Positions 1-64,000 of a stretch of DNA of 64,000 nt are shown here, piece by piece. Source of the stretch: Promethearchaeota archaeon. GTDB lineage: Archaea > Asgardarchaeota > Lokiarchaeia > Sigyniarchaeales > SOKP01. The stretch is taken from positions 32,001 to 96,000 of the forward strand of contig JBHLLT010000006.1 in assembly GCA_048938855.1 (NCBI GenBank), written 5' to 3'. The position numbers and the translations under genes were made by a program. Under the pieces are notes generated by a model. It was not told the origin of the DNA. It searched no databases and worked only from the letters and a program-made list of their open reading frames with translations. Within the stretch, counting starts at the first letter, position 1. Each line of letters starts with the position of its first letter.

Positions 1-466
1 GCATTTGATCTTCTAAACCTCCAACATCGGAATATGAAATATCTGGAATTGAATCAATTACCTCCATACCTTTCACAAATGGATCTAATTTTGTAGGCAA
101 AACCTCCATGATAGCAAATGTTCTTTGGTTTAATGCTACTCGTGTTCCCGGATCCAATTTTTCATTTTTGACTTTTCTGCTAGTATTAACAACAAAACTA
201 GGTCCGGTTGAGCTTTTTACAATTGCTCTTCCTTTTTCATCTAAAAAATCAATAATAGTGGCAGAGACTAATGGTGGTTCTCTTAATCTATCAATTTCAT
301 TTCTTAAACTATGGAGTTCTTGTTCCAGTCTTAGGCGTTCTGCATCTAATAATTGTTTTTCTGTTTCCAAATTTCTGAGTCGCTTTTCTAAATGCCTAGT
401 ATAGGTTATTAGATATTCTCCATCTTTAGTTTCTTCTTTTTTCCGCTTTTCTTTAGTTGTAGTCAA
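1..466 (-). CDS. pan: Proteasome-activating nucleotidase PAN, N-terminal part (runs off the window start)
   Basis: Manual translation from TTG at 466: MTTTKEKRKKEETKDGEYLITYTRHLEKRLRNLETEKQLLDAERLRLEQELHSLRNEIDRLREPPLVSATII...GPSFVVN...PGTRVALNQ...VGGLE. Coiled coil plus OB domain typical of PAN; divergent from mbf1. Confidence 0.9.
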   Translation of the reverse strand, partial: MTTTKEKRKKEETKDGEYLITYTRHLEKRLRNLETEKQLLDAERLRLEQELHSLRNEIDRLREPPLVSATIIDFLDEKGRAIVKSSTGPSFVVNTSRKVKNEKLDPGTRVALNQRTFAIMEVLPTKLDPFVKGMEVIDSIPDISYSDVGGLEDQM

Positions 467-706
467 AAAAAGTATACCCCTTTCTTTCTTACTATAATTT
501 ACTATTTTAAGAAAATGATTTAAATTATTAATAAACTTTTAATCATTTAAATTTAAGGCTAGTTCTATATTGTTTCTTAAAAATGTCGATTTTTAAAAAA
601 TTTATACATTATAAAATATAATGAATGGAAAGCGTAAATTATAAGAATATCTAATTAAATTCTATATATATAACCTTTCTTTCAATAAAATTTTAAATAT
701 TTATCA

Positions 707-1240
707 ATGCCAAAATCACGATATAATGAACTTGATAAGGAATGCCCCATATGTGGAAGCATTATTTGGGGAAAGGGTGAAAGAGTTTTACTAGAAGGAG
801 CTAGAATAACGGTTTGTCATAATTGTGCTCAACATGGAATCAAAATTCAAAAAACCCCAACAAATACCCAAGCTAAGAACACATACCCAGATAATAAAAA
901 ATTAGCACCCAAACGACAATCTGTTAAAAAAGATTCTATTAATAGTCTTGAGATAATACCTGATTATGCTAAAAAGATAAAAGCTAAGAGGAGTTCTCTT
1001 GGATTAAACCAAGATCAATTTGCTCAGAGATTAAATGAGAAACCTTCATTACTGAGAAGAATTGAAGCGGGAAAAGTTGAACCTACAATAAAATTGGCAA
1101 AGAAGATAGAAGATGTCTATAAAATTAAAATTCTAAAAAAATCCGATGAGATCGAAGCTAATGTTCAAAATAATAAATACATGAAGAAAACCACCGGTAC
1201 ATCTCTTGGTGATATTGCTTTCATTAAAAAAAAGAAGTAG
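707..1240 (+). CDS. mbf1: Archaeal multiprotein bridging factor 1 (Zn ribbon + HTH)
   Basis: CxxC...CxxC N-terminus, HTH (GLNQDQFAQRLNEKPSLLRRIEAGK), C-terminal TSLGDI; next to pan. Confidence 0.9.
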   Translation: MPKSRYNELDKECPICGSIIWGKGERVLLEGARITVCHNCAQHGIKIQKTPTNTQAKNTYPDNKKLAPKRQSVKKDSINSLEIIPDYAKKIKAKRSSLGLNQDQFAQRLNEKPSLLRRIEAGKVEPTIKLAKKIEDVYKIKILKKSDEIEANVQNNKYMKKTTGTSLGDIAFIKKKK

Positions 1241-1267
1241 ACTCATGTATATATAAAGATCCTTATT

Positions 1268-3310
1268 TTAAATGTCAATTTTCTCTATTTTTACTATTGC
1301 TGAATTAAACACTCCAGAAAAACCTAACTCTTCTGGTTCATCAGGAATAAAAAAATTAACATTTATACCTTCTTGTGTACTAGATGATAATCCAGAATAG
1401 ATTAATGCAGTTCTAGGTTTCAATTTTTGAGATTCTGCTAAAATATATATACCAGATCCATATTCATTAGAGACTTTAACTTTGGATCCTTCTTCCAAAT
1501 CTAAAATTTGAATATCTTTAGATGTTAAGAAGATTTTACTAAATTCATTTAAATATCTTTGATTTATTTGCCCCAATTGTGAATGTAAGAAGTGGAAATG
1601 AGAGGGAGATATAAGTATAAACTCATTTTTTTCCATATTTAATTTGCGCATTAATTCGTTTTCACCAAATGTAAAATTCGACCCCAACACTTGAATTCTG
1701 TTATTAAAAGTCGGCCATTGTAAATCACTGAATGGAACGGAATCCAATCCAAATAATAAATAATAACCTTTAGACTGAAGATTTTCTTGAATTTTTGAGG
1801 GTAACATTCTTATACTGTTTCTAAAAATTGTTTCTTCAGATTCTTGGAATATATCATGGTTTTTAAAGTCGAACTCCTGTGTTAACTGTTGAAAGAATTC
1901 ATAATTTGAAAGACAATTTTGATATGGGCAAGGTCCTCCAATATTAATCGATAATCCAGGGATATAATAAGGAGATATTAAATCAAATGATTCCACATCA
2001 AATTTGACAGGAATTACAATATCAGCATACTTAGTAGTTTCATTGAGAAACATATCCAATACAATAATATATAAATCATCTCTTAAAAACGCACTTCTTA
2101 ATAAATTTTGATTTGGTAGGGAACTTGCGGGATTGAAATTATAAATAAATAGCATTCTATAAATCCCAGAAGAGAGCACATTTCCTAGGTTAATTATCGG
2201 AATTTCAGTCATTTTCGATTCTCCTTTAATATTAGTTATATATTCTCTAAGAGGTTGAAGTAACGGTTTCATAAAATCACTCTGGGAATATATTATTCCA
2301 GTACCCGTCTTTCCTAAGTTTCCTAGCATAATCTGAATTAAAGCAATACATTTTACTATCTTTCCACCAAAAAAATCTTTCTGAACACCATATCCAATGT
2401 TAAAAATAGTATGGTGCTTGAATTTTATCATAAATTCAACAAAAAGTTTAAAGCTTTGAATATCAATTCCAATTTGCTTCAGAAGTTCCATTTTTTCGAC
2501 TTTAACTGTTTCCTGAATAATTGAAGAGTAAGATTCAACATTTTCAATTAGGAAAACTTCATCATGCGCGTGATTAGCAATTATTTCATTAATAGTCAAC
2601 TTAACTAATAAATGATCAGTTCCCGGAAAGATATGTAAAAATAAATGAGCCTTTTGGGATATTATTGTTTCTCTTGAATCCACAACCACAAGTTTAATTC
2701 CATTTTTTAATGCTTTTTTAACTAAGTAATATGCATGATTATTACTCTCAGATAAATTGCTACCCCAAATCACTATTAATTTGGTTGAGGGATTTATTAT
2801 CTGAAAAGGATTTGTGGTAGAATATGTACCGAATAACTCTTTGAGTCCTGCACATCCTCCTTCATTGCAAATTCCTCCGTTTGTTATAGATGCACCTAAT
2901 TTTTCAAAAAATCGTAAAGGAGCATACTGAGATATTATTCCAGAGTTCCCTGAATAGAAAGCACCCAAAATAGAATTAGAATTATCTTTTTCTCGAATTT
3001 CTTTTAGTCTTTCTGCAATAAGGTTAATTCCTTCTTTTAATGAAATTTCTTCAAATTGGTTTCCAGGTTTAGGCCCAGATCGGATTAATGGAGTTTTCAA
3101 ACGTTCTGGATGATATATTAAACTCTCTCGATTTTTAAATTTTGGACAAAAAAAACCATTAGTAAACGGATGATTTTTAGAAGGAATTGCAAATAGAAAT
3201 TTATGTTCTAATGCCTTATCATCCCAATATCCTTCAAAAACGCATGAACCGTAACAGTCTTTTGAGCAAGTACCAAATCTAGTTTTATCAAATGGGTGAT
3301 TTAAGTTCAT
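1268..3310 (-). CDS. Molybdopterin-dependent oxidoreductase (DMSO reductase/FdhF-like family)
   Basis: CxxDCxxxC...GFFCPK Fe-S motif, HPERLKTPL, PGTD, FLNETTKYADIVIP, C-terminal molybdopterin-binding domain. Confidence 0.85.
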   Translation of the reverse strand: MNLNHPFDKTRFGTCSKDCYGSCVFEGYWDDKALEHKFLFAIPSKNHPFTNGFFCPKFKNRESLIYHPERLKTPLIRSGPKPGNQFEEISLKEGINLIAERLKEIREKDNSNSILGAFYSGNSGIISQYAPLRFFEKLGASITNGGICNEGGCAGLKELFGTYSTTNPFQIINPSTKLIVIWGSNLSESNNHAYYLVKKALKNGIKLVVVDSRETIISQKAHLFLHIFPGTDHLLVKLTINEIIANHAHDEVFLIENVESYSSIIQETVKVEKMELLKQIGIDIQSFKLFVEFMIKFKHHTIFNIGYGVQKDFFGGKIVKCIALIQIMLGNLGKTGTGIIYSQSDFMKPLLQPLREYITNIKGESKMTEIPIINLGNVLSSGIYRMLFIYNFNPASSLPNQNLLRSAFLRDDLYIIVLDMFLNETTKYADIVIPVKFDVESFDLISPYYIPGLSINIGGPCPYQNCLSNYEFFQQLTQEFDFKNHDIFQESEETIFRNSIRMLPSKIQENLQSKGYYLLFGLDSVPFSDLQWPTFNNRIQVLGSNFTFGENELMRKLNMEKNEFILISPSHFHFLHSQLGQINQRYLNEFSKIFLTSKDIQILDLEEGSKVKVSNEYGSGIYILAESQKLKPRTALIYSGLSSSTQEGINVNFFIPDEPEELGFSGVFNSAIVKIEKIDI

Positions 3311-3398
3311 ATAAATTTAAATTAAATTGTAAAAAAGATAATATTCTAATTAAACATATCTGTTCTAATAATATTTTTGGTAATCAGAATTAATTCTT

Positions 3399-3989
3399 TT
3401 AATCAATAGAAATTCTAGTGTTTTGAACTTGTGCAATCTTATTCTTTAATAATTTAATAATTGCTTGATTATCTTGAGCTTCAAGAGAACCTCCACAGTC
3501 GGGGCATCTAAAATTAAGCTCAAATGCTTCATCAAAATTATATTTAATGTTCGATTCTTGACAGTTATAGCATATAAAGAAATAGTTATTCTGTTCAAAT
3601 TGTAACCTATCTCGTAATTTACCATCAATCAACTTCTTCTTTTCAATAAGAATTTCTTCAAGCAAATCAAATTCATGCCACCAATAGTAGATAAACCATC
3701 CTGTTGATTTATCTCTTATGCGTCTGAATTGGGCAAGTTTTTCTGAATAAAGTTTATAAAGTGTTTTACGCACTGTATTTAATTTTAGAATTTCGGCGTC
3801 ATCAGGTTCAAAGTCAACATCTGTACCTTCAATACTCTCTTTTATGTTTTCTGTAATATCTTCATCTGTTATATCCTCAGATTCAGAATTTAAAAGTTCC
3901 ATTCCAACATATATTGCGATTTCACCGCCAATAATATATAAAAAAGATCGTAAGAAAGGATTTAATTCTTTAATATGATTTGGCCTCAT
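3399..3989 (-). CDS. tfe: Transcription factor E alpha
   Basis: LNTVRKTLYKL, RDKSTGWFIYYW, FDEAFELNFRCPDCG. Confidence 0.93.
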   Translation of the reverse strand: MRPNHIKELNPFLRSFLYIIGGEIAIYVGMELLNSESEDITDEDITENIKESIEGTDVDFEPDDAEILKLNTVRKTLYKLYSEKLAQFRRIRDKSTGWFIYYWWHEFDLLEEILIEKKKLIDGKLRDRLQFEQNNYFFICYNCQESNIKYNFDEAFELNFRCPDCGGSLEAQDNQAIIKLLKNKIAQVQNTRISID

Positions 3990-4079
3990 TCACTTTATCA
4001 TTTTAAATTTAATAAATAAATCTTTGATAAAAATTAAATTTTTGTGAAAATTCTACTTATAAACCATTAAACTTAATCT

Positions 4080-4862
4080 TTAAACAATAATTGAATATTG
4101 TTTTTCTATAATTTCCCCATCAATATCTAAGCTACGAAACATTTTCCCTTTTCTTATTGACATTATTCTTAACAATTTTGAATTTGAAATATTTTTGGGG
4201 ATTTCTATATCTGCAATTTTATAATTATTAAAGATAGTAATTGACTTCCAATTTTTTGGGAGATCAGTTCTAAAATCGTGTAAAGCATTATTTATTAAAT
4301 TATTAAGATTTTTTTCTGAATTTGCCATATATCCTGTACAAAATTGAATCCTTTTACTTACATCATCTTCTTCTATTTTCTTTTTAGATGGTTGTGGTAA
4401 ATTTTTTTTGGTAGTCACCTTACAATTTGGATTCAAATTGAATGAAATTAAAAAGTAACTAGTCTCCCGAAATGCCTCAATACATTGCAATAAAGAATCT
4501 TTTTTAACGGAATCAATAATTTCTGCTTTAAAATTTTTTGTTTGCCCTGAAGATTGCTTGAGATCCCAAGTAAATCCTAAATTAGAAATAATATCAGTAA
4601 TATCGGAACCACTGATTAATTTTCCTTTAATTTCAAAATTATCAGTTGGATTTGACATCCCACTAGTTACTAATTCTTGGATCAAATCCTCGTATTCATG
4701 GCTTCCCTTCAGTGTAAATTTTGCTTTTGTCTGGCTTATTTTCAAAGCTGGACCAATAAAATCTCCTCTTGAATATCTGTAAAAATGCCGATGAATATCC
4801 ATATGATTATTTGCGGGATCTTCCAAAAGTGGAGTTTCAACAATTTTTTTAAGAAAATGCAT
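4080..4862 (-). CDS. Hypothetical protein
   Basis: 260-aa ORF co-oriented with tfe; no family recognised. Confidence 0.7.
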   Translation of the reverse strand: MHFLKKIVETPLLEDPANNHMDIHRHFYRYSRGDFIGPALKISQTKAKFTLKGSHEYEDLIQELVTSGMSNPTDNFEIKGKLISGSDITDIISNLGFTWDLKQSSGQTKNFKAEIIDSVKKDSLLQCIEAFRETSYFLISFNLNPNCKVTTKKNLPQPSKKKIEEDDVSKRIQFCTGYMANSEKNLNNLINNALHDFRTDLPKNWKSITIFNNYKIADIEIPKNISNSKLLRIMSIRKGKMFRSLDIDGEIIEKQYSIIV

Positions 4863-5016
4863 CTTATCTATTCATTTAATTTTCTATAAATTTAATTCTA
4901 ATTTTATTTAATAAATATCAAAAGATTATAATTATAAATTTTATTCATTAATAAAATTAAAAAAAAATAAATCATAACTAAAAATACAGATTACAAAAAA
5001 AAAAAATGTATGCAAT

Positions 5017-5217
5017 ATGACTGATATTCCATCCCTAACAATTTGGTCCTTAGCGTGGGTTTTTCTAATTATAGGGCTAATAACCTTAACGATTTTAGTC
5101 ATATATACTAAGTATGGGAGAGAAATTTCAATTAAGTTATCCATCATTAACGCGGTAATTTCAGCTGTATTTTTAGCTTTTGCTTTTCATTTTTTGTTGC
5201 TTTCATGGGGTTATTAA
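5017..5217 (+). CDS. Small two-TM membrane protein
   Basis: Two hydrophobic helices separated by a YTKYGRE loop. Confidence 0.65.
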   Translation: MTDIPSLTIWSLAWVFLIIGLITLTILVIYTKYGREISIKLSIINAVISAVFLAFAFHFLLLSWGY

Positions 5218-5373
5218 ATAAAAAATTGTCTTTTGCTCTATTATATTTTAATAACTTCTATAATTCTCAATTTCCATAACTTTTTAAATTAATTTGTTAA
5301 TATTTAAAAAAGATGAAAATTTTTTCTCTTTAATCAAATTTTCTTCAATCTAATATAAAAAAAGGAAAATAAA

Positions 5374-5793
5374 ATGTTATTTCAGTTAGATCCTATTATT
5401 TGGTTTATAATATGGCTTGTCTTAGCGACCGTAATAGTGGCGTTAATCTTATTTATTGTTGTCTTATTAATTGTATCGAAGACTAAAGCCTCTGATAAAA
5501 AGTTTATAATTATTTTACTTGCTTTTATCTTTGTACTTGTAATTCCGGTAGTTTTAGGGGCAATTAGTACTGTATTTGGGGTATTTAATGGAATCCCATG
5601 GAGTGATGGAAATTACTTAATGCTTTTGGTGCCGATCATCGGTTTTCTAATAATCTTGATTTTAACTAAATACCTTTTAGATGTTGCTTGGGATAAGGCT
5701 GTTTGGATATCTTTGTTAACTCTATTTATATTATTCCTACTCTATACTCTGATACCTGGATTAGCTTCTTTTCTAGGATTTGTACTGGCATAA
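5374..5793 (+). CDS. Hypothetical four-TM membrane protein
   Basis: Four hydrophobic segments; followed by a T-tract. Confidence 0.7.
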   Translation: MLFQLDPIIWFIIWLVLATVIVALILFIVVLLIVSKTKASDKKFIIILLAFIFVLVIPVVLGAISTVFGVFNGIPWSDGNYLMLLVPIIGFLIILILTKYLLDVAWDKAVWISLLTLFILFLLYTLIPGLASFLGFVLA

Positions 5794-5818
5794 ATCAAAA
5801 ACTTTTTTAATAAATTAA

Positions 5819-5836
5819 TTTTTATTTTTTTTTTTC
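5819..5836 (+). terminator. Oligo-T tract, likely archaeal terminator
   Basis: Long T run just downstream of the 5793 stop, between convergent genes. Confidence 0.4.
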
Positions 5837-5926
5837 CAACTTTTTTGATTGACTTTAAGATGAAAAAAGGTATCTTAAGAATTAAAATGAGGATAATAAT
5901 AAGAAATATGAAAGTAATTCCAAGTT

Positions 5927-8900
5927 TTAGATTTTTTCCTTTAATTTTAAACGGGGAGCTAAACCTAAACTCATCATTTCCTGTAATAATAATTTAAAAG
6001 CGTATGAACAAACAACTTTGGAAATTATCGTTCCTTCTCCACAAACTGGGCAATATCGTTTATCTCTATTTCTATCATAAACGGCAAGCAGTCCACATTT
6101 TTCACAGACTAATATTACTGTTCGATCTGATTCATCTAAAAGACGTTCTTTTAATAACAATGCTGAACCATGTCCAACTAAACAGTCTCTCTCCATTTCA
6201 CCGAATCTCAATCCTCCTTCACGAGCACGACCCTCTGTTGGTTGTCTTGTTAAAATTTGTACTGGACCTCTTGCTCTAGCATGAAGTTTATCTGCAACTA
6301 AGTGATATAACTTTTGATAATAAATTGGAGCGCAATATATTCCTGCTTCATACTTTTCTCCAGTAATACCATTATACATCACTTCTCTTCCATTGAATTC
6401 AAATCCTGCTGCTACTAATTGTTCCTGAAGCTTAGTAATATCGGTCCACTCAAAAGCGGTTGCATCTCCTAATTTTCCGGTTGTACACGCAATTTTACCA
6501 CTGATACCTTCAAAAAGCTGTCCTAAGGTCATTCTTGAAGGCATAGCGTGGGGATTTACAATTATATCTGGAATTACACCAGAAGCAGTGTAGGGCATAT
6601 CAGCTTGTTCAACAACTAGTCCTAATACTCCCTTTTGCCCATGGCGTGAAGAAAATTTATCTCCTAATTCTGGAATTCTTAGATCTCTAACCTTTATTTT
6701 AACTAGTTTATTTCCGTCAACGGTTTCTGAAATTATTACAGTATCAACTATTCCTTGTTCATTATGGCGCATATTTTTTGATGTTTCACGTCTATTTGGC
6801 TGCATTAGTTCAAATTCTTCATATGACTTAATGAATCTAGGTGGTGAAGTTCTTCCTATTAGGACATCTCCTCCATTAACTTGTGTTTCAGGTTCAATAA
6901 TTCCATCAACTTCTGATAATAATCTGTAGGATTCAGCAGATTTAAATCCTCTTACACCTCTCTCTGGAATCTCAAACTTATCGACTTCTCCTCCGGGATA
7001 TTTTCTCTCTTCAGCATCATAAGTTCTAAAGAAATGACTACGAGCAAGACCTCTCTCTATTGATGCTTTATTTATAATAATTGCATCTTCTATGTTAAAA
7101 CCTTCAAAACTCATCATAGCAATAATAAAATTTTGACCAGCAGGTCTTTGATTTATCCCAATAATCTCCATTGGACTTGTTTTTACTAAGGGTTGTTGAG
7201 GATAATGTAAGGTGTGTCCTCGAGTGTCTAATCTTAAATGCATGTTCGCTGCAAATAAACCTAAAGCTTGCTTTACCATCCCCGCTTCATAAGTATTTCT
7301 AGGAGATTGGTTATGTTCTGGAAATGGAATTATAGAAGCACAAATTCCCAATATTGCTGCTGGTGATATCTCTAAATGAGTATGTTCAAGGGTAATATCT
7401 TCTTCAAACATTGCGATATAAGCATTCTCCTCTTCTTCAGCATCTAAATATTCAATAACACCCTTATGGACTAAGTCTGACCAAATAAATTTTTTTTGCC
7501 TAATCTTTTCAATATCTTCTTTTGAAACAAGCAGATTCTTATTTTTTAAAACAAATAGAGGTCGAGTAGCTCTACCTGCATCACAATTAATTTGAATTTC
7601 TTTTGAGTCATGATAATAACCAATGTTTACATGTTGTCCAATCTCTCCTTTTCTTCTTTTTTCTCGTAATTGGCGAATAAAAGGATTATGTTGTTGATGG
7701 ATTCCTACTAATTTCCCGTTTAAAAACACCTTGATTTTCTCTCCCTTCACATTCTTGACTTCATTGATCGGAATAACCCCTAAATCGATTAAGATATTTT
7801 CAATAATTCTTTCATCAGTTCCAACAGATATTATTGATGCTAATCCAAGGTTCTTAACTAAACCGCAATTAGGACCTTCTGGAGTTTCAGCTGGACAGAT
7901 TTTGCCCCATTGAGTTGGATGTAAATCTCTAGCTTCAAAGTGTGGCTGACTACGGCTTAATGGCGAAATTACTCGTCTTAAATGGCTTAAAGTACCAACA
8001 TGATTAGTTCGATTCAAAAGTTGGCTAACTCCTGCTTTTCCTCCAACCCAATTACCTGTTGCCAATGCGTGTCTAATTCTTTCAGTTATTACGTCTGCTC
8101 TTACAGCCGTTTTAATATTTGGGGCTCTTCCTCTAACAGCTGTTCTTTCTAATTGATATTTTATATCTTTAACCAGATTTAAGAATGCAACTCTAAATAA
8201 AGAAGTAAATAATTCTCCTGCTAATTTTAACCTTTTATTTGCATAGTGATCTTTATCATCTGGCTCTCGGAGCCCTAAAGCAAGTTCCATTACTTTTTGA
8301 GCCATCTGTCCTAAGTAATAAGCTTTTTTAATTCTATCTTCTTCTGCATTTCCTATATGAGGTAAAAGATATCTATCTAGAACTTGAAGAGCTCTCCTAA
8401 TACGATAATCTTTAGTTTGTCCAATCGCTACTCTTTTTCCGATATAATCCAGCGCATTTTGTTGAGATTTTTCTGGATCTTTTAAAACTTGGATCTCTGA
8501 AGCTACATCTATTACTGGAATCAGTTCTTTCTGGATTTCCTCATTTTCAGATATTGCTTCAAAAATTTCTCTGTCTGAATGTAATCCTAAAGATCTCATA
8601 AGAATTGCTAAAGGGATTTTACCTGGGACTGATGGAAATGAAACTCGTAAATTACCATCTTTTTTCCTTTCAATTGTAACTGGTGCTCGAAATCCACTTC
8701 TCGTTGAAAAAACTTTCGCTTGATGGGTTGCACTCGAACTTCTACTCGCCTCTTCGGCAAGAATTCTATTAGGTGCTAAATCTTCCTGAGTAACGAGAAC
8801 TCGTTCAGTTCCGTTTATTATAAAATATCCGCCCGGATCTAATGGATCTTCTCCTCTATTTATTAATTCATGTTCAGAAAGGCTTTCTAAGGGGCAACGG

Positions 8901-9298
8901 CAACTCTTAAGCATTATTGGAATTTTTCCTATGTATATATCAAGAGTTTCTTCCGCTTCTTCTCTCTGTGTTCGCTCATCAATTGTTATAGGAGTCATTT
9001 CTAATGTAATATCAGCCGCATAACTAAGTTCTCTAATCCTCGCTTCTATTGGAGTGATTTCCATAGTAGCACCATCAGCTTCTCTTACTTTTGGTATCCC
9101 AACTTTAATTTTTCCAAATTTTATTTTAAAACCAGGTATATCAGGAATAACTTCGCCAGATTCATCTACAATGGTTTGCATTTCATATTCAATAAAATTA
9201 TTGTAAGAATCTAAATGTTGACGAACTAATCCCTTCTCATCAAATAAACTCTTTAAAATAACCCATTTATCAGAATTTGATAATTTTCCAGAACTCAA
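5927..9298 (-). CDS. rpoB: DNA-directed RNA polymerase subunit B (Rpo2, unsplit)
   Basis: GYFIINGTERV, GDKFSSRHGQKG, GGLRFGEMERDC, C-terminal Zn ribbon; TTG start. Confidence 0.98.
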   Translation of the reverse strand: MSSGKLSNSDKWVILKSLFDEKGLVRQHLDSYNNFIEYEMQTIVDESGEVIPDIPGFKIKFGKIKVGIPKVREADGATMEITPIEARIRELSYAADITLEMTPITIDERTQREEAEETLDIYIGKIPIMLKSCRCPLESLSEHELINRGEDPLDPGGYFIINGTERVLVTQEDLAPNRILAEEASRSSSATHQAKVFSTRSGFRAPVTIERKKDGNLRVSFPSVPGKIPLAILMRSLGLHSDREIFEAISENEEIQKELIPVIDVASEIQVLKDPEKSQQNALDYIGKRVAIGQTKDYRIRRALQVLDRYLLPHIGNAEEDRIKKAYYLGQMAQKVMELALGLREPDDKDHYANKRLKLAGELFTSLFRVAFLNLVKDIKYQLERTAVRGRAPNIKTAVRADVITERIRHALATGNWVGGKAGVSQLLNRTNHVGTLSHLRRVISPLSRSQPHFEARDLHPTQWGKICPAETPEGPNCGLVKNLGLASIISVGTDERIIENILIDLGVIPINEVKNVKGEKIKVFLNGKLVGIHQQHNPFIRQLREKRRKGEIGQHVNIGYYHDSKEIQINCDAGRATRPLFVLKNKNLLVSKEDIEKIRQKKFIWSDLVHKGVIEYLDAEEEENAYIAMFEEDITLEHTHLEISPAAILGICASIIPFPEHNQSPRNTYEAGMVKQALGLFAANMHLRLDTRGHTLHYPQQPLVKTSPMEIIGINQRPAGQNFIIAMMSFEGFNIEDAIIINKASIERGLARSHFFRTYDAEERKYPGGEVDKFEIPERGVRGFKSAESYRLLSEVDGIIEPETQVNGGDVLIGRTSPPRFIKSYEEFELMQPNRRETSKNMRHNEQGIVDTVIISETVDGNKLVKIKVRDLRIPELGDKFSSRHGQKGVLGLVVEQADMPYTASGVIPDIIVNPHAMPSRMTLGQLFEGISGKIACTTGKLGDATAFEWTDITKLQEQLVAAGFEFNGREVMYNGITGEKYEAGIYCAPIYYQKLYHLVADKLHARARGPVQILTRQPTEGRAREGGLRFGEMERDCLVGHGSALLLKERLLDESDRTVILVCEKCGLLAVYDRNRDKRYCPVCGEGTIISKVVCSYAFKLLLQEMMSLGLAPRLKLKEKI

Positions 9299-9344
9299 AA
9301 TACAATAAACCTTATTATTTTTTATTTTTTTAAAAAAACCAGTT

Positions 9345-9602
9345 TTAGACTTTTTCCTTTTTTACATATCGATAATAATTTACTGATTTAACCGTTGTAT
9401 CGGAATCTCTTGTAATTTTTATTATATCTCCTTCTTTTGCTCCAATAGCAATCGCAACAGGATCTTTTTCAAATATTTGAGGTAAGTCATTTACGTCAAT
9501 GCGAAATGTCTCTAAAAGATTTTGTGATTCTTCTTTAGTTAAAAGAACATGTCTAGGGACGAATTTATGTAGTAAAACATCAATCTGTTTCTTTTTAGTC
9601 AA
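9345..9602 (-). CDS. rpoH: RNA polymerase subunit H (Rpo5)
   Basis: HKFVPRHVLL, LPQIFEKDPVA, YYRYV; TTG at 9602 is the likely start. Confidence 0.95.
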   Translation of the reverse strand: MTKKKQIDVLLHKFVPRHVLLTKEESQNLLETFRIDVNDLPQIFEKDPVAIAIGAKEGDIIKITRDSDTTVKSVNYYRYVKKEKV

Positions 9603-9704
9603 GGAAAAATCCTCACTTTTTAAAAAATGATAGATATACAAATGATACTAATCTAAAAAATTTTTCGTTTATTTTATCTTTACCAATGAGAATTAATTGA
9701 TTTG

Positions 9705-10337
9705 TCACTCATGAAAACATCTAAAAACCCAATATCCGCTTCGTTTGCATAATATTTCAACCTTTTTATCAGGATAGGTATCTTCAATATATTTTAAAAT
9801 ATAAGGTGCTCCCATTTTCTTTCTAATGACAAATTGAAAAGAACCCTTTTTTTTTAAATAATCTTGAACATCAGAAAGCGTATGTAAAAAATCTTTCCTT
9901 CCTTGGCGTAAAGGTGGATTCGTATATATTCCATCGAATTTAATATTTTTATTTTCAATAGGTTCAAAGTAGTTTCCATATAAAGCTATAACATTTTTTG
10001 TTTGATTAGGAAGGTTTAATTTAATATTCTCTTTAGAACACCAAATGGCACGTTTATTAATATCTATTAAATAAATGGAACTCTGATTTGATTCATATCC
10101 TAATACAATTCCTATTACACCATAACCACATCCTAAATCAAGTAAATAAGATGGCTCTTTTGGAATAATCATATGGTTAATCAATACTTTGGTTCCAAGA
10201 TCGATTTTGCTAAATGAAAACACCCCGGGGATAGTCTTGAAAATAAAAAGGTGTCTTCTTAAACTTTCAGAAATAGTATGAATTTTTACATCTACATCAG
10301 GAAATTTACTATAATAATGACTTTTCTTATCTTCCAT
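9705..10337 (-). CDS. Class I SAM methyltransferase, RsmC/MTS-like
   Basis: PGVFS..KIDLGT, LDLGCGYG, TNPP motifs. Confidence 0.85.
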   Translation of the reverse strand: MEDKKSHYYSKFPDVDVKIHTISESLRRHLFIFKTIPGVFSFSKIDLGTKVLINHMIIPKEPSYLLDLGCGYGVIGIVLGYESNQSSIYLIDINKRAIWCSKENIKLNLPNQTKNVIALYGNYFEPIENKNIKFDGIYTNPPLRQGRKDFLHTLSDVQDYLKKKGSFQFVIRKKMGAPYILKYIEDTYPDKKVEILCKRSGYWVFRCFHE

Positions 10338-10365
10338 AATACAAAATCAGATTAATTTAAGCTTT

Positions 10366-11370
10366 TCATTTTTTCTCTTTCCAGTGTGGATATATTCCCC
10401 TCTTCATGAAAATTTTATTAGTTTTTGCAAGAATTCCTGATTTAGCTTTAAACATTTCCATAGCATCTTTTAACGCTGTTCCAAATCCTATTAGTTCTTT
10501 TTTTAAAGTCATAAAGGCAACAAGCATGTTTTTTTTAATCCTAGCATCAATATAACATATACCCGCAGAAGCTAAATCCGCTCCATGACATAATGCATCT
10601 ACTGCTGTGTCTCTAACATAAATTTTCGGCAAATGAGAGACCATCCTTTCCATTGGGAATATAATTTTTCTCAAATAATATTCATTGCCTTCTATTTGAT
10701 AGATTGTGTAAGCATCCTTTAAATTCTGAAGAGATATAAGATTGTCAGTTTCTTTAAAATTGCCAACTCTAGTTCTTCTAAGTTCTAGCATATGAGCTCC
10801 CGAACAAAGAGCTTCCCCTAAATCAAAACAAAATTTCCTCACATAAGTCCCTGCTTCACAGCCAATTCTAAATAAAATGTGATTATTATCAACTTCAATG
10901 ACTTTGCTATAATATATCTCTCTTATTCTTAATCTTCTAACAACAGATGATTTTAATGGAGGTCTTTGATAAATTTTTCCGGTGAATAATTTAAATATCT
11001 TTTCTATCCGTTGTTTTTTCTCAGGGTTGTGTAAATACATTACACCAAAATATTCCTTACCCGCATTTAAGAGTGCTGATAAAGCACGAGTTGCATTTCC
11101 TAAAGCACACGGTAATATGCCAGTAACTTTAGGATCAAGCGTTCCACCATGCCCCGCATTTGAAATATTTAAAATTTTACGAACCCATGAAACAACTTCA
11201 TGACTCGTTGGACCGCTTGGCTTGTCTAGATTTATTACTCCATAGTCCAATAGCGATTGAATACTTCTCTTTTCAGGTTCGCATCCATAATTAGGGTGAG
11301 TATTGTCTTGAGATTTTATTAATAATTGCTCAGGTTCATCAGAGGGTAATTTAAATTCTAAATTTTCCAT
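10366..11370 (-). CDS. cbf5: H/ACA RNA-guided pseudouridine synthase Cbf5
   Basis: LDKPSGPTSHEV, GHGGTLDPKVTG, C-terminal PUA domain. Confidence 0.96.
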   Translation of the reverse strand: MENLEFKLPSDEPEQLLIKSQDNTHPNYGCEPEKRSIQSLLDYGVINLDKPSGPTSHEVVSWVRKILNISNAGHGGTLDPKVTGILPCALGNATRALSALLNAGKEYFGVMYLHNPEKKQRIEKIFKLFTGKIYQRPPLKSSVVRRLRIREIYYSKVIEVDNNHILFRIGCEAGTYVRKFCFDLGEALCSGAHMLELRRTRVGNFKETDNLISLQNLKDAYTIYQIEGNEYYLRKIIFPMERMVSHLPKIYVRDTAVDALCHGADLASAGICYIDARIKKNMLVAFMTLKKELIGFGTALKDAMEMFKAKSGILAKTNKIFMKRGIYPHWKEKK

Positions 11371-11485
11371 TTGAATTTGTTATGAAGGAGATTAATTAAT
11401 AATTATAAATTTAAAGATCTCATAAATCTTTCTTAAACTTGAAGATTTATTTAATAATCGTAAAAATGGTATAAAAAGGAAATAA

Positions 11486-11592
11486 TGGCGGGCTATAGGG
11501 GAATTGAACCCCCGACCTTTCTTTTTAAGGGAGAGCTTCCCATAAATGTCAGGTTAAAAGCCTGCTGCGCTACCTGCCTGCGCCAATAGCCC
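11486..11592 (-). tRNA. tRNA-Lys(UUU) with a 30-nt non-canonical intron at the anticodon-stem/variable-loop junction (~11519-11548); CCA encoded
   Basis: Reverse complement: GGGCTAT/ATAGCCC acceptor, GCGC D stem, CAGG-CTTTTAA-CCTG anticodon arm, GGGGG-TTCAATT-CCCCT T arm, GCCA end. 107 nt minus 30 gives a 77-nt tRNA. Confidence 0.9.
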
Positions 11593-11709
11593 ATTAAGAT
11601 TTTTATTTATGTTAAAGCTTGAATTGTAGTAGTATAAATCCATAATAATATAAAAATTTTATTGTAATCAGTTTCTTTCCTTTATTAATCTCTTTAAAAC
11701 TATCATGGA

Positions 11710-12735
11710 TTAATCCCTTTTAGTGAAATGCTCAAACCCATAACTAATTATTTCTTTTTTTTCTCCCTCTTTAGAAATAGAAATATGTTCCTCGGAAACT
11801 ATTTTTCCTATTTTAAAAATATGTCCCCCAATAGATTGAACTGCTTTTTGGGCTTCTTTAAGATCTTTAGGATTAATTGTGAAGATATGAATAAATTCTT
11901 CCCCTCCATTAAAAACTAATTCTTCCAAAGAAACATCAAATTCATTTGAATATTCAATGGATTCAGCATCAATTAAATTACCATTAAAATCTATTTCAAA
12001 TCCTATATTTGGATTTGATATCATTAGATCCTCCAAGGACTTATATAGTCCATCAGAAGAATCTATGCTAGCAGTTGCTAAACTCTTTTCTGCCAGTATA
12101 AATGCTTCATTTTCAGAAATAACCGGTTCTAAAACACTCATTATAGATCTTTTGTACTTAGAAAACTCATTTAAATCTCCATTCTTCTTCAAAAGAATAT
12201 CAAACCCTACACCTGTTAAACCAAACTTATTATTTGCTACTAATATATCACCTACATTTATACCTTGTCTATAGATTATTTTTGAGGGGTTCTTGAATCC
12301 AAAAACCGTAGGATTGATTATTATTTCCTTTGATTCATTAATATCTCCTCCTATATAGTTCAGATCATATGTTAAACTACAATCTATAATCCCATTCAAT
12401 AAATTGATAAATTCGAGTAGTTCAAATATTTTTGGTAGACCTAATGATATGATTAAACCTCTTGGTTTTACACCCTTAACTATTAAATCACTCACATTCA
12501 TAATTATTGACTTTCTACCTATTTGATAAGAACTCATTTTAACTGGCACATCAGTGGTTGATACGAGCATATCAGAGTTAAAAACTAGATTCCCATCCAA
12601 ATCCATATCCTTTAAATCAAAATAAAAAGAATCATCTTTCATAAGATGTTTACCAGTTTTTTTCAAAATCAAATCTTCTATTATTTCTATTAACTTTTTT
12701 TCTCCAAGATTTTCTAACTTAGGATTATTTTTCAT
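11710..12735 (-). CDS. thiL: Thiamine-monophosphate kinase
   Basis: LGEKKLI, NVSDLIVKG, IGGDIN, IDSSDGL, GGEEF. Confidence 0.9.
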   Translation of the reverse strand: MKNNPKLENLGEKKLIEIIEDLILKKTGKHLMKDDSFYFDLKDMDLDGNLVFNSDMLVSTTDVPVKMSSYQIGRKSIIMNVSDLIVKGVKPRGLIISLGLPKIFELLEFINLLNGIIDCSLTYDLNYIGGDINESKEIIINPTVFGFKNPSKIIYRQGINVGDILVANNKFGLTGVGFDILLKKNGDLNEFSKYKRSIMSVLEPVISENEAFILAEKSLATASIDSSDGLYKSLEDLMISNPNIGFEIDFNGNLIDAESIEYSNEFDVSLEELVFNGGEEFIHIFTINPKDLKEAQKAVQSIGGHIFKIGKIVSEEHISISKEGEKKEIISYGFEHFTKRD

Positions 12736-12944
12736 GAGGCAAGAATTAACTTTTTTATGTGATTATGTTTTTTGAATAAAATTGAATAACTTCAAATTTA
12801 TAGAAGCTAATTCTATTGAAAATATATGACCATATTATTTAAATAGTAACTTCACAAAGCTTTTACAAGGAAATATATAACAAGCTAAAATTTTTTTTTA
12901 ATATAGTATTATATCATTATGATTTTAAACTATATTAATAGTTT

Positions 12945-13046
12945 GCCTCTGTAGCTTAGTGGTTATAGCAACATTTTTAGTCATTTTGAAAAAAATGCTA
13001 GAGATTCGTAATCTGTAGATCGGGGGTTCAATTCCCCCCAGAGGCT
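12945..13046 (+). tRNA. tRNA-Thr(CGU) with a 29-nt BHB intron at position 28/29 (12973-13001)
   Basis: GCCTCTG/CAGAGGC acceptor. Removing the intron restores ACAGA-TTCGTAA-TCTGT. BHB: AGCA/TGCT helix, bulges AC^A and AG^A. Confidence 0.92.
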
Positions 13047-13050
13047 CTAT

Positions 13051-14064
13051 TTATACTTCTTCTGTAAAAACAAAACGTTTAATCATTTGAAGGGCTAGCA
13101 TTTTAAAAGCATCGTTTATATTTTCACCTGTTTTTGCTGAAGTTTCAATATATGAAAGGCTAATTTTTTTAGAAAGTTCTTCTCCTTGTTCTGTGGACAC
13201 GACGCGATTATCTTCAAGGTCTATCTTATTTCCAACTAGTATCATTGATATAGTTGGTGAAATGGTTTTGATCTCTTTAAACCAACTTTCTAGAATGTCT
13301 AAAGTCTCTTTGCGAGTAACATCATATACTAAAATACCTGCTTCAGCATTAGCAAGGTATGTCTGTCTCACTCTTTTAAATTGTGCTTGTCCTGCTAAAT
13401 CCCAGATAACGAAACGAACTTTAGATTCTAGTCCTTTAAATTCACATTCTTTTTTCATTATTGATGTACCTATTGTAGATTTATAATCTGTTTGAAAAGA
13501 GTCTTCCACAAATCGGTGAACCATACTAGTCTTTCCAACTCCACCTTCACCACCCAGGATTAATTTAAAAGCATATTCTCCAGATTCTATTTTAATCTTT
13601 TGAAGAGTATCTACTTTTCTCTGGATATTGTGAGACTCTCTATCAATAGATAACTTAGGAATTACTGGGCTTACTGATCTTCCATCTAAAATTCTAGCAA
13701 TTTTCTCAGCAGCTAAATAAGCATATGGAAAAACAGGATCTACCATAGCAACTGCTTTCAATACAGTGACAAAAACTGCTTCAGGACCAGCTTCACAAAA
13801 TATGAATCGTTGCTCTTCTGTATCAAAAGTTCCCGTTCCAAAAGAACCAGAACTAAACTCTTCTGTGATTCTAGTCAAGACAGGTTCGACTAATGCACTA
13901 ACTCCTCCAATAACATCTTCTTCTACCTCTGCATCTGAAGAACCTTTTAATGCGGTCATTACTAACCCTTCTCTATTTACAATAAGAGTCGCGATTAAGT
14001 TCTCTCCTACTTCTTGCTTATACCATTTAAGTAAGGCTTCAAGTTTTTTTCGATCGACTGACAT
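13051..14064 (-). CDS. Roadblock/LC7 domain fused to a Rab-like small GTPase
   Basis: N-terminal roadblock pattern (IATLIVNREGLVM); GEGGVGKT, STIG, WDLAGQ, NKID, ETSAK. Confidence 0.9.
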   Translation of the reverse strand: MSVDRKKLEALLKWYKQEVGENLIATLIVNREGLVMTALKGSSDAEVEEDVIGGVSALVEPVLTRITEEFSSGSFGTGTFDTEEQRFIFCEAGPEAVFVTVLKAVAMVDPVFPYAYLAAEKIARILDGRSVSPVIPKLSIDRESHNIQRKVDTLQKIKIESGEYAFKLILGGEGGVGKTSMVHRFVEDSFQTDYKSTIGTSIMKKECEFKGLESKVRFVIWDLAGQAQFKRVRQTYLANAEAGILVYDVTRKETLDILESWFKEIKTISPTISMILVGNKIDLEDNRVVSTEQGEELSKKISLSYIETSAKTGENINDAFKMLALQMIKRFVFTEEV

Positions 14065-14294
14065 CAGCTCACATCCTTTTTACGCGGTTTACAAATGCAC
14101 TATAAATAACTGAAGTATATTATTGTATATAAGAGGTTTGTTATAAAAATTTATAGAAAAAGAAAACGTTAGGTAGAATTTGAATTTATAGTTCTAAGTT
14201 AATGAAAAACTTCAAGGAATAAAATTTTAAAAATTAAATTCATTATCTTATTTCATCAATTCTAAAATGTTAGAACATAAATCATTTTAAAACC

Positions 14295-14467
14295 GCAGGA
14301 GTTGCCAAAATAATACGTAGTCCTACTTTTATGGCTAAGCTTGGTCTACGGCGCTAGAATTTTACGTAATAGTACGTATATGGCGTAACTGAGGCTCTAG
14401 TGACATAGGTCTTCGAAGGATCTACTTCTTCGTCCTAAATTCGTGGGTTCGAATCCCACCTCCTGCA
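14295..14467 (+). tRNA. tRNA-Leu(GAG) with three non-canonical introns (14309-14338, 14358-14387, ~14416-14443)
   Basis: Removing 30+30+28 nt gives an 85-nt type-II tRNA: GCAGGAG TT GCC AAGCTTGGTCTAC GGC G CTAGA CTGAGGC TCTAG TGACATAGGTCTTC GTGGG TTCGAAT CCCAC CTCCTGC A. Confidence 0.9.
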
Positions 14468-14701
14468 CATTGTATTTTAACCCCAATGTTTTTAAAAATA
14501 ACTATTAATAATAATTTAAAATCCCTCTAATCTCACCATAATTGTTATCGTACAGCCTTATGCATATATCGTATAAAAGTTTTTCAATATAGGTTACTTA
14601 ACCTAATATTTTGATTAGTTCAATTTCTATAATATGAGAATTTATATTTGTATCAATTCTCTTTAATAGTGAATTAGAATAATATTTAATACAATTCAAG
14701 A

Positions 14702-15934
14702 GTGATTTTTATTTCAGACATACGATTATATGATGACCCAAAAACTATGGAACATATACAAGCTCTAGCATTTAATAGGACAGCTTCATCTACAGGAGAG
14801 ACTGAAGCTTTAAATTATATAGAAAGTGAATTAATAAGAAATAACATCAATCCAGAAGTTGAACATTTTAATTGGAGAGGGCCTTTATCGATTCTTATGA
14901 GGACGAGTTATCTTCTTATTTTGATAAATTTAATCCTATTTCGTATGATTTTGATTGTCGTTACCTATTTTATTATAAAGTATGCTTTCTCAAGGTTGCG
15001 TGAGCTCAGTTTCATTAGTAGGGAGGAATCTAAAAGCATTTTTACGTTAATTAAATCCAAAAATAAGATTCCAAAGCGACCAATAGTAATTATAACTGCT
15101 CATTATGATTCCATCTCAGCAAATCTTCCATATAGATTGCAAGTTGTTATTTTTTTCATTTATAGATTGATCGTAGTTTTCTATGGCATAGTATTTTTTA
15201 CCTTTGCCGGGATATTCTTTCTTGATCTTTTAAGAGTCATTCCAGTAGCTAGTTTTTTGACGGTATTTATTTCTTTTTCTTCAGTGGGTGGAGTTTTGAT
15301 TTCAATTCCCATCTTATATTTAGTTTTTAAAGAACGACCTTCATCAGGAGCAATTGATAATGCAAGTGGAGTAGCAATATCAATTGAATTAGCCAAGATT
15401 TTCAATAAAAATCCTCTCGAAAATACCGATGTCCTGATTTTATGGCCTGGTGCTGAAGAATGGGGTTTAAAAGGTTCAAAAGCATTTTGTAAAAATCATT
15501 TTAAAAGTCTGAAAAAGATATATGATCTTGATAATTCATATAATATTAATATTGATATGGTAGGTTCTTACATCGGACTTTTAAATAAGACTGGATTAAT
15601 TTTTAGACGTAAAATGAACAAGAATTTAAATGGTATATTTGATGCAACAGCAAAACAATTAAATATCCCTTTAAAAGTCTTCAACAAAGTTATTAGCCCA
15701 AAAAGTGATTATAAATCATTTAAAAAATACGCTAAAAGAAATAGGACTAAATTTCAAGTAAGTTTTTTTCATTCAAGTAAGGATTCTAAATACATTCATT
15801 CTTTGAAAGATACTCCAGATAAATGCTCTTTAGAAAGCTTGAATGGATGTATAAATATATGTCATCAGGTATTAAGAAGTATTGATATGAGGGTAGAGGG
15901 AGTCAAAAAAAGTCAACTAACTTATGCTGTTTAA
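14702..15934 (+). CDS. Membrane-anchored M28-family aminopeptidase
   Basis: AHYDS, GAIDNASGV, AEEWGLKGS, NIDMVG, SDY, IHSLKD motifs with inserted TM helices. Confidence 0.85.
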   Translation: MIFISDIRLYDDPKTMEHIQALAFNRTASSTGETEALNYIESELIRNNINPEVEHFNWRGPLSILMRTSYLLILINLILFRMILIVVTYFIIKYAFSRLRELSFISREESKSIFTLIKSKNKIPKRPIVIITAHYDSISANLPYRLQVVIFFIYRLIVVFYGIVFFTFAGIFFLDLLRVIPVASFLTVFISFSSVGGVLISIPILYLVFKERPSSGAIDNASGVAISIELAKIFNKNPLENTDVLILWPGAEEWGLKGSKAFCKNHFKSLKKIYDLDNSYNINIDMVGSYIGLLNKTGLIFRRKMNKNLNGIFDATAKQLNIPLKVFNKVISPKSDYKSFKKYAKRNRTKFQVSFFHSSKDSKYIHSLKDTPDKCSLESLNGCINICHQVLRSIDMRVEGVKKSQLTYAV

Positions 15935-18900
15935 TCTTTGGATTGTTCGTTAGGCTCTCCACATATTCCTCAATCAATTCCATTCTTTGTTTTGTATAAT
16001 CATCTAAGTTAAAATCTGTGCACAATTTTAATGCGCGAGGTATATATTTCTCAATACCTCCACGATTTACTGTTAAAATAATTCGATTGCCGCATTTAGG
16101 ACATTTTCCACTATTAGTTAATGGTGGACGCCTGAATTTTTCATTACATTTAACACATCGAAAACTTTGGACTGTAAATTTTCTTAAATTACCCAGTATA
16201 TCAGGATTGAAATGGGTTGTTAAAATCTTCTCTGCTACTTTTTTTGCTTCGACAGCTTTAATAATTTTTGCTAGGTGAAGTTGAGCCTCAATTTTATCAT
16301 CCATAGACTCATACAATTTATAGGCTGTTGTTGTTGGACCTTCATTAATATTTGTAGTAGGGATATTGAAACCAAGATTCTCATATTGTTCAGGTGTTCC
16401 TAATCGACTTTTAACTAAACACATCAAAGATTCTATTTCTGATGGAGAACTGTATCGTTCTGTTGCCTCATAGAACTCAAGTGGATATCGGTTTAATGTG
16501 TCTAAATTATGAGATTCAACATCTATCTCATTAGGATCTATTTTTGTACCGATTACTAATGTAGCGTCCATTCTACCACCAATTTTACTGGGAAGGTAAT
16601 GCCTTGAAAAATTTAATAATGGATCCAAAAGTAGCATAACTCCATCTTCATCTCCATCACAGTTGCGTCTTTTTGCTGCATGCCAAAAAGGATGAGCATA
16701 TATCGCTCTTGCTGGTGTAAACCCGATTATTCGGCCTATTATCCCCGCACTAGTGTGAGGAGCTAATCCTACTGCTAAATGTCCTAATAGATCATCTCTA
16801 GTTGATATATTATAAAACCGTCTCTGTTTATAAAACAATTCTAATTCATCATCTAAGAAGTTGGCAACTTTTATAAAATATTTAGCACAATCATTAGAAA
16901 GAATAATATCTTGAACCTTCAACTCCAAAATCTGATTCCCATCAATTAGCGGCTTTTTATCAATATCCTTATCATACCCCAACTCTCGTAATTTTTCAAT
17001 AGGAGTACCAATTTCATTTGGTTTAAAGTGAGATAATGGTATATCCGTGGCATCATATCTTATCTCGGCTGTTTTATAAACAAGAACATCATTTTTTGCT
17101 CTCAATAATCCTTTCTCAATAGGTTCTGGAACTTTATATTCATTAGTTAACCCTATAATACCTTTAAATTTCTGAGGGAATATTATATCTAGTGATCTTA
17201 AAGCAGAATTTACATATTTTCTTATGTTGAATTTTGCTTCACTTGAGCTTTTCAAAGACTCTTGACATTTTGGACATATTTCTTCAAAAGTAGGATAAAG
17301 ACTCTTACATCGAGTACATATTTTCTGTAATTCTGTATGACCACCACAGTTATGACAAATATTAAAAATACTTGAAGTACCGCAATTTACACACTTTTTC
17401 CTACATACATCAATTTGAACCTTACCAGTTTCAACAACATTATTCTTATTAGCAAAATCGTACGAGGATTTCTTTTTAGGGATTGAATCATTTATACCAT
17501 TTTTTCGTGTACTATATCCCATAGCTTTTTCAAATAGTCGTGAATTACCAACTACACTACTTAATGGAAATAAAGAATGAATTCCTTTCATGCTTTTTCT
17601 TTCTGACTTTTCTGGTCTACCCATTCGAGAACCCATAAAGTATGGAGCCTTATTTTTAATTTTAACTGAAGAGAGTTTAAAAAAGTAAGTGAAGACATCA
17701 TCATCTTGATCAACTTCTATCAATTTCTTTTCTTCTAAAGCAAATATTTTTTTATATATAAAGCTCCTTTTTAAACTAAGAAATATCTTGTTATCCTTTA
17801 TTTTATGAGGAATAAACGCTTTTTCTAATATTTTTTTTATTGGTTTCTCATAATTAAAGATAATTCTTTGCGTTGATTCAGAAAAATTCTTAATAAGTTC
17901 ATTTCTTAGTAGTGTCAATTCTTCCAATGATAAATTGCCCCAAAAATCTAAATAAAACGGGTGTAAGGGAACCTCATATTTTCTTGAAATATCTATTGCC
18001 TCTACTTCGGTAGGTATATTTTCTAAAGGATTTTCAATAAAAGATGTTATTTTTTTATCTACTATTTCTGTATTATTAATAGCCTTTTCTAAATCTAATG
18101 CCCACCATTCTTCTACATAACCAGATGGCACTAATATATGGTTATTTTCAGTAAACTCACCATATCCAAACAATAGGTCCCCCAAAAATAATACTTTTTT
18201 AATATCTGAAAAAATTTGTTTAGCTTTTATTGAATTTGTAACTTTTATTACATCACCATTTCTTAATTTTACAATAGGAGGCTCAATACTATCAACAGGG
18301 CATACACTTGTGCTTTTTCCAGGTCGTTCAATTCTTAATTGCGTTCCAATAGCTATAAATTCATCTAAAATAACCATTGAAGCAGGATGAATTCCTCCAG
18401 CAGCTAAACCAGTATTTCTAGATCTACCATATCTTATTCTATGACCTCCTATAACAGACGGATGGCTGAAAACTGGTCGTCCGGCAATTATATCTGCTAC
18501 ATATTTAGAATTTGGAGGTATTTTAATTTCCTTTTTCAACTCGTTTTGCTTTTCTTTTTCCATTTTTTCTTGGGTCTGAGCTATTTTTTTAAGTTCAACA
18601 AGCCAATTCCACCCATCTAAATTCATCACCTTGGCAATTTTTAATAATTTTGGGGCTTTTAGAAGAATCCCATCATTTAAAACCAAGCAAGCACCACCTC
18701 TTATATGGTTTGTTTCAATCCGAGGTAAATCTCTAAACGCAGAGACCTCTTCATCTTCTGTTGAATCTCCATTTATTTCTATTGGCAAATGACTCACAGC
18801 ATACCTTATTTCTTTATTAGATGATGGATATTGCAGATGAACATTTCTATCGTACAATTTTACTTCTTCTACATACCTACCGATTTCTGCTTCAGTCGCT

Positions 18901-19424
18901 TCATATTTAGGAATGTTTGATTTTTTTCTAACGTAATCTGCAATTAATACACATAGGGCTGCTGTTGTTCCTCCAGCTGCTCTAATTGGTCCCGCAAAAT
19001 ACAGAGATAAATACTTTCTACCAAAACTATCTGTTCGAATTAAAATCTTTGAAATACCTTCAAGGGGAGCACTCACGACACCCATAGTTTTTATAGCTAA
19101 TCCAATTCTTATTGATCTATCAACTCGGGCTTCTATAGAGTCAAAATTTCCAATTTTTTCTTCCAAAATGTCAGCAACCACCTTAAAAACAAGTTCATCT
19201 TCTGTTAACCCTTGTCTTTTTAATGTTCTAATTACATCTGCAACACCTTTTGGACCCACAAGTTTTTCAACTCTTCCAGCTAAATCTTTTGCTTGAGGAG
19301 ATTCAACTTCTAATTCAGGATCAAATCCTTTTTCACGTGCACGTTCTGCAATTGAATAACATCTATCAACTTGCATTTGAATTGAATTAAAGTATGATTC
19401 CATTGCTTTACTTATATTTACCAT
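15903..19424 (-). CDS. polC: DNA polymerase D large subunit DP2
   Basis: AGPIRAAGGT, RYGRSRNTG, HAAKRRNCDGDED, Zn fingers, C-terminal PIP box (QHKLVDFF); no intein. Confidence 0.97.
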   Translation of the reverse strand: MVNISKAMESYFNSIQMQVDRCYSIAERAREKGFDPELEVESPQAKDLAGRVEKLVGPKGVADVIRTLKRQGLTEDELVFKVVADILEEKIGNFDSIEARVDRSIRIGLAIKTMGVVSAPLEGISKILIRTDSFGRKYLSLYFAGPIRAAGGTTAALCVLIADYVRKKSNIPKYEATEAEIGRYVEEVKLYDRNVHLQYPSSNKEIRYAVSHLPIEINGDSTEDEEVSAFRDLPRIETNHIRGGACLVLNDGILLKAPKLLKIAKVMNLDGWNWLVELKKIAQTQEKMEKEKQNELKKEIKIPPNSKYVADIIAGRPVFSHPSVIGGHRIRYGRSRNTGLAAGGIHPASMVILDEFIAIGTQLRIERPGKSTSVCPVDSIEPPIVKLRNGDVIKVTNSIKAKQIFSDIKKVLFLGDLLFGYGEFTENNHILVPSGYVEEWWALDLEKAINNTEIVDKKITSFIENPLENIPTEVEAIDISRKYEVPLHPFYLDFWGNLSLEELTLLRNELIKNFSESTQRIIFNYEKPIKKILEKAFIPHKIKDNKIFLSLKRSFIYKKIFALEEKKLIEVDQDDDVFTYFFKLSSVKIKNKAPYFMGSRMGRPEKSERKSMKGIHSLFPLSSVVGNSRLFEKAMGYSTRKNGINDSIPKKKSSYDFANKNNVVETGKVQIDVCRKKCVNCGTSSIFNICHNCGGHTELQKICTRCKSLYPTFEEICPKCQESLKSSSEAKFNIRKYVNSALRSLDIIFPQKFKGIIGLTNEYKVPEPIEKGLLRAKNDVLVYKTAEIRYDATDIPLSHFKPNEIGTPIEKLRELGYDKDIDKKPLIDGNQILELKVQDIILSNDCAKYFIKVANFLDDELELFYKQRRFYNISTRDDLLGHLAVGLAPHTSAGIIGRIIGFTPARAIYAHPFWHAAKRRNCDGDEDGVMLLLDPLLNFSRHYLPSKIGGRMDATLVIGTKIDPNEIDVESHNLDTLNRYPLEFYEATERYSSPSEIESLMCLVKSRLGTPEQYENLGFNIPTTNINEGPTTTAYKLYESMDDKIEAQLHLAKIIKAVEAKKVAEKILTTHFNPDILGNLRKFTVQSFRCVKCNEKFRRPPLTNSGKCPKCGNRIILTVNRGGIEKYIPRALKLCTDFNLDDYTKQRMELIEEYVESLTNNPKIKQHKLVDFF

Positions 19425-19664
19425 AAAAGTACCAACCTTTAAGGTCGAGAAAAATGAATATATTAAAACTTAGATTTAATATACTAAATTTTCTGAATTA
19501 AATTAAATTCATTTATTAATCAGCTATTTCTTTAATAAATTTAGAGAGAATGCTAATTTTCTACAGTCTTAGATTATAAATAGAAATTTGTTTTTCCTTT
19601 AATAAAAAGTAATTTAATTTCATTGTTCAATTAATATATTAACTCCATCTTAAGCAGCTTAAAA

Positions 19665-21458
19665 TTGAAAGACGATAATTTAAACAGAAAGGAAAATATT
19701 ATCAAAGAATTAATTAATTCTGGGATTAATATAACCCCCTCAACTTTAGAAATGCTTCTAAATTTAGATAATCCCTTAAAGAAAGTTAAATCAGTAATTA
19801 AGAGCGTTAGTTTTCTTCCGAATTTTAATAGTCATCTAACTGAGGAGATACTTCAGAATATATCAAAAGAGGATTCACAGAAATCACTAAAAAAGGTATT
19901 ATTAAAAAAGATGGAGTTAAAAATTACTCAAGAGAAAGAATTAAACCAAGCTATTGGAAAAGATGTATCCACATCAGTAAGTATAGAAACAAATGAGAAG
20001 ATACTGCCCAAATCTCAAAGATCCACTGAGAATACTTCTATGTTAGAAAATTCTGTGGCTTTAAATAACGAAAAAATAATTACACCTAATTCTTATGGAA
20101 CTTTTTCTAAAAATATTGTAAAAAGTAAGGTAAAGATGAGTAATGTTGAAGGATCGCGATCATCTCTTACCTTTAAACCGATAGCAAAAGAATTTACATC
20201 TTCTTATAGTATTTTAAAAGATCCTACGGGAAAACTTTATACAAGTGGAGAATATGAAGATTTCTATAATTTAACGGTAGATAAATTCAACAGACTTCGA
20301 AAATTAATAAGAAAAAGATCTGATGTTCTTTCTGCTAATAATATTAATAATATCCTAAGACTAACAAATAATGTTGAAGTATCAGCAATAGGATTAGTCA
20401 ATGAAATTCGAAAAACTAAAAATGGAAATTTCTTCTTAACTATGGAAGATCTTACTAATAACGTCAATGTACTTATACGTAAAGATTCAGAAAATCAAGA
20501 AAATGTAAAAATTGCAGAAAGAACTATTAATGATCAAATGATTTACATCGAAGGGACTTATAAACCAGGAGAAAAAGGAAAAAGTGGTATTATATATTGT
20601 AATTATATCTCCAAAATTGATGTTCCAAAGGATTTTGAACCTAATTTTTCACCAGATCCATTATCAATTGTTTTAATTTCTGACACTCACATCGGTAGCA
20701 AAGAATTTGAGGAAAAATTATGGGAAAGGTTTCTGAAATTCTTAAATGGAAAAATAGGTAATAAAACTCAAAGAGAACGAGCTGGAAAAATTAAATACAT
20801 TATAATAAATGGAGATTTAGTTGATGGTATTGGCATTTATCCTACACAAAAGAGTGATCTATTAATTACAGACATACATAATCAATTTAAAAGGGCAGCG
20901 GAAATCCTTTCTGAAGTACCTGATTATATTAAAATTTTTTATAGCTCCGGGAATCATGAACCCGTGAGAAATGCACTTCCTAGACCTGCTGTACCAAAAA
21001 AATATTCAGCGGAACTTATAGATCTCGGTGTTTTATGTATTGGAAATCCCTCACTTTTACAAACACATAATGTAAATACATTAATTTATCATGGTGATAG
21101 TATCCTTGATTTAAATATGGTGATACCGGGTTTAGATAACAATAAACCTGTAGATACAATGATTGAATTATTAAAATGTAGACATTTAGCACCCATCTAT
21201 GGAAAAAAAACCCAAATTGCTCCCACCAATAAAGATTGGCTCGTAATTGACAAAATTCCAGATATATTTCATACAGGCCACATTCACATTAATGGTATGG
21301 ATTATTATAATCACATTGCATTAGTAAATTCGGGATGTTTTCAGTCTCAAACAGATTTTATGAATTCATTAGGGATACATCCAACTCCTGGTATTCTCTC
21401 GATCATTGAACTAGATAGTCTTAAAGGAATTCAATTAGACCTAAAAAATAATATTTAA
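19665..21458 (+). CDS. polB: DNA polymerase D small subunit DP1 (3'-5' exonuclease)
   Basis: OB fold plus phosphoesterase motifs SDTHIGS, GDLVDG, GNHE, HLAPIYG, GHIH. Confidence 0.95.
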   Translation: MKDDNLNRKENIIKELINSGINITPSTLEMLLNLDNPLKKVKSVIKSVSFLPNFNSHLTEEILQNISKEDSQKSLKKVLLKKMELKITQEKELNQAIGKDVSTSVSIETNEKILPKSQRSTENTSMLENSVALNNEKIITPNSYGTFSKNIVKSKVKMSNVEGSRSSLTFKPIAKEFTSSYSILKDPTGKLYTSGEYEDFYNLTVDKFNRLRKLIRKRSDVLSANNINNILRLTNNVEVSAIGLVNEIRKTKNGNFFLTMEDLTNNVNVLIRKDSENQENVKIAERTINDQMIYIEGTYKPGEKGKSGIIYCNYISKIDVPKDFEPNFSPDPLSIVLISDTHIGSKEFEEKLWERFLKFLNGKIGNKTQRERAGKIKYIIINGDLVDGIGIYPTQKSDLLITDIHNQFKRAAEILSEVPDYIKIFYSSGNHEPVRNALPRPAVPKKYSAELIDLGVLCIGNPSLLQTHNVNTLIYHGDSILDLNMVIPGLDNNKPVDTMIELLKCRHLAPIYGKKTQIAPTNKDWLVIDKIPDIFHTGHIHINGMDYYNHIALVNSGCFQSQTDFMNSLGIHPTPGILSIIELDSLKGIQLDLKNNI

Positions 21459-21497
21459 TTATTCTACTTATATCATAAAAAACCCAAATTTTTTCTT

Positions 21498-22178
21498 ATG
21501 AATTTTGCAATTTCTCGAAATAGTACTTCCGAAATGTTAATGTATATTTGGAAAATTCTTGATCTTCCTTCTATATTATATAAGGATTTACTTTTTAGAA
21601 TTTCATTTGATTTATATCTTGATCCACCAGAAAAAGCTAAAATTTTCATAAACAAATGTATACAAGAAAAATTTCTTATTAAAGATGATAACAATAATCT
21701 TAAATTATCAGAGAGTTTAAATAGACAACTCCTTGATTGGCAAAAAAAAAGAAAAATTATGGTTCTTAAAAAGGTTAAGACTGCTAATAAAATTGAACAC
21801 TTAAAAAATGATATTTCAAAAAAAACTACCAATTTTAGTGTTTTGATTAATGCATTTGTTGATAAGGGAACTCTAAATAGGGCTGTAACTGTGTCAGATA
21901 CTGCTTTTGAGATACTGAAATTTGATCCTTCTATAGGAATTATTAAGGCAAAAGTTAAAGGGACCAAGGAAGAATCATACATAATTGAAATTGATATAAA
22001 TAATAAAATACTACGCCATACATGTCACGACTTTGAATCAAGAAGAGCTGATATGAAAAAATTTTGCAAACATTTAATAAAACTATTTTTGCTGTTAAAG
22101 GAAAGAAATGAGAAACATGCTGAATTTTTTCTCACTAAAATTGCTGAAAATATTGAAATGTGGGATTTTACTATTTAA
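21498..22178 (+). CDS. Hypothetical protein with a C-terminal SWIM-type Zn finger
   Basis: AKVKGT..YIIEID...HTCHDF...KFCKHL pattern. Confidence 0.7.
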   Translation: MNFAISRNSTSEMLMYIWKILDLPSILYKDLLFRISFDLYLDPPEKAKIFINKCIQEKFLIKDDNNNLKLSESLNRQLLDWQKKRKIMVLKKVKTANKIEHLKNDISKKTTNFSVLINAFVDKGTLNRAVTVSDTAFEILKFDPSIGIIKAKVKGTKEESYIIEIDINNKILRHTCHDFESRRADMKKFCKHLIKLFLLLKERNEKHAEFFLTKIAENIEMWDFTI

Positions 22179-23482
22179 ATCAATTTTTTAAAGATGTTAT
22201 TTTTTAACTTAACTTTATCAGTTTGTAAAAAAATAGGTTTATGGTTCATTATTCCTTTTATCTTTTCAATAACAAATAATACTTTCTCTAATAATTCCAA
22301 ATCGATATCAAGTTTAATTATCTTAGTTCTACCATAATGCCCCATTGATTTGATTTCGGCTGAGATTATACCTGCTAATGATAATTCGTTAATATAATCA
22401 CTTATTCTTCTTTTAGTCAATTGTCGTATTCCTGGTAGTAATTTCCTGATCTCGGAGTAAACATCATAAATATCCCCTGAAATGATTACATGATCCGGAC
22501 TAAATTTTGAAATTAAATATATGGAAGCTAATATAAGTTGTGCTTGTAATGGCATAACCTTGATATATTCCATAATGTGATCATTTTCTAAATCTTCTTG
22601 AGCCTTCTTTACATGTTTGGTGGAAACAATTTTATTTTGATCTCTCTCAGCTAATTCCCCTGCTTTCCTTAATAATTGGAGTGCTTTTCGGGCATCACCA
22701 TGTTCCTTTGCTGCTAAAGCAGCACATAAAGGAATAACATCCTCTTTTAAAATATTCTCTTGAAATGCGATTTTAGCTCTTTCAATCAAAATATCTTTCA
22801 ATTCATTTGCGTCATATGAAGGAAAAACTATGTGTTCCTCACCTAAGCTAGAAATTATTCTAGGATCCAAATTTTCTCGGAATTTTAATTTATTTGAGAT
22901 ACCAATCATGCTTGTTTTACAATTATCCAAATTCTCATTTAATCTTGTTAAATCATATAGAATTTCATTTCCGCCCTTCTTATCGACTAACATATCTATC
23001 TCATCTAAAACAAGAAAGCATATGGAATACCCAATCTTAGAATCTAATAATCCTAAGAGCTTTTTGAATATAATATCTTTTGGTAAACCTGTGGGAGGAA
23101 TTTTCTCCTGTCTGGAAATTGTATTATATATGTGGGCTAAGATACGATAGGGGGTTGAAATTATATTACAGTTAATATAAATCCACCAAGGCTTAATTTC
23201 TGAATTCTGTTGAGCTAACTTTTGGCTTACATATCTTATAGTTGCCGTTTTTCCTGTGCCCGTCATCCCGTAACATAAAAAATTTGGAGGAGTATCACCT
23301 AATAGAGCACATGCAGTCTTTTCAGCGATATCTCTTATTTGAGAATCACGATGTGGTAACTCATGGGGGATGTAAGATGCATCTAAAGCATCTCTATTAT
23401 TAAAGATTTTAGATCCTTTAAGATAGTTCTTATAAAATTTATCGATATTAAATTGGTGATCATGATTATTATTTTTCAACAA
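22175..23482 (-). CDS. cdc6: Orc1/Cdc6 replication initiator
   Basis: PHELPHRD, GMTGTGKT, LVLDEID, HGDARKAL, wHTH with GHYGRT. Confidence 0.95.
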   Translation of the reverse strand: MLKNNNHDHQFNIDKFYKNYLKGSKIFNNRDALDASYIPHELPHRDSQIRDIAEKTACALLGDTPPNFLCYGMTGTGKTATIRYVSQKLAQQNSEIKPWWIYINCNIISTPYRILAHIYNTISRQEKIPPTGLPKDIIFKKLLGLLDSKIGYSICFLVLDEIDMLVDKKGGNEILYDLTRLNENLDNCKTSMIGISNKLKFRENLDPRIISSLGEEHIVFPSYDANELKDILIERAKIAFQENILKEDVIPLCAALAAKEHGDARKALQLLRKAGELAERDQNKIVSTKHVKKAQEDLENDHIMEYIKVMPLQAQLILASIYLISKFSPDHVIISGDIYDVYSEIRKLLPGIRQLTKRRISDYINELSLAGIISAEIKSMGHYGRTKIIKLDIDLELLEKVLFVIEKIKGIMNHKPIFLQTDKVKLKNNIFKKLI

Positions 23483-23803
23483 TTATAACTCCGCTACTCC
23501 TTTTTTTATGTGAAGAAATTTTTGCACTCGAAATTTTTTATGGGTATATTGCATATTTAAATTTTCTACTGGATATTTAAAATTAATTATTAATCTTTAA
23601 TTTATTAGAAAAATGTTAAAGCCTTAATAGCTAATTTTGATGAATCTTTTTAATAATTTATAATATTATTGTCGGGATTTTAAAAGAATATTATTTATGA
23701 AGCAATATTTATTAAATTCTTATTAATAACTCATTCTATTAAAAAAAGTTTAATTTAATTAACTATTTATTTTACTAATGTAAAAACACTTTTATTTTAA
23801 CCT

Positions 23804-24574
23804 TTGTCCGCTAAATCTAACCTTTCCGAAACTGAAAAAAACAATAAAAAAATAGCGGTAATCTTAGCAATTACTTTTGCTTGTTTGATTTTAGGGAGTT
23901 TTATTTTAATAACAATAATGTTCAATTGGGCTGATTGGATTGCTTTATTAATATTCAGCCTTTTAATTATTGTTCCAGCATACATTTCAAATGCATCTAT
24001 GGTGATAACAGGGGGAGGTAAACCAATAGATGGTGGTAGAAATCTCCGAGACGGGAGAAGAATATTGGGAGATCATAAAACTTGGAATGGATTAAAAGGA
24101 CCGTTATATATTGGAATACCCATATCATTTTGTATCTTTCTTCTTTTTAATGGATTATGGGAGCCAATCAATAGAGTTATTATTGATGCAACCATGCAAG
24201 GGCAATATTCTTTATATGTTGATATCAATATATTTAAATATTATTTCATAGGAGGAAATTTTCCAATTAATTTCCTAGTTTTAATTATAAGGATTGTTTT
24301 AGCTTCATATGGTGCGGTATTGGGTGATTTGATAGGATCGTTTTTGAAAAGAAGATTCAATATTAAAAGCGGAGAACCATTTTGGATTATAGATCAATTG
24401 GATTTTGCATTAGTAGCACTATTATTCATCGCTATTCCAGGATTCATCGCTCCAAACCTCTTTTTCTTGCCAGATCCTTTCATTATCATTTTTCTAATTA
24501 TCTTGACTCCTGCAGTAAGTGTTATAGCTAACACAGTTGCTTATGTAATTGGTTTAAAAGATGTACCTTGGTGA
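23804..24574 (+). CDS. carS: CDP-archaeol synthase
   Basis: PAYISNA, PIDGG..DGRRILGDHKTWNG, GDLIGSFLKRR, DQLDF, C-terminal KDVPW. Confidence 0.92.
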   Translation: MSAKSNLSETEKNNKKIAVILAITFACLILGSFILITIMFNWADWIALLIFSLLIIVPAYISNASMVITGGGKPIDGGRNLRDGRRILGDHKTWNGLKGPLYIGIPISFCIFLLFNGLWEPINRVIIDATMQGQYSLYVDINIFKYYFIGGNFPINFLVLIIRIVLASYGAVLGDLIGSFLKRRFNIKSGEPFWIIDQLDFALVALLFIAIPGFIAPNLFFLPDPFIIIFLIILTPAVSVIANTVAYVIGLKDVPW

Positions 24575-24591
24575 GGAGTAATAAAATAACC

Positions 24592-25095
24592 CTATGAATC
24601 CTTGAATTTACACTTAACTTTCAATGGTGAATTTTGATTTTCAAAAATAACGAAATTTTCAAATATTTCATTAACAGCTCTAATATAATCTCCATTTCGC
24701 CCTATTGCAATTCCTCTTTCTTTAAAAAATAAAAAATAGATCGAAATTTCTCTGTTATTTGAATGATTATCAAATTCTATCTTGATATTTTCAATATTTA
24801 AATCTGGAAAAAAACTAAATAAAATGTTGATTAATATTTTTTCAATTCTTATAATAATTATCTTTCTATTTCCAATTTCCCTTCTCATAGAATCTAAATA
24901 CACTTTAGAGCAAAAATAATGTTGCTTTTTTACGAAGAAAAAGATAAATTGTCTTATAACAACCACAAATTCTGGATAGATTCCCTGTGTTTTTTCAAAA
25001 AAATATTCACGTAGTTTAAGTTCAAAATTCGAATATTTTTTTCTAAATGTAACTAATTGATAAAAAATTAAGTCATCCGCAATTGTATAGAACAT
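24592..25095 (-). CDS. NusA-like KH-domain protein
   Basis: RGIAIGRNGDYIRAV GxxG KH motif as in the C-terminal KH domain of archaeal NusA; first KH degenerate. Confidence 0.6.
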   Translation of the reverse strand: MFYTIADDLIFYQLVTFRKKYSNFELKLREYFFEKTQGIYPEFVVVIRQFIFFFVKKQHYFCSKVYLDSMRREIGNRKIIIIRIEKILINILFSFFPDLNIENIKIEFDNHSNNREISIYFLFFKERGIAIGRNGDYIRAVNEIFENFVIFENQNSPLKVKCKFKDS

Positions 25096-25205
25096 ACTTT
25101 ATTATTTTTTGTTTTCAATTTAAACTACTAAGAAATTTAATTAGTTAGAAATATCTTATTAATATCAAGAATTTCAAGCAGATAGAAATTTATTTAATTA
25201 ATTGA

Positions 25206-25649
25206 ATGAAGATGAAGAAAGTAGGGTACAAATTTTTAGATCACACTGCTGACGTTTCAGTCGAAGCTTTTGGTACAACATTAGAAGAAGCTTTTGAACA
25301 AACCGTTTATAGCTTAATGGAGACTATCACTCCTAGTTTAGGAGCAATATCCCCGATTATTGAAAGAAGTGTTGTAATTGAAGCTGAAGATAAAGAAGCA
25401 TTATTATTTGATTTTTTATCTGAATTTCTATATATTTTTGATGTAGAAGAACTAATATTCAATAAAATTGAAATTCAACCAATTATTAAAGAAAAAAATA
25501 AATATATTCTAAAAGCGGTAGCTAAAGGAGAAAAGTTTAATAAGCTCAAACATGAACCTGGAATTGAAGTTAAAGCTATAACTTACTCTTTTATGAATAT
25601 TGAACAAAAAAAGAATGAAGTCAAGATAAATATTATATTTGATATTTAA
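25206..25649 (+). CDS. Archease (RtcB cofactor)
   Basis: FLDHTADV, EVKAITY, C-terminal IIFDI. Confidence 0.95.
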   Translation: MKMKKVGYKFLDHTADVSVEAFGTTLEEAFEQTVYSLMETITPSLGAISPIIERSVVIEAEDKEALLFDFLSEFLYIFDVEELIFNKIEIQPIIKEKNKYILKAVAKGEKFNKLKHEPGIEVKAITYSFMNIEQKKNEVKINIIFDI

Positions 25650-25673
25650 ATTAAAACTAATAATCAAAAGGAT

Positions 25674-27146
25674 TTATCCTTTTACTACTCCTACAGGAAC
25701 TAATCTTACTATTTTTTCAACGATTTCAAGATCGTGGCTCACCTGAACAACTTGATCTATGTCTTTATATGCACCGGGTGCCTCTTCGGCAATCACTTTC
25801 ATCGAAGCTGCTCGTACCATAATTCCTTGTTTACTTAAACTATCTTTAACACGTTCTCCCCAATATTTTTTTGTAGCTTTAGCTCTTGACATTACTCTTC
25901 CCGAACCATGCGCAGTGGAACCAAATGATAAATCCATCGCATTCTCCTTCCCAACACATAGATAAGAAGCAGACCCCATAGTTCCTGGAATTAATACTGG
26001 TTGTCCAATAGATTTATATTTTTGTGGTATATCAGGATGATTTGGCGGAAATGCTCTCGTAGCACCCTTTCTATGAACGTTTAACTTCATTTTTTTACCA
26101 TCAATTTCATGTTCTTCAATTTTTAAGATATTGTGGCAAACTCCATAAATAAGGTGTAAATCTAAAGCATCTATATCTCTTTGAAAGGTTTGCTGAAATG
26201 ATTCTCTTAACCAATGTGTGATTAATTGACGGTTAGTAAATCCAAAATTAGCTGCACATGCCATTTGTTTTAGATAATTTTGTGCCTCAGGAGTATTTGC
26301 AGGTACGCACGCTAATTCTCTATCTGGTACTTTTATATTATATTGTTTCATAGCCTGCTCAATATTGCGTAAAGAATCTGAACATACTTGATGTCCAAGG
26401 GCTCTGCTTCCTGTATGAATCATAACAGTAATTTGATTCTTATCATGAATTCCCAACTTTTCAGCGATACTTTTATTATAAATTTCATCGACTTTTTGGA
26501 TTTCTAAAAAATGGTTTCCACTACCTAATGAACCAAGCTGTTTTATTGCACGCTGTTTTGCTTTCAATGAAACCAGTTTAGCATCTGCATCCATTAAACA
26601 TCCATTTTCCTCTAAATGATTAATGTCTTCTTCAATAGCATAACCATTATCTAATGCCCATTTTACACCATTATTTAAAACATCATCTAACTCTGAATAA
26701 CTAATATTAAGTTTGCCCTTCGAACCCAATCCTGAGGGGATATTTGTAAATATTCTATCCAATAAATTGGGAAGAACATTCTTAATATCATTAAGAAATA
26801 AATTAGATCTTAATAATCTTACACCACAATTAATATCATATCCTACTCCTCCAGGAGATATCATTCCTGTATCTGCATCTGTTCCAGCAACACCACCAAT
26901 ACAGAATCCATATCCTTGGTGGGCATCTGAAAGAGCAATCGCATGTTTTTGTATTCCGGGTAAACAAGCAACATTACAAATCTGATCTAATGTCCGATCC
27001 AACTTTATTTTCTCCAAAATATAATCATTAGCATAAATTTTTACAGGAACTCTCATCTGAAATTTTTCGATATTTCCTTTAATCCGCGACATTAATGTTT
27101 TTGGAGGAATTTCATAGATATTGTTATCAATTTTATTGACATTCAT
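25674..27146 (-). CDS. rtcB: RNA-splicing ligase RtcB
   Basis: DAHQGYGF, GYDINCGVR, GSGNHFLE, HRKGATRAF, STAHGSGR, EEAPGAYKD. Confidence 0.97.
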   Translation of the reverse strand: MNVNKIDNNIYEIPPKTLMSRIKGNIEKFQMRVPVKIYANDYILEKIKLDRTLDQICNVACLPGIQKHAIALSDAHQGYGFCIGGVAGTDADTGMISPGGVGYDINCGVRLLRSNLFLNDIKNVLPNLLDRIFTNIPSGLGSKGKLNISYSELDDVLNNGVKWALDNGYAIEEDINHLEENGCLMDADAKLVSLKAKQRAIKQLGSLGSGNHFLEIQKVDEIYNKSIAEKLGIHDKNQITVMIHTGSRALGHQVCSDSLRNIEQAMKQYNIKVPDRELACVPANTPEAQNYLKQMACAANFGFTNRQLITHWLRESFQQTFQRDIDALDLHLIYGVCHNILKIEEHEIDGKKMKLNVHRKGATRAFPPNHPDIPQKYKSIGQPVLIPGTMGSASYLCVGKENAMDLSFGSTAHGSGRVMSRAKATKKYWGERVKDSLSKQGIMVRAASMKVIAEEAPGAYKDIDQVVQVSHDLEIVEKIVRLVPVGVVKG

Positions 27147-27272
27147 ACTAACTTTATAAGTAAAACAATAATCAAAAATATTTTCCTTTAATCTAATAAT
27201 AAATAAAATATTCTTGGGATTTATAGAGGCTCTTTACTAATTTGTATTACTTATTAAAAAAGAATTACAAGT

Positions 27273-27998
27273 TTATTTTATGTCAATAAACGATAGTAAA
27301 CCTAAATCATCTAAACTTTTTATTATTTTTTGGATTTCTGACTCTGGCCGACCTCCTTCTTCAGCAATTTCAGCAATAGTATGAAAACCATCAGCGAAAT
27401 GAGCAATTTTATACTCCTTCTTATCTAGAAATCCTTGAGTAATAACTTGTTTTGGTAGTCTCTTCGCCGTCCATTCCGGCTTTTGATCACGTACTTGGCG
27501 TAAATCCTCCTCTGAAAGCACTAAACCCCTTTTTGCAATTTGCTTCTGAGATTTCTGAAAGTCTTTCTTAAAAATCTTTAAAATAGGAAGTCTTAATTGG
27601 ATCTCTGCAAGTCTACCATTTTGTAAAATCTCATCAATAACTTGATCAAAATCCCGGAAGATACGGACATCACCAGCCCAATTCTCAAGCTTATCACCAA
27701 ACTTCTTCACAAACTTATCAATAATATCAGTTAAGGCCTTATGTGTTATTTTTGCATCATCATTTTTATCTGCTGCTGCAGTTATCAATACTCCCTCCTT
27801 AAAGACCAAAAGCAAGTAAAAGACTTGCATATCAATTACTTTCAATTCTCCAGAACCCTTCGAAAATTCTACACTAAAATCCTTTAATGCTGTTAGAAAA
27901 CCGCTAACTAAATCTTGATTAAATTCTATAGTTCCATATTTACGATGGATTAAGCAAATTCCTGTTAATTGATGTATCAAATAAACATTGTGTAAAAT
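27273..27998 (-). CDS. Longin-like domain protein with a C-terminal winged helix
   Basis: Frame extends to ATT at 27998 (xLHNVYLIHQLTGICLIHRKYG), ~10 nt after GAGGTG. LVSGFLTALKDFS longin-type helix; C-terminal TIAEIAEE...IIKSLDDLGLL wHTH. Confidence 0.7.
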   Translation of the reverse strand: MLHNVYLIHQLTGICLIHRKYGTIEFNQDLVSGFLTALKDFSVEFSKGSGELKVIDMQVFYLLLVFKEGVLITAAADKNDDAKITHKALTDIIDKFVKKFGDKLENWAGDVRIFRDFDQVIDEILQNGRLAEIQLRLPILKIFKKDFQKSQKQIAKRGLVLSEEDLRQVRDQKPEWTAKRLPKQVITQGFLDKKEYKIAHFADGFHTIAEIAEEGGRPESEIQKIIKSLDDLGLLSFIDIK

Positions 27999-28079
27999 GA
28001 GTCCTTAGCACCTCTTTCCTCTATTATAATGAAAAAAATTCTTTTAAAAAGTTTATATTAACATATTTTTATTGATAAT

Positions 28080-28490
28080 AAGAATTTTACTATTTATAAT
28101 TACTGTTGAAAGACTAATTTGTAATGTTCTTATTACAATATTTTATTCCTCCATATTTAAATTCCTAATTAATTATTTTATGGCTTTTTTCTCTCCCTCT
28201 ATACTGAAGTTCTTACAAATTTTAGACATCGATTTTCAATCAGCTTTCTGTAATTTAAAAACTGTATGAGTAAACACTAAAAATTTTCTTATATAGTGTT
28301 CTACAAGAGCTTTTGTGTCTAAATTATCCCATAAATATGACAAGCTTTCGTATTTCAATATCTTGAATCCTATTTGATTGTAATTACCATTAAGATCTTG
28401 GTTTTTTAGTTTATGTTTTAGATTTTTAAGGATAGTACTATGGCCATTTCTAAGTGTGTTAATTATTTCATTATAAAGGTTTCCTGACTA
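28080..28490 (-). pseudogene. Possible decayed gene remnant (helical repeat-like)
   Basis: One minus frame reads protein-like for >100 codons with scattered stops (...KLQKAD*KSMSK...GEKKAIK*LIRNLNMEE*NIVIR). Confidence 0.25.
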
Positions 28491-28653
28491 TTTTTGGAAG
28501 AAGGATTAAAGGAAATTATAACAGAATACTCATTAATACTCGTATTTAAAAGCGCAAAAAACCAAAATTTAATCATTCTGTAAAATCGAATTCAAAAAAT
28601 AAAAAAAAAAAAAATTAATTAATAGATTTTTATGATATGTAAATACTAATTTT

Positions 28654-30414
28654 CTATTCGCGATAGGTTGGATAAAAGTATAGATTTCTCATACTATTAT
28701 ATGGGAATCCTTTCAAGGTAGCTGCGTGTACAAAATAGAGTTTGTCATATTCTAAAGGCATATGATAAGCTTGTACGTCGATAATATAACCTTGAAGTTG
28801 TTCATATAAGGCATATCTCGTAGCAGTATCAGTTTCTGCAGCAGCCTTCGCTAGAAGATTCTGTAAATGATGATCATTAATTCTAGCAAAGTTAGAAGCG
28901 GAGGCATTGTTAACTAATGGATCAATCATGTTGAAGGTTTCAAAATAATCAGGACCCCATCCGACATAATAGATGTGAAGTCTTTCGGGATGAAGTTGAC
29001 CCAGCCTAATAAATTGATCCCAAGTTAATATTTGGGGTATAACATCGATTCCAATTAAATCCATATCCTCCGTGAACCGTTGGATAAGAAGTTCCATGAA
29101 GTGACTAGCTACATTGTGTCGGAAATTCCATTGATTGTTTGAGAAGTTTCCTGCACCAGCAGTTGGCACAAATTGCGCTGCTGTCCACTGAGCCTCATCA
29201 CCACCTGGAGTGAATACATCTCCCACTTGAGAGCCAACCTGCCAACCAACTCCAAAACCCATAGATTGCAATATCGTTCTGGCTTTTGGGATATCATAAC
29301 TGGCACCTGTGGTTGAATAATTATGCGCAGGAAAGCCAGGAGGAACTAATGAGTTAGCTTTCACAGTTCTATCTTGATCAATTTCTTGATTGAGATATGT
29401 ATAATTAAACGCGTTTGAAATTGCCTTTCTCCAGGTTCGGTTTATGACTTCAGAGTTAAATGCAATATACCAATAAATAGAACCATTAATATAATCATGA
29501 ACTCCATCTCCAGTTACCGTAATATCTGGATCTGCTACAAAATCAGGTTTGAGTGAAGCAATACCTTGACCTAGGTAATCAATATCCCCAGCCAACATTG
29601 CATTATTGGCAGTGACAGCATCTCTATAAAATACAAAAACAATCTGGTCCCAATAAGCACCAGTTCTCCAGTATCGCTCCCATCGGGCAAATCTAATCTC
29701 TGAATTAGGAATGTATCTCACTAATTTGAAAGGTCCAGTTCCAATAGCGAGATCTTGACCAAGACTTAGCATTCTATACTTTGGAGTAGATGTATGACCG
29801 ACAATTGAACTTGCTGTATAAGCTAATAAACCCTCGCAAGGGGCAAAGGCTCCGGTCAAATAGAGTCTGACTGTTAATGGATCAGATGCTTTATGTGCAT
29901 TCCACCAGACTCTGCTGGCTGCAGTATCAAAGATTGCTGTTCCATTACCAAATTTGTAAATTGAATGTGGAAAAGCCTGAGTTGTGTTATCGGGTAATGT
30001 TCCTGTCGAATTGCCAAAATAATTAATTCTTTCGAATGTAAAAATAACATCTTCTCCTGTTAGTTTTTGACCATCATGGAAATACACATCATCTCTTAAT
30101 TTAAACTCAACTATTGTTTCAGTAGGCCAACTCCATGATTCAGCAAGTCTAGGAATAATTGGGAAACTTGGGTCTGATAAATCAGTAGCAATTAGAGGTT
30201 CAACAACCTGATCAAGCATATTATTTGATACACTATCCCAAGTATCCAGAGGATCCATAGTGACAGGATTAGATGTTGTGGCAACTTTAAGGACTTCTCC
30301 TTGTACCGGAGGTGAAACAACGGTCAACATAGCTAAGATAACGTTTCCAACACCAGAAGCAGCTAAAACTACTGCTAGGATGATTATCGCTAAATTTTTT
30401 TTCTCCATTTCCAT
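28654..30414 (-). CDS. ABC transporter substrate-binding protein, family 5 (OppA/DppA-like)
   Basis: N-terminal anchor, TMDP, PRLAESW, FKLRDDVYFHDG, IGTGPFKL, GWGPDY. Confidence 0.92.
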   Translation of the reverse strand: MEMEKKNLAIIILAVVLAASGVGNVILAMLTVVSPPVQGEVLKVATTSNPVTMDPLDTWDSVSNNMLDQVVEPLIATDLSDPSFPIIPRLAESWSWPTETIVEFKLRDDVYFHDGQKLTGEDVIFTFERINYFGNSTGTLPDNTTQAFPHSIYKFGNGTAIFDTAASRVWWNAHKASDPLTVRLYLTGAFAPCEGLLAYTASSIVGHTSTPKYRMLSLGQDLAIGTGPFKLVRYIPNSEIRFARWERYWRTGAYWDQIVFVFYRDAVTANNAMLAGDIDYLGQGIASLKPDFVADPDITVTGDGVHDYINGSIYWYIAFNSEVINRTWRKAISNAFNYTYLNQEIDQDRTVKANSLVPPGFPAHNYSTTGASYDIPKARTILQSMGFGVGWQVGSQVGDVFTPGGDEAQWTAAQFVPTAGAGNFSNNQWNFRHNVASHFMELLIQRFTEDMDLIGIDVIPQILTWDQFIRLGQLHPERLHIYYVGWGPDYFETFNMIDPLVNNASASNFARINDHHLQNLLAKAAAETDTATRYALYEQLQGYIIDVQAYHMPLEYDKLYFVHAATLKGFPYNSMRNLYFYPTYRE

Positions 30415-30725
30415 AGTTAAATCACATATTTTTCTTTGTTTTTTTCAAAATTTTTGATTTTTTAAAGAAATCTTTTTCAAGACTTACTTCATTTTTATCG
30501 ATAAATTATAGATTAATTAAAACACGCAAATCTCTTATTTAAATATTATTCTTAATATTTCCGGGTGAATACGCTTTCCCACATATCAAGATATTCTGAA
30601 ATGATTGATTTTTCCGAATTTTCAAAATATCAAAAAACAATTAAACTCTACTTTGTTATTTCTATGTTATAATTCTGTAGAACCCATCTTGACTTTAAAA
30701 TTGAGATATTTGGGAATGAGAGAAT

Positions 30726-30752
30726 TCTCCTAGAAGACATTCTTCTAGGAGA
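30726..30752. repeat. Perfect inverted repeat, 12-bp arms, 3-nt spacer
   Basis: TCTCCTAGAAGA-CAT-TCTTCTAGGAGA in a ~900-bp intergenic region. Confidence 0.7.
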
Positions 30753-31308
30753 GGATCTTATATCTCTCAATACGAAAATGGAAAAGAAAAAAGAGAGAGA
30801 ATAAACATGTGGATATAAATTCAAACTTGTCAATACTGTAGTGTTTTTATTCATAATGTTAATGATCTATTTGGTTTTTTTATTCAAGATTATAATTTCT
30901 TCTGATTTCTAAGATTTTGACTTTTTAATATCCTTATTTATTAACTCTTTCTTTTTAATACACTTGATTGTTATTGTTTTTTTTAATAGTTTAAATTAGT
31001 TTTAATTATAAATTTCTTTAAAATTAAAACATGAAGATTTTTTATTTAAACCTTATTTGCAGTGTTTTCTTAAAATCTATTTTCCAAAAATTTCAAAATA
31101 TTAGAAAATGACTTATTTTTCTAAAACTTCAAGATATTAGAGAATAAGATCTATAACTTGAATTATCTGCTTATGTCTAAATATATTGACAAATATTATA
31201 TTAAAAAGCTAGAATTTAATTTGTTCAAATGTCAGCCAATAAATCTTAATAAAGTTGATATTAATTATTGAATTAATCTGATTATTAAATATTAAAAAAA
31301 GATCTAAA

Positions 31309-31623
31309 ATGAATCATTATATTTTCCTTGTAACTGTCTCGAATATAGAAGAAGGTAAGAAAATAGCTAAAGTTTTGGTTGAATGTAAACTCGCTGCATG
31401 TGTAAATATTATTCATAATATTTTATCGATATATAGATGGAAGGGAGAAATCGAGGAAAGTGAAGAGCATTTATTACTTATCAAAACTATTGAAAAAAAT
31501 AAGGAGCATATTATAAAGAAAATTAATGAATTCCACAGTTATGAAACACCAGAATGTATTGGATTTAAGATTGATATTGGTTCTGAAAAATATTTAAATT
31601 GGATCGACGAAGTTGTAGAATAA
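31309..31623 (+). CDS. cutA: Divalent cation tolerance protein CutA
   Basis: LAACVNI, SIYRWKG, HSYETPE. Confidence 0.95.
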   Translation: MNHYIFLVTVSNIEEGKKIAKVLVECKLAACVNIIHNILSIYRWKGEIEESEEHLLLIKTIEKNKEHIIKKINEFHSYETPECIGFKIDIGSEKYLNWIDEVVE

Positions 31624-31647
31624 AACTTAATTTGATCTTCTAATATC

Positions 31648-32478
31648 ATGACATTTTTTCAAATAGACTGGATTACTATTGATATTATTATAATATTCCT
31701 ATTACTCCTTCTACTAATTGGTGTAAGAATTATTAAAATTACTCAGAGATGGCGCTATTCTTTTTCAAATGAAGCAATAGAATATACAAAATTTTCACCA
31801 TCACCAGAAAGGAGAAAAAATCAAATTATATTATCAAAAAAATCGAGCTTGACTAGAAATTCAATAATTAAAAATAGTCTCCATAAATCTCCTCTAATTC
31901 TAATCATTAGAACGAAAATCGTTAGCAAACTCTTAAAAATTATTACAGAGGGGTTAATTAGTTATGGTTTTGATGTTATAAATTTAAAAGTTAAACTTAT
32001 CCATAAATCAGAAAACCAGATATTGGAAAATTCTTTTGTTAATGAATGCTTATCCTCAATTTCAGATATATTTGAAAACTTTAAAATGAGCGAGGAACTG
32101 ATTAAATCAAACTATATTATCATAAATTATTCAAAAAAATTAATTAATTATCAGCAAATTTCAACAAATTCAGAAAACAAAGGAATTATTACAATTAACC
32201 CTAAGATAACTAATAAGTTATATTCAGAAATTCGCAAATTCTATAAAACTAATTCTCCAAGTTATAATGTATATACAATATTTAGTAGTAACTCGATATT
32301 ATTCTTTAAAAATAAACATTTAAAGAGATTTTTAAAAAATTATACTCCTCCAAACAATTTTCTTTCAAATTGTATAACGATTGAGAACACCAATAATTCT
32401 TTCAAATATTATGAAACAATCTTATTAGGAATGATCATTGACATTATTGAAAATAAATTACTAAAATCAGAAATATAA
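31648..32478 (+). CDS. Hypothetical protein with N-terminal TM (possibly degenerate alpha/beta hydrolase-like)
   Basis: 276-aa ORF in an operon; N-terminal hydrophobic helix. Confidence 0.6.
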   Translation: MTFFQIDWITIDIIIIFLLLLLLIGVRIIKITQRWRYSFSNEAIEYTKFSPSPERRKNQIILSKKSSLTRNSIIKNSLHKSPLILIIRTKIVSKLLKIITEGLISYGFDVINLKVKLIHKSENQILENSFVNECLSSISDIFENFKMSEELIKSNYIIINYSKKLINYQQISTNSENKGIITINPKITNKLYSEIRKFYKTNSPSYNVYTIFSSNSILFFKNKHLKRFLKNYTPPNNFLSNCITIENTNNSFKYYETILLGMIIDIIENKLLKSEI

Positions 32479-32487
32479 TTTTGGATA

Positions 32488-33195
32488 ATGAAAAAAGAAA
32501 AAATTTTGAGAGATCATTCCGAAAAAATAATATATTCCAAAGAAGATTGGAATCTCTTACAAAAAAAAAGAAAACACGCCATTAAACTATTAGAAATATT
32601 TGTTAAAGAAGGTTTCAACCCATACGTTCACGGAAGCATTGCCCGTGGTGATACACATGAGAGTAGTGATATTGATCTTGTATTTTTTCATCAAGTTCCC
32701 TCTTTTCAAATAGAACTTATTTTAGATAAGAATGGGTATAACAACTATTTTCGAGAAATTATAATGGCTACTCCCTCAGATTCAATTAAACTTTATATAT
32801 ATTTAAGTGAAATTGAGAGTATTACAATTCCTTTATCCAAATTTGAGAGAAAATCTACGGAATTTTATGATTTTGGGGGAAAATTGGATATAAATCAATT
32901 GAAAATGGACATAAGAGTGCCAGGAATTGATAAAAGATTAGTATTAATCAAACCAATCCCCGAAGGACATGAAGAATTTTCCATATTTGGCAATGAGGCT
33001 AATATCGCAAAAGATATAGGAATAAGTATAGATATTATAAATGAAAGGGAAAAAGTACTTCTGAGAAGGGAAAAATTTGGAAAAACTGGAGTTTTTTTAA
33101 AAAGATCTATTCAGATGAATGAAACCATAGAAGAAGTTTTAAAAAAAATGGCAAAAAGAAAATCTATTATCAGAGAAAAATTATTTAAAAAATGA
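32488..33195 (+). CDS. Predicted archaeal nucleotidyltransferase (Pol-beta superfamily)
   Basis: HGSIARGD..SDIDL, EFYDFGG, RVPGIDKRL. Confidence 0.88.
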   Translation: MKKEKILRDHSEKIIYSKEDWNLLQKKRKHAIKLLEIFVKEGFNPYVHGSIARGDTHESSDIDLVFFHQVPSFQIELILDKNGYNNYFREIIMATPSDSIKLYIYLSEIESITIPLSKFERKSTEFYDFGGKLDINQLKMDIRVPGIDKRLVLIKPIPEGHEEFSIFGNEANIAKDIGISIDIINEREKVLLRREKFGKTGVFLKRSIQMNETIEEVLKKMAKRKSIIREKLFKK

Positions 33196-34343
33196 AAGTA
33201 GTAAAATTGGCAAAAACTAGAGGAGAATCTTACTATATTAAAGGAAGAAATATTCCTAAAGGATGTAAGTATTGTCTAAAAGGATCTAAAGTGGTTTTAT
33301 TTTTAAATGGTATATGCCAAAGACCAGAACATTGTTTTTGGTATTGTCCAATATCAGAAGAGAGAAAAGGTAAAGAGATAACATTTGCTGATGAAATTGA
33401 AATCCAAAGTAAAGAGGAATTACTCAAAGAAATTGAAAAAATAAGTGCCCAGGGTATGAGTATCACAGGGGGAGAACCACTTTCAGAATTAAACCTCGAG
33501 AAAACGATTGAGTATATTGAATATGTTAAAAAAGAGAAAGGAAAAAAGTTTCACGTCCACTTGTATACAAACGGTATCAATTTTAATGAAAATATTGCCA
33601 ATAGACTTTCTGTTGCGGGATTGGATGAAATAAGATTTCATCCTGCGGAAAAACATTGGAAAAACATTAATTGGGCCTTAAAAAAAAATATTAGCGTAGG
33701 CGCTGAAGTTCCAGTAATTCCAGGAAATGAATATAGGAGAAATCTTGAGGAATTTGTTTATTATTTGGACAACATTGGTGTTGACTTTATCAATTTAAAT
33801 GAGTTTGAATATTGCTTTCCTAACAGTCAATTTCTTAAAGAACGAGGTTTCAAATTAAAAAAAAATTCAATAGCTGCTGTTATCAATAGTCAAGAATCAG
33901 CTCTTAGTATAATCCGTAAAATAGGAATCAAGGTCAATATACAAATGCATTTCTGTCCAATAAGAGCCAAAGATTATCATCAATTAAAGAATAGATATAT
34001 TCGGAGAGCTAAGAATATTAGATTACCTTTTGAAGTAATCACTGACGAAGGACTCTTATTATATGCTCAAATTGAAGGAGAAAAAAAAGATCTGGATAAG
34101 TTTTATGAAAGTGTGGTATTCAACCTAAAAATTAATGAAAATCAACTCAGCAGAGAAGAAGATCATATTAAAATGCCCTTCTATATCTCAATTGAAGATC
34201 GAATCGTGGCGTTAATAAAGCAGTATAAATTAAAAGGTTTTATAATTGAAGCTACTCCTTTTAGACGTTTAAAATATAGGCAAATTACAGAAAAAACTCC
34301 CTTAGAAGTATTTAAGAATGAATATGGATTTAATAGAAATTAA
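33192..34343 (+). CDS. Radical SAM protein (archaeal PFL-activase-like family)
   Basis: PKGCKYC, Cys cluster, SITGGEP, HLYTNG, LDEIRFHP. Confidence 0.88.
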   Translation: MKVVKLAKTRGESYYIKGRNIPKGCKYCLKGSKVVLFLNGICQRPEHCFWYCPISEERKGKEITFADEIEIQSKEELLKEIEKISAQGMSITGGEPLSELNLEKTIEYIEYVKKEKGKKFHVHLYTNGINFNENIANRLSVAGLDEIRFHPAEKHWKNINWALKKNISVGAEVPVIPGNEYRRNLEEFVYYLDNIGVDFINLNEFEYCFPNSQFLKERGFKLKKNSIAAVINSQESALSIIRKIGIKVNIQMHFCPIRAKDYHQLKNRYIRRAKNIRLPFEVITDEGLLLYAQIEGEKKDLDKFYESVVFNLKINENQLSREEDHIKMPFYISIEDRIVALIKQYKLKGFIIEATPFRRLKYRQITEKTPLEVFKNEYGFNRN

Positions 34344-34785
34344 AAACGTAAAATCAAAAGATTTAAAGCAAATCGTAAATCTAGAAAAAGAAATTTTTAA
34401 AAAGAATGCATTTTCTAAAGATTTATTAAAAAAGTTGATAAAAGATAATACACTCTTTTTAAAATTAGAAACTGGAAGAGTAATAAAAAAAATAATTGGT
34501 TTTTTAATAGCTATAAGAGATGAAAGAGAAAGAATAAATATAATTAATTTTCTTATTAAAATTAAATTTCAAAATAGAGGGTATGGTTCATATCTTCTTC
34601 AAAAAGCTATTAGTGAAATAAGAAAAATGAAGGGAATTAAAAAAATCGTACTTAATGTTCAAATAAGTAATTTAGTGGCAATTAATTTATATGAAAAATT
34701 TAAATTCAAAAAAAACCCAGATATTCTTGAGCATTACTATCAATCAGGTGAAAATGCCTACTTAATGGAATTAGAAATTGACTAA
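34318..34785 (+). CDS. GNAT N-acetyltransferase, RimI/Ard1-like
   Basis: FQNRGYGSYLL, LNVQISNLVAINLYEKF, YYQSGENAYLM. Confidence 0.88.
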   Translation: MNMDLIEIKNVKSKDLKQIVNLEKEIFKKNAFSKDLLKKLIKDNTLFLKLETGRVIKKIIGFLIAIRDERERINIINFLIKIKFQNRGYGSYLLQKAISEIRKMKGIKKIVLNVQISNLVAINLYEKFKFKKNPDILEHYYQSGENAYLMELEID

Positions 34786-34876
34786 AACTAAAACTTATAA
34801 ATAAATTCTATTATATTTTTTGTAAAAATCAATTTAATTATTATCTAGATTTTAAATGAAAAGGTGTTAAATAAAA

Positions 34877-35029
34877 ATGGCTCCAGTAGATAAAGAACTA
34901 CAAGAAGAAATTAAAAAAGGGGTTACACTTCAAAAAGTCGATGAAGCAGAGTTAAAAAGAAGAGAAGAAGAAAAAAAGAAACGCATGGAAGAGTTAGAAA
35001 AAGTTAAACAAGCTTTAGGCGAAAAATAA
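34877..35029 (+). CDS. 50-aa WH2-like small protein (absent from the ORF track)
   Basis: MAPVDKELQEEIKKGVTLQKVDEAELKRREEEKKKRMEELEKVKQALGEK; AGGTG Shine-Dalgarno-like element upstream, T-rich tract downstream. Confidence 0.75.
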   Translation: MAPVDKELQEEIKKGVTLQKVDEAELKRREEEKKKRMEELEKVKQALGEK

Positions 35030-35180
35030 TAGTTCTTCTAAGTTAATTGAGTGAGTTTTTATCTTTTTTATTTATTTTATTTTTCTTTGAAACATTATTC
35101 AAACTAATTTGAATTAAGCTTTTCTTAAATTTTGAATTATTTATTAATAAATATCATTTTTCAATGAGTAAGTTTTAGAA

Positions 35181-36254
35181 TTGAAAATTCTCAATATAGA
35201 TCGAAAACGTGGAGAAATAACAGTTAAGACCGAAAGCCTCAATGATTTGTGGTCTTTGTATAATATCATCAATAAAGATGATGAAGTATCTTCCTTAACT
35301 CAAAGAAGAGTTGTTCTTAAAGAAGGAACTTCAGGAGAGCGAAAATTGATGAAACTAAGACTTAAAGTTGAATCTGTATCTTTCCATGAATTTTCAAACA
35401 GATTAAGAATAAAAGGTAAAATTTTAGAAGGTCCAGAGGATTACGTTAGCTTTGGGGCGTATCATACATTTAATATTGAAGTTTCTCAAAAATTAACTAT
35501 AATAAAAGAAAAATGGTTGAATAATGAATTTAATAGGCTTAAAGAAAGCTCAAAATTCGACTCAAACTTTATTACTTTAATAATCGCAATTGAAACGGGG
35601 TTAGCAACAATGGCTATTATCACAAATTTCAGTCATAATCGGATCTCTACCATTAGAAAAAATATACCTGGTAAAAGGTATAAGCAAACTTATAGAAATG
35701 TTGCATTACAAGAATTTTATACTGATATTCAGAAGATTGTAATAGAAAATATAAAAAATACAGAGATTAATCTTATTGTTGTATGTGGACCTGGAAACAT
35801 TAAAGACAATTTTATAAAATTCCTTAAAAATAACCCTGCTTTTGATTTTAAAGGCAACATTGAGACATGTCATGCAAGTTCAGGAACAGAAAGTGCAATT
35901 AAAGAAACTTTAAAATCAAATAAATTAGCAAAATTTAGGGATAGAATTAAAATTTTAGAGGAAGCTGAAAAAATAGAAAACGTTATGACACAATTTGCCA
36001 CTGATCCTGATCTTATCGTTATAGGTTTTGATGAGGTAACTTCTGCTTCTGAAAAAGGAGCCATTAAAGAGTTATTAATAGCAGATATATTAATCAGAGG
36101 ATCCTCTAAAGAAAAAAAGTTAATTATCGAGGAAATTATCACAAACGTGGAAAAAGCGGGTGGAAAAATTCTTATCATGAGTACAGAAAACTTGACTGGA
36201 GAACAACTAGTTGATCTTGGTTCAATATTAGGAATTTTAAGATATAAAATTTAA
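35181..36254 (+). CDS. pelA: mRNA surveillance protein pelota
   Basis: DLWSLYNII, RLRIKGKI, YHTFNIE, IPGKRY, GPG, LGSILGILRY. Confidence 0.95.
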   Translation: MKILNIDRKRGEITVKTESLNDLWSLYNIINKDDEVSSLTQRRVVLKEGTSGERKLMKLRLKVESVSFHEFSNRLRIKGKILEGPEDYVSFGAYHTFNIEVSQKLTIIKEKWLNNEFNRLKESSKFDSNFITLIIAIETGLATMAIITNFSHNRISTIRKNIPGKRYKQTYRNVALQEFYTDIQKIVIENIKNTEINLIVVCGPGNIKDNFIKFLKNNPAFDFKGNIETCHASSGTESAIKETLKSNKLAKFRDRIKILEEAEKIENVMTQFATDPDLIVIGFDEVTSASEKGAIKELLIADILIRGSSKEKKLIIEEIITNVEKAGGKILIMSTENLTGEQLVDLGSILGILRYKI

Positions 36255-36262
36255 AAACTAAA

Positions 36263-37297
36263 ATGACTAATAAAATAATTTATGTAGACGAAAAATCAGA
36301 AATTCCCCTATATGGCATAGATTTTCTTGGTATTATTGATAGAGGGACTAATGTCATTGAAATTAAACCTCTAACCTTATGCAACTTGAAATGTAAGTAT
36401 TGTTTTGTAAGTGCTGGAGATTATAATACAAATTTCATAGTTGATTCAAACTATTTAATTAAAAAAATAGAAGAAATTGTTAATAGTAAAGGGAACTATA
36501 AAATTGAAATACATTTTGCTCCATATGGAGAAATACTACTTTACCCAAATCTATTCAAATTAATTAAAGAAATTTGGAAAATAAACGGAATTGATACAAT
36601 ATCATTACAATCAAATGGCTTATTACTTAATGAAGACGTTATTAAAAAGTTAGAAGATTCTAACGTAACAAGAATAAATATCAGTTTAAATTCACTAAAC
36701 TCAGAAAAAGTTAACTATTTGTGCAATACTGCTAACTATGATTTAAATAGCTTGCTGAAGAACATCTCCCGCTTATTGGATGGCAAAATTAATGTACTTC
36801 TAGCCCCAGTTTGGTTTCCTGGGGAAAATGACAAAGATATTGAAGATATAATTAAATATGTTAAAGCACTAAGGGAAGAAGGTTATTCTGAGAAGAATAT
36901 TCAAATAGGCATCCAAAAATATTTGATTTATAAAACTGGGAGAAAATTGAAGAAAATTAGGCCAAAGACATGGGGTTATTTTTATAAGCAATTAGCATTT
37001 CTGGAAAATAAATATAACCTCAAATTGAAATTAGGTCCTATTGATTTCGGAATCCACAAAAGGAAAACTGTTGCGTCCTTGAATGTTCAAAAGAATGATT
37101 TAATAAGATTAAGAGTTATTTCTAAAGGACGATGGGAACGTGAATATATAGGGAAAATTGATAATGATTTTGGAATAAAGCTACTTTTAAACAAATCTAT
37201 TATCCCATCAGAAAAAATAATTGGAAAGGAAATTCAAGCAAAAATCATAAAAGCTAATTACAAGGATAATATTTTAACAGCATCCTTTTCAATATAA
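36263..37297 (+). CDS. Radical SAM protein with a C-terminal TRAM-like domain
   Basis: IPLYG..GIIDRGTNVIEIKP..CNLKCKYC. Confidence 0.88.
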   Translation: MTNKIIYVDEKSEIPLYGIDFLGIIDRGTNVIEIKPLTLCNLKCKYCFVSAGDYNTNFIVDSNYLIKKIEEIVNSKGNYKIEIHFAPYGEILLYPNLFKLIKEIWKINGIDTISLQSNGLLLNEDVIKKLEDSNVTRINISLNSLNSEKVNYLCNTANYDLNSLLKNISRLLDGKINVLLAPVWFPGENDKDIEDIIKYVKALREEGYSEKNIQIGIQKYLIYKTGRKLKKIRPKTWGYFYKQLAFLENKYNLKLKLGPIDFGIHKRKTVASLNVQKNDLIRLRVISKGRWEREYIGKIDNDFGIKLLLNKSIIPSEKIIGKEIQAKIIKANYKDNILTASFSI

Positions 37298-37385
37298 ACT
37301 TAAATATTAATAATATTATATTATTCAAAATAACTAAAACATATACTAAAATTTATTAAATACTTAAATTATAAATATAAAGGGA

Positions 37386-38015
37386 ATGAAAATGAGTCCT
37401 ATAATAACGCATCAAGACGAGCTAGAGCTCGCCAAGAGTGAAAAGGAGCTTGTGTCCCAATTTAAGAAACTTGCAAAAGCTCAGCAAAATCTTATAAATT
37501 CTCAGATAAAATATGCAGAAAATATTGCTAATGCGAATAATATCCGAGAAATGCTAAACCGTACCTTTAGGGATGTACTAAAACAAATGCAAACTCTTGC
37601 CCGAGAACATAGGTCAAATATTAAAGATGAAGAAGTAAACTTATATAAAGATATAATTTCAAAAAATGACGGATATATTAAAGCAAATAACATTTACTTG
37701 AATGCAATAAAAGATCTTGCTGTACAAAAAGAGTATCTAGTAAAAAAAAAAGAAGAATTTGTAGATTCTTTAGCAGAACTCGCGAATAAAAGATCAATAG
37801 TAATAAAGAAAGCATTAGATGCTGAAAAAGCGAAAAACAAATTAATAGATGGTGATAAATTAAATATCCTCGACCAACAACTAAATGATGTCCAAAGAGA
37901 TTTTGATAGAGCTCGAGATATATTCATAAAAAAAATATATCAGTTTACTGAGGTAAGAGATGAAATTAATAAGCTCTGGATTAAATTAAAAGACACGATT
38001 ACTGAATTGAGTTAG
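37386..38015 (+). CDS. All-helical coiled-coil protein (BAR-like size and pattern)
   Basis: 209 aa, continuous heptads in about three long helices, almost no Pro/Gly. Confidence 0.6.
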   Translation: MKMSPIITHQDELELAKSEKELVSQFKKLAKAQQNLINSQIKYAENIANANNIREMLNRTFRDVLKQMQTLAREHRSNIKDEEVNLYKDIISKNDGYIKANNIYLNAIKDLAVQKEYLVKKKEEFVDSLAELANKRSIVIKKALDAEKAKNKLIDGDKLNILDQQLNDVQRDFDRARDIFIKKIYQFTEVRDEINKLWIKLKDTITELS

Positions 38016-38142
38016 ATCTAAATTTAATTTTCTTTTAAATATTTTTTTTAAAAAATTAATTGAGCTTTAACTTAAATTTATTAAATTAAAATCTATTAAA
38101 TTACTAGATAATATTAAAAATTACCAGACTTAAAGAGTTAAT

Positions 38143-38583
38143 ATGTGTGCAGAAGAATTTGCAAGCTTCTTAGATAGTACTCGAAAAGCGCCATTGGAAG
38201 AAAAGTTAAATGCTTTTGGTGATATTATTGAAAAAATAATGTCTATCGTTCTACGTATCCCTGATTTAGTAGATCAATCTTTAGGCTCAGTAAATGAGAA
38301 AGTATCAAATTTACAAAACCAAATTAATGCTCTTAACAATCAATTATCATCAACGAGACCAGGAGGTGCTCCAGCAGCAGCAACAGCTCCGGTAGCAGCA
38401 CGCACACCTGGAGGTCCATCTGGAGGTCCACCTGGAGGTCCGCCCCCACCCCCACCAGCTGGTCCACCTGGAGGTCCTGGTTCTGGTCCTGGTCCTAGTC
38501 GACCTGCAAGTCCCGTTTCACTTAGAGGAGCAATTATGGGAGAATTAAAACAGCTCTTCGCCAAGCGCCAACAAGGTTCATAA
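38143..38583 (+). CDS. Coiled-coil + proline/glycine-rich + C-terminal amphipathic helix protein (WAVE/WASH/VASP-like architecture)
   Basis: GGPPPPPPAGPPGGP tract; C-terminal RGAIMGELKQLFAKRQQGS. Confidence 0.7.
   Translation: MCAEEFASFLDSTRKAPLEEKLNAFGDIIEKIMSIVLRIPDLVDQSLGSVNEKVSNLQNQINALNNQLSSTRPGGAPAAATAPVAARTPGGPSGGPPGGPPPPPPAGPPGGPGSGPGPSRPASPVSLRGAIMGELKQLFAKRQQGS
38407..38496 (+). repeat. GC-rich coding repeat (CCTGGAGGTCC units encoding PGGP)
   Basis: Several near-identical ctggaggtcc units inside the Pro-rich ORF. Confidence 0.7.
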
Positions 38584-38738
38584 ACTGTTAGATAGCAAAA
38601 TAGTTTATAAACTGAAATTTTCTTTTTTCTGTCAATGTTGCTAAATTTAAAAGAGATTTTTTTTAATCTATTAACTAAAATTACAAGAAGAATTTCAAAA
38701 TTAAATTTTTAAGAAGAATTAGTACTATGCTTAGTATC

Positions 38739-39317
38739 TTAGAATTCTAAAAACCCAGGATCATCAAATATATCTTCAATTTTCCTTTCTTTCTTAATCT
38801 TCGTATCACTCTCAGCAAATAAAGATTCTTCATCAGTTCGAACTCCTCGTTCTAATTCTTCAGTATCTAATTTTAAAAGCGCATCTTTTTCAAGCTGTTT
38901 ATATTTTTCCGCTCGTATTTTCCAGTTATCGATTTCTTCTAAATTGACGTCATCTTCTTCTAACAAGATTGCTGCTTTAGATCTACATAAATCTGATAAA
39001 ATAGAATATGATAAAGCAAGTTCCCCCCATTCATTATCCTCTTTTAATCTAACAATTCGGCGTTCTAATCTTTGTAGCTCTTGATCAGCATAGTATATAT
39101 CAATGAAATCTCCAAAAGCATCGACTGGCTCAGAGATTGAATTTACTAAAACTTCCTTCGTAAGACCACAATTTCCACATTTTACCGTTGCGAAGGCACC
39201 TTTCTTTTTGAGATCAGTGACTTTAACACTTTTTTCACCACACTCCGGGCATGTAAAAATTTTTGGGACTCTCTTTACTCGTTTTGGGCTTACTTGTTTA
39301 CGTTTTCTTCTTCCCAT
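38739..39317 (-). CDS. elf1: Transcription elongation factor Elf1 with a long C-terminal extension
   Basis: MGRRKRK...FTCPECG...CGNCG...EPVDAFGDFID Elf1 signature, followed by ~115 extra residues. Confidence 0.88.
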   Translation of the reverse strand: MGRRKRKQVSPKRVKRVPKIFTCPECGEKSVKVTDLKKKGAFATVKCGNCGLTKEVLVNSISEPVDAFGDFIDIYYADQELQRLERRIVRLKEDNEWGELALSYSILSDLCRSKAAILLEEDDVNLEEIDNWKIRAEKYKQLEKDALLKLDTEELERGVRTDEESLFAESDTKIKKERKIEDIFDDPGFLEF

Positions 39318-39515
39318 TGATATCACACCATATTAAGATGAAAATAGATCCTTTTTCAATTAGAATAAAGAAAGCGGAAACTAAAATATTTTTGCTTTTA
39401 TGTGAAAAACTATAAGGGATTTTAGTAAAATTTTTTAGGAATGATTAATTTACTTAATTACTCTTTTTCACTGAATTACTTGTACTATTTAAAAAAAAAT
39501 TAGTGGATTTTAGGT

Positions 39516-40616
39516 ATGGAACATAATAATTTGACTTTAGAGTATGATAAAAACTTAATAAATAGCGTTCTAGATAACTTGGATATGAGATACGTAATTC
39601 TTTTCCTATATGTCATAAGGAATGATTTATTTAAAGACTTAAACGACAAAAACATAATTGAGTCTTATGAAAGAGTGCTTATATTGGATGATATATACAA
39701 AAGTAATATTACAAAATTTTGGAATGAAGAATTTATAGAAATATATATAGATCTAGGATTGATAAAAAATATTCGAAGTTTGAGAGAATTTGAACAAAAA
39801 GAGGATGATTTTATAGTAAAAGTAGGAGAAGAAACAATCACTATTGAAAATGATACAATTTCAGTTCCAGATGATACTTTGTTTTTAATAATAAACAAGA
39901 AATTTAAATTTTTAAATAGAAGGAATTTTAATTTAGCCCTCACCAAGCTGAAAGGAGTAAGATGCGAAAAAAGCAATGTAATTCATTCATTGATTCTTGA
40001 AATCGGTGAACATGATTATACTTTACCTGATGATTTTTATTATATCTTAGACCAGTATGGAAATATTTATCAATCAATTAAAATTGAAATTACTATTGAG
40101 GGGTTTTTTCAAAGATTCAAAGAAACTCAAGAAAAAATCAATGGATTTGTAAAAATTTTTGATCCAGTATTAAATAATAAATTAATAATAAAAAAAATCA
40201 ATAAAGCAATTGAAGAAAATAAAGATATTATACAATACCTTAAAGATGAGAAGGTAGATCTTTCTGATAAATTTAATACTGACAAGATTGATACAACTGC
40301 TGATGTGTTTAAGGAATGGAATTCAAAATTACTATCATTATTATCATTTAGAAATCAACTTGAAAATATTGAAGAAAAATTGATGGATTTAAAAAATATT
40401 TATTCTGGCAAAGAAAAAAAATACGGTTATTTAGAATTTATTGAGAGGATTTCTTTCAATGAAGAAGGAATTATAGATGATATTCAAAACTCATTGATTG
40501 AATTAAGAAAGCAATTGATTATGATTAATGAAAATGTCAATAGCTACACAGAAAAAGAGCTAAAATTATTAAATTTGGATTATGAAAGATTAATAATAAT
40601 GAGTAGTGATGAATAA
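39516..40616 (+). CDS. Hypothetical protein (possible N-terminal wHTH, C-terminal coiled coil); first gene of an 8-gene operon
   Basis: 366-aa ORF; 2-nt gap to the next gene. Confidence 0.7.
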   Translation: MEHNNLTLEYDKNLINSVLDNLDMRYVILFLYVIRNDLFKDLNDKNIIESYERVLILDDIYKSNITKFWNEEFIEIYIDLGLIKNIRSLREFEQKEDDFIVKVGEETITIENDTISVPDDTLFLIINKKFKFLNRRNFNLALTKLKGVRCEKSNVIHSLILEIGEHDYTLPDDFYYILDQYGNIYQSIKIEITIEGFFQRFKETQEKINGFVKIFDPVLNNKLIIKKINKAIEENKDIIQYLKDEKVDLSDKFNTDKIDTTADVFKEWNSKLLSLLSFRNQLENIEEKLMDLKNIYSGKEKKYGYLEFIERISFNEEGIIDDIQNSLIELRKQLIMINENVNSYTEKELKLLNLDYERLIIMSSDE

Positions 40617-40618
40617 AT

Positions 40619-41587
40619 TTGAAATGTCCCGCCTGTGACATTGAAATGGAACCTTTGGTCGTTGGGATATTTCAATGTCCAAAATGTAAGAAAATTGTTA
40701 AAGAAAAAGATTTAGATTTAAAAACAGAAGAAAGAAAGGAAACTCAATTTGGAGATTTTCAAGAAGGTGATTACTTTCATAAAAATGCAAGTCTAAATAA
40801 GAATTATGAGATCTGCGAAAAGGGCATTACAATAAACAAAACAGAAAATCGATTATTTGCAGCTTTGATTTGTCATAGTGCATATTTGAAAGATGAAAAA
40901 TATGTGAGATTATCATGGTGGAAGAATTTTCAGCATGCTGGTATGTTTAAAGTTTATGATAAATATGTTTTAAATAATCTTATCATTGCGTTGGGGAAGA
41001 TTGATGATTCTTTTGATGATATCTGGAACTGGAGTGGAAAGTTTGGGAAACAAAAAAGCAAAACAGAAGAAGAGTTGGAAAAAGAAAAACAATTAGAGAT
41101 AATAAAATATAGAATTCTTGAAAATAAAACATGTCCAAAATGCCAGAATAAGATGGATAAAATGAAATCCCATTATGAGTGTCAACATTGTGGAGAAATT
41201 GTTATATTAGAAGGGTATAATCAACCAATCTTTAATATACTTCCAGAAAATATTGATCTGAGATTTCATGCTAATTTTCCAATAAATTTTTACTTACCTG
41301 TGAGTGGTATAACTCTTAAATGGTTGATGGGGGAATGGAAAGCACTAGCAGTTATATATTCTAAGGATAATCCAAATAAAAAGTGGTTGAGATTTTATTG
41401 GTGGGTTCGCGATTTGAGTAACATTTTAAAGTACGGCCAAAGAGAGATGGGAAATGGTACTCAAATGGGTTGGAAAGCCCAGAAAGGGATGGCATCTCCA
41501 AATCTATATGATAAAAAGCTTGTAAAACCATTAATTAACGCGCTAAAAAATATCGCAAATGAATTAAATTGGACTATAAGTAATTAA
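40619..41587 (+). CDS. Duplicated Zn-ribbon + PC4-like domain protein
   Basis: Two CxxC...CxxC ribbons, each followed by a related unit (KYVRLSWW...YDKYVLNNLIIALGKI / KWLRFYWW...YDKKLVKPLINALKNI). Confidence 0.65.
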   Translation: MKCPACDIEMEPLVVGIFQCPKCKKIVKEKDLDLKTEERKETQFGDFQEGDYFHKNASLNKNYEICEKGITINKTENRLFAALICHSAYLKDEKYVRLSWWKNFQHAGMFKVYDKYVLNNLIIALGKIDDSFDDIWNWSGKFGKQKSKTEEELEKEKQLEIIKYRILENKTCPKCQNKMDKMKSHYECQHCGEIVILEGYNQPIFNILPENIDLRFHANFPINFYLPVSGITLKWLMGEWKALAVIYSKDNPNKKWLRFYWWVRDLSNILKYGQREMGNGTQMGWKAQKGMASPNLYDKKLVKPLINALKNIANELNWTISN

Positions 41588-41606
41588 AAGGATTAAAATT
41601 CAAAAA

Positions 41607-42746
41607 ATGACAGAAATCGAAGATTCAAGCTGGAACGGCCTTTTAAATAACTTTCAAGTGAATCTTGAAAAGGCAATAGAAGAATTACAAAAACGAGATG
41701 TAGAAAATATTCCCGGTGCAAAAGAAGCTTTAGTCCAAAGATTAAACAATATGAAGCTTCATTTTCCTAAAAACAATGGCGATATATTGATAAAATCAAT
41801 CAATGATAAGATACAAAATGCCTTTTTCCCTAATACAAAAAGTTTCTCTGTAGCCTTAAAAAAAATTTTAAAATCTAGAACCCACGAGCAAGATTTTATT
41901 ATCAATGAATTGTTAAATGGTTTCGTAACCTCTAAAGCAAATGCTATAGCAACTGGAACTCAAGGGCCGATAATAGATCGAATAGTTGAAGCATTCTCTA
42001 AAAGAAATGATTTTCATATCATTGATCACCAGTTTTATGCAATGTTTGGAGACCCTAATAAACCTCGTCATTATGTTAAAAAACAGCTTGAAGAGCTTTC
42101 AAATATGTTTGGATTGGTATCTAAAGAGCTTGTAGTTGAGAAGGATGTAAGAAGAAGCGAAGAAAAAGTATATGTTTTTTACACATTTCCAGATGAAATC
42201 ATAACTATTCTTGAAGAAAAATATTTAACTATTGATGAAGAATTGGGATATGCTTATGTTTCAGAAGAGTTTGATAGGAATGTTTTTATAAGTATGTTCT
42301 TGGCAAATTTAGCAATAAATCGGGATGATATTGATAAAATTGGTGGGGCATATACAATTAATGGGATTTCCGCAATATTTGCATTAATTTTACTTCTGAG
42401 TTTCATGCCAAAACTAAGTCTAGATGAGACTAATCCTATATTGAACGACCCTAATTTTAATGAGAAAAATATGAGTGTTATTCCAAAATCTTGGATGATG
42501 AAACAAGTATTAGAGCCATTATTTGAACCATTGATCAAAATTGTGGCTTATAGAATAGGAGGAGGATTATGGTTATCTAAAATAATTGATTCAGAAATTA
42601 ATAAAAAAATTCACAATCAAATAAGATTTCTCCTCAAGGATGTTAATAAATGGATATTAGGTAATCTTTGCAGAGTTGAAATACCAATTTTCATTGAAAT
42701 CTCTAATATTTTTACTGAAATTTTAGTGGGGTATGATGAAAAATAA
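41607..42746 (+). CDS. Hypothetical protein
   Basis: 379-aa ORF in the operon. Confidence 0.7.
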   Translation: MTEIEDSSWNGLLNNFQVNLEKAIEELQKRDVENIPGAKEALVQRLNNMKLHFPKNNGDILIKSINDKIQNAFFPNTKSFSVALKKILKSRTHEQDFIINELLNGFVTSKANAIATGTQGPIIDRIVEAFSKRNDFHIIDHQFYAMFGDPNKPRHYVKKQLEELSNMFGLVSKELVVEKDVRRSEEKVYVFYTFPDEIITILEEKYLTIDEELGYAYVSEEFDRNVFISMFLANLAINRDDIDKIGGAYTINGISAIFALILLLSFMPKLSLDETNPILNDPNFNEKNMSVIPKSWMMKQVLEPLFEPLIKIVAYRIGGGLWLSKIIDSEINKKIHNQIRFLLKDVNKWILGNLCRVEIPIFIEISNIFTEILVGYDEK

Positions 42747-42770
42747 AATTTTTTAAATTAGAGTGAAAAA

Positions 42771-44069
42771 ATGAGTTATAAAAAAAAAGCTACCAGAACA
42801 GTAAAACCGGGAAGGAAGAGAGAGAAATGGACTGACATTCTTCCCAGATACTTAACATTTTTAAGTCACATGCGTCCAATCCTAAGAGAAACAAGAAGAA
42901 TAATTCTCGATTTAGATGCTGATTTATTACTTGATACAGAAATTTTAGATAAGATTCGTCAAGAAGAAGAAAAAAGGAATGTCCGAAAAGTAAGAGCACT
43001 TTCAGAATTTTCTGCTATGTATAGATCCAATATTTACGAGATTATTAAGGATTTTATAGTTAAATATCGTGAAAAGATCCCTACAATAGATATAAAAGAC
43101 TATATAGTAGAATTTCTTCATGAATCTATCGACGCTTTGAATGTTTTGCGTCATATAACTAATCCTGATGAGCTTAATTTAGAAAAAACTTACTTATATC
43201 AATTAGTTAAATTTATTGAAAATAAGCTATTTCCAAGAGGCGCAAACTTAAAAATAATATACAATAATTTATTACAGAATTCTTCTGAATTTTATGAATG
43301 CCAGCGCCATCTTTTACAACCTCACACATATTATCGAGAGAATTTAGAAAGTCCTGATTATTTTGAAATTCCTGGAATATCACCCAAAATATATCAAATC
43401 ATCAATAATATCACATCCCTCTTTAACTTAGATCCCAATTTTGGAGAATTTCCAGAAAAAAAAAATCATGAGATTCCAATGATTTTAAAAAATGAAGTAT
43501 TTTTACCATATATTGATTCAATTGCTAATGCTGAAGAAGATGCTTTAGAAAAAATTTCTGAACGAATTGGGTTACGGCTATTAGATGAAATATTTATAGC
43601 ACCACAAGAGGACTTTGCAGAAATGCTATTAGAAAATAACTTTTTACGTGAAAATAAACAATCAGATGGAACAATAAGACTATATCCACAATTTAGTAAC
43701 GAAACCTTAGTGCTATATTATCTAGCTTTTGCTTCTCAAAGAAGAGGTTTCTTGTCAAAGGAATTAGTTAATTGGATTTCAATGAATTGTGCCTTCTTGA
43801 TATATATGGGTATTTTAAAATGGAAATTATCGGATGAAAATATTTTTTACACTATCTTTAAAGATCTTCAAACTAATGAAAAAGTACTTCCATATTTAAT
43901 GAAGTTAATATGTTTTCCAAATTATTTAGGATTAGATAAAATGAAAATTAGAGATTCAATTCAATATCGAAAAGAAATTTTTAATTTTATCGGATCCCAA
44001 ATAGATAATCTTAAAATATTAATAAATGAAATTGCACTCTTTTGCGAAAGTTTTGAAAATAAACAATAA
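42771..44069 (+). CDS. Hypothetical protein
   Basis: 432-aa ORF in the operon; GAGTGA Shine-Dalgarno-like element. Confidence 0.7.
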   Translation: MSYKKKATRTVKPGRKREKWTDILPRYLTFLSHMRPILRETRRIILDLDADLLLDTEILDKIRQEEEKRNVRKVRALSEFSAMYRSNIYEIIKDFIVKYREKIPTIDIKDYIVEFLHESIDALNVLRHITNPDELNLEKTYLYQLVKFIENKLFPRGANLKIIYNNLLQNSSEFYECQRHLLQPHTYYRENLESPDYFEIPGISPKIYQIINNITSLFNLDPNFGEFPEKKNHEIPMILKNEVFLPYIDSIANAEEDALEKISERIGLRLLDEIFIAPQEDFAEMLLENNFLRENKQSDGTIRLYPQFSNETLVLYYLAFASQRRGFLSKELVNWISMNCAFLIYMGILKWKLSDENIFYTIFKDLQTNEKVLPYLMKLICFPNYLGLDKMKIRDSIQYRKEIFNFIGSQIDNLKILINEIALFCESFENKQ

Positions 44070-44094
44070 AAAAAAAATTATGAGTTGAAAAATT

Positions 44095-45204
44095 TTGCCA
44101 AAATCTATTAATGAAAAAGAAGATATGCTAGTATTCTCTGATGATGTTATTAAAGAACGACTTGGAAAGTATGGGGCAGTTTATTTTCCTTCAGATATAA
44201 AAGAAACAGTAGATGATATAATAGGAAATGAAAATATAAAAGAAATATTAAATGATTTTTTTAAAGCTCTAAAAAAATATAATGAATTTATTGAAAATTT
44301 AAAGAATACAAAATTAGCTCCCAATCTTACTGTTCTTCTTTATGGGCCTCCTGGTACAGGAAAAACTTCATTAACAAGAGGATTTGCGAAGAAATTTGAT
44401 ATTCCAATTTGCGTTGTAGAGTCTGATAGGCTTGTTTCACCTTTGTTAGGAGATACTATTAAAAATATTCGCGGAGTCGTAGAATTAGCAGCCGAAATTT
44501 CTAAGGAACGAAAGGCTTTTATATTATTTTTTGATGAGATTGATGCAATCGGTTCTGAAAGATCAAATATTCATGAGGTAGGAGAAATTAAACGAGCTGT
44601 AATCTCATTCCTCCAAGTTATTGATAGAACCAATTATGAAGGAGTACCTCTTGCTATTTTTGGAGCCACAAATCATCAGCATCAACTAGACTCAGCGATT
44701 TGGCGTCGTTTTACTTTCCATTTTAAATTTGATTTTCCTGATTTTCATTTACGCAAAAAAATTATAGAATCCTTTATAAATAAAATAAAAAATGCGAAAA
44801 TCGGAGTTGACGATTTAATTTTTTCGAATTTAGATAGTGAGTATAAAAATATTCAATTAGTTTCAAAAGAATTAGAAACTAAATTAGGTAGGGTCATTTC
44901 TGAATTTGAAAATGGGCTTCTTTGGGAAGAATTTAACAAAAAAAGTAAATCAGTTGGTCTCCTAGAACTATCATTTGGGTATTCTGGGTCAGATATTGAA
45001 AGAGGGACAAGAGTCGCCTTATTAAAATCAATTAATACGGGAATATTAAATTATGATGATTTTTATAACTCTCTAAAGTTGGTTGGTGGTACTGCCATTC
45101 ATGTTGAAAGACAGGATGTTTTAAGTGATGCAAAAAAACCTAGACTCTATACAAATTCATATAGCAATAGAAGAAATAAAACTCTTGGGCCTCCTGAAAT
45201 ATAG
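44095..45204 (+). CDS. Classic-clade AAA+ ATPase (single domain, Cdc48/Vps4-related)
   Basis: GPPGTGKT, FFDEIDAI, ATNHQHQLDSAIWRRF, GYSGSDIE. Confidence 0.9.
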   Translation: MPKSINEKEDMLVFSDDVIKERLGKYGAVYFPSDIKETVDDIIGNENIKEILNDFFKALKKYNEFIENLKNTKLAPNLTVLLYGPPGTGKTSLTRGFAKKFDIPICVVESDRLVSPLLGDTIKNIRGVVELAAEISKERKAFILFFDEIDAIGSERSNIHEVGEIKRAVISFLQVIDRTNYEGVPLAIFGATNHQHQLDSAIWRRFTFHFKFDFPDFHLRKKIIESFINKIKNAKIGVDDLIFSNLDSEYKNIQLVSKELETKLGRVISEFENGLLWEEFNKKSKSVGLLELSFGYSGSDIERGTRVALLKSINTGILNYDDFYNSLKLVGGTAIHVERQDVLSDAKKPRLYTNSYSNRRNKTLGPPEI

Positions 45205-45224
45205 AAATAATAAATCACATTGTA

Positions 45225-46274
45225 TTGAAGCTTATGAGTAATAACCAAATATTTAATCTTGAAAAAATAAAGGAACTGACAAGCCCAATTGAAGATCTAC
45301 AGACAGAATTAAATAAAATAAATGATGTATCATCTAAGATAACAAAAAATATGGAACTCATTGAACATGAACCTTATGTTAAAGAATTTTCAACCCAAAT
45401 AATAATTATACAAGAGCTCCTACAAAATATAAAAATTAAAATTGAAGAAATTTCCAATACTAATCTCAATAGATTTTTAGATTTTCAAAATATCTTAATT
45501 ATAAAATATAAAGAGCTTTTTAAGGATAGATTAAAAAGCCTGAGCTTAAATAGAGAATTAACAAAATTTATTGGATTAAATTTAGTTCAAAACAAACAAA
45601 TCAGTAAAATCATCGAATATGTTTCATTTATTCCCTCAATTGAAATTTCGAATTGGCTAGAAATTATAGATTCATTAAAATATAACACGATTTTCTTAAA
45701 ATCTATCAAAAAGGCTAAGAATTATTATAGCACATTAATTCAATTAAAGCTTAAGGAAGAATTAAGTAGAATTCCAGAAGAAGTTCCTCCAGAATTAATA
45801 GTTGATTATGAGAATTTTTTCATAGAGAATCCTACTATAACATTTAATGAATTTTTTCAAACTATTGAAAAACAATTAACCAAACAGGAATTAAAAGAAA
45901 AAAGAGCAATTATTGAAGAAGCTAAAGAGAAAGAAAAACTAGAGAAACTAAAAAAAAGGCAAGAAGAACAAAAAACAGCATATGAAAATTATTTAAAGCT
46001 TTCTGATAGTGAATTTAAAAGGCTTACAAGGAAAAAAAGTAGAGAAAAATTAAGCAATATTTCCAAAAAAACTAATGAGAATAGTTCCATTGAAATTAGT
46101 GAAGAAATTTCTGAAAAAATTAAGAAATTTAAGTCGCAATTTGAAAAAAGCTTTAATGAAAAGTATATGATACAAAAAGATGAAGATAAAGATCCAATTG
46201 ATTTAATTCGAGAAAGAAAGAAAAAAAAAGAGAAGGAATATAAACAATTTGAAGATCATTTTGAAAACAAATAA
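45225..46274 (+). CDS. Coiled-coil hypothetical protein
   Basis: Helical, K/E-rich 349-aa ORF. Confidence 0.7.
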   Translation: MKLMSNNQIFNLEKIKELTSPIEDLQTELNKINDVSSKITKNMELIEHEPYVKEFSTQIIIIQELLQNIKIKIEEISNTNLNRFLDFQNILIIKYKELFKDRLKSLSLNRELTKFIGLNLVQNKQISKIIEYVSFIPSIEISNWLEIIDSLKYNTIFLKSIKKAKNYYSTLIQLKLKEELSRIPEEVPPELIVDYENFFIENPTITFNEFFQTIEKQLTKQELKEKRAIIEEAKEKEKLEKLKKRQEEQKTAYENYLKLSDSEFKRLTRKKSREKLSNISKKTNENSSIEISEEISEKIKKFKSQFEKSFNEKYMIQKDEDKDPIDLIRERKKKKEKEYKQFEDHFENK

Positions 46275-46295
46275 TTAAAACAAAAGGTAGGTAAT

Positions 46296-47909
46296 ATTTC
46301 TAATAGTAACTTTAAGATTTCTATTGGTTCAAAAGAAATTTTAATTAAGGATAGATTTACATTAATTAACGGAAAAATTAAAAAAAACTTACTTAGCGAA
46401 TATAAAGATGATATCTTTCTTGAGATATCTCAAGACTTAAACAATATTCCTCTCTTAAAATTTATAGAATTCCTACAGGAAGAAACTCAAGAATTTCAAT
46501 TTCTGTCAAAAGCTAATGATCTCTTATATTTTTTAAAAGAATATATTAACACCATACAAAACAATATAGCTATTTCATCTCAATATAGAGATATTATTCA
46601 TAACTTATTGCTCATAATTCAACACATTGAATTCTTAAAAAAGGAAGAATCTTTGTCAAAAGAGTTAGAATTATCAACTCAATATAAAAAATCAAGCGAT
46701 ATTGTAGCTATTAAGGATTTAATGAATAAATTAAATGAATCTTTAATCATAAACACGAAAAAATTAAATCTTTTTGAAGAAGACTTTTTTCAACGTAAAA
46801 ACAAAATTAATAAAATCAAAAACACAATTAAAGAGTACAATTTAAGAATAGAACAATTAAATAACCAAAAGAAGCAATGCTTTAGCCAAATTAACCGTAT
46901 TACTAGAGAAATGGCAGGTGATAAACCTGCATCTAAAGATGATATTAAAGTTGATTTAATAGAATTTGAGGGAAATTTAACAAATGCAGAAAAAATACGA
47001 GCGTTTCAAAAGAAAGCAAAAGAAATTCAATCCGAAATTAAAGATCTAGAATCAAAAAGAAACCAAACTCAATTAAAACTAGAAGATCTTCTCCCTCTTT
47101 TTGAAATATTTGAAAAAGATCATCAATCATTATTAAATATAATCAGTTCTGATAAAAAGAGGATTGATGAGTTAGAAGTAGAACTCAGAAATAAATTAAA
47201 AGAAGATATAAATACAGAAATAGAAAATATTGATCAAATAATTTTAAATTCTCTAAGGTCCTCAAAAGAGATTAAAAGTGATCTTGAAAAAATAGAGAAT
47301 GAATTAAATAAGCAAACCCTTTCTGATAATTATTTCAACCCGCAAAATCCGTATGATCTATCTACTGTTATTAATAATCTTACTAAACTCTATGAATACA
47401 TAACCAAAAATGAATCAAAGATCATTATTTCTAACAGTGAAAAAGGAGTTACCGATTGTCTCAAACAATTTAAGGAATTAGAAACTTCTCTTTCAAATAT
47501 AGAATCTATAATAAATAACTTTTTAAAAGAGATTAATGTAGATTCCCAATTTAGAATAGTATTAAGTGAAGATCAAAGGAATCTTTTCATAAATATATTA
47601 TTTAATAGAAGAGAAAAACCAAAGGCCAGATTTGAGGAATTAACTACTCCAGAAAAAATTTTTTTCATTATAGTTTTCTATCTCTCAATGAAACTCCATA
47701 CTAATAAAACTAATATAATTTTTTCAAATATGTCACTCTTAAATCAATATAATAAAGCAGGTTCTATTTTTCGAACTATCAAAAAAATATTACCTCTTTT
47801 TGAAGGGAATAATAATCTTTTCAGATTTAAATTAATATTTATTTTACCTAACTTAGAATTGAAAAAAACTATTAAAAATTTAAAAATTATAACAATGCAA
47901 GAGAGTTGA
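46296..47909 (+). CDS. Degenerate SMC/Rad50-like coiled-coil protein
   Basis: Frame is open from 46275; probable ATT start at 46296 after AGGTAGGT. N-terminal IKDRFTLING, long coiled coil, C-terminal FEELTTPEKIFFIIVFYLSM resembling the ABC signature helix. Confidence 0.6.
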   Translation: MSNSNFKISIGSKEILIKDRFTLINGKIKKNLLSEYKDDIFLEISQDLNNIPLLKFIEFLQEETQEFQFLSKANDLLYFLKEYINTIQNNIAISSQYRDIIHNLLLIIQHIEFLKKEESLSKELELSTQYKKSSDIVAIKDLMNKLNESLIINTKKLNLFEEDFFQRKNKINKIKNTIKEYNLRIEQLNNQKKQCFSQINRITREMAGDKPASKDDIKVDLIEFEGNLTNAEKIRAFQKKAKEIQSEIKDLESKRNQTQLKLEDLLPLFEIFEKDHQSLLNIISSDKKRIDELEVELRNKLKEDINTEIENIDQIILNSLRSSKEIKSDLEKIENELNKQTLSDNYFNPQNPYDLSTVINNLTKLYEYITKNESKIIISNSEKGVTDCLKQFKELETSLSNIESIINNFLKEINVDSQFRIVLSEDQRNLFINILFNRREKPKARFEELTTPEKIFFIIVFYLSMKLHTNKTNIIFSNMSLLNQYNKAGSIFRTIKKILPLFEGNNNLFRFKLIFILPNLELKKTIKNLKIITMQES

Positions 47910-48415
47910 AGCAATTGACAATTAATAGTAATGAAATTAGTGAAACGATAAGAAACATCACAAAATTAATTTTAACAAATCCTCAAAAAATTATTCGAGA
48001 AGAAGATCTTAAAAATTTAAGTAAAGATTTCAATTTTGAAGAAATTATGAGTGATGTTTACTTAAATTTAAGAAATGTGGGTTTGGATCTTATTAAAACT
48101 ACATTTTTAGAACAAAAATATTATATCCTTACATCTGAGGGAAAAGATGATAATATTACACCATCTCAGTATGGTACGTTAGCTTTAATAATCGCATTAA
48201 GTAAAGAAGTCGATGAGAACATTAAAATTGAGGATTTAAAAGAAATTTTTGAGGAAGCATGGGACACAGATGTTCAATTTTTAATTGATAATGACTATAT
48301 AAGAAAGTTTGATGAATTAGGAATAATCAAAATATCTCCATTAGGAAAGGCAATTATGAAGAACATTATTATGGATATTGATTTAAAAAATTTATTAAAT
48401 TTCTTTTTAGAATAA
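47906..48415 (+). CDS. Tandem winged-helix KITE-like protein (MAGE/Nse3/ScpB-like)
   Basis: FEEIMSDVYLNLRNVGLDL...YYILTS...QYGTLALIIAL pattern resembles the MAGE homology domain; overlaps the SMC-like gene stop. Confidence 0.6.
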   Translation: MKQLTINSNEISETIRNITKLILTNPQKIIREEDLKNLSKDFNFEEIMSDVYLNLRNVGLDLIKTTFLEQKYYILTSEGKDDNITPSQYGTLALIIALSKEVDENIKIEDLKEIFEEAWDTDVQFLIDNDYIRKFDELGIIKISPLGKAIMKNIIMDIDLKNLLNFFLE

Positions 48416-48443
48416 AAGGAATAAAAAAATTTAATTTATGTAA

Positions 48444-48863
48444 TTAATCTGCTTCCAAATCCATTTTAAACTGATCATATATTTTTCTAACTCTGTCAGC
48501 TGAAGGTCCCTCCCCTCGTACTCCGTTTTCATCAACAATGATTTTTCCGCTTAAGATTGAAATTATATTCTGATCTTCTATATAATCTACATGCCCTTTT
48601 GTAAAAATAGTAGCAATTCTATCAGCTAAAGCCTGCATAGGAAATGGTTCTTCTTCAAGACTTACAAAATCATAAAAAGTATTTCTTATAAACAATTTGG
48701 GAAAGGATTTGTTTTTTTCATTTTTAGCATTTATAAGAATTAAATTGGAGTCTTCTGAAATTCCCTTTAATTGTCCTACAAAAAATTTATCCTTTTCAAT
48801 GTATACCTTAACAATTTTATCAATTAAAGTTCCTAACTCAGTATTATATTGCCTAATCGACAT
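48444..48863 (-). CDS. Sm-like protein with C-terminal domain (SmAP3 type)
   Basis: Sm1 (VKV...FVGQLKGISEDSNLILINA), Sm2 (LFIR) and an extension ending GEGPSADRV. Confidence 0.85.
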   Translation of the reverse strand: MSIRQYNTELGTLIDKIVKVYIEKDKFFVGQLKGISEDSNLILINAKNEKNKSFPKLFIRNTFYDFVSLEEEPFPMQALADRIATIFTKGHVDYIEDQNIISILSGKIIVDENGVRGEGPSADRVRKIYDQFKMDLEAD

Positions 48864-48926
48864 GATTCTTCAGAACTTTTTTTTTATTATTAATATTATG
48901 TTCTTTTGTTTTTATTCTTAATTTTA

Positions 48927-49583
48927 CTAATCTAAGATATAATTTATAAGTTTGGAGATATTTTCTCCAGTTGTAGCGCTTGTAGCAAAAATTTTGAGGT
49001 TTGGGTTAATTTCTTTTGCATCATGTATCATATCCTCAACTTTTATATCCATCACATCGTTTAAATCAATCTTATTAATTATAGCGAGATCAGAAAATTT
49101 AAACAACATAGGATGTTTGCGTATTACCCATGGACCTTCTGTTATTGATACAATTACAATACGTTTCTCAACACCTAAAATAAAATCAGAAGGACAAATC
49201 AAATTCCCAACGTTTTCTATAAAAATTATATTAACATCATTTAGATTATAATTTTTTAAAACTTGGGAGATATGATATGAATTTAATGCACACTCACGCC
49301 CTGTATTAATCTGAACTGATTTTACACCATGTTTTTCAATTCTATCTGCATCAATTCTTGTAGCCACGTCTCCATTGATTACTAGAATTCTATAATCTTG
49401 TGAGATTTTTTCGACAATCTTTTCAATAATTGCAGTTTTTCCTGCCCCTATTGCTCCAACAAAATCAAACGCCCTTATATGATTGTCTTTAAATATTTGT
49501 TTATTCTCTTCTGCTAATTTATCATTATTCTCAATTAAATCCTCATTCAGTTCTATTATTCTTGATACTTTATTTTCCGGCAT
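48927..49583 (-). CDS. hypB: Hydrogenase nickel-insertion GTPase HypB
   Basis: GAIGAGKT, DADRI, QINTG, ENVGNLICP, KHP, NKIDL. Confidence 0.92.
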   Translation of the reverse strand: MPENKVSRIIELNEDLIENNDKLAEENKQIFKDNHIRAFDFVGAIGAGKTAIIEKIVEKISQDYRILVINGDVATRIDADRIEKHGVKSVQINTGRECALNSYHISQVLKNYNLNDVNIIFIENVGNLICPSDFILGVEKRIVIVSITEGPWVIRKHPMLFKFSDLAIINKIDLNDVMDIKVEDMIHDAKEINPNLKIFATSATTGENISKLINYILD

Positions 49584-49684
49584 TATAGTTATTATGATAA
49601 TCTTAAAAATTTAATAGGATATAGAAATAAAGACTTATTCCTTGATAATTTTTATGAATTGAGATTCTAGAAATAAGTTTGATA

Positions 49685-50626
49685 TTATCTTAAGTTAAAC
49701 TTATATCTATATATAATATACGCCCCTAAAATACCCCCTAAATCTGGTAAGTAAATTATTACATAAAATGGATAATACCAAACAAAAAATATTACTGGTA
49801 ATAATCTAAGAATGACAATAAAGATCAAAAACGATCTTCCACTCATTCTAATCGGAAGAAAATACATAAATGCAGTGATTTTTTGATTCATCATTGGGAA
49901 TAGGGAATATGCTAATAAACCTAATATTCCACCCCATGCTAAACCAATAGGAGGAAGGAGGATATCTATAGGATATATTGAGATAAGGGAAAATCTTAAT
50001 AAAAAATAGAAAAGAGCTGTAACAAGGCATGAAATTGTATATAAAATAATTAAAAATTTTGTACCTTCACTCGCTTCAATATTTCTAACCATGAAATATA
50101 AAATCAATAAAATAAACATTAATAAAAGTAGACTTAAAGGATCACCTGTACTAATAAATATACTAGTAATGAAAGTATAGTAGGTGTACTTATATACTAA
50201 TCCATTTAAACTTAAAGATAAATATTCAGGGATTCCATAATAACTAAAGAACAACGCTGTTATGGAGAATCCTATGATAACAAAAAATAGAGTCTTTGTA
50301 CCTTTGTATTGGGAAGTTCTTTTATAAGGTTTTTGATATAATCTAAATGTTTTTTCATTCTGTTTATCTTGCCTTTTTAAATATCTTTTGAATGCTTTGG
50401 GCTCTTTATCTAAATAAACCTTTGATACAGGGTGTCTTATTGAGGCATCTTGGTATTTCTGTGCAGGTTCTCTTGAAGAAGTAGGGACAACAGGTACATG
50501 TTTTAATTCAAATGTGCATTCATGATTTTCAGGTAATCGATGTTTTTTACAAAATGTACCTCCGCAATACTTGCATGTAAAAGGTAAGTAAGAAATTTGA
50601 TCTCCGCAAAATTCACAATAAGTCAG
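49685..50626 (-). CDS. AN1 zinc finger + rhomboid-superfamily (Derlin-like) membrane protein lacking the catalytic dyad
   Basis: Frame extends 124 codons beyond the ORF-track start to CTG at 50626: [37 protein letters not shown]. TM part has [10 protein letters not shown]...G, GLAWGG, DLGG. Confidence 0.8.
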
Positions 50627-50805
50627 TTATATCACATCAAATTTGATTATTTTGTTTATATCCTTTACAAAGATTAATAATAAAACTCAAACTTCAAATA
50701 ATTTAAAATTATCATCCTTCATAATTTTTACTTTTTTCTCATTATGGTTTTATTCTTAAAGATTTCGATATAAAAAAATTAAAGAAAAATGTAGATTCCT
50801 TAAAA

Positions 50806-60560: not shown

Positions 60561-61850
60561 TTTTTGAGTTTCTTTTGCATACTGTCGGAGTCCTAATATA
60601 GATTCACGTGTTTTATTACCAATCATAACAATTCCTAGCATATTAAGCAAGATATCAATGTATAAATATGGCTTTGCAGGACTATCATCATTCTTCAGAA
60701 TTTCATCTAATTTCGAATGGAACTCAATGCTTAATGCCTTAACCTTCTTGTATTGGTTCTCAGATATAAACTGATAATGTATCAAATTGTTCTCTAGTGC
60801 CTCCATAAGTACATTAATTGTCTCAATCATGGGTAAATCTTCCATTGCTACAGAAGTTAAGAGGTGACTTTCTGTTGCTTCTAAATAACTATTTATATGG
60901 TCTGAGATCATCTTGAGTTTTCTATATTCATAAGAGAATTTAGGTATATTTGCCAGAAGAGGTTCCCAATTATTCTCTTTTATTGCTTTTTTTAAATCAA
61001 ATTCCTTTTTCTCCAAAAGTAAATCAAAATCTTTACTTAATTTATAATATTTTCTCTTGATATTACCGGGTTGTATCTCATCCTCTTTTATGTATGATTG
61101 AATTAGTCCCAATCGAACTAAATCTCTTGTGAGACGAGAAAGTTGTGCTTTACTTTTACCTGTATAATAGGACATTTCTTTAAGGCTTAATTCCTTATAG
61201 ATTTTCAGTAATATGAATATTCTGATGTCTAGTTCATTCCGAAAAACATCTACAAAATGCCTTTTAGGATATACTCTCTTAATAATTTTCGCAAAACCTC
61301 TAAAGAGATCTCCTATTTCTTTTTCATTTTTTGAAGATAATTCTATCGATCCGATTAAATTTCTTGTGGAGGCTAACTTATTAGCATGTTGGATAGAGAT
61401 CTCTCTCTCATCTTGAAGATCTGCTTTAGTTCCAACCATTAAAATTGGAATATTTACATTTCTTTTGGTTTTTTTAAATAATTTCAACCACCATTCTAAA
61501 TCGACTAGACTAGATTTATCGGTTATATCATAAACAAATATAGCCCCTGCAGCACCTATAGTAAAAGGTTCAAAATAAGGTCTTGGTTTTTTTAATTTAC
61601 CTTCCCTTTTTGTCTTAGTTATCTTAAGATCTTTAAATTTTTCTACACCTGTAAGTTCCCAAACATGTAATATTAAGTCTTCATCATCTATTTTTAACTT
61701 GTTCTGATAGAAACTTACTCCTAAAGTTAATTTAGGGTGGACCCCTAAACTTTCGTTATCAGCTTCCCTAAAATATTTGCCTAATAAAGTAGATTTTCCT
61801 ACTCCACTTTCTCCAAAAACACATATTTTATAGATTTGTGGTTTTTTCAT
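60552..61850 (-). CDS. Rab-like small GTPase fused to a winged-helix DNA-binding-type domain
   Basis: GESGVGKS, WELTG, GTKAD, ELSSK; then IRIFILLKIYKELSLKEMSYYTGKSKAQLSRLTRDLVRLGLI...KYYKL. Confidence 0.85.
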   Translation of the reverse strand: MKKPQIYKICVFGESGVGKSTLLGKYFREADNESLGVHPKLTLGVSFYQNKLKIDDEDLILHVWELTGVEKFKDLKITKTKREGKLKKPRPYFEPFTIGAAGAIFVYDITDKSSLVDLEWWLKLFKKTKRNVNIPILMVGTKADLQDEREISIQHANKLASTRNLIGSIELSSKNEKEIGDLFRGFAKIIKRVYPKRHFVDVFRNELDIRIFILLKIYKELSLKEMSYYTGKSKAQLSRLTRDLVRLGLIQSYIKEDEIQPGNIKRKYYKLSKDFDLLLEKKEFDLKKAIKENNWEPLLANIPKFSYEYRKLKMISDHINSYLEATESHLLTSVAMEDLPMIETINVLMEALENNLIHYQFISENQYKKVKALSIEFHSKLDEILKNDDSPAKPYLYIDILLNMLGIVMIGNKTRESILGLRQYAKETQKSL

Positions 61851-62109
61851 TTTTTGATTACCACATATTTTTATTCAATATCACAAAAAATGTAACGTTT
61901 CATATATATAAATATTATGCAACGCTGAAGATTATCCCAACTCCTTGCAAAATCCATTTTTAAAATTTATATAAAAAAATTCGATCCCAAATTGCCTAAA
62001 ATTGGTTTAGAGCATTTAAATCACAAAATATTAACTTGATGTAAAAATATATTATTTGTTAATATTACCTATTTAGAGAAAATCATATAATTTTCTAACT
62101 TATTTCATA

Positions 62110-63738
62110 ATGGATTCTTTAGATATTGACAATCGAGAGAAAAGTAAACTAATTTCTAGAGAGATAATAGATTACTTAATCAAAAATCCTAAAACAAATC
62201 GTAAAAAAATAACAAATATTAAAGGTAAAATTGGGAAAAAATACAAATTTAATAAAGTTATAAAAAATGCAACTATCCTAAACTACGCAACAGAAGAAGA
62301 AAAAGTAGTTATTACTCAGATCCTTAAAAGGAGAAAAACTAGAACTTTATCTGGAGTCTCGGTTATAGCCATTATGACTAAACCGCTCCCATGTCCTGGA
62401 ACGTGTATATATTGTCCTGGACAAGATTCTCAACCAGGGCAAAAAGTTGCGCAAAGTTATACTGGTCGCGAACCAGCTGCTATGAGATCTATTCATAATA
62501 ATTACGATCCATACTTTCAAGTTCGAAGCAGAATTAATGATTTAGAAGCTATTGGCCATATAGTAGATAAAATCGAATTAATTGTTATGGGAGGTACCTT
62601 TCTGTCAACTGATCCAAATTATCAAAAAGATTTTATCAAGGGAGCCCTAGAAGGAATTATCAGTCAAAGAGTAAATACATTAGAAGAAGCCAAAAAGCTT
62701 GCTGAAACTTCAAAAAGGCGTTTAATAGGGCTTACTATTGAGACAAGACCTGATTATTGTAAAGAAAAAGATGTAGATCAAATGTTGAAGTTTGGAACTA
62801 CTCGTGTCGAAATTGGAATACAAACAGTTTATGATGATATTTTTGAACTTGTAAAGAGAGGTCATACTACATTAGATAGTATAGAAGCTATAAGAATTGC
62901 TAAGGACGCTGGATTAAAAATTAATGCCCATATTATGCCCAATCTCCCTGGTTCTAGTTATTCGAAAGATATCGAATTATTTGATAAATTGTTTTCCAAT
63001 TCAGATTACCGGCCAGATATGTTAAAAATTTATCCAACTCTTGTAATTAATGGTACTGAATTATATAACTGGTGGAAAAAAGGCAAATATACTCCATATA
63101 CAGATAAGGAATTAATAGATTTAATTGCAAAGGTTAAAATAAAACTTCCCCCTTTTGTCAGAATTCAGAGAGTTATGAGAGATATCCCAGCTACTTTAAT
63201 TGAAGCTGGATGCAAAAATAGCAATTTAAGACAGTTAGTCCAAGAAAAATTAAGAGAGATGGATGAAACTTGTAAATGTATAAGATGTAGGGAATACGGA
63301 TTCAGTAAAAGAAAAAATTTTGGTAAAGAGGTTAATCTAGAGGATATAAAGCTATATCGATTTGATTATGATGCCTCTCAAGGAAAAGAAATATTTTTAT
63401 CTTATGAGAATAAGGAAGAAGATTATTTAATTGGATACCTACGTTTGAGAAAACCTTCTGAACTTGCTCATAGACCCGAATTGAATGATGGAAAAACAAT
63501 GATAGTGAGAGAAATAAAAGTTGTTGGCGAACTTGTACCAAAGGACTTGAAACCAAATCTATTGACTCAAATTCAACATAGAGGTTATGGCAAATTACTA
63601 ATGAGCCATGCAGAAAAAATCTCAACTGATGAATTTGAAGCAAAAAAACTTGCTGTTATAAGTGGTATTGGAGCAAAATCATATTTCTATGAAATGGGAT
63701 ATAAATCAGATGGTGTGTATGTTTCTAAAATGCTCTAA
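62110..63738 (+). CDS. elp3: Elp3 tRNA U34 acetyltransferase (radical SAM + GNAT)
   Basis: RTLSGV, CPGTCIYCPG, QSYTGREPA, ETRPD, QHRGYG. Confidence 0.96.
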   Translation: MDSLDIDNREKSKLISREIIDYLIKNPKTNRKKITNIKGKIGKKYKFNKVIKNATILNYATEEEKVVITQILKRRKTRTLSGVSVIAIMTKPLPCPGTCIYCPGQDSQPGQKVAQSYTGREPAAMRSIHNNYDPYFQVRSRINDLEAIGHIVDKIELIVMGGTFLSTDPNYQKDFIKGALEGIISQRVNTLEEAKKLAETSKRRLIGLTIETRPDYCKEKDVDQMLKFGTTRVEIGIQTVYDDIFELVKRGHTTLDSIEAIRIAKDAGLKINAHIMPNLPGSSYSKDIELFDKLFSNSDYRPDMLKIYPTLVINGTELYNWWKKGKYTPYTDKELIDLIAKVKIKLPPFVRIQRVMRDIPATLIEAGCKNSNLRQLVQEKLREMDETCKCIRCREYGFSKRKNFGKEVNLEDIKLYRFDYDASQGKEIFLSYENKEEDYLIGYLRLRKPSELAHRPELNDGKTMIVREIKVVGELVPKDLKPNLLTQIQHRGYGKLLMSHAEKISTDEFEAKKLAVISGIGAKSYFYEMGYKSDGVYVSKML

Positions 63739-63884
63739 TCATAAAAAGGGCTTCATGATTAATTTGTACGCTTAAATTGTGCAAAAATCTTTCTTATAAA
63801 TAAAAAACTTTTTCTTTTTTATACATCTCTTTATATATTATATTGGATTATATAATGGACAAAAATGGTTCATGTTGTATAAGA

Positions 63885-64000
63885 ATGCCCGCACAAAAAC
63901 CTTTATCAAAAAAAAAAATTACCCAACAAACAATTTCCACTACTCCCGATCTAAAACAAAGAATTGATAACTTTGTTATAGAAAACCAAGAAAAAAATCC
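63885..64000 (+). CDS. Partial hypothetical protein (possible ribbon-helix-helix start), runs off the window end
   Basis: MPAQKPLSKKKITQQTISTTPDLKQRIDNFVIENQEKN..., open to the end of the window. Confidence 0.45.
   Translation, partial: MPAQKPLSKKKITQQTISTTPDLKQRIDNFVIENQEKN

What the first reader, a model, noticed from the sequence alone, without database searches (positions are those of the whole stretch)
11486..14467. Uniform family of 28-30-nt hairpin introns, none at the canonical 37/38 site
Seen: five tRNA introns (30, 29, 30, 30, 28 nt) plus the rnhB insert (30 nt). All are AT-rich hairpins, and where the BHB fixes the boundary they begin with A. Two share TACGTA. They sit at five different non-canonical tRNA positions. 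Inference: such tight length constraint at unrelated sites suggests an actively spreading intron family (re-insertion of excised introns) and a broad-specificity EndA. A 30-nt length keeps reading frame, so stop-free copies could hide in ORFs as 10-aa insertions.
Basis: partly seen in the sequence, partly recalled or inferred. Interest (0 to 1): 0.75.

Follow-up and report, generated by a model that had tools for sequence, protein, structure and literature searches.

The report
Thirty-base mini-introns in Asgard tRNAs
Three tRNA genes of a Loki-type Asgard archaeon carry five small enzyme-spliced introns of 28-30 bases at unusual sites. This size class holds across the genome and its relatives, the introns come and go between close species, and two of them in one gene are copies of each other, which is a rare direct trace of how such introns can arise.

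Summary
tRNA-Lys(UUU), tRNA-Thr(CGU) and tRNA-Leu(GAG) carry introns of 30, 29, and 30/30/28 nt, none at the 37/38 site. rnhB carries a 30-nt insert with a stop codon that splits its DEAGRG motif.

In my main genome-wide census, 27 of 39 tRNA genes are interrupted by 34 introns. The 26 introns at non-canonical sites cluster at 30 nt (19 lie in 28-32 nt). The 8 at the canonical 37/38 site range from 14 to 47 nt.

Orthologous genes in 13 genera gain, lose and move these introns, so they are not ancient fixtures. [quoted passage not shown] The ligase RtcB lies in the window.

The "spreading family" idea is only partly supported. The introns share length and hairpin plan but not sequence, and none has an extra copy in the genome. 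The exception is the D-loop and anticodon-stem introns of tRNA-Leu(GAG): 21/30 identical here and up to 28/30 in congeners. The D-loop copy occurs only in one subgroup, so it is an intron copied within a gene.

Earlier notes of this scan report the 30-nt class in other Asgard genomes. An October 2026 preprint covers repeated Asgard tRNA-intron gains but found no copying route.

The parts
11490..11592 (-). tRNA-Lys(UUU) gene; discriminator at 11489 and genomically encoded CCA at 11486-11488
   Evidence: Rfam tRNA 50.6 bits. Cloverleaf score 70, the same as intronless tRNAs.
11518..11547 (-). 30-nt intron in the variable loop (44/45) of tRNA-Lys(UUU). It is a hairpin with a weak central helix (2/4 pairs), so a relaxed BHB motif.
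   Evidence: Intronless orthologues read CCTGA-CGGTC, which fixes the insert at exactly 30 nt. All 29 congeners recovered keep 30 nt, with compensatory changes in the hairpin.
12945..13045 (+). tRNA-Thr(CGU) gene
   Evidence: Rfam tRNA 51.8 bits. Cloverleaf score 72 after intron removal.
12973..13001 (+). 29-nt intron after position 28, in the 5' strand of the anticodon stem
   Evidence: BHB central helix 4/4 and inner helix 5 bp. Orthologues carry introns at 24, 28, 36/37 or 41/42, or none.
14295..14466 (+). tRNA-Leu(GAG) gene with three introns; discriminator at 14467
   Evidence: Solver cloverleaf score 71. The mature sequence matches the intronless Leu(UAG) and Leu(CAG) paralogues.
14309..14338 (+). 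30-nt D-loop intron (14/15), a paralogue of the anticodon-stem intron of the same gene
   Evidence: 21/30 identical in register to 14358-14387, against a background of 10.0 +/- 2.5. The same pair is 25-28/30 identical in G003, G040 and G047. It is present in 9 of 21 congeners and is absent as an exact 30-nt gap in the others.
14358..14387 (+). 30-nt intron in the anticodon stem (30/31)
   Evidence: BHB 4/5/2. It is exactly 30 nt in all 21 congeners. The central helix and the hairpin are supported by covariation; one pair is UA in 9 sequences and CG in 8.
14412..14439 (+). 28-nt intron in the variable arm
   Evidence: BHB central helix 4/4 and inner helix 5 bp. Congeners without it read TGACATAGGTCTTC-GTGGG. 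It is 28 nt in 14/14 carriers.
56136..56165 (+). 30-nt BHB-type insert with TAA inside rnhB (RNase HII, about 56113-56742), splitting the DEAGR|G motif
   Evidence: PF01351 match with one internal TAA. Translation shown. Removal restores GIDEAGRGSVLGP, BHB 3/4/5. It is present in 5 genera and absent from 7 relatives with an uninterrupted motif.
25677..26984 (-). RtcB tRNA-splicing ligase gene
   Evidence: PF01139, 567 bits.

Best explanation
These are genuine archaeal protein-spliced introns. They would be cut at a bulge-helix-bulge (BHB) motif, or at a relaxed form of it that rests on the central helix, one bulge and the intron's own hairpin (HBh'). The cutting enzyme would be the organism's (alpha-beta)2 EndA, and RtcB would rejoin the ends. 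The organism is a Promethearchaeia (Lokiarchaeia-type) Asgard archaeon.

They belong to a lineage-typical class of non-canonical introns built to one plan of about 30 nt: one bulge base, an AT-rich hairpin of about 8-10 bp, four bases complementary to the upstream exon, and two bulge bases, usually AA.

Inferred: at non-canonical sites the exon side offers little helix, so the intron's own hairpin has to present the bulges. That sets a lower limit on size. Purifying selection then keeps the length constant while the sequence turns over. Introns at 37/38 lean on the anticodon stem instead and are free to vary from 14 to 49 nt.

Shown: introns are gained and lost rapidly between species. At least one gain was an exact copy of an existing intron, from the anticodon stem to the D-loop of tRNA-Leu(GAG), into a site with a similar YGCY-A-R context.

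Not shown: actual splicing, and the molecular route of copying.
For: Removing the introns restores cloverleaves that score like intronless tRNAs. Orthologues without the inserts fix the boundaries of four of the five tRNA introns and of the rnhB insert.

Covariation supports the central helix and the hairpin. Both bulges prefer A at their first base: 18/26 and 21/26 against 32% A overall.

The catalytic EndA subunit has the Tyr/His/Lys residues. It aligns without gaps to the Aeropyrum pernix alpha subunit through the PLxxxKPR loop. A second paralogue lacks the His. RtcB is present.

Non-canonical introns measure 30.3 +/- 3.8 nt and canonical ones 27.9 +/- 9.8 nt (Levene p = 0.004). The run of exon-side (outer) pairs averages 5.2 in canonical and 2.8 in non-canonical introns. 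The run of intron-hairpin (inner) pairs averages 1.4 and 4.3.

Length is invariant within a site across congeners: the Leu anticodon-stem intron is 30 nt in 21/21 congeners, the Leu variable-arm intron 28 nt in 14/14, the Gln variable-loop intron 30 nt in 14/14, and the Lys intron 30 nt in 29/29. Sequence identity at one site falls as low as 63%.

Turnover is seen. The paralogous pair is shown.
Against: No RNA data exist, so splicing is inferred.

The Lys intron has only 2/4 central pairs, and the Leu D-loop intron has 3/4.

A stability floor does not explain why the peak is so sharp at exactly 30. Intron length does not fall as intron GC content rises (Spearman +0.28, not significant).

Outliers of 22, 26, 37 and 43 nt sit at non-canonical sites.

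My boundary solver uses the BHB rule, so BHB scores are partly circular. The same rule gave false hits inside uninterrupted rnhB genes.

About ten expected anticodons were not found, so the census is incomplete.
Confidence: 0.7

Rival explanations
1. One actively spreading intron family. Excised introns of about 30 nt are re-inserted (by reverse splicing or copying) into new RNA or DNA sites. The uniform length is inherited from a founder, and sequence similarity decays fast.
For: The D-loop and anticodon-stem introns of tRNA-Leu(GAG) are paralogues whose similarity stops at the splice sites: 28/30 inside against 7/16 in the flanks in G047. New introns at different sites of tRNA-Asp and tRNA-Thr within one genus are all about 29-32 nt. 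Orthologous introns already differ by up to 37% within the genus, so older copies would no longer be recognisable.
Against: All-against-all similarity of the 34 introns equals that of shuffles. The only in-register outlier is the Leu pair. No intron has another copy at 73% identity or more anywhere in the genome beyond what shuffles give. Among 4897 cross-site pairs from relatives, 100 of the 108 pairs at 63% identity or more are that same Leu pair. No RVT_1 domain was found in a 97%-complete assembly. The preprint 10.64898/2026.10.13.758758 found only 1.5% cross-tRNA intron families in other Asgard classes.
Confidence: 0.2
2. A ruler in the splicing machinery. EndA or RtcB of this lineage accepts only introns of about 30 nt.
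For: Length stays exactly constant at a given site across 14-29 congeners while the sequence changes. The rnhB mRNA intron has the same size.
Against: The same genome holds presumably functional introns of 14, 22, 25, 43, 47 and 49 nt. In another genus the Leu anticodon-stem intron at the same site is 22 nt. The EndA alpha subunit aligns without gaps to the crenarchaeal enzyme.
Confidence: 0.08
3. The inserts are not introns but assembly artefacts or decaying pseudogenes.
For: The genome is a metagenome-assembled draft with 7% estimated contamination. ARAGORN and the Rfam gathering threshold miss or mis-call several of the genes.
Against: The same inserts recur in dozens of independent assemblies with compensatory changes. 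These are the only genes found for their anticodons. Exons are conserved and GC-rich.
Confidence: 0.02

Closest known systems
Non-canonical BHB and HBh' tRNA introns and intron transposition in Thermoproteales (Marck and Grosjean 2003; Sugahara 2008; Fujishima 2010, as summarised in PMC4090602)
   Same: Several introns per tRNA gene at positions such as 22/23, 29/30, 30/31, 45/46 and 56/57. Relaxed motifs. An (alpha-beta)2 EndA. The idea that introns are copied to new BHB-compatible sites.
   Different: In Thermoproteales, families of near-identical introns span different tRNA genes: 28% of introns at 80% identity or more, according to the 2026 preprint. Here only one pair is related, and both members lie in the same gene. 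I found no published report of a sharp 30-nt size class in the papers I could search.
[quoted passage not shown]
   Same: Asgard lineage. Introns mostly non-canonical, many in the D-arm and missed by standard finders. Repeated recent gains. Enrichment of BHB motifs.
   Different: Those studies centre on Atabeyarchaeia and Jordiarchaeia, report median lengths of 22-23 nt, and found no copying route. This Promethearchaeia family has fewer introns per gene (about 0.9), a 30-nt mode, and one clear intron copy within a gene.
(alpha-beta)2 EndA with the L1 (Crenarchaea-specific) loop (Kaneta 2018, PMC5829648; A. pernix structures 3P1Z and 3AJV)
   Same: Two paralogues. One has the catalytic Tyr/His/Lys residues and one lacks the His. 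The L1 loop with KPR is conserved.
   Different: None detected at the sequence level. This part is already known for Asgard.
cbf5 pre-mRNA BHB intron of Crenarchaeota
   Same: A BHB-type intron inside a coding sequence, here in rnhB.
   Different: A different gene. The intron has the 30-nt size class shared with the tRNA introns and is present in some relatives of the family and absent in others.

Membership tests
Archaeal EndA-spliced (BHB-type) tRNA introns | Removing the insert restores a canonical cloverleaf with a sensible anticodon | tested here: met
   Cloverleaf scores of 70-72 for all three genes, equal to intronless tRNAs of the genome. Mature sequences match intronless orthologues.
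Archaeal EndA-spliced (BHB-type) tRNA introns | A BHB or relaxed (HBh' or hBH) motif at both junctions: two 3-nt bulges separated by a 4-bp helix | tested here: met
   The central helix is 4/4 for the Thr, Leu 30/31 and Leu variable-arm introns and 3/4 for the Leu D-loop intron, with inner helices of 4-5 bp. Covariation supports this. The Lys intron has only 2/4 central pairs with a 5-bp inner helix, so it is relaxed or uncertain.
Archaeal EndA-spliced (BHB-type) tRNA introns | A splicing endonuclease able to cut non-canonical sites, and an RtcB ligase, are encoded | tested here: met
   Two proteins match PF01974 and PF02778. The alpha subunit has Tyr/His/Lys and the L1 loop, and the beta subunit lacks the His. 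RtcB scores 567 bits.
Archaeal EndA-spliced (BHB-type) tRNA introns | Excision and exon ligation observed in RNA | not testable with these tools
   No transcript data are available.
Transposing tRNA-intron families (Thermoproteales type) | Near-identical introns (about 70-80% identity or more) in different tRNA genes of one genome | tested here: not met
   Similarity equals that of shuffles. There is no extra genomic copy. The best pair between different genes is 18/30, and the exon context explains it.
Transposing tRNA-intron families (Thermoproteales type) | The same intron sequence at different tRNA positions | tested here: met
   Met only by the tRNA-Leu(GAG) introns at 14/15 and 30/31: 21/30 identical in this genome and 25-28/30 in G003, G040 and G047.

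The most novel reading that the evidence does not exclude
Promethearchaeia have an ongoing intron-copying process with splice-site precision. Excised 30-nt introns re-enter any RNA site able to form the bulge-helix-bulge with them, in tRNAs and in mRNAs such as rnhB, and become fixed in DNA. The 30-nt size class would then be a family by descent, and the closest archaeal relatives of eukaryotes would have a working route for intron proliferation into protein genes.
Probability: 0.15. Interest if true: 0.85.

Novelty: new variant of a known kind. Interest (0 to 1): 0.55.

Why it matters
How protein-spliced archaeal introns enter genes is an open problem. The 2026 preprint on Asgard tRNA introns ends on exactly that question, after finding no copying signal. 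The tRNA-Leu(GAG) pair gives one concrete, datable case. An intron was copied with exact boundaries to a second site of the same gene, and sister species still lack the copy.

The sharp 30-nt class is shared by tRNA introns and at least one mRNA intron (rnhB), and it contrasts with the free-ranging canonical introns. That gives a simple quantity to test at the bench, using EndA cleavage of length variants, and in populations.

The general facts were already published: non-canonical introns, broad-specificity EndA, and repeated gains in Asgard.

Tried and rejected
1. ARAGORN found nothing by default in the window. With -i it returned many wrong anticodons and introns.

2. My first dynamic-programming cloverleaf parser over-fitted and was dropped. 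I replaced it with a solver that combines the BHB rule with a cloverleaf score, and checked its results against orthologues.

3. A strict BHB motif for the Lys intron was not found.

4. The Gln and Asp variable-loop introns are 18/30 identical. Orthologues show that only the ends constrained by the exon context are alike, so this is not evidence of copying.

5. Leu anticodon-stem versus Gln variable-loop introns reach about 63% identity. This is borderline, the similarity is confined to the ends, and I do not claim it.

6. Intron birth by tandem duplication of neighbouring sequence. The best case, the Leu variable-arm intron against the next 28 nt, is 17/28, but the TTC boundary repeat inflates it and it drops to 14/28 by my own count for G040's sequence. 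Rejected.

7. The encoded CCA of Lys(UUU) as a sign of reverse transcription. Of 29 congeners that carry the intron, 17 lack CCA, and the flanks read GTTATT, GCTATT and GCCATT, which points to point mutations. Rejected.

8. A negative correlation between intron length and intron GC content was not seen.

9. No reverse transcriptase domain (RVT_1) was found.

10. The BHB scan gives false positives inside uninterrupted rnhB genes, so a BHB score alone is not evidence.
Full report
ORGANISM AND SETTING

The window is part of a 3.95-Mb assembly in 93 contigs with 30% GC. Its EndA gene is 75-92% identical to genes in assemblies labelled Promethearchaeota or Promethearchaeia, that is Lokiarchaeia-type Asgard archaea.

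The region holds, in order:
- tRNA-Lys(UUU) on the minus strand;
- an AIR-synthase-related gene (11710-12735, -);
- tRNA-Thr(CGU);
- a Ras-family GTPase gene (13051-14064, -);
- tRNA-Leu(GAG).

CHECK OF THE OBSERVATION

ARAGORN finds no tRNA in the window. Rfam finds the Lys and Thr genes at 50.6 and 51.8 bits with inserts of about 30 nt, and only the 3' end of the Leu gene.

I wrote a solver that lists candidate introns by the bulge-helix-bulge (BHB) geometry and scores the spliced product as a cloverleaf. In that geometry the 4-bp central helix is formed by exon positions -6 to -3 and intron positions -6 to -3, and cleavage falls after the second base of each 3-nt bulge. The solver gives:
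- Thr: 29 nt after position 28;
- Leu: 30 nt (D-loop 14/15), 30 nt (30/31) and 28 nt (variable arm);
- Lys: 30 or 31 nt in the variable loop.

Orthologues settle the boundaries without using the motif:
- Intronless Lys(UUU) genes read CCTGA-CGGTC, so the insert is exactly 30 nt.
- Congeners of the Leu gene lack exactly the D-loop 30-mer or the variable-arm 28-mer.
- For the anticodon-stem intron of Leu, RNAalifold on 20 congeners recovers the central helix and a hairpin with compensatory changes.
- The rnhB insert (56136-56165) contains TAA. Removing it restores GIDEAGRG. Seven relatives have the uninterrupted motif.

GENOME-WIDE CENSUS

A search anchored on the T-arm and acceptor stem, followed by the solver, found 39 tRNA genes. 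Of these, 27 are interrupted by 34 introns. Two more genes turned up later: Tyr with introns of 49 and 26 nt, and Val(UAC) with a 30-nt intron and a tentative 58-nt insert.

| Intron class | Number | Lengths | Mean +/- SD |
|---|---|---|---|
| Canonical 37/38 | 8 | 14, 22, 22, 25, 30, 31, 32, 47 | 27.9 +/- 9.8 |
| Non-canonical | 26 | 22-43, median 30; 19 lie in 28-32 | 30.3 +/- 3.8 |

The difference in spread is significant (Levene p = 0.004). With the Lys intron corrected to 30 nt, 11 of 34 introns are exactly 30 nt.

Canonical introns have a long exon-side helix and a short inner helix (mean runs of 5.2 and 1.4 pairs). Non-canonical ones show the reverse (2.8 and 4.3). Both bulges prefer A at their first base (18/26 and 21/26), and 17/26 non-canonical introns start with A. 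This symmetry supports the splice-site assignments.

About ten expected anticodons were not found, so the census is incomplete.

RELATIVES

Syntenic loci from 19 genomes of 13 genera show the orthologous genes in many states:
- Lys(UUU) is intronless, or has a D-loop intron, or has the variable-loop intron.
- Thr(CGU) has introns at 24, 28, 36/37 or 41/42, or none.
- Leu(GAG) has between zero and three introns.

Within the genus, tRNA-Leu(GAG) has six configurations. tRNA-Asp(GUC) has at least six as well, including intronless genes, and most of its new introns are 29-32 nt.

At a given site the length hardly changes:
- Leu 30/31 is 30 nt in all 21 congeners recovered, and 23 of 25 carriers once other genera are included (22 nt in one other genus);
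- the Leu variable-arm intron is 28 nt in 14/14;
- the Gln variable-loop intron is 30 nt in 14/14;
- the Lys intron is 30 nt in 29/29.

Gene lengths from Rfam hits in four near-complete relatives again cluster at 100-105 nt in the genus and spread wider in other genera.

IS IT A SEQUENCE FAMILY?

Local all-against-all scores of the 34 introns equal those of shuffled sequences. No intron has another copy in the genome above the maxima seen with shuffles.

In-register identity over 270 pairs averages 10.0 +/- 2.5. There is one clear outlier, the D-loop and anticodon-stem introns of tRNA-Leu(GAG), at 21/30. These are the two introns that share TACGTA.

- In congeners the same pair is 25/30 (G003), 27/30 (G040) and 28/30 (G047) identical. 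The flanking exons are not alike.
- The anticodon-stem intron is present in all 21 congeners and in other genera. The D-loop copy is present in nine. A tree of the flanking gene places seven of these in one weakly supported group and does not rule out a single origin.
- Among 4897 cross-site pairs from all loci held, 100 of the 108 pairs at 63% identity or more are this pair.
- Both target sites read YGCY-A-R before the cut, and the intron's GGC pairs with that GC.
- In G040 and G047 the two introns share loop variants that their orthologues lack. This hints at later sequence exchange between them, but it rests on two short tracts.

SPLICING MACHINERY

Two proteins of 197 and 202 residues match the EndA domains. 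The first has the Tyr, His and Lys residues. It aligns end to end with the A. pernix alpha subunit, including the PLxxxKPR loop. The Methanocaldococcus enzyme aligns only from residue 66 onwards. The second protein lacks the His.

This is the (alpha-beta)2 type with the L1 loop, which Kaneta et al. 2018 already reported for Asgard. RtcB lies in the window. No RVT_1 domain was found.

COMPARISON WITH WHAT IS KNOWN

- Non-canonical and multiple introns, and intron transposition, are known from Thermoproteales.
- Heavy interruption and repeated gains are known in Asgard.
- The preprint reports median lengths of 22-23 nt and no copying between tRNA genes, and calls intron arrival the central open problem.
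- Earlier notes of this scan (unchecked AI notes) describe the same 28-32-nt class in other Loki-type genomes and about a dozen mRNA introns in this genome. My census agrees with them independently.

What this window adds is the intron copy within the tRNA-Leu(GAG) gene.

VERDICT

The introns are ordinary in kind. They are unusual in their sharp size class, and one demonstrable copy event makes them informative.

The cause of the 30-nt mode is not settled. My preferred reading is a structural floor for introns that depend on their own hairpin, plus selection on length, with inheritance by copying in at least one case.

Noticed in passing
window 25677-26984 (-): The RtcB tRNA-splicing ligase gene (PF01139, 567 bits) lies about 11 kb from the intron-rich tRNA cluster.
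   Followed up: partly
window 56136-56165; loci L199-L219: The 30-nt rnhB intron is present in some relatives of the family and absent in others. It is present (29-30 nt, with the AATTC...GAATT hairpin kept) in genera g1, g5, g6, g10 and g14. It is absent from seven genomes with an uninterrupted DEAGRG motif.
   Followed up: partly
L037, L041, L044, L045, L025 (tRNA-Leu(GAG) of G068, G081, G064, G053, G052): Instead of the 30-nt intron, these genes have a D-loop insert of 57-59 nt. It can be read as a 30-nt BHB intron nested inside a 27-nt one, that is two size-class units. G071 lacks the insert although it is the sister of G081, which has it, in the flanking-gene tree (support 100/99).
   Followed up: partly
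G000:C49:41349-41435: A tRNA-Sec (anticodon UCA) gene is present, so the organism probably uses selenocysteine.
   Followed up: no
window 11486-11488 and loci L220-L248: CCA is genomically encoded after tRNA-Lys(UUU) in 12 of 29 congeners. The flanks read GTTATT, GCTATT and GCCATT, which suggests it arose by point mutations. tRNA-Asp(GUC) encodes CCA in all 20 congeners recovered.
   Followed up: yes
G000 contigs C31 and C35: There are two different copies each of tRNA-Leu(UAG) and tRNA-Glu(UUC) with different intron states: Leu(UAG) has a 33-nt intron against none, and Glu(UUC) 27 nt against 34 nt at other sites. C35 may come from a second strain (estimated contamination 7%).
   Followed up: no
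window 13051-14064 (-): A Ras-family small GTPase with an N-terminal extension of about 165 residues, a typical Asgard eukaryote-like protein. It sits between the Thr and Leu tRNA genes, and this arrangement is conserved across the family.
   Followed up: no
L003, L011, L013, L017: G047 carries a tRNA-Thr(CGU) allele with a different anticodon stem and an intron at 41/42. It resembles alleles of other genera rather than those of its congeners. Possible explanations are allele replacement or an old polymorphism.
   Followed up: no

What the first reader, a model, noticed from the sequence alone, without database searches (positions are those of the whole stretch)
34877..35029. Unannotated 50-aa stand-alone WH2-like protein: candidate archaeal actin-monomer binder
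Seen: ELQEEIKKGVTLQKV followed by a charged linker and an amphipathic helix (MEELEKVKQAL), with its own SD-like element and downstream T-tract. Established: WH2 is a short helix plus an LKKV-type motif (WAVE-type LLEAIRKGIQLRKV), and Asgard archaea have actin, profilin and gelsolin. Inference: a thymosin-like sequestering peptide or a free W-C module. It is below usual ORF length cut-offs and easily missed.
Basis: partly seen in the sequence, partly recalled or inferred. Interest (0 to 1): 0.78.

Follow-up and report, generated by a model that had tools for sequence, protein, structure and literature searches.

The report
Asgard WH2-like actin microprotein gene
This 50-codon frame is a real, very strongly conserved small gene of Loki-type Asgard archaea whose first half resembles the WH2/beta-thymosin peptides that hold actin in eukaryotic cells; relatives are fused to archaeal profilin or come down with the archaeon's own actin. 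It is therefore a good candidate for an undescribed archaeal actin regulator, but actin binding by the small protein has not been shown.

Summary
The ORF at 34877-35029 (+) exists as described and is a real gene. It has 252 homologues of 50-51 aa, a median dN/dS of 0.07, a conserved promoter-like element, SD and oligo-T tract, and fixed synteny. This scan has already found the same family on many other genomes.

The protein itself does not reach Pfam WH2. However, it is 62% identical over both halves to a family member that passes the Pfam WH2 cut-off and matches N-WASP WH2 at E=5e-7. The family profile's three best PDB hits are WH2-actin complexes.

The roughly 45-aa module (short helix, G..L.KVD loop, long charged helix) also occurs in other proteins:
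- fused to Asgard profilin;
- fused to a Ras-like GTPase, LRR and RHH domains;
- as ten tandem copies in a 56.4-kDa protein of L. ossiferum.

By my mapping of a published table, the ten-copy protein co-precipitates with Lokiactin (log2 4.5, above actin itself). The L. ossiferum small orthologue is detected as protein but is only weakly enriched, and not significantly (log2 0.57, adjusted p 0.105).

The family is confined to one order of Lokiarchaeia, so an origin before eukaryotes is not supported. Direct actin binding remains unproven; I put it at about 0.5.

The parts
34785..34815 (+). Conserved promoter-like element (AAACTAAAACTTATAAATAAATTCTATTATA) with a TATA-like core at 34795-34803, about 60-90 nt upstream of the start codon
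   Evidence: At least 80% conserved columns across 28 aligned upstream regions. Its role as an archaeal TATA/BRE is inferred, not measured.
34860..34868 (+). Shine-Dalgarno-like AAAGGTGTT (GGTG at 34863-34866)
   Evidence: Conserved in the same alignment.
34877..35029 (+). Coding sequence of the 50-aa microprotein, stop codon included
   Evidence: 252 homologues, dN/dS 0.073, and start codon alternating between ATG, GTG and TTG.
34886..34942 (+). WH2-like half (residues 4-22): amphipathic helix 6-14, then the G15-V-T-L18-Q-K20-V21-D22 loop
   Evidence: AF2 secondary structure. The family profile aligns positions 4-22 to N-WASP, Spire and MIM WH2 chains. I12, G15, L18 and K20 are invariant in the close family.
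34943..35023 (+). Family-specific C-terminal helix (residues 23-49): charged REEEKKKR stretch, then amphipathic M37-E-E-L-x-K-V-K-x-A-L47
   Evidence: AF2 helix 23-49 with pLDDT 86-96 per 10-residue block. R29, E32, K35, R36, M37, E39, L40, K42, K44, A46 and G48 are invariant in the close family. R36 and E39 are invariant, and E32, K33, K35 and L40 at least 90% conserved, in the diverse set.
35056..35088 (+). T-rich tract downstream of the stop codon, a likely archaeal oligo-T terminator
   Evidence: Conserved TTTTTAT..TTTTTTATTTATTTTATTTT in 28 aligned downstream regions. The terminator function is inferred.
34318..34785 (+). Upstream neighbour: RimI-like GNAT N-acetyltransferase (context only, not part of the gene)
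   Evidence: Pfam Acetyltransf_1 at 3.8e-13. TIGR01575 rimI at 76.9 bits, below its cut-off of 86.4. Adjacent in 47 of 47 loci where the small gene was found, and also upstream of the L. ossiferum orthologue.
35181..36254 (+). Downstream neighbour: Pelota (context only)
   Evidence: TIGR00111 pelota at 243.9 bits. Adjacent in 47 of 47 loci.

Best explanation
The gene encodes a free-standing copy of a roughly 45-residue Lokiarchaeial protein module. The module has a short amphipathic helix, an extended G-x-x-L-x-K-V-D loop and a 27-residue charged/amphipathic helix.

Most likely the N-terminal half binds the hydrophobic cleft at the barbed face of monomeric Lokiactin, as a WH2 or beta-thymosin peptide does. 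The C-terminal helix would then either run up the front of the monomer, giving thymosin-like sequestration or buffering of G-actin, or dock onto partners that carry the same helix.

Shown here:
- it is a real gene under strong constraint;
- the WH2 layout and spacing are present;
- it is related to a member that passes Pfam WH2;
- the same module is fused to Asgard profilin;
- the ten-copy form co-purifies with Lokiactin;
- the L. ossiferum small orthologue is made as protein.

Inferred, not shown: direct binding of this 50-aa protein to actin, the binding site, and whether it sequesters monomers or delivers them.
For: (1) The gene is real.

(2) Layout: AF2 gives H6-14, loop 15-22 and H23-49 at mean pLDDT 89. 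I12-x-x-G15-x-x-L18-x-K20-V21 has the same spacing as the N-WASP and MIM WH2 in the printed alignments.

(3) The family profile A2 searched against 177,635 PDB sequences: the top three hits are N-WASP tandem WH2 3m3n_W (7e-5), Spire DDD 3mn7_S (0.0043) and N-WASP 2vcp_D (0.046). The N-WASP matches fall on profile positions 4-22 and 7-22; the Spire best stretch covers only 5-18.

(4) Family member P0143 is 62% identical to the query over residues 7-43, which spans both halves. It scores 23.7 bits on Pfam WH2 against a cut-off of 23.1 and E=4.9e-7 against N-WASP WH2.

(5) In the 1.84-billion-protein library, the profile hits P0168 at E=2e-4. P0168 has three repeats of EIKKGxxLK[KR]T, and its only PDB matches are N-WASP and WIP WH2.

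(6) Fusions: proteins of 251-387 aa carry an N-terminal domain matching the Asgard profilin structures 5zza, 5yed, 5zzb and 7pbh (E=2e-9 to 7e-5), followed by 1-4 modules.

(7) The 488-aa L. ossiferum protein made of ten modules has a monoisotopic mass of 56.41 kDa and an interpolated tag of 4083. It therefore corresponds to GNAMCCOK_04085 in the Lokiactin co-IP table of bioRxiv 10.1101/2025.11.30.690169. That entry shows log2 4.53, adjusted p 0.0021, 44 peptides and 70.5% coverage, and ranks fourth among non-contaminant proteins, above actin.

(8) The L. ossiferum small orthologue (8.24 kDa as a 69-aa call, tag 02436 against an interpolated 2443) is detected with 5 peptides and 43.5% coverage, and in all 16 proteomes.
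Against: The query itself gives no Pfam WH2 hit at E<=10, and neither does its whole genome. Only 3 of 46 diverse members hit WH2 at E<=1.

Single-WH2 PDB matches score about the same as an unrelated EF-1beta hit, roughly 16 bits. The better E-values come from constructs with repeated WH2.

The C-terminal half, which has no WH2 counterpart, is the most conserved part. In the own-genome GTPase fusion it is the half that is best kept. The constrained function may therefore lie there.

The L. ossiferum small orthologue is only weakly enriched with Lokiactin, and not significantly (log2 0.57, p 0.042, adjusted p 0.105), although formaldehyde cross-linking was used. Its WH2-like half is also degenerate, with no Gly and AMKHV in place of LxKV.

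My mapping of tags to genes rests on mass and gene order, not on sequences. The flanking genes are translation-related, not cytoskeletal. Short linear motifs converge easily.
Confidence: 0.5

Rival explanations
1. The module is a general helical docking or oligomerisation element, and the conserved C-terminal helix is the functional part. The small protein would regulate or compete with larger module-bearing proteins (the Ras-like GTPase-RHH, LRR-RHH, profilin-fusion and ten-repeat proteins) without touching actin. The WH2 likeness would be convergent or incidental.
For: The C-half is the most conserved part: R36 and E39 are invariant, and E32, K33, K35 and L40 are at least 90% conserved, across diverse members. 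The own-genome GTPase protein (L002) keeps RMEELEKVEEAL but has a poor N-half. The module is also combined with LRR and RHH domains. The small orthologue is not significantly enriched with Lokiactin. The query gives no Pfam WH2 hit.
Against: I12, G15, L18, K20, V21 and D22 are invariant or nearly so in the close family. The L..EI..G..L..ID pattern is kept in 37 repeats of the ten-repeat proteins. The N-half, not the C-half, draws the WH2 hits. The ten-repeat form comes down with actin. The profilin fusions point to actin.
Confidence: 0.3
2. It is a translation- or ribosome-associated microprotein, or a dedicated substrate or partner of the neighbouring RimI-like acetyltransferase or of Pelota.
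For: The order NTase, radical-SAM, RimI-like GNAT, small gene, Pelota, radical-SAM is invariant in 47 of 47 loci, all on one strand. The GNAT is also upstream in L. ossiferum. The protein is abundant in proteomes.
Against: The gene has its own conserved promoter-like element and oligo-T tract, so co-transcription is not implied. The protein is neutral and rich in E and K (14 acidic, 14 basic residues, pI 6.3), unlike basic ribosomal proteins. Nothing links the module's fusion partners to translation.
Confidence: 0.1
3. It is a chance ORF in AT-rich DNA, or a non-coding element.
For: It is only 50 codons long in DNA of about 27% G+C.
Against: dN/dS is 0.073. Variable sites number 18, 9 and 45 of 48 by codon position. 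There are 252 homologues, and peptides of the orthologue are seen by mass spectrometry.
Confidence: 0.01

Closest known systems
WH2 (WASP-homology 2) domain, Pfam PF02205 (N-WASP, WAVE, WIP, MIM, Spire)
   Same: A short amphipathic helix followed by I-x-x-G-x-x-L-x-K-V at identical spacing. The family profile's best PDB hits are WH2-actin complexes. One family member passes the Pfam cut-off.
   Different: The query itself is not detected by the Pfam model. It has Q in place of the first K of LKKV. A strongly conserved 27-residue helix (REEEKKKRMEEL...) follows, which WH2 lacks. The family is archaeal and confined to one order. Actin binding is untested.
Beta-thymosin / actobindin-type peptides (Pfam PF01290 Thymosin)
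   Same: A stand-alone peptide of about 45-50 residues with an N-helix, an LKKT-type motif and a C-terminal helix. An ESM Atlas feature search lists a Thymosin-bearing cluster at rank 4, score 0.86, which is a lead only.
   Different: No Pfam Thymosin hit. The C-terminal helix begins directly after the motif, is much longer, and has no sequence similarity. Thymosin's sequestering mechanism is established knowledge and is inferred here only by analogy.
WH2-like four-residue linker motifs in Asgard two-domain gelsolins (LVDV, LKDV, LRRV; PMC9433394)
   Same: An Asgard protein segment of the LKKT type that contacts actin, as shown in the crystal structures of that paper.
   Different: Those are linkers between gelsolin domains, not an independent module. 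They have no N-helix with I-x-x-G and no charged C-helix. The 2025 preprint and 2026 Nature paper on L. ossiferum name only gelsolins and profilins as Asgard actin regulators.
Arcadin-2 of Pyrobaculum (PMC5173319)
   Same: An archaeal precedent in which a short C-terminal helix binds the hydrophobic groove of crenactin and sequesters monomers. The authors compare it with thymosin beta-4 and WH2.
   Different: No sequence relation. It belongs to a different phylum and a different actin (crenactin). It is the C-terminal peptide of a larger protein, and its orientation is reversed relative to thymosin.
Tandem-WH2 proteins (Spire, Cordon-bleu, VopL/VopF)
   Same: The 480-500-aa Lokiarchaeial proteins carry 9-10 modules in a row. 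AF2 gives a string of helices joined by low-confidence loops at the motif, with pTM 0.19. The L. ossiferum one comes down with Lokiactin.
   Different: The repeat unit is 45-46 residues with a helix of about 36 residues between motifs, which is far longer and more regular than WH2 linkers. Nucleation activity is untested. This concerns relatives, not the window's own gene.

Membership tests
WH2 domain (Pfam PF02205) | Score at or above the curated Pfam gathering cut-off (23.1 bits) | tested here: not met
   The query gives no WH2 hit at E<=10, and there is none anywhere in the genome. Family member P0143 scores 23.7 bits and P0134 scores 14.1. Only 3 of 46 diverse members hit at E<=1.
WH2 domain (Pfam PF02205) | N-terminal amphipathic helix of 2-3 turns followed by an LKKV/LKKT-type motif at fixed spacing (I-x-x-G-x-x-L-K-K-V) | tested here: met
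   AF2 predicts helix 6-14 and then a loop. I12, G15, L18, K20 and V21 have the spacing of the N-WASP and MIM WH2 in the HMMER alignments. The first K is Q in the query and K in the divergent members P0134, P0138, P0143 and P0145.
WH2 domain (Pfam PF02205) | Detectable sequence relation to proven WH2 domains | tested here: inconclusive
   The top three PDB hits of profile A2 are WH2-actin complexes, at 7e-5, 0.0043 and 0.046. An unrelated EF-1beta chain scores the same as the third. The chain query to P0143 (62% identity) to N-WASP (4.9e-7) is positive. Convergence of a 17-residue motif cannot be excluded.
WH2 domain (Pfam PF02205) | Binds the cleft between subdomains 1 and 3 of monomeric actin | not testable with these tools
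   No complex prediction or assay was available. Indirect evidence only: profilin fusions, the ten-repeat form in the Lokiactin co-IP, and the small orthologue weakly enriched without significance.
Beta-thymosin (Pfam PF01290) | Pfam Thymosin model match, LKKTET-type motif | tested here: not met
   No PF01290 hit for the query or for any of 46 members at E<=1. There is only an ESM Atlas feature neighbour at 0.86, below the 0.9 level that the tool calls more than a lead.
Beta-thymosin (Pfam PF01290) | Stand-alone peptide of about 40-50 residues with N-helix, motif and C-terminal helix | tested here: met
   The protein is 50 aa with H6-14, loop 15-22 and H23-49. Stand-alone forms of 49-60 aa dominate the family.
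Lokiarchaeial 45-aa module family (unnamed; stand-alone, profilin-fused and ten-repeat forms) | Pattern L..EI..G..L.K[VIP]D ... E-K-x-K-R-x-x-E-[LI] ... K, matched by the family profile | tested here: met
   The query is the founding member of profiles A1 and A2. The profiles recover the modules in the profilin fusions, the LRR/RHH/GTPase proteins and the ten-repeat proteins at domain E-values of 1e-15 to 1e-5.

The most novel reading that the evidence does not exclude
The Lokiarchaeial module is truly homologous to eukaryotic WH2/beta-thymosin. On this reading the actin-monomer-binding peptide, and tandem arrays of it, arose in Asgard archaea or were exchanged with early eukaryotes. Together with profilin and gelsolin it would form a third class of Asgard actin regulator, with the 50-aa protein acting as a thymosin-like G-actin buffer.
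Probability: 0.12. Interest if true: 0.9.

Novelty: new variant of a known kind. Interest (0 to 1): 0.68.

Why it matters
In the papers I could search, profilins and gelsolins are the only actin regulators named for Asgard archaea. A third class would add a missing layer of control to the Lokiactin cytoskeleton that drives the protrusions and crawling of cultured Lokiarchaeia. That class would comprise a short peptide module used free, fused to profilin, and in ten-fold arrays.

The question is directly testable. The peptide can be synthesised, rabbit actin works with Asgard regulators, and cultures and a Lokiactin antibody exist.

Because the family is confined to one order of Lokiarchaeia, it bears on how archaeal actin systems diversify, possibly by convergence on the same actin 'hot spot'. 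It does not bear firmly on the origin of eukaryotic WH2.

Tried and rejected
- Pfam WH2 and Thymosin on the query and on the whole genome gave no hit. Membership by the curated model is therefore not claimed for this protein.
- Foldseek of the AF2 model against the PDB found nothing, as expected for a 50-residue helix-loop-helix.
- A second word-index search found only one relative of P0143. Its taxon stays unknown, because cluster look-up shows only short ENA contigs.
- The neighbourhood of the ten-repeat gene in L. ossiferum holds a tRNA methyltransferase fragment, a zinc-ribbon protein, a PLP-binding protein and a thermosome fragment. This gives no cytoskeletal clue.
- The 'free W-C module' reading was rejected. 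There is no acidic tail, and the C-helix is a family-specific element that recurs in non-WASP contexts.
- 'Found across Asgard archaea' was rejected. Outside the order there were no hits, apart from weak ones in two families.
- The NCBI labels 'Thorarchaeota', 'Hermodarchaeota' and 'Hodarchaeota' on some homologues were not taken as evidence of wider spread. In the genome search, all clear matches fall in one order.

Full report
**Observation.** The DNA is about 27% G+C. The gene lies between a RimI-like GNAT (34318-34785) and Pelota (35181-36254).

**Is it a gene?**
- A word-index search found 252 proteins of 50-51 aa at 76-94% identity. All come from Promethearchaeota or Loki-type MAGs and metagenomes and are named 'hypothetical protein'.
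- In 27 related loci the frame is intact and the start codon alternates between ATG, GTG and TTG at one position.
- Pairwise Nei-Gojobori analysis gives mean dN 0.079, dS about 1 and median dN/dS 0.073. Variable sites number 18, 9 and 45 of 48 at codon positions 1, 2 and 3.
- Three flanking elements are conserved: a 31-nt element with a TATA-like core (34785-34815), an AAAGGTGTT SD (34860-34868) and a downstream oligo-T tract (35056-35088). The gene is therefore probably its own transcription unit.
- The order NTase, radical-SAM, GNAT, small gene, Pelota, radical-SAM holds in 47 of 47 loci.
- The small protein is more conserved than its neighbours. In L057, for example, it is 84% identical, against 62% for Pelota and 43% for the GNAT.

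**Anatomy.** In the close family the invariant residues are P3, D5, I12, G15, L18, K20, R29, E32, K35, R36, M37, E39, L40, K42, K44, A46 and G48. AF2, run with a 46-sequence alignment, predicts helix 6-14, loop 15-22 and helix 23-49 at mean pLDDT 89. The protein has 14 acidic and 14 basic residues and a pI of 6.3.

**WH2 likeness.**
- Pfam WH2 does not report the query, nor anything in its genome.
- The close-family profile A1 finds N-WASP tandem WH2 (0.0036) and MIM WH2 (0.9) among five PDB hits.
- The diverse profile A2 ranks N-WASP 3m3n_W (7e-5), Spire DDD (0.0043) and N-WASP 2vcp_D (0.046) first to third of 177,635 sequences, on profile positions 4-22, 5-18 and 7-22 respectively. An unrelated EF-1beta chain scores the same as the third hit, so single-motif scores are at noise level. 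The argument rests on the ranking.
- An exhaustive search of 1.84 billion representatives gave 51 hits. Among them is P0143, a metagenomic stand-alone member. It is 62% identical to the query over residues 7-43, covering both halves.
- P0143 passes the Pfam WH2 cut-off (23.7 against 23.1 bits) and matches N-WASP WH2 at 4.9e-7.
- P0168, with three EIKKGxxLK[KR]T repeats, is hit at 2e-4. Its only PDB matches are N-WASP and WIP WH2.
- The query thus belongs to a family that grades into canonical WH2 sequence, although it does not itself pass the curated test.

**The module in other proteins.** Genome and library searches show the same roughly 45-residue unit in several settings.
- (a) Proteins of 251-387 aa have an N-terminal domain that matches the solved Asgard profilins 5zza, 5yed, 5zzb and 7pbh (2e-9 to 7e-5). 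It is followed by 1-4 modules.
- (b) Proteins of 480-500 aa consist of 9-10 modules. AF2 gives about 36-residue helices separated by low-confidence loops at the motif and no compact fold (pTM 0.19, only six sequences).
- (c) The module occurs in LRR-module-RHH and RHH-module proteins. In this very genome there is also a Ras-like GTPase with a partial module and an RHH domain (L002).
- Across 37 repeats the pattern L..EI..G..L..ID...K..R...I...K is kept.

**Link to actin in published data.** Earlier notes of this scan said the ten-repeat form co-purifies with Lokiactin. I checked this myself.
- G138 is L. ossiferum B35. It has a single 6,035,313-bp contig, and its 377-aa actin has a monoisotopic mass of 42.75 kDa, the mass listed for GNAMCCOK_03343, which Table 3 of the preprint names Actin.
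- Tag numbers follow genome order: 02589 at 3.040 Mb, 03343 at 3.925 Mb and 04136 at 4.784 Mb.
- The ten-repeat gene at 4.727 Mb interpolates to tag 4083 and has a mass of 56.41 kDa.
- GNAMCCOK_04085 is listed at 56.41 kDa with 44 peptides, 70.5% coverage, log2(actin IP / IgG) 4.53 and adjusted p 0.0021. It ranks fourth among non-contaminant proteins, just above actin at 4.44. The authors do not mention it.
- The small orthologue lies at 2.869 Mb, next to a GNAT as in the window. It is a 69-aa call from GTG, and more likely 55 aa from the ATG.
- It interpolates to tag 2443 and has a mass of 8.24 kDa. GNAMCCOK_02436 is listed at 8.24 kDa with 5 peptides, 43.5% coverage, log2 0.57, p 0.042 and adjusted p 0.105. 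It was quantified in 3 of 3 actin IPs against 1 of 3 IgG controls, and detected in all 16 whole proteomes with a mean of 18.4.
- The orthologue is therefore translated and fairly abundant, but it is not significantly enriched with actin.
- Two caveats apply. The mapping is by mass and gene order only, and the WH2-like half of this orthologue is degenerate.

**Distribution.**

| Profile | Genomes searched | f1 | f2 | f3 | f4 | Other families of the class | Remaining families |
|---|---|---|---|---|---|---|---|
| A1 | 400 of the phylum | 125/134 | 1/1 | 12/14 | 4/4 | 0/7 | three weak hits |
| A2 | 332, at least 80% complete | 111/117 | not scored | 10/11 | 2/2 | 0/7 | two weak hits in f19, none elsewhere |

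- Families f1 to f4 all belong to one order, the order that contains L. ossiferum.
- Record titles name Promethearchaeota or Promethearchaeia MAGs.
- An origin before eukaryotes is therefore not supported. This agrees with a later check quoted in the scan's notes.

**Mechanism.** The best reading is a WH2/thymosin-like monomer binder. The N-helix would sit in the barbed-face cleft and L18-V21 along subdomain 1. The long C-helix would either cover the front or pointed face, giving sequestration, or serve as a docking helix. What was shown and what was only inferred are listed under Best explanation.

The main rival is that the conserved C-helix is the functional part and the protein does not touch actin. 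I put direct actin binding at about 0.5.

**Literature.** Searches for WH2 or thymosin together with Asgard terms found only the four-residue WH2-like linkers of Asgard gelsolins (PMC7444086, PMC9433394, the 2025 preprint) and no stand-alone module. Arcadin-2 is the nearest archaeal functional precedent (PMC5173319).

**Limits.**
- No complex prediction was possible.

Noticed in passing
window 34318-34785 (+), with L039:879-1364: A RimI-like N-terminal alanine acetyltransferase sits directly upstream of the small gene in 47 of 47 loci, and also in L. ossiferum. The small protein starts M-A-P in most members, so after Met removal its N-terminus would be Ala. Thymosin beta-4 is N-acetylated (general knowledge). 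Whether the microprotein is a substrate is pure speculation.
   Followed up: partly
G000:C62:12730-12876 (-); L002:1267-2217:-: The window's own genome has a second, partial copy of the module inside a 317-aa protein. That protein has a Ras/Roc-like GTPase domain (Pfam Ras at 3.4e-27), then ...REREKIHRMEELEKVEEAL, then a ribbon-helix-helix-like domain (DUF6290/NikA-like). Related LRR-module-RHH proteins exist (P0169).
   Followed up: partly
window 35112-35125: The motif AATTAAGCTTTTCT between the small gene's T-tract and Pelota is conserved across the genus. It may be the Pelota promoter.
   Followed up: no
L068 (DATKTW010000134.1): A contig titled 'Candidatus Nanopelagicaceae bacterium' carries the full Lokiarchaeial block NTase, rSAM, GNAT, small gene, Pelota, rSAM. 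The bin is probably mislabelled or contaminated.
   Followed up: no
Supplementary Table 2 of bioRxiv 10.1101/2025.11.30.690169 (CoIP Lokiactin sheet): Besides the ten-repeat protein, three further L. ossiferum proteins are enriched more than actin itself: GNAMCCOK_00333 (37.5 kDa), GNAMCCOK_02751 (67 kDa) and GNAMCCOK_04250 (20.6 kDa, 91.7% coverage, log2 5.1). They are not in the paper's list of named proteins. I did not identify them.
   Followed up: no
L026 (G215:C94): In one relative the codon at the conserved start position reads CTG rather than ATG, GTG or TTG. The true start there is unclear.
   Followed up: no
L033:2864-4327:- and relatives: In the ten-repeat proteins the unit is 45-46 residues and AF2 draws helices of about 36 residues. 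This could fit a filament-side 'ruler' as well as a nucleator. It is a speculative numerical coincidence.
   Followed up: no
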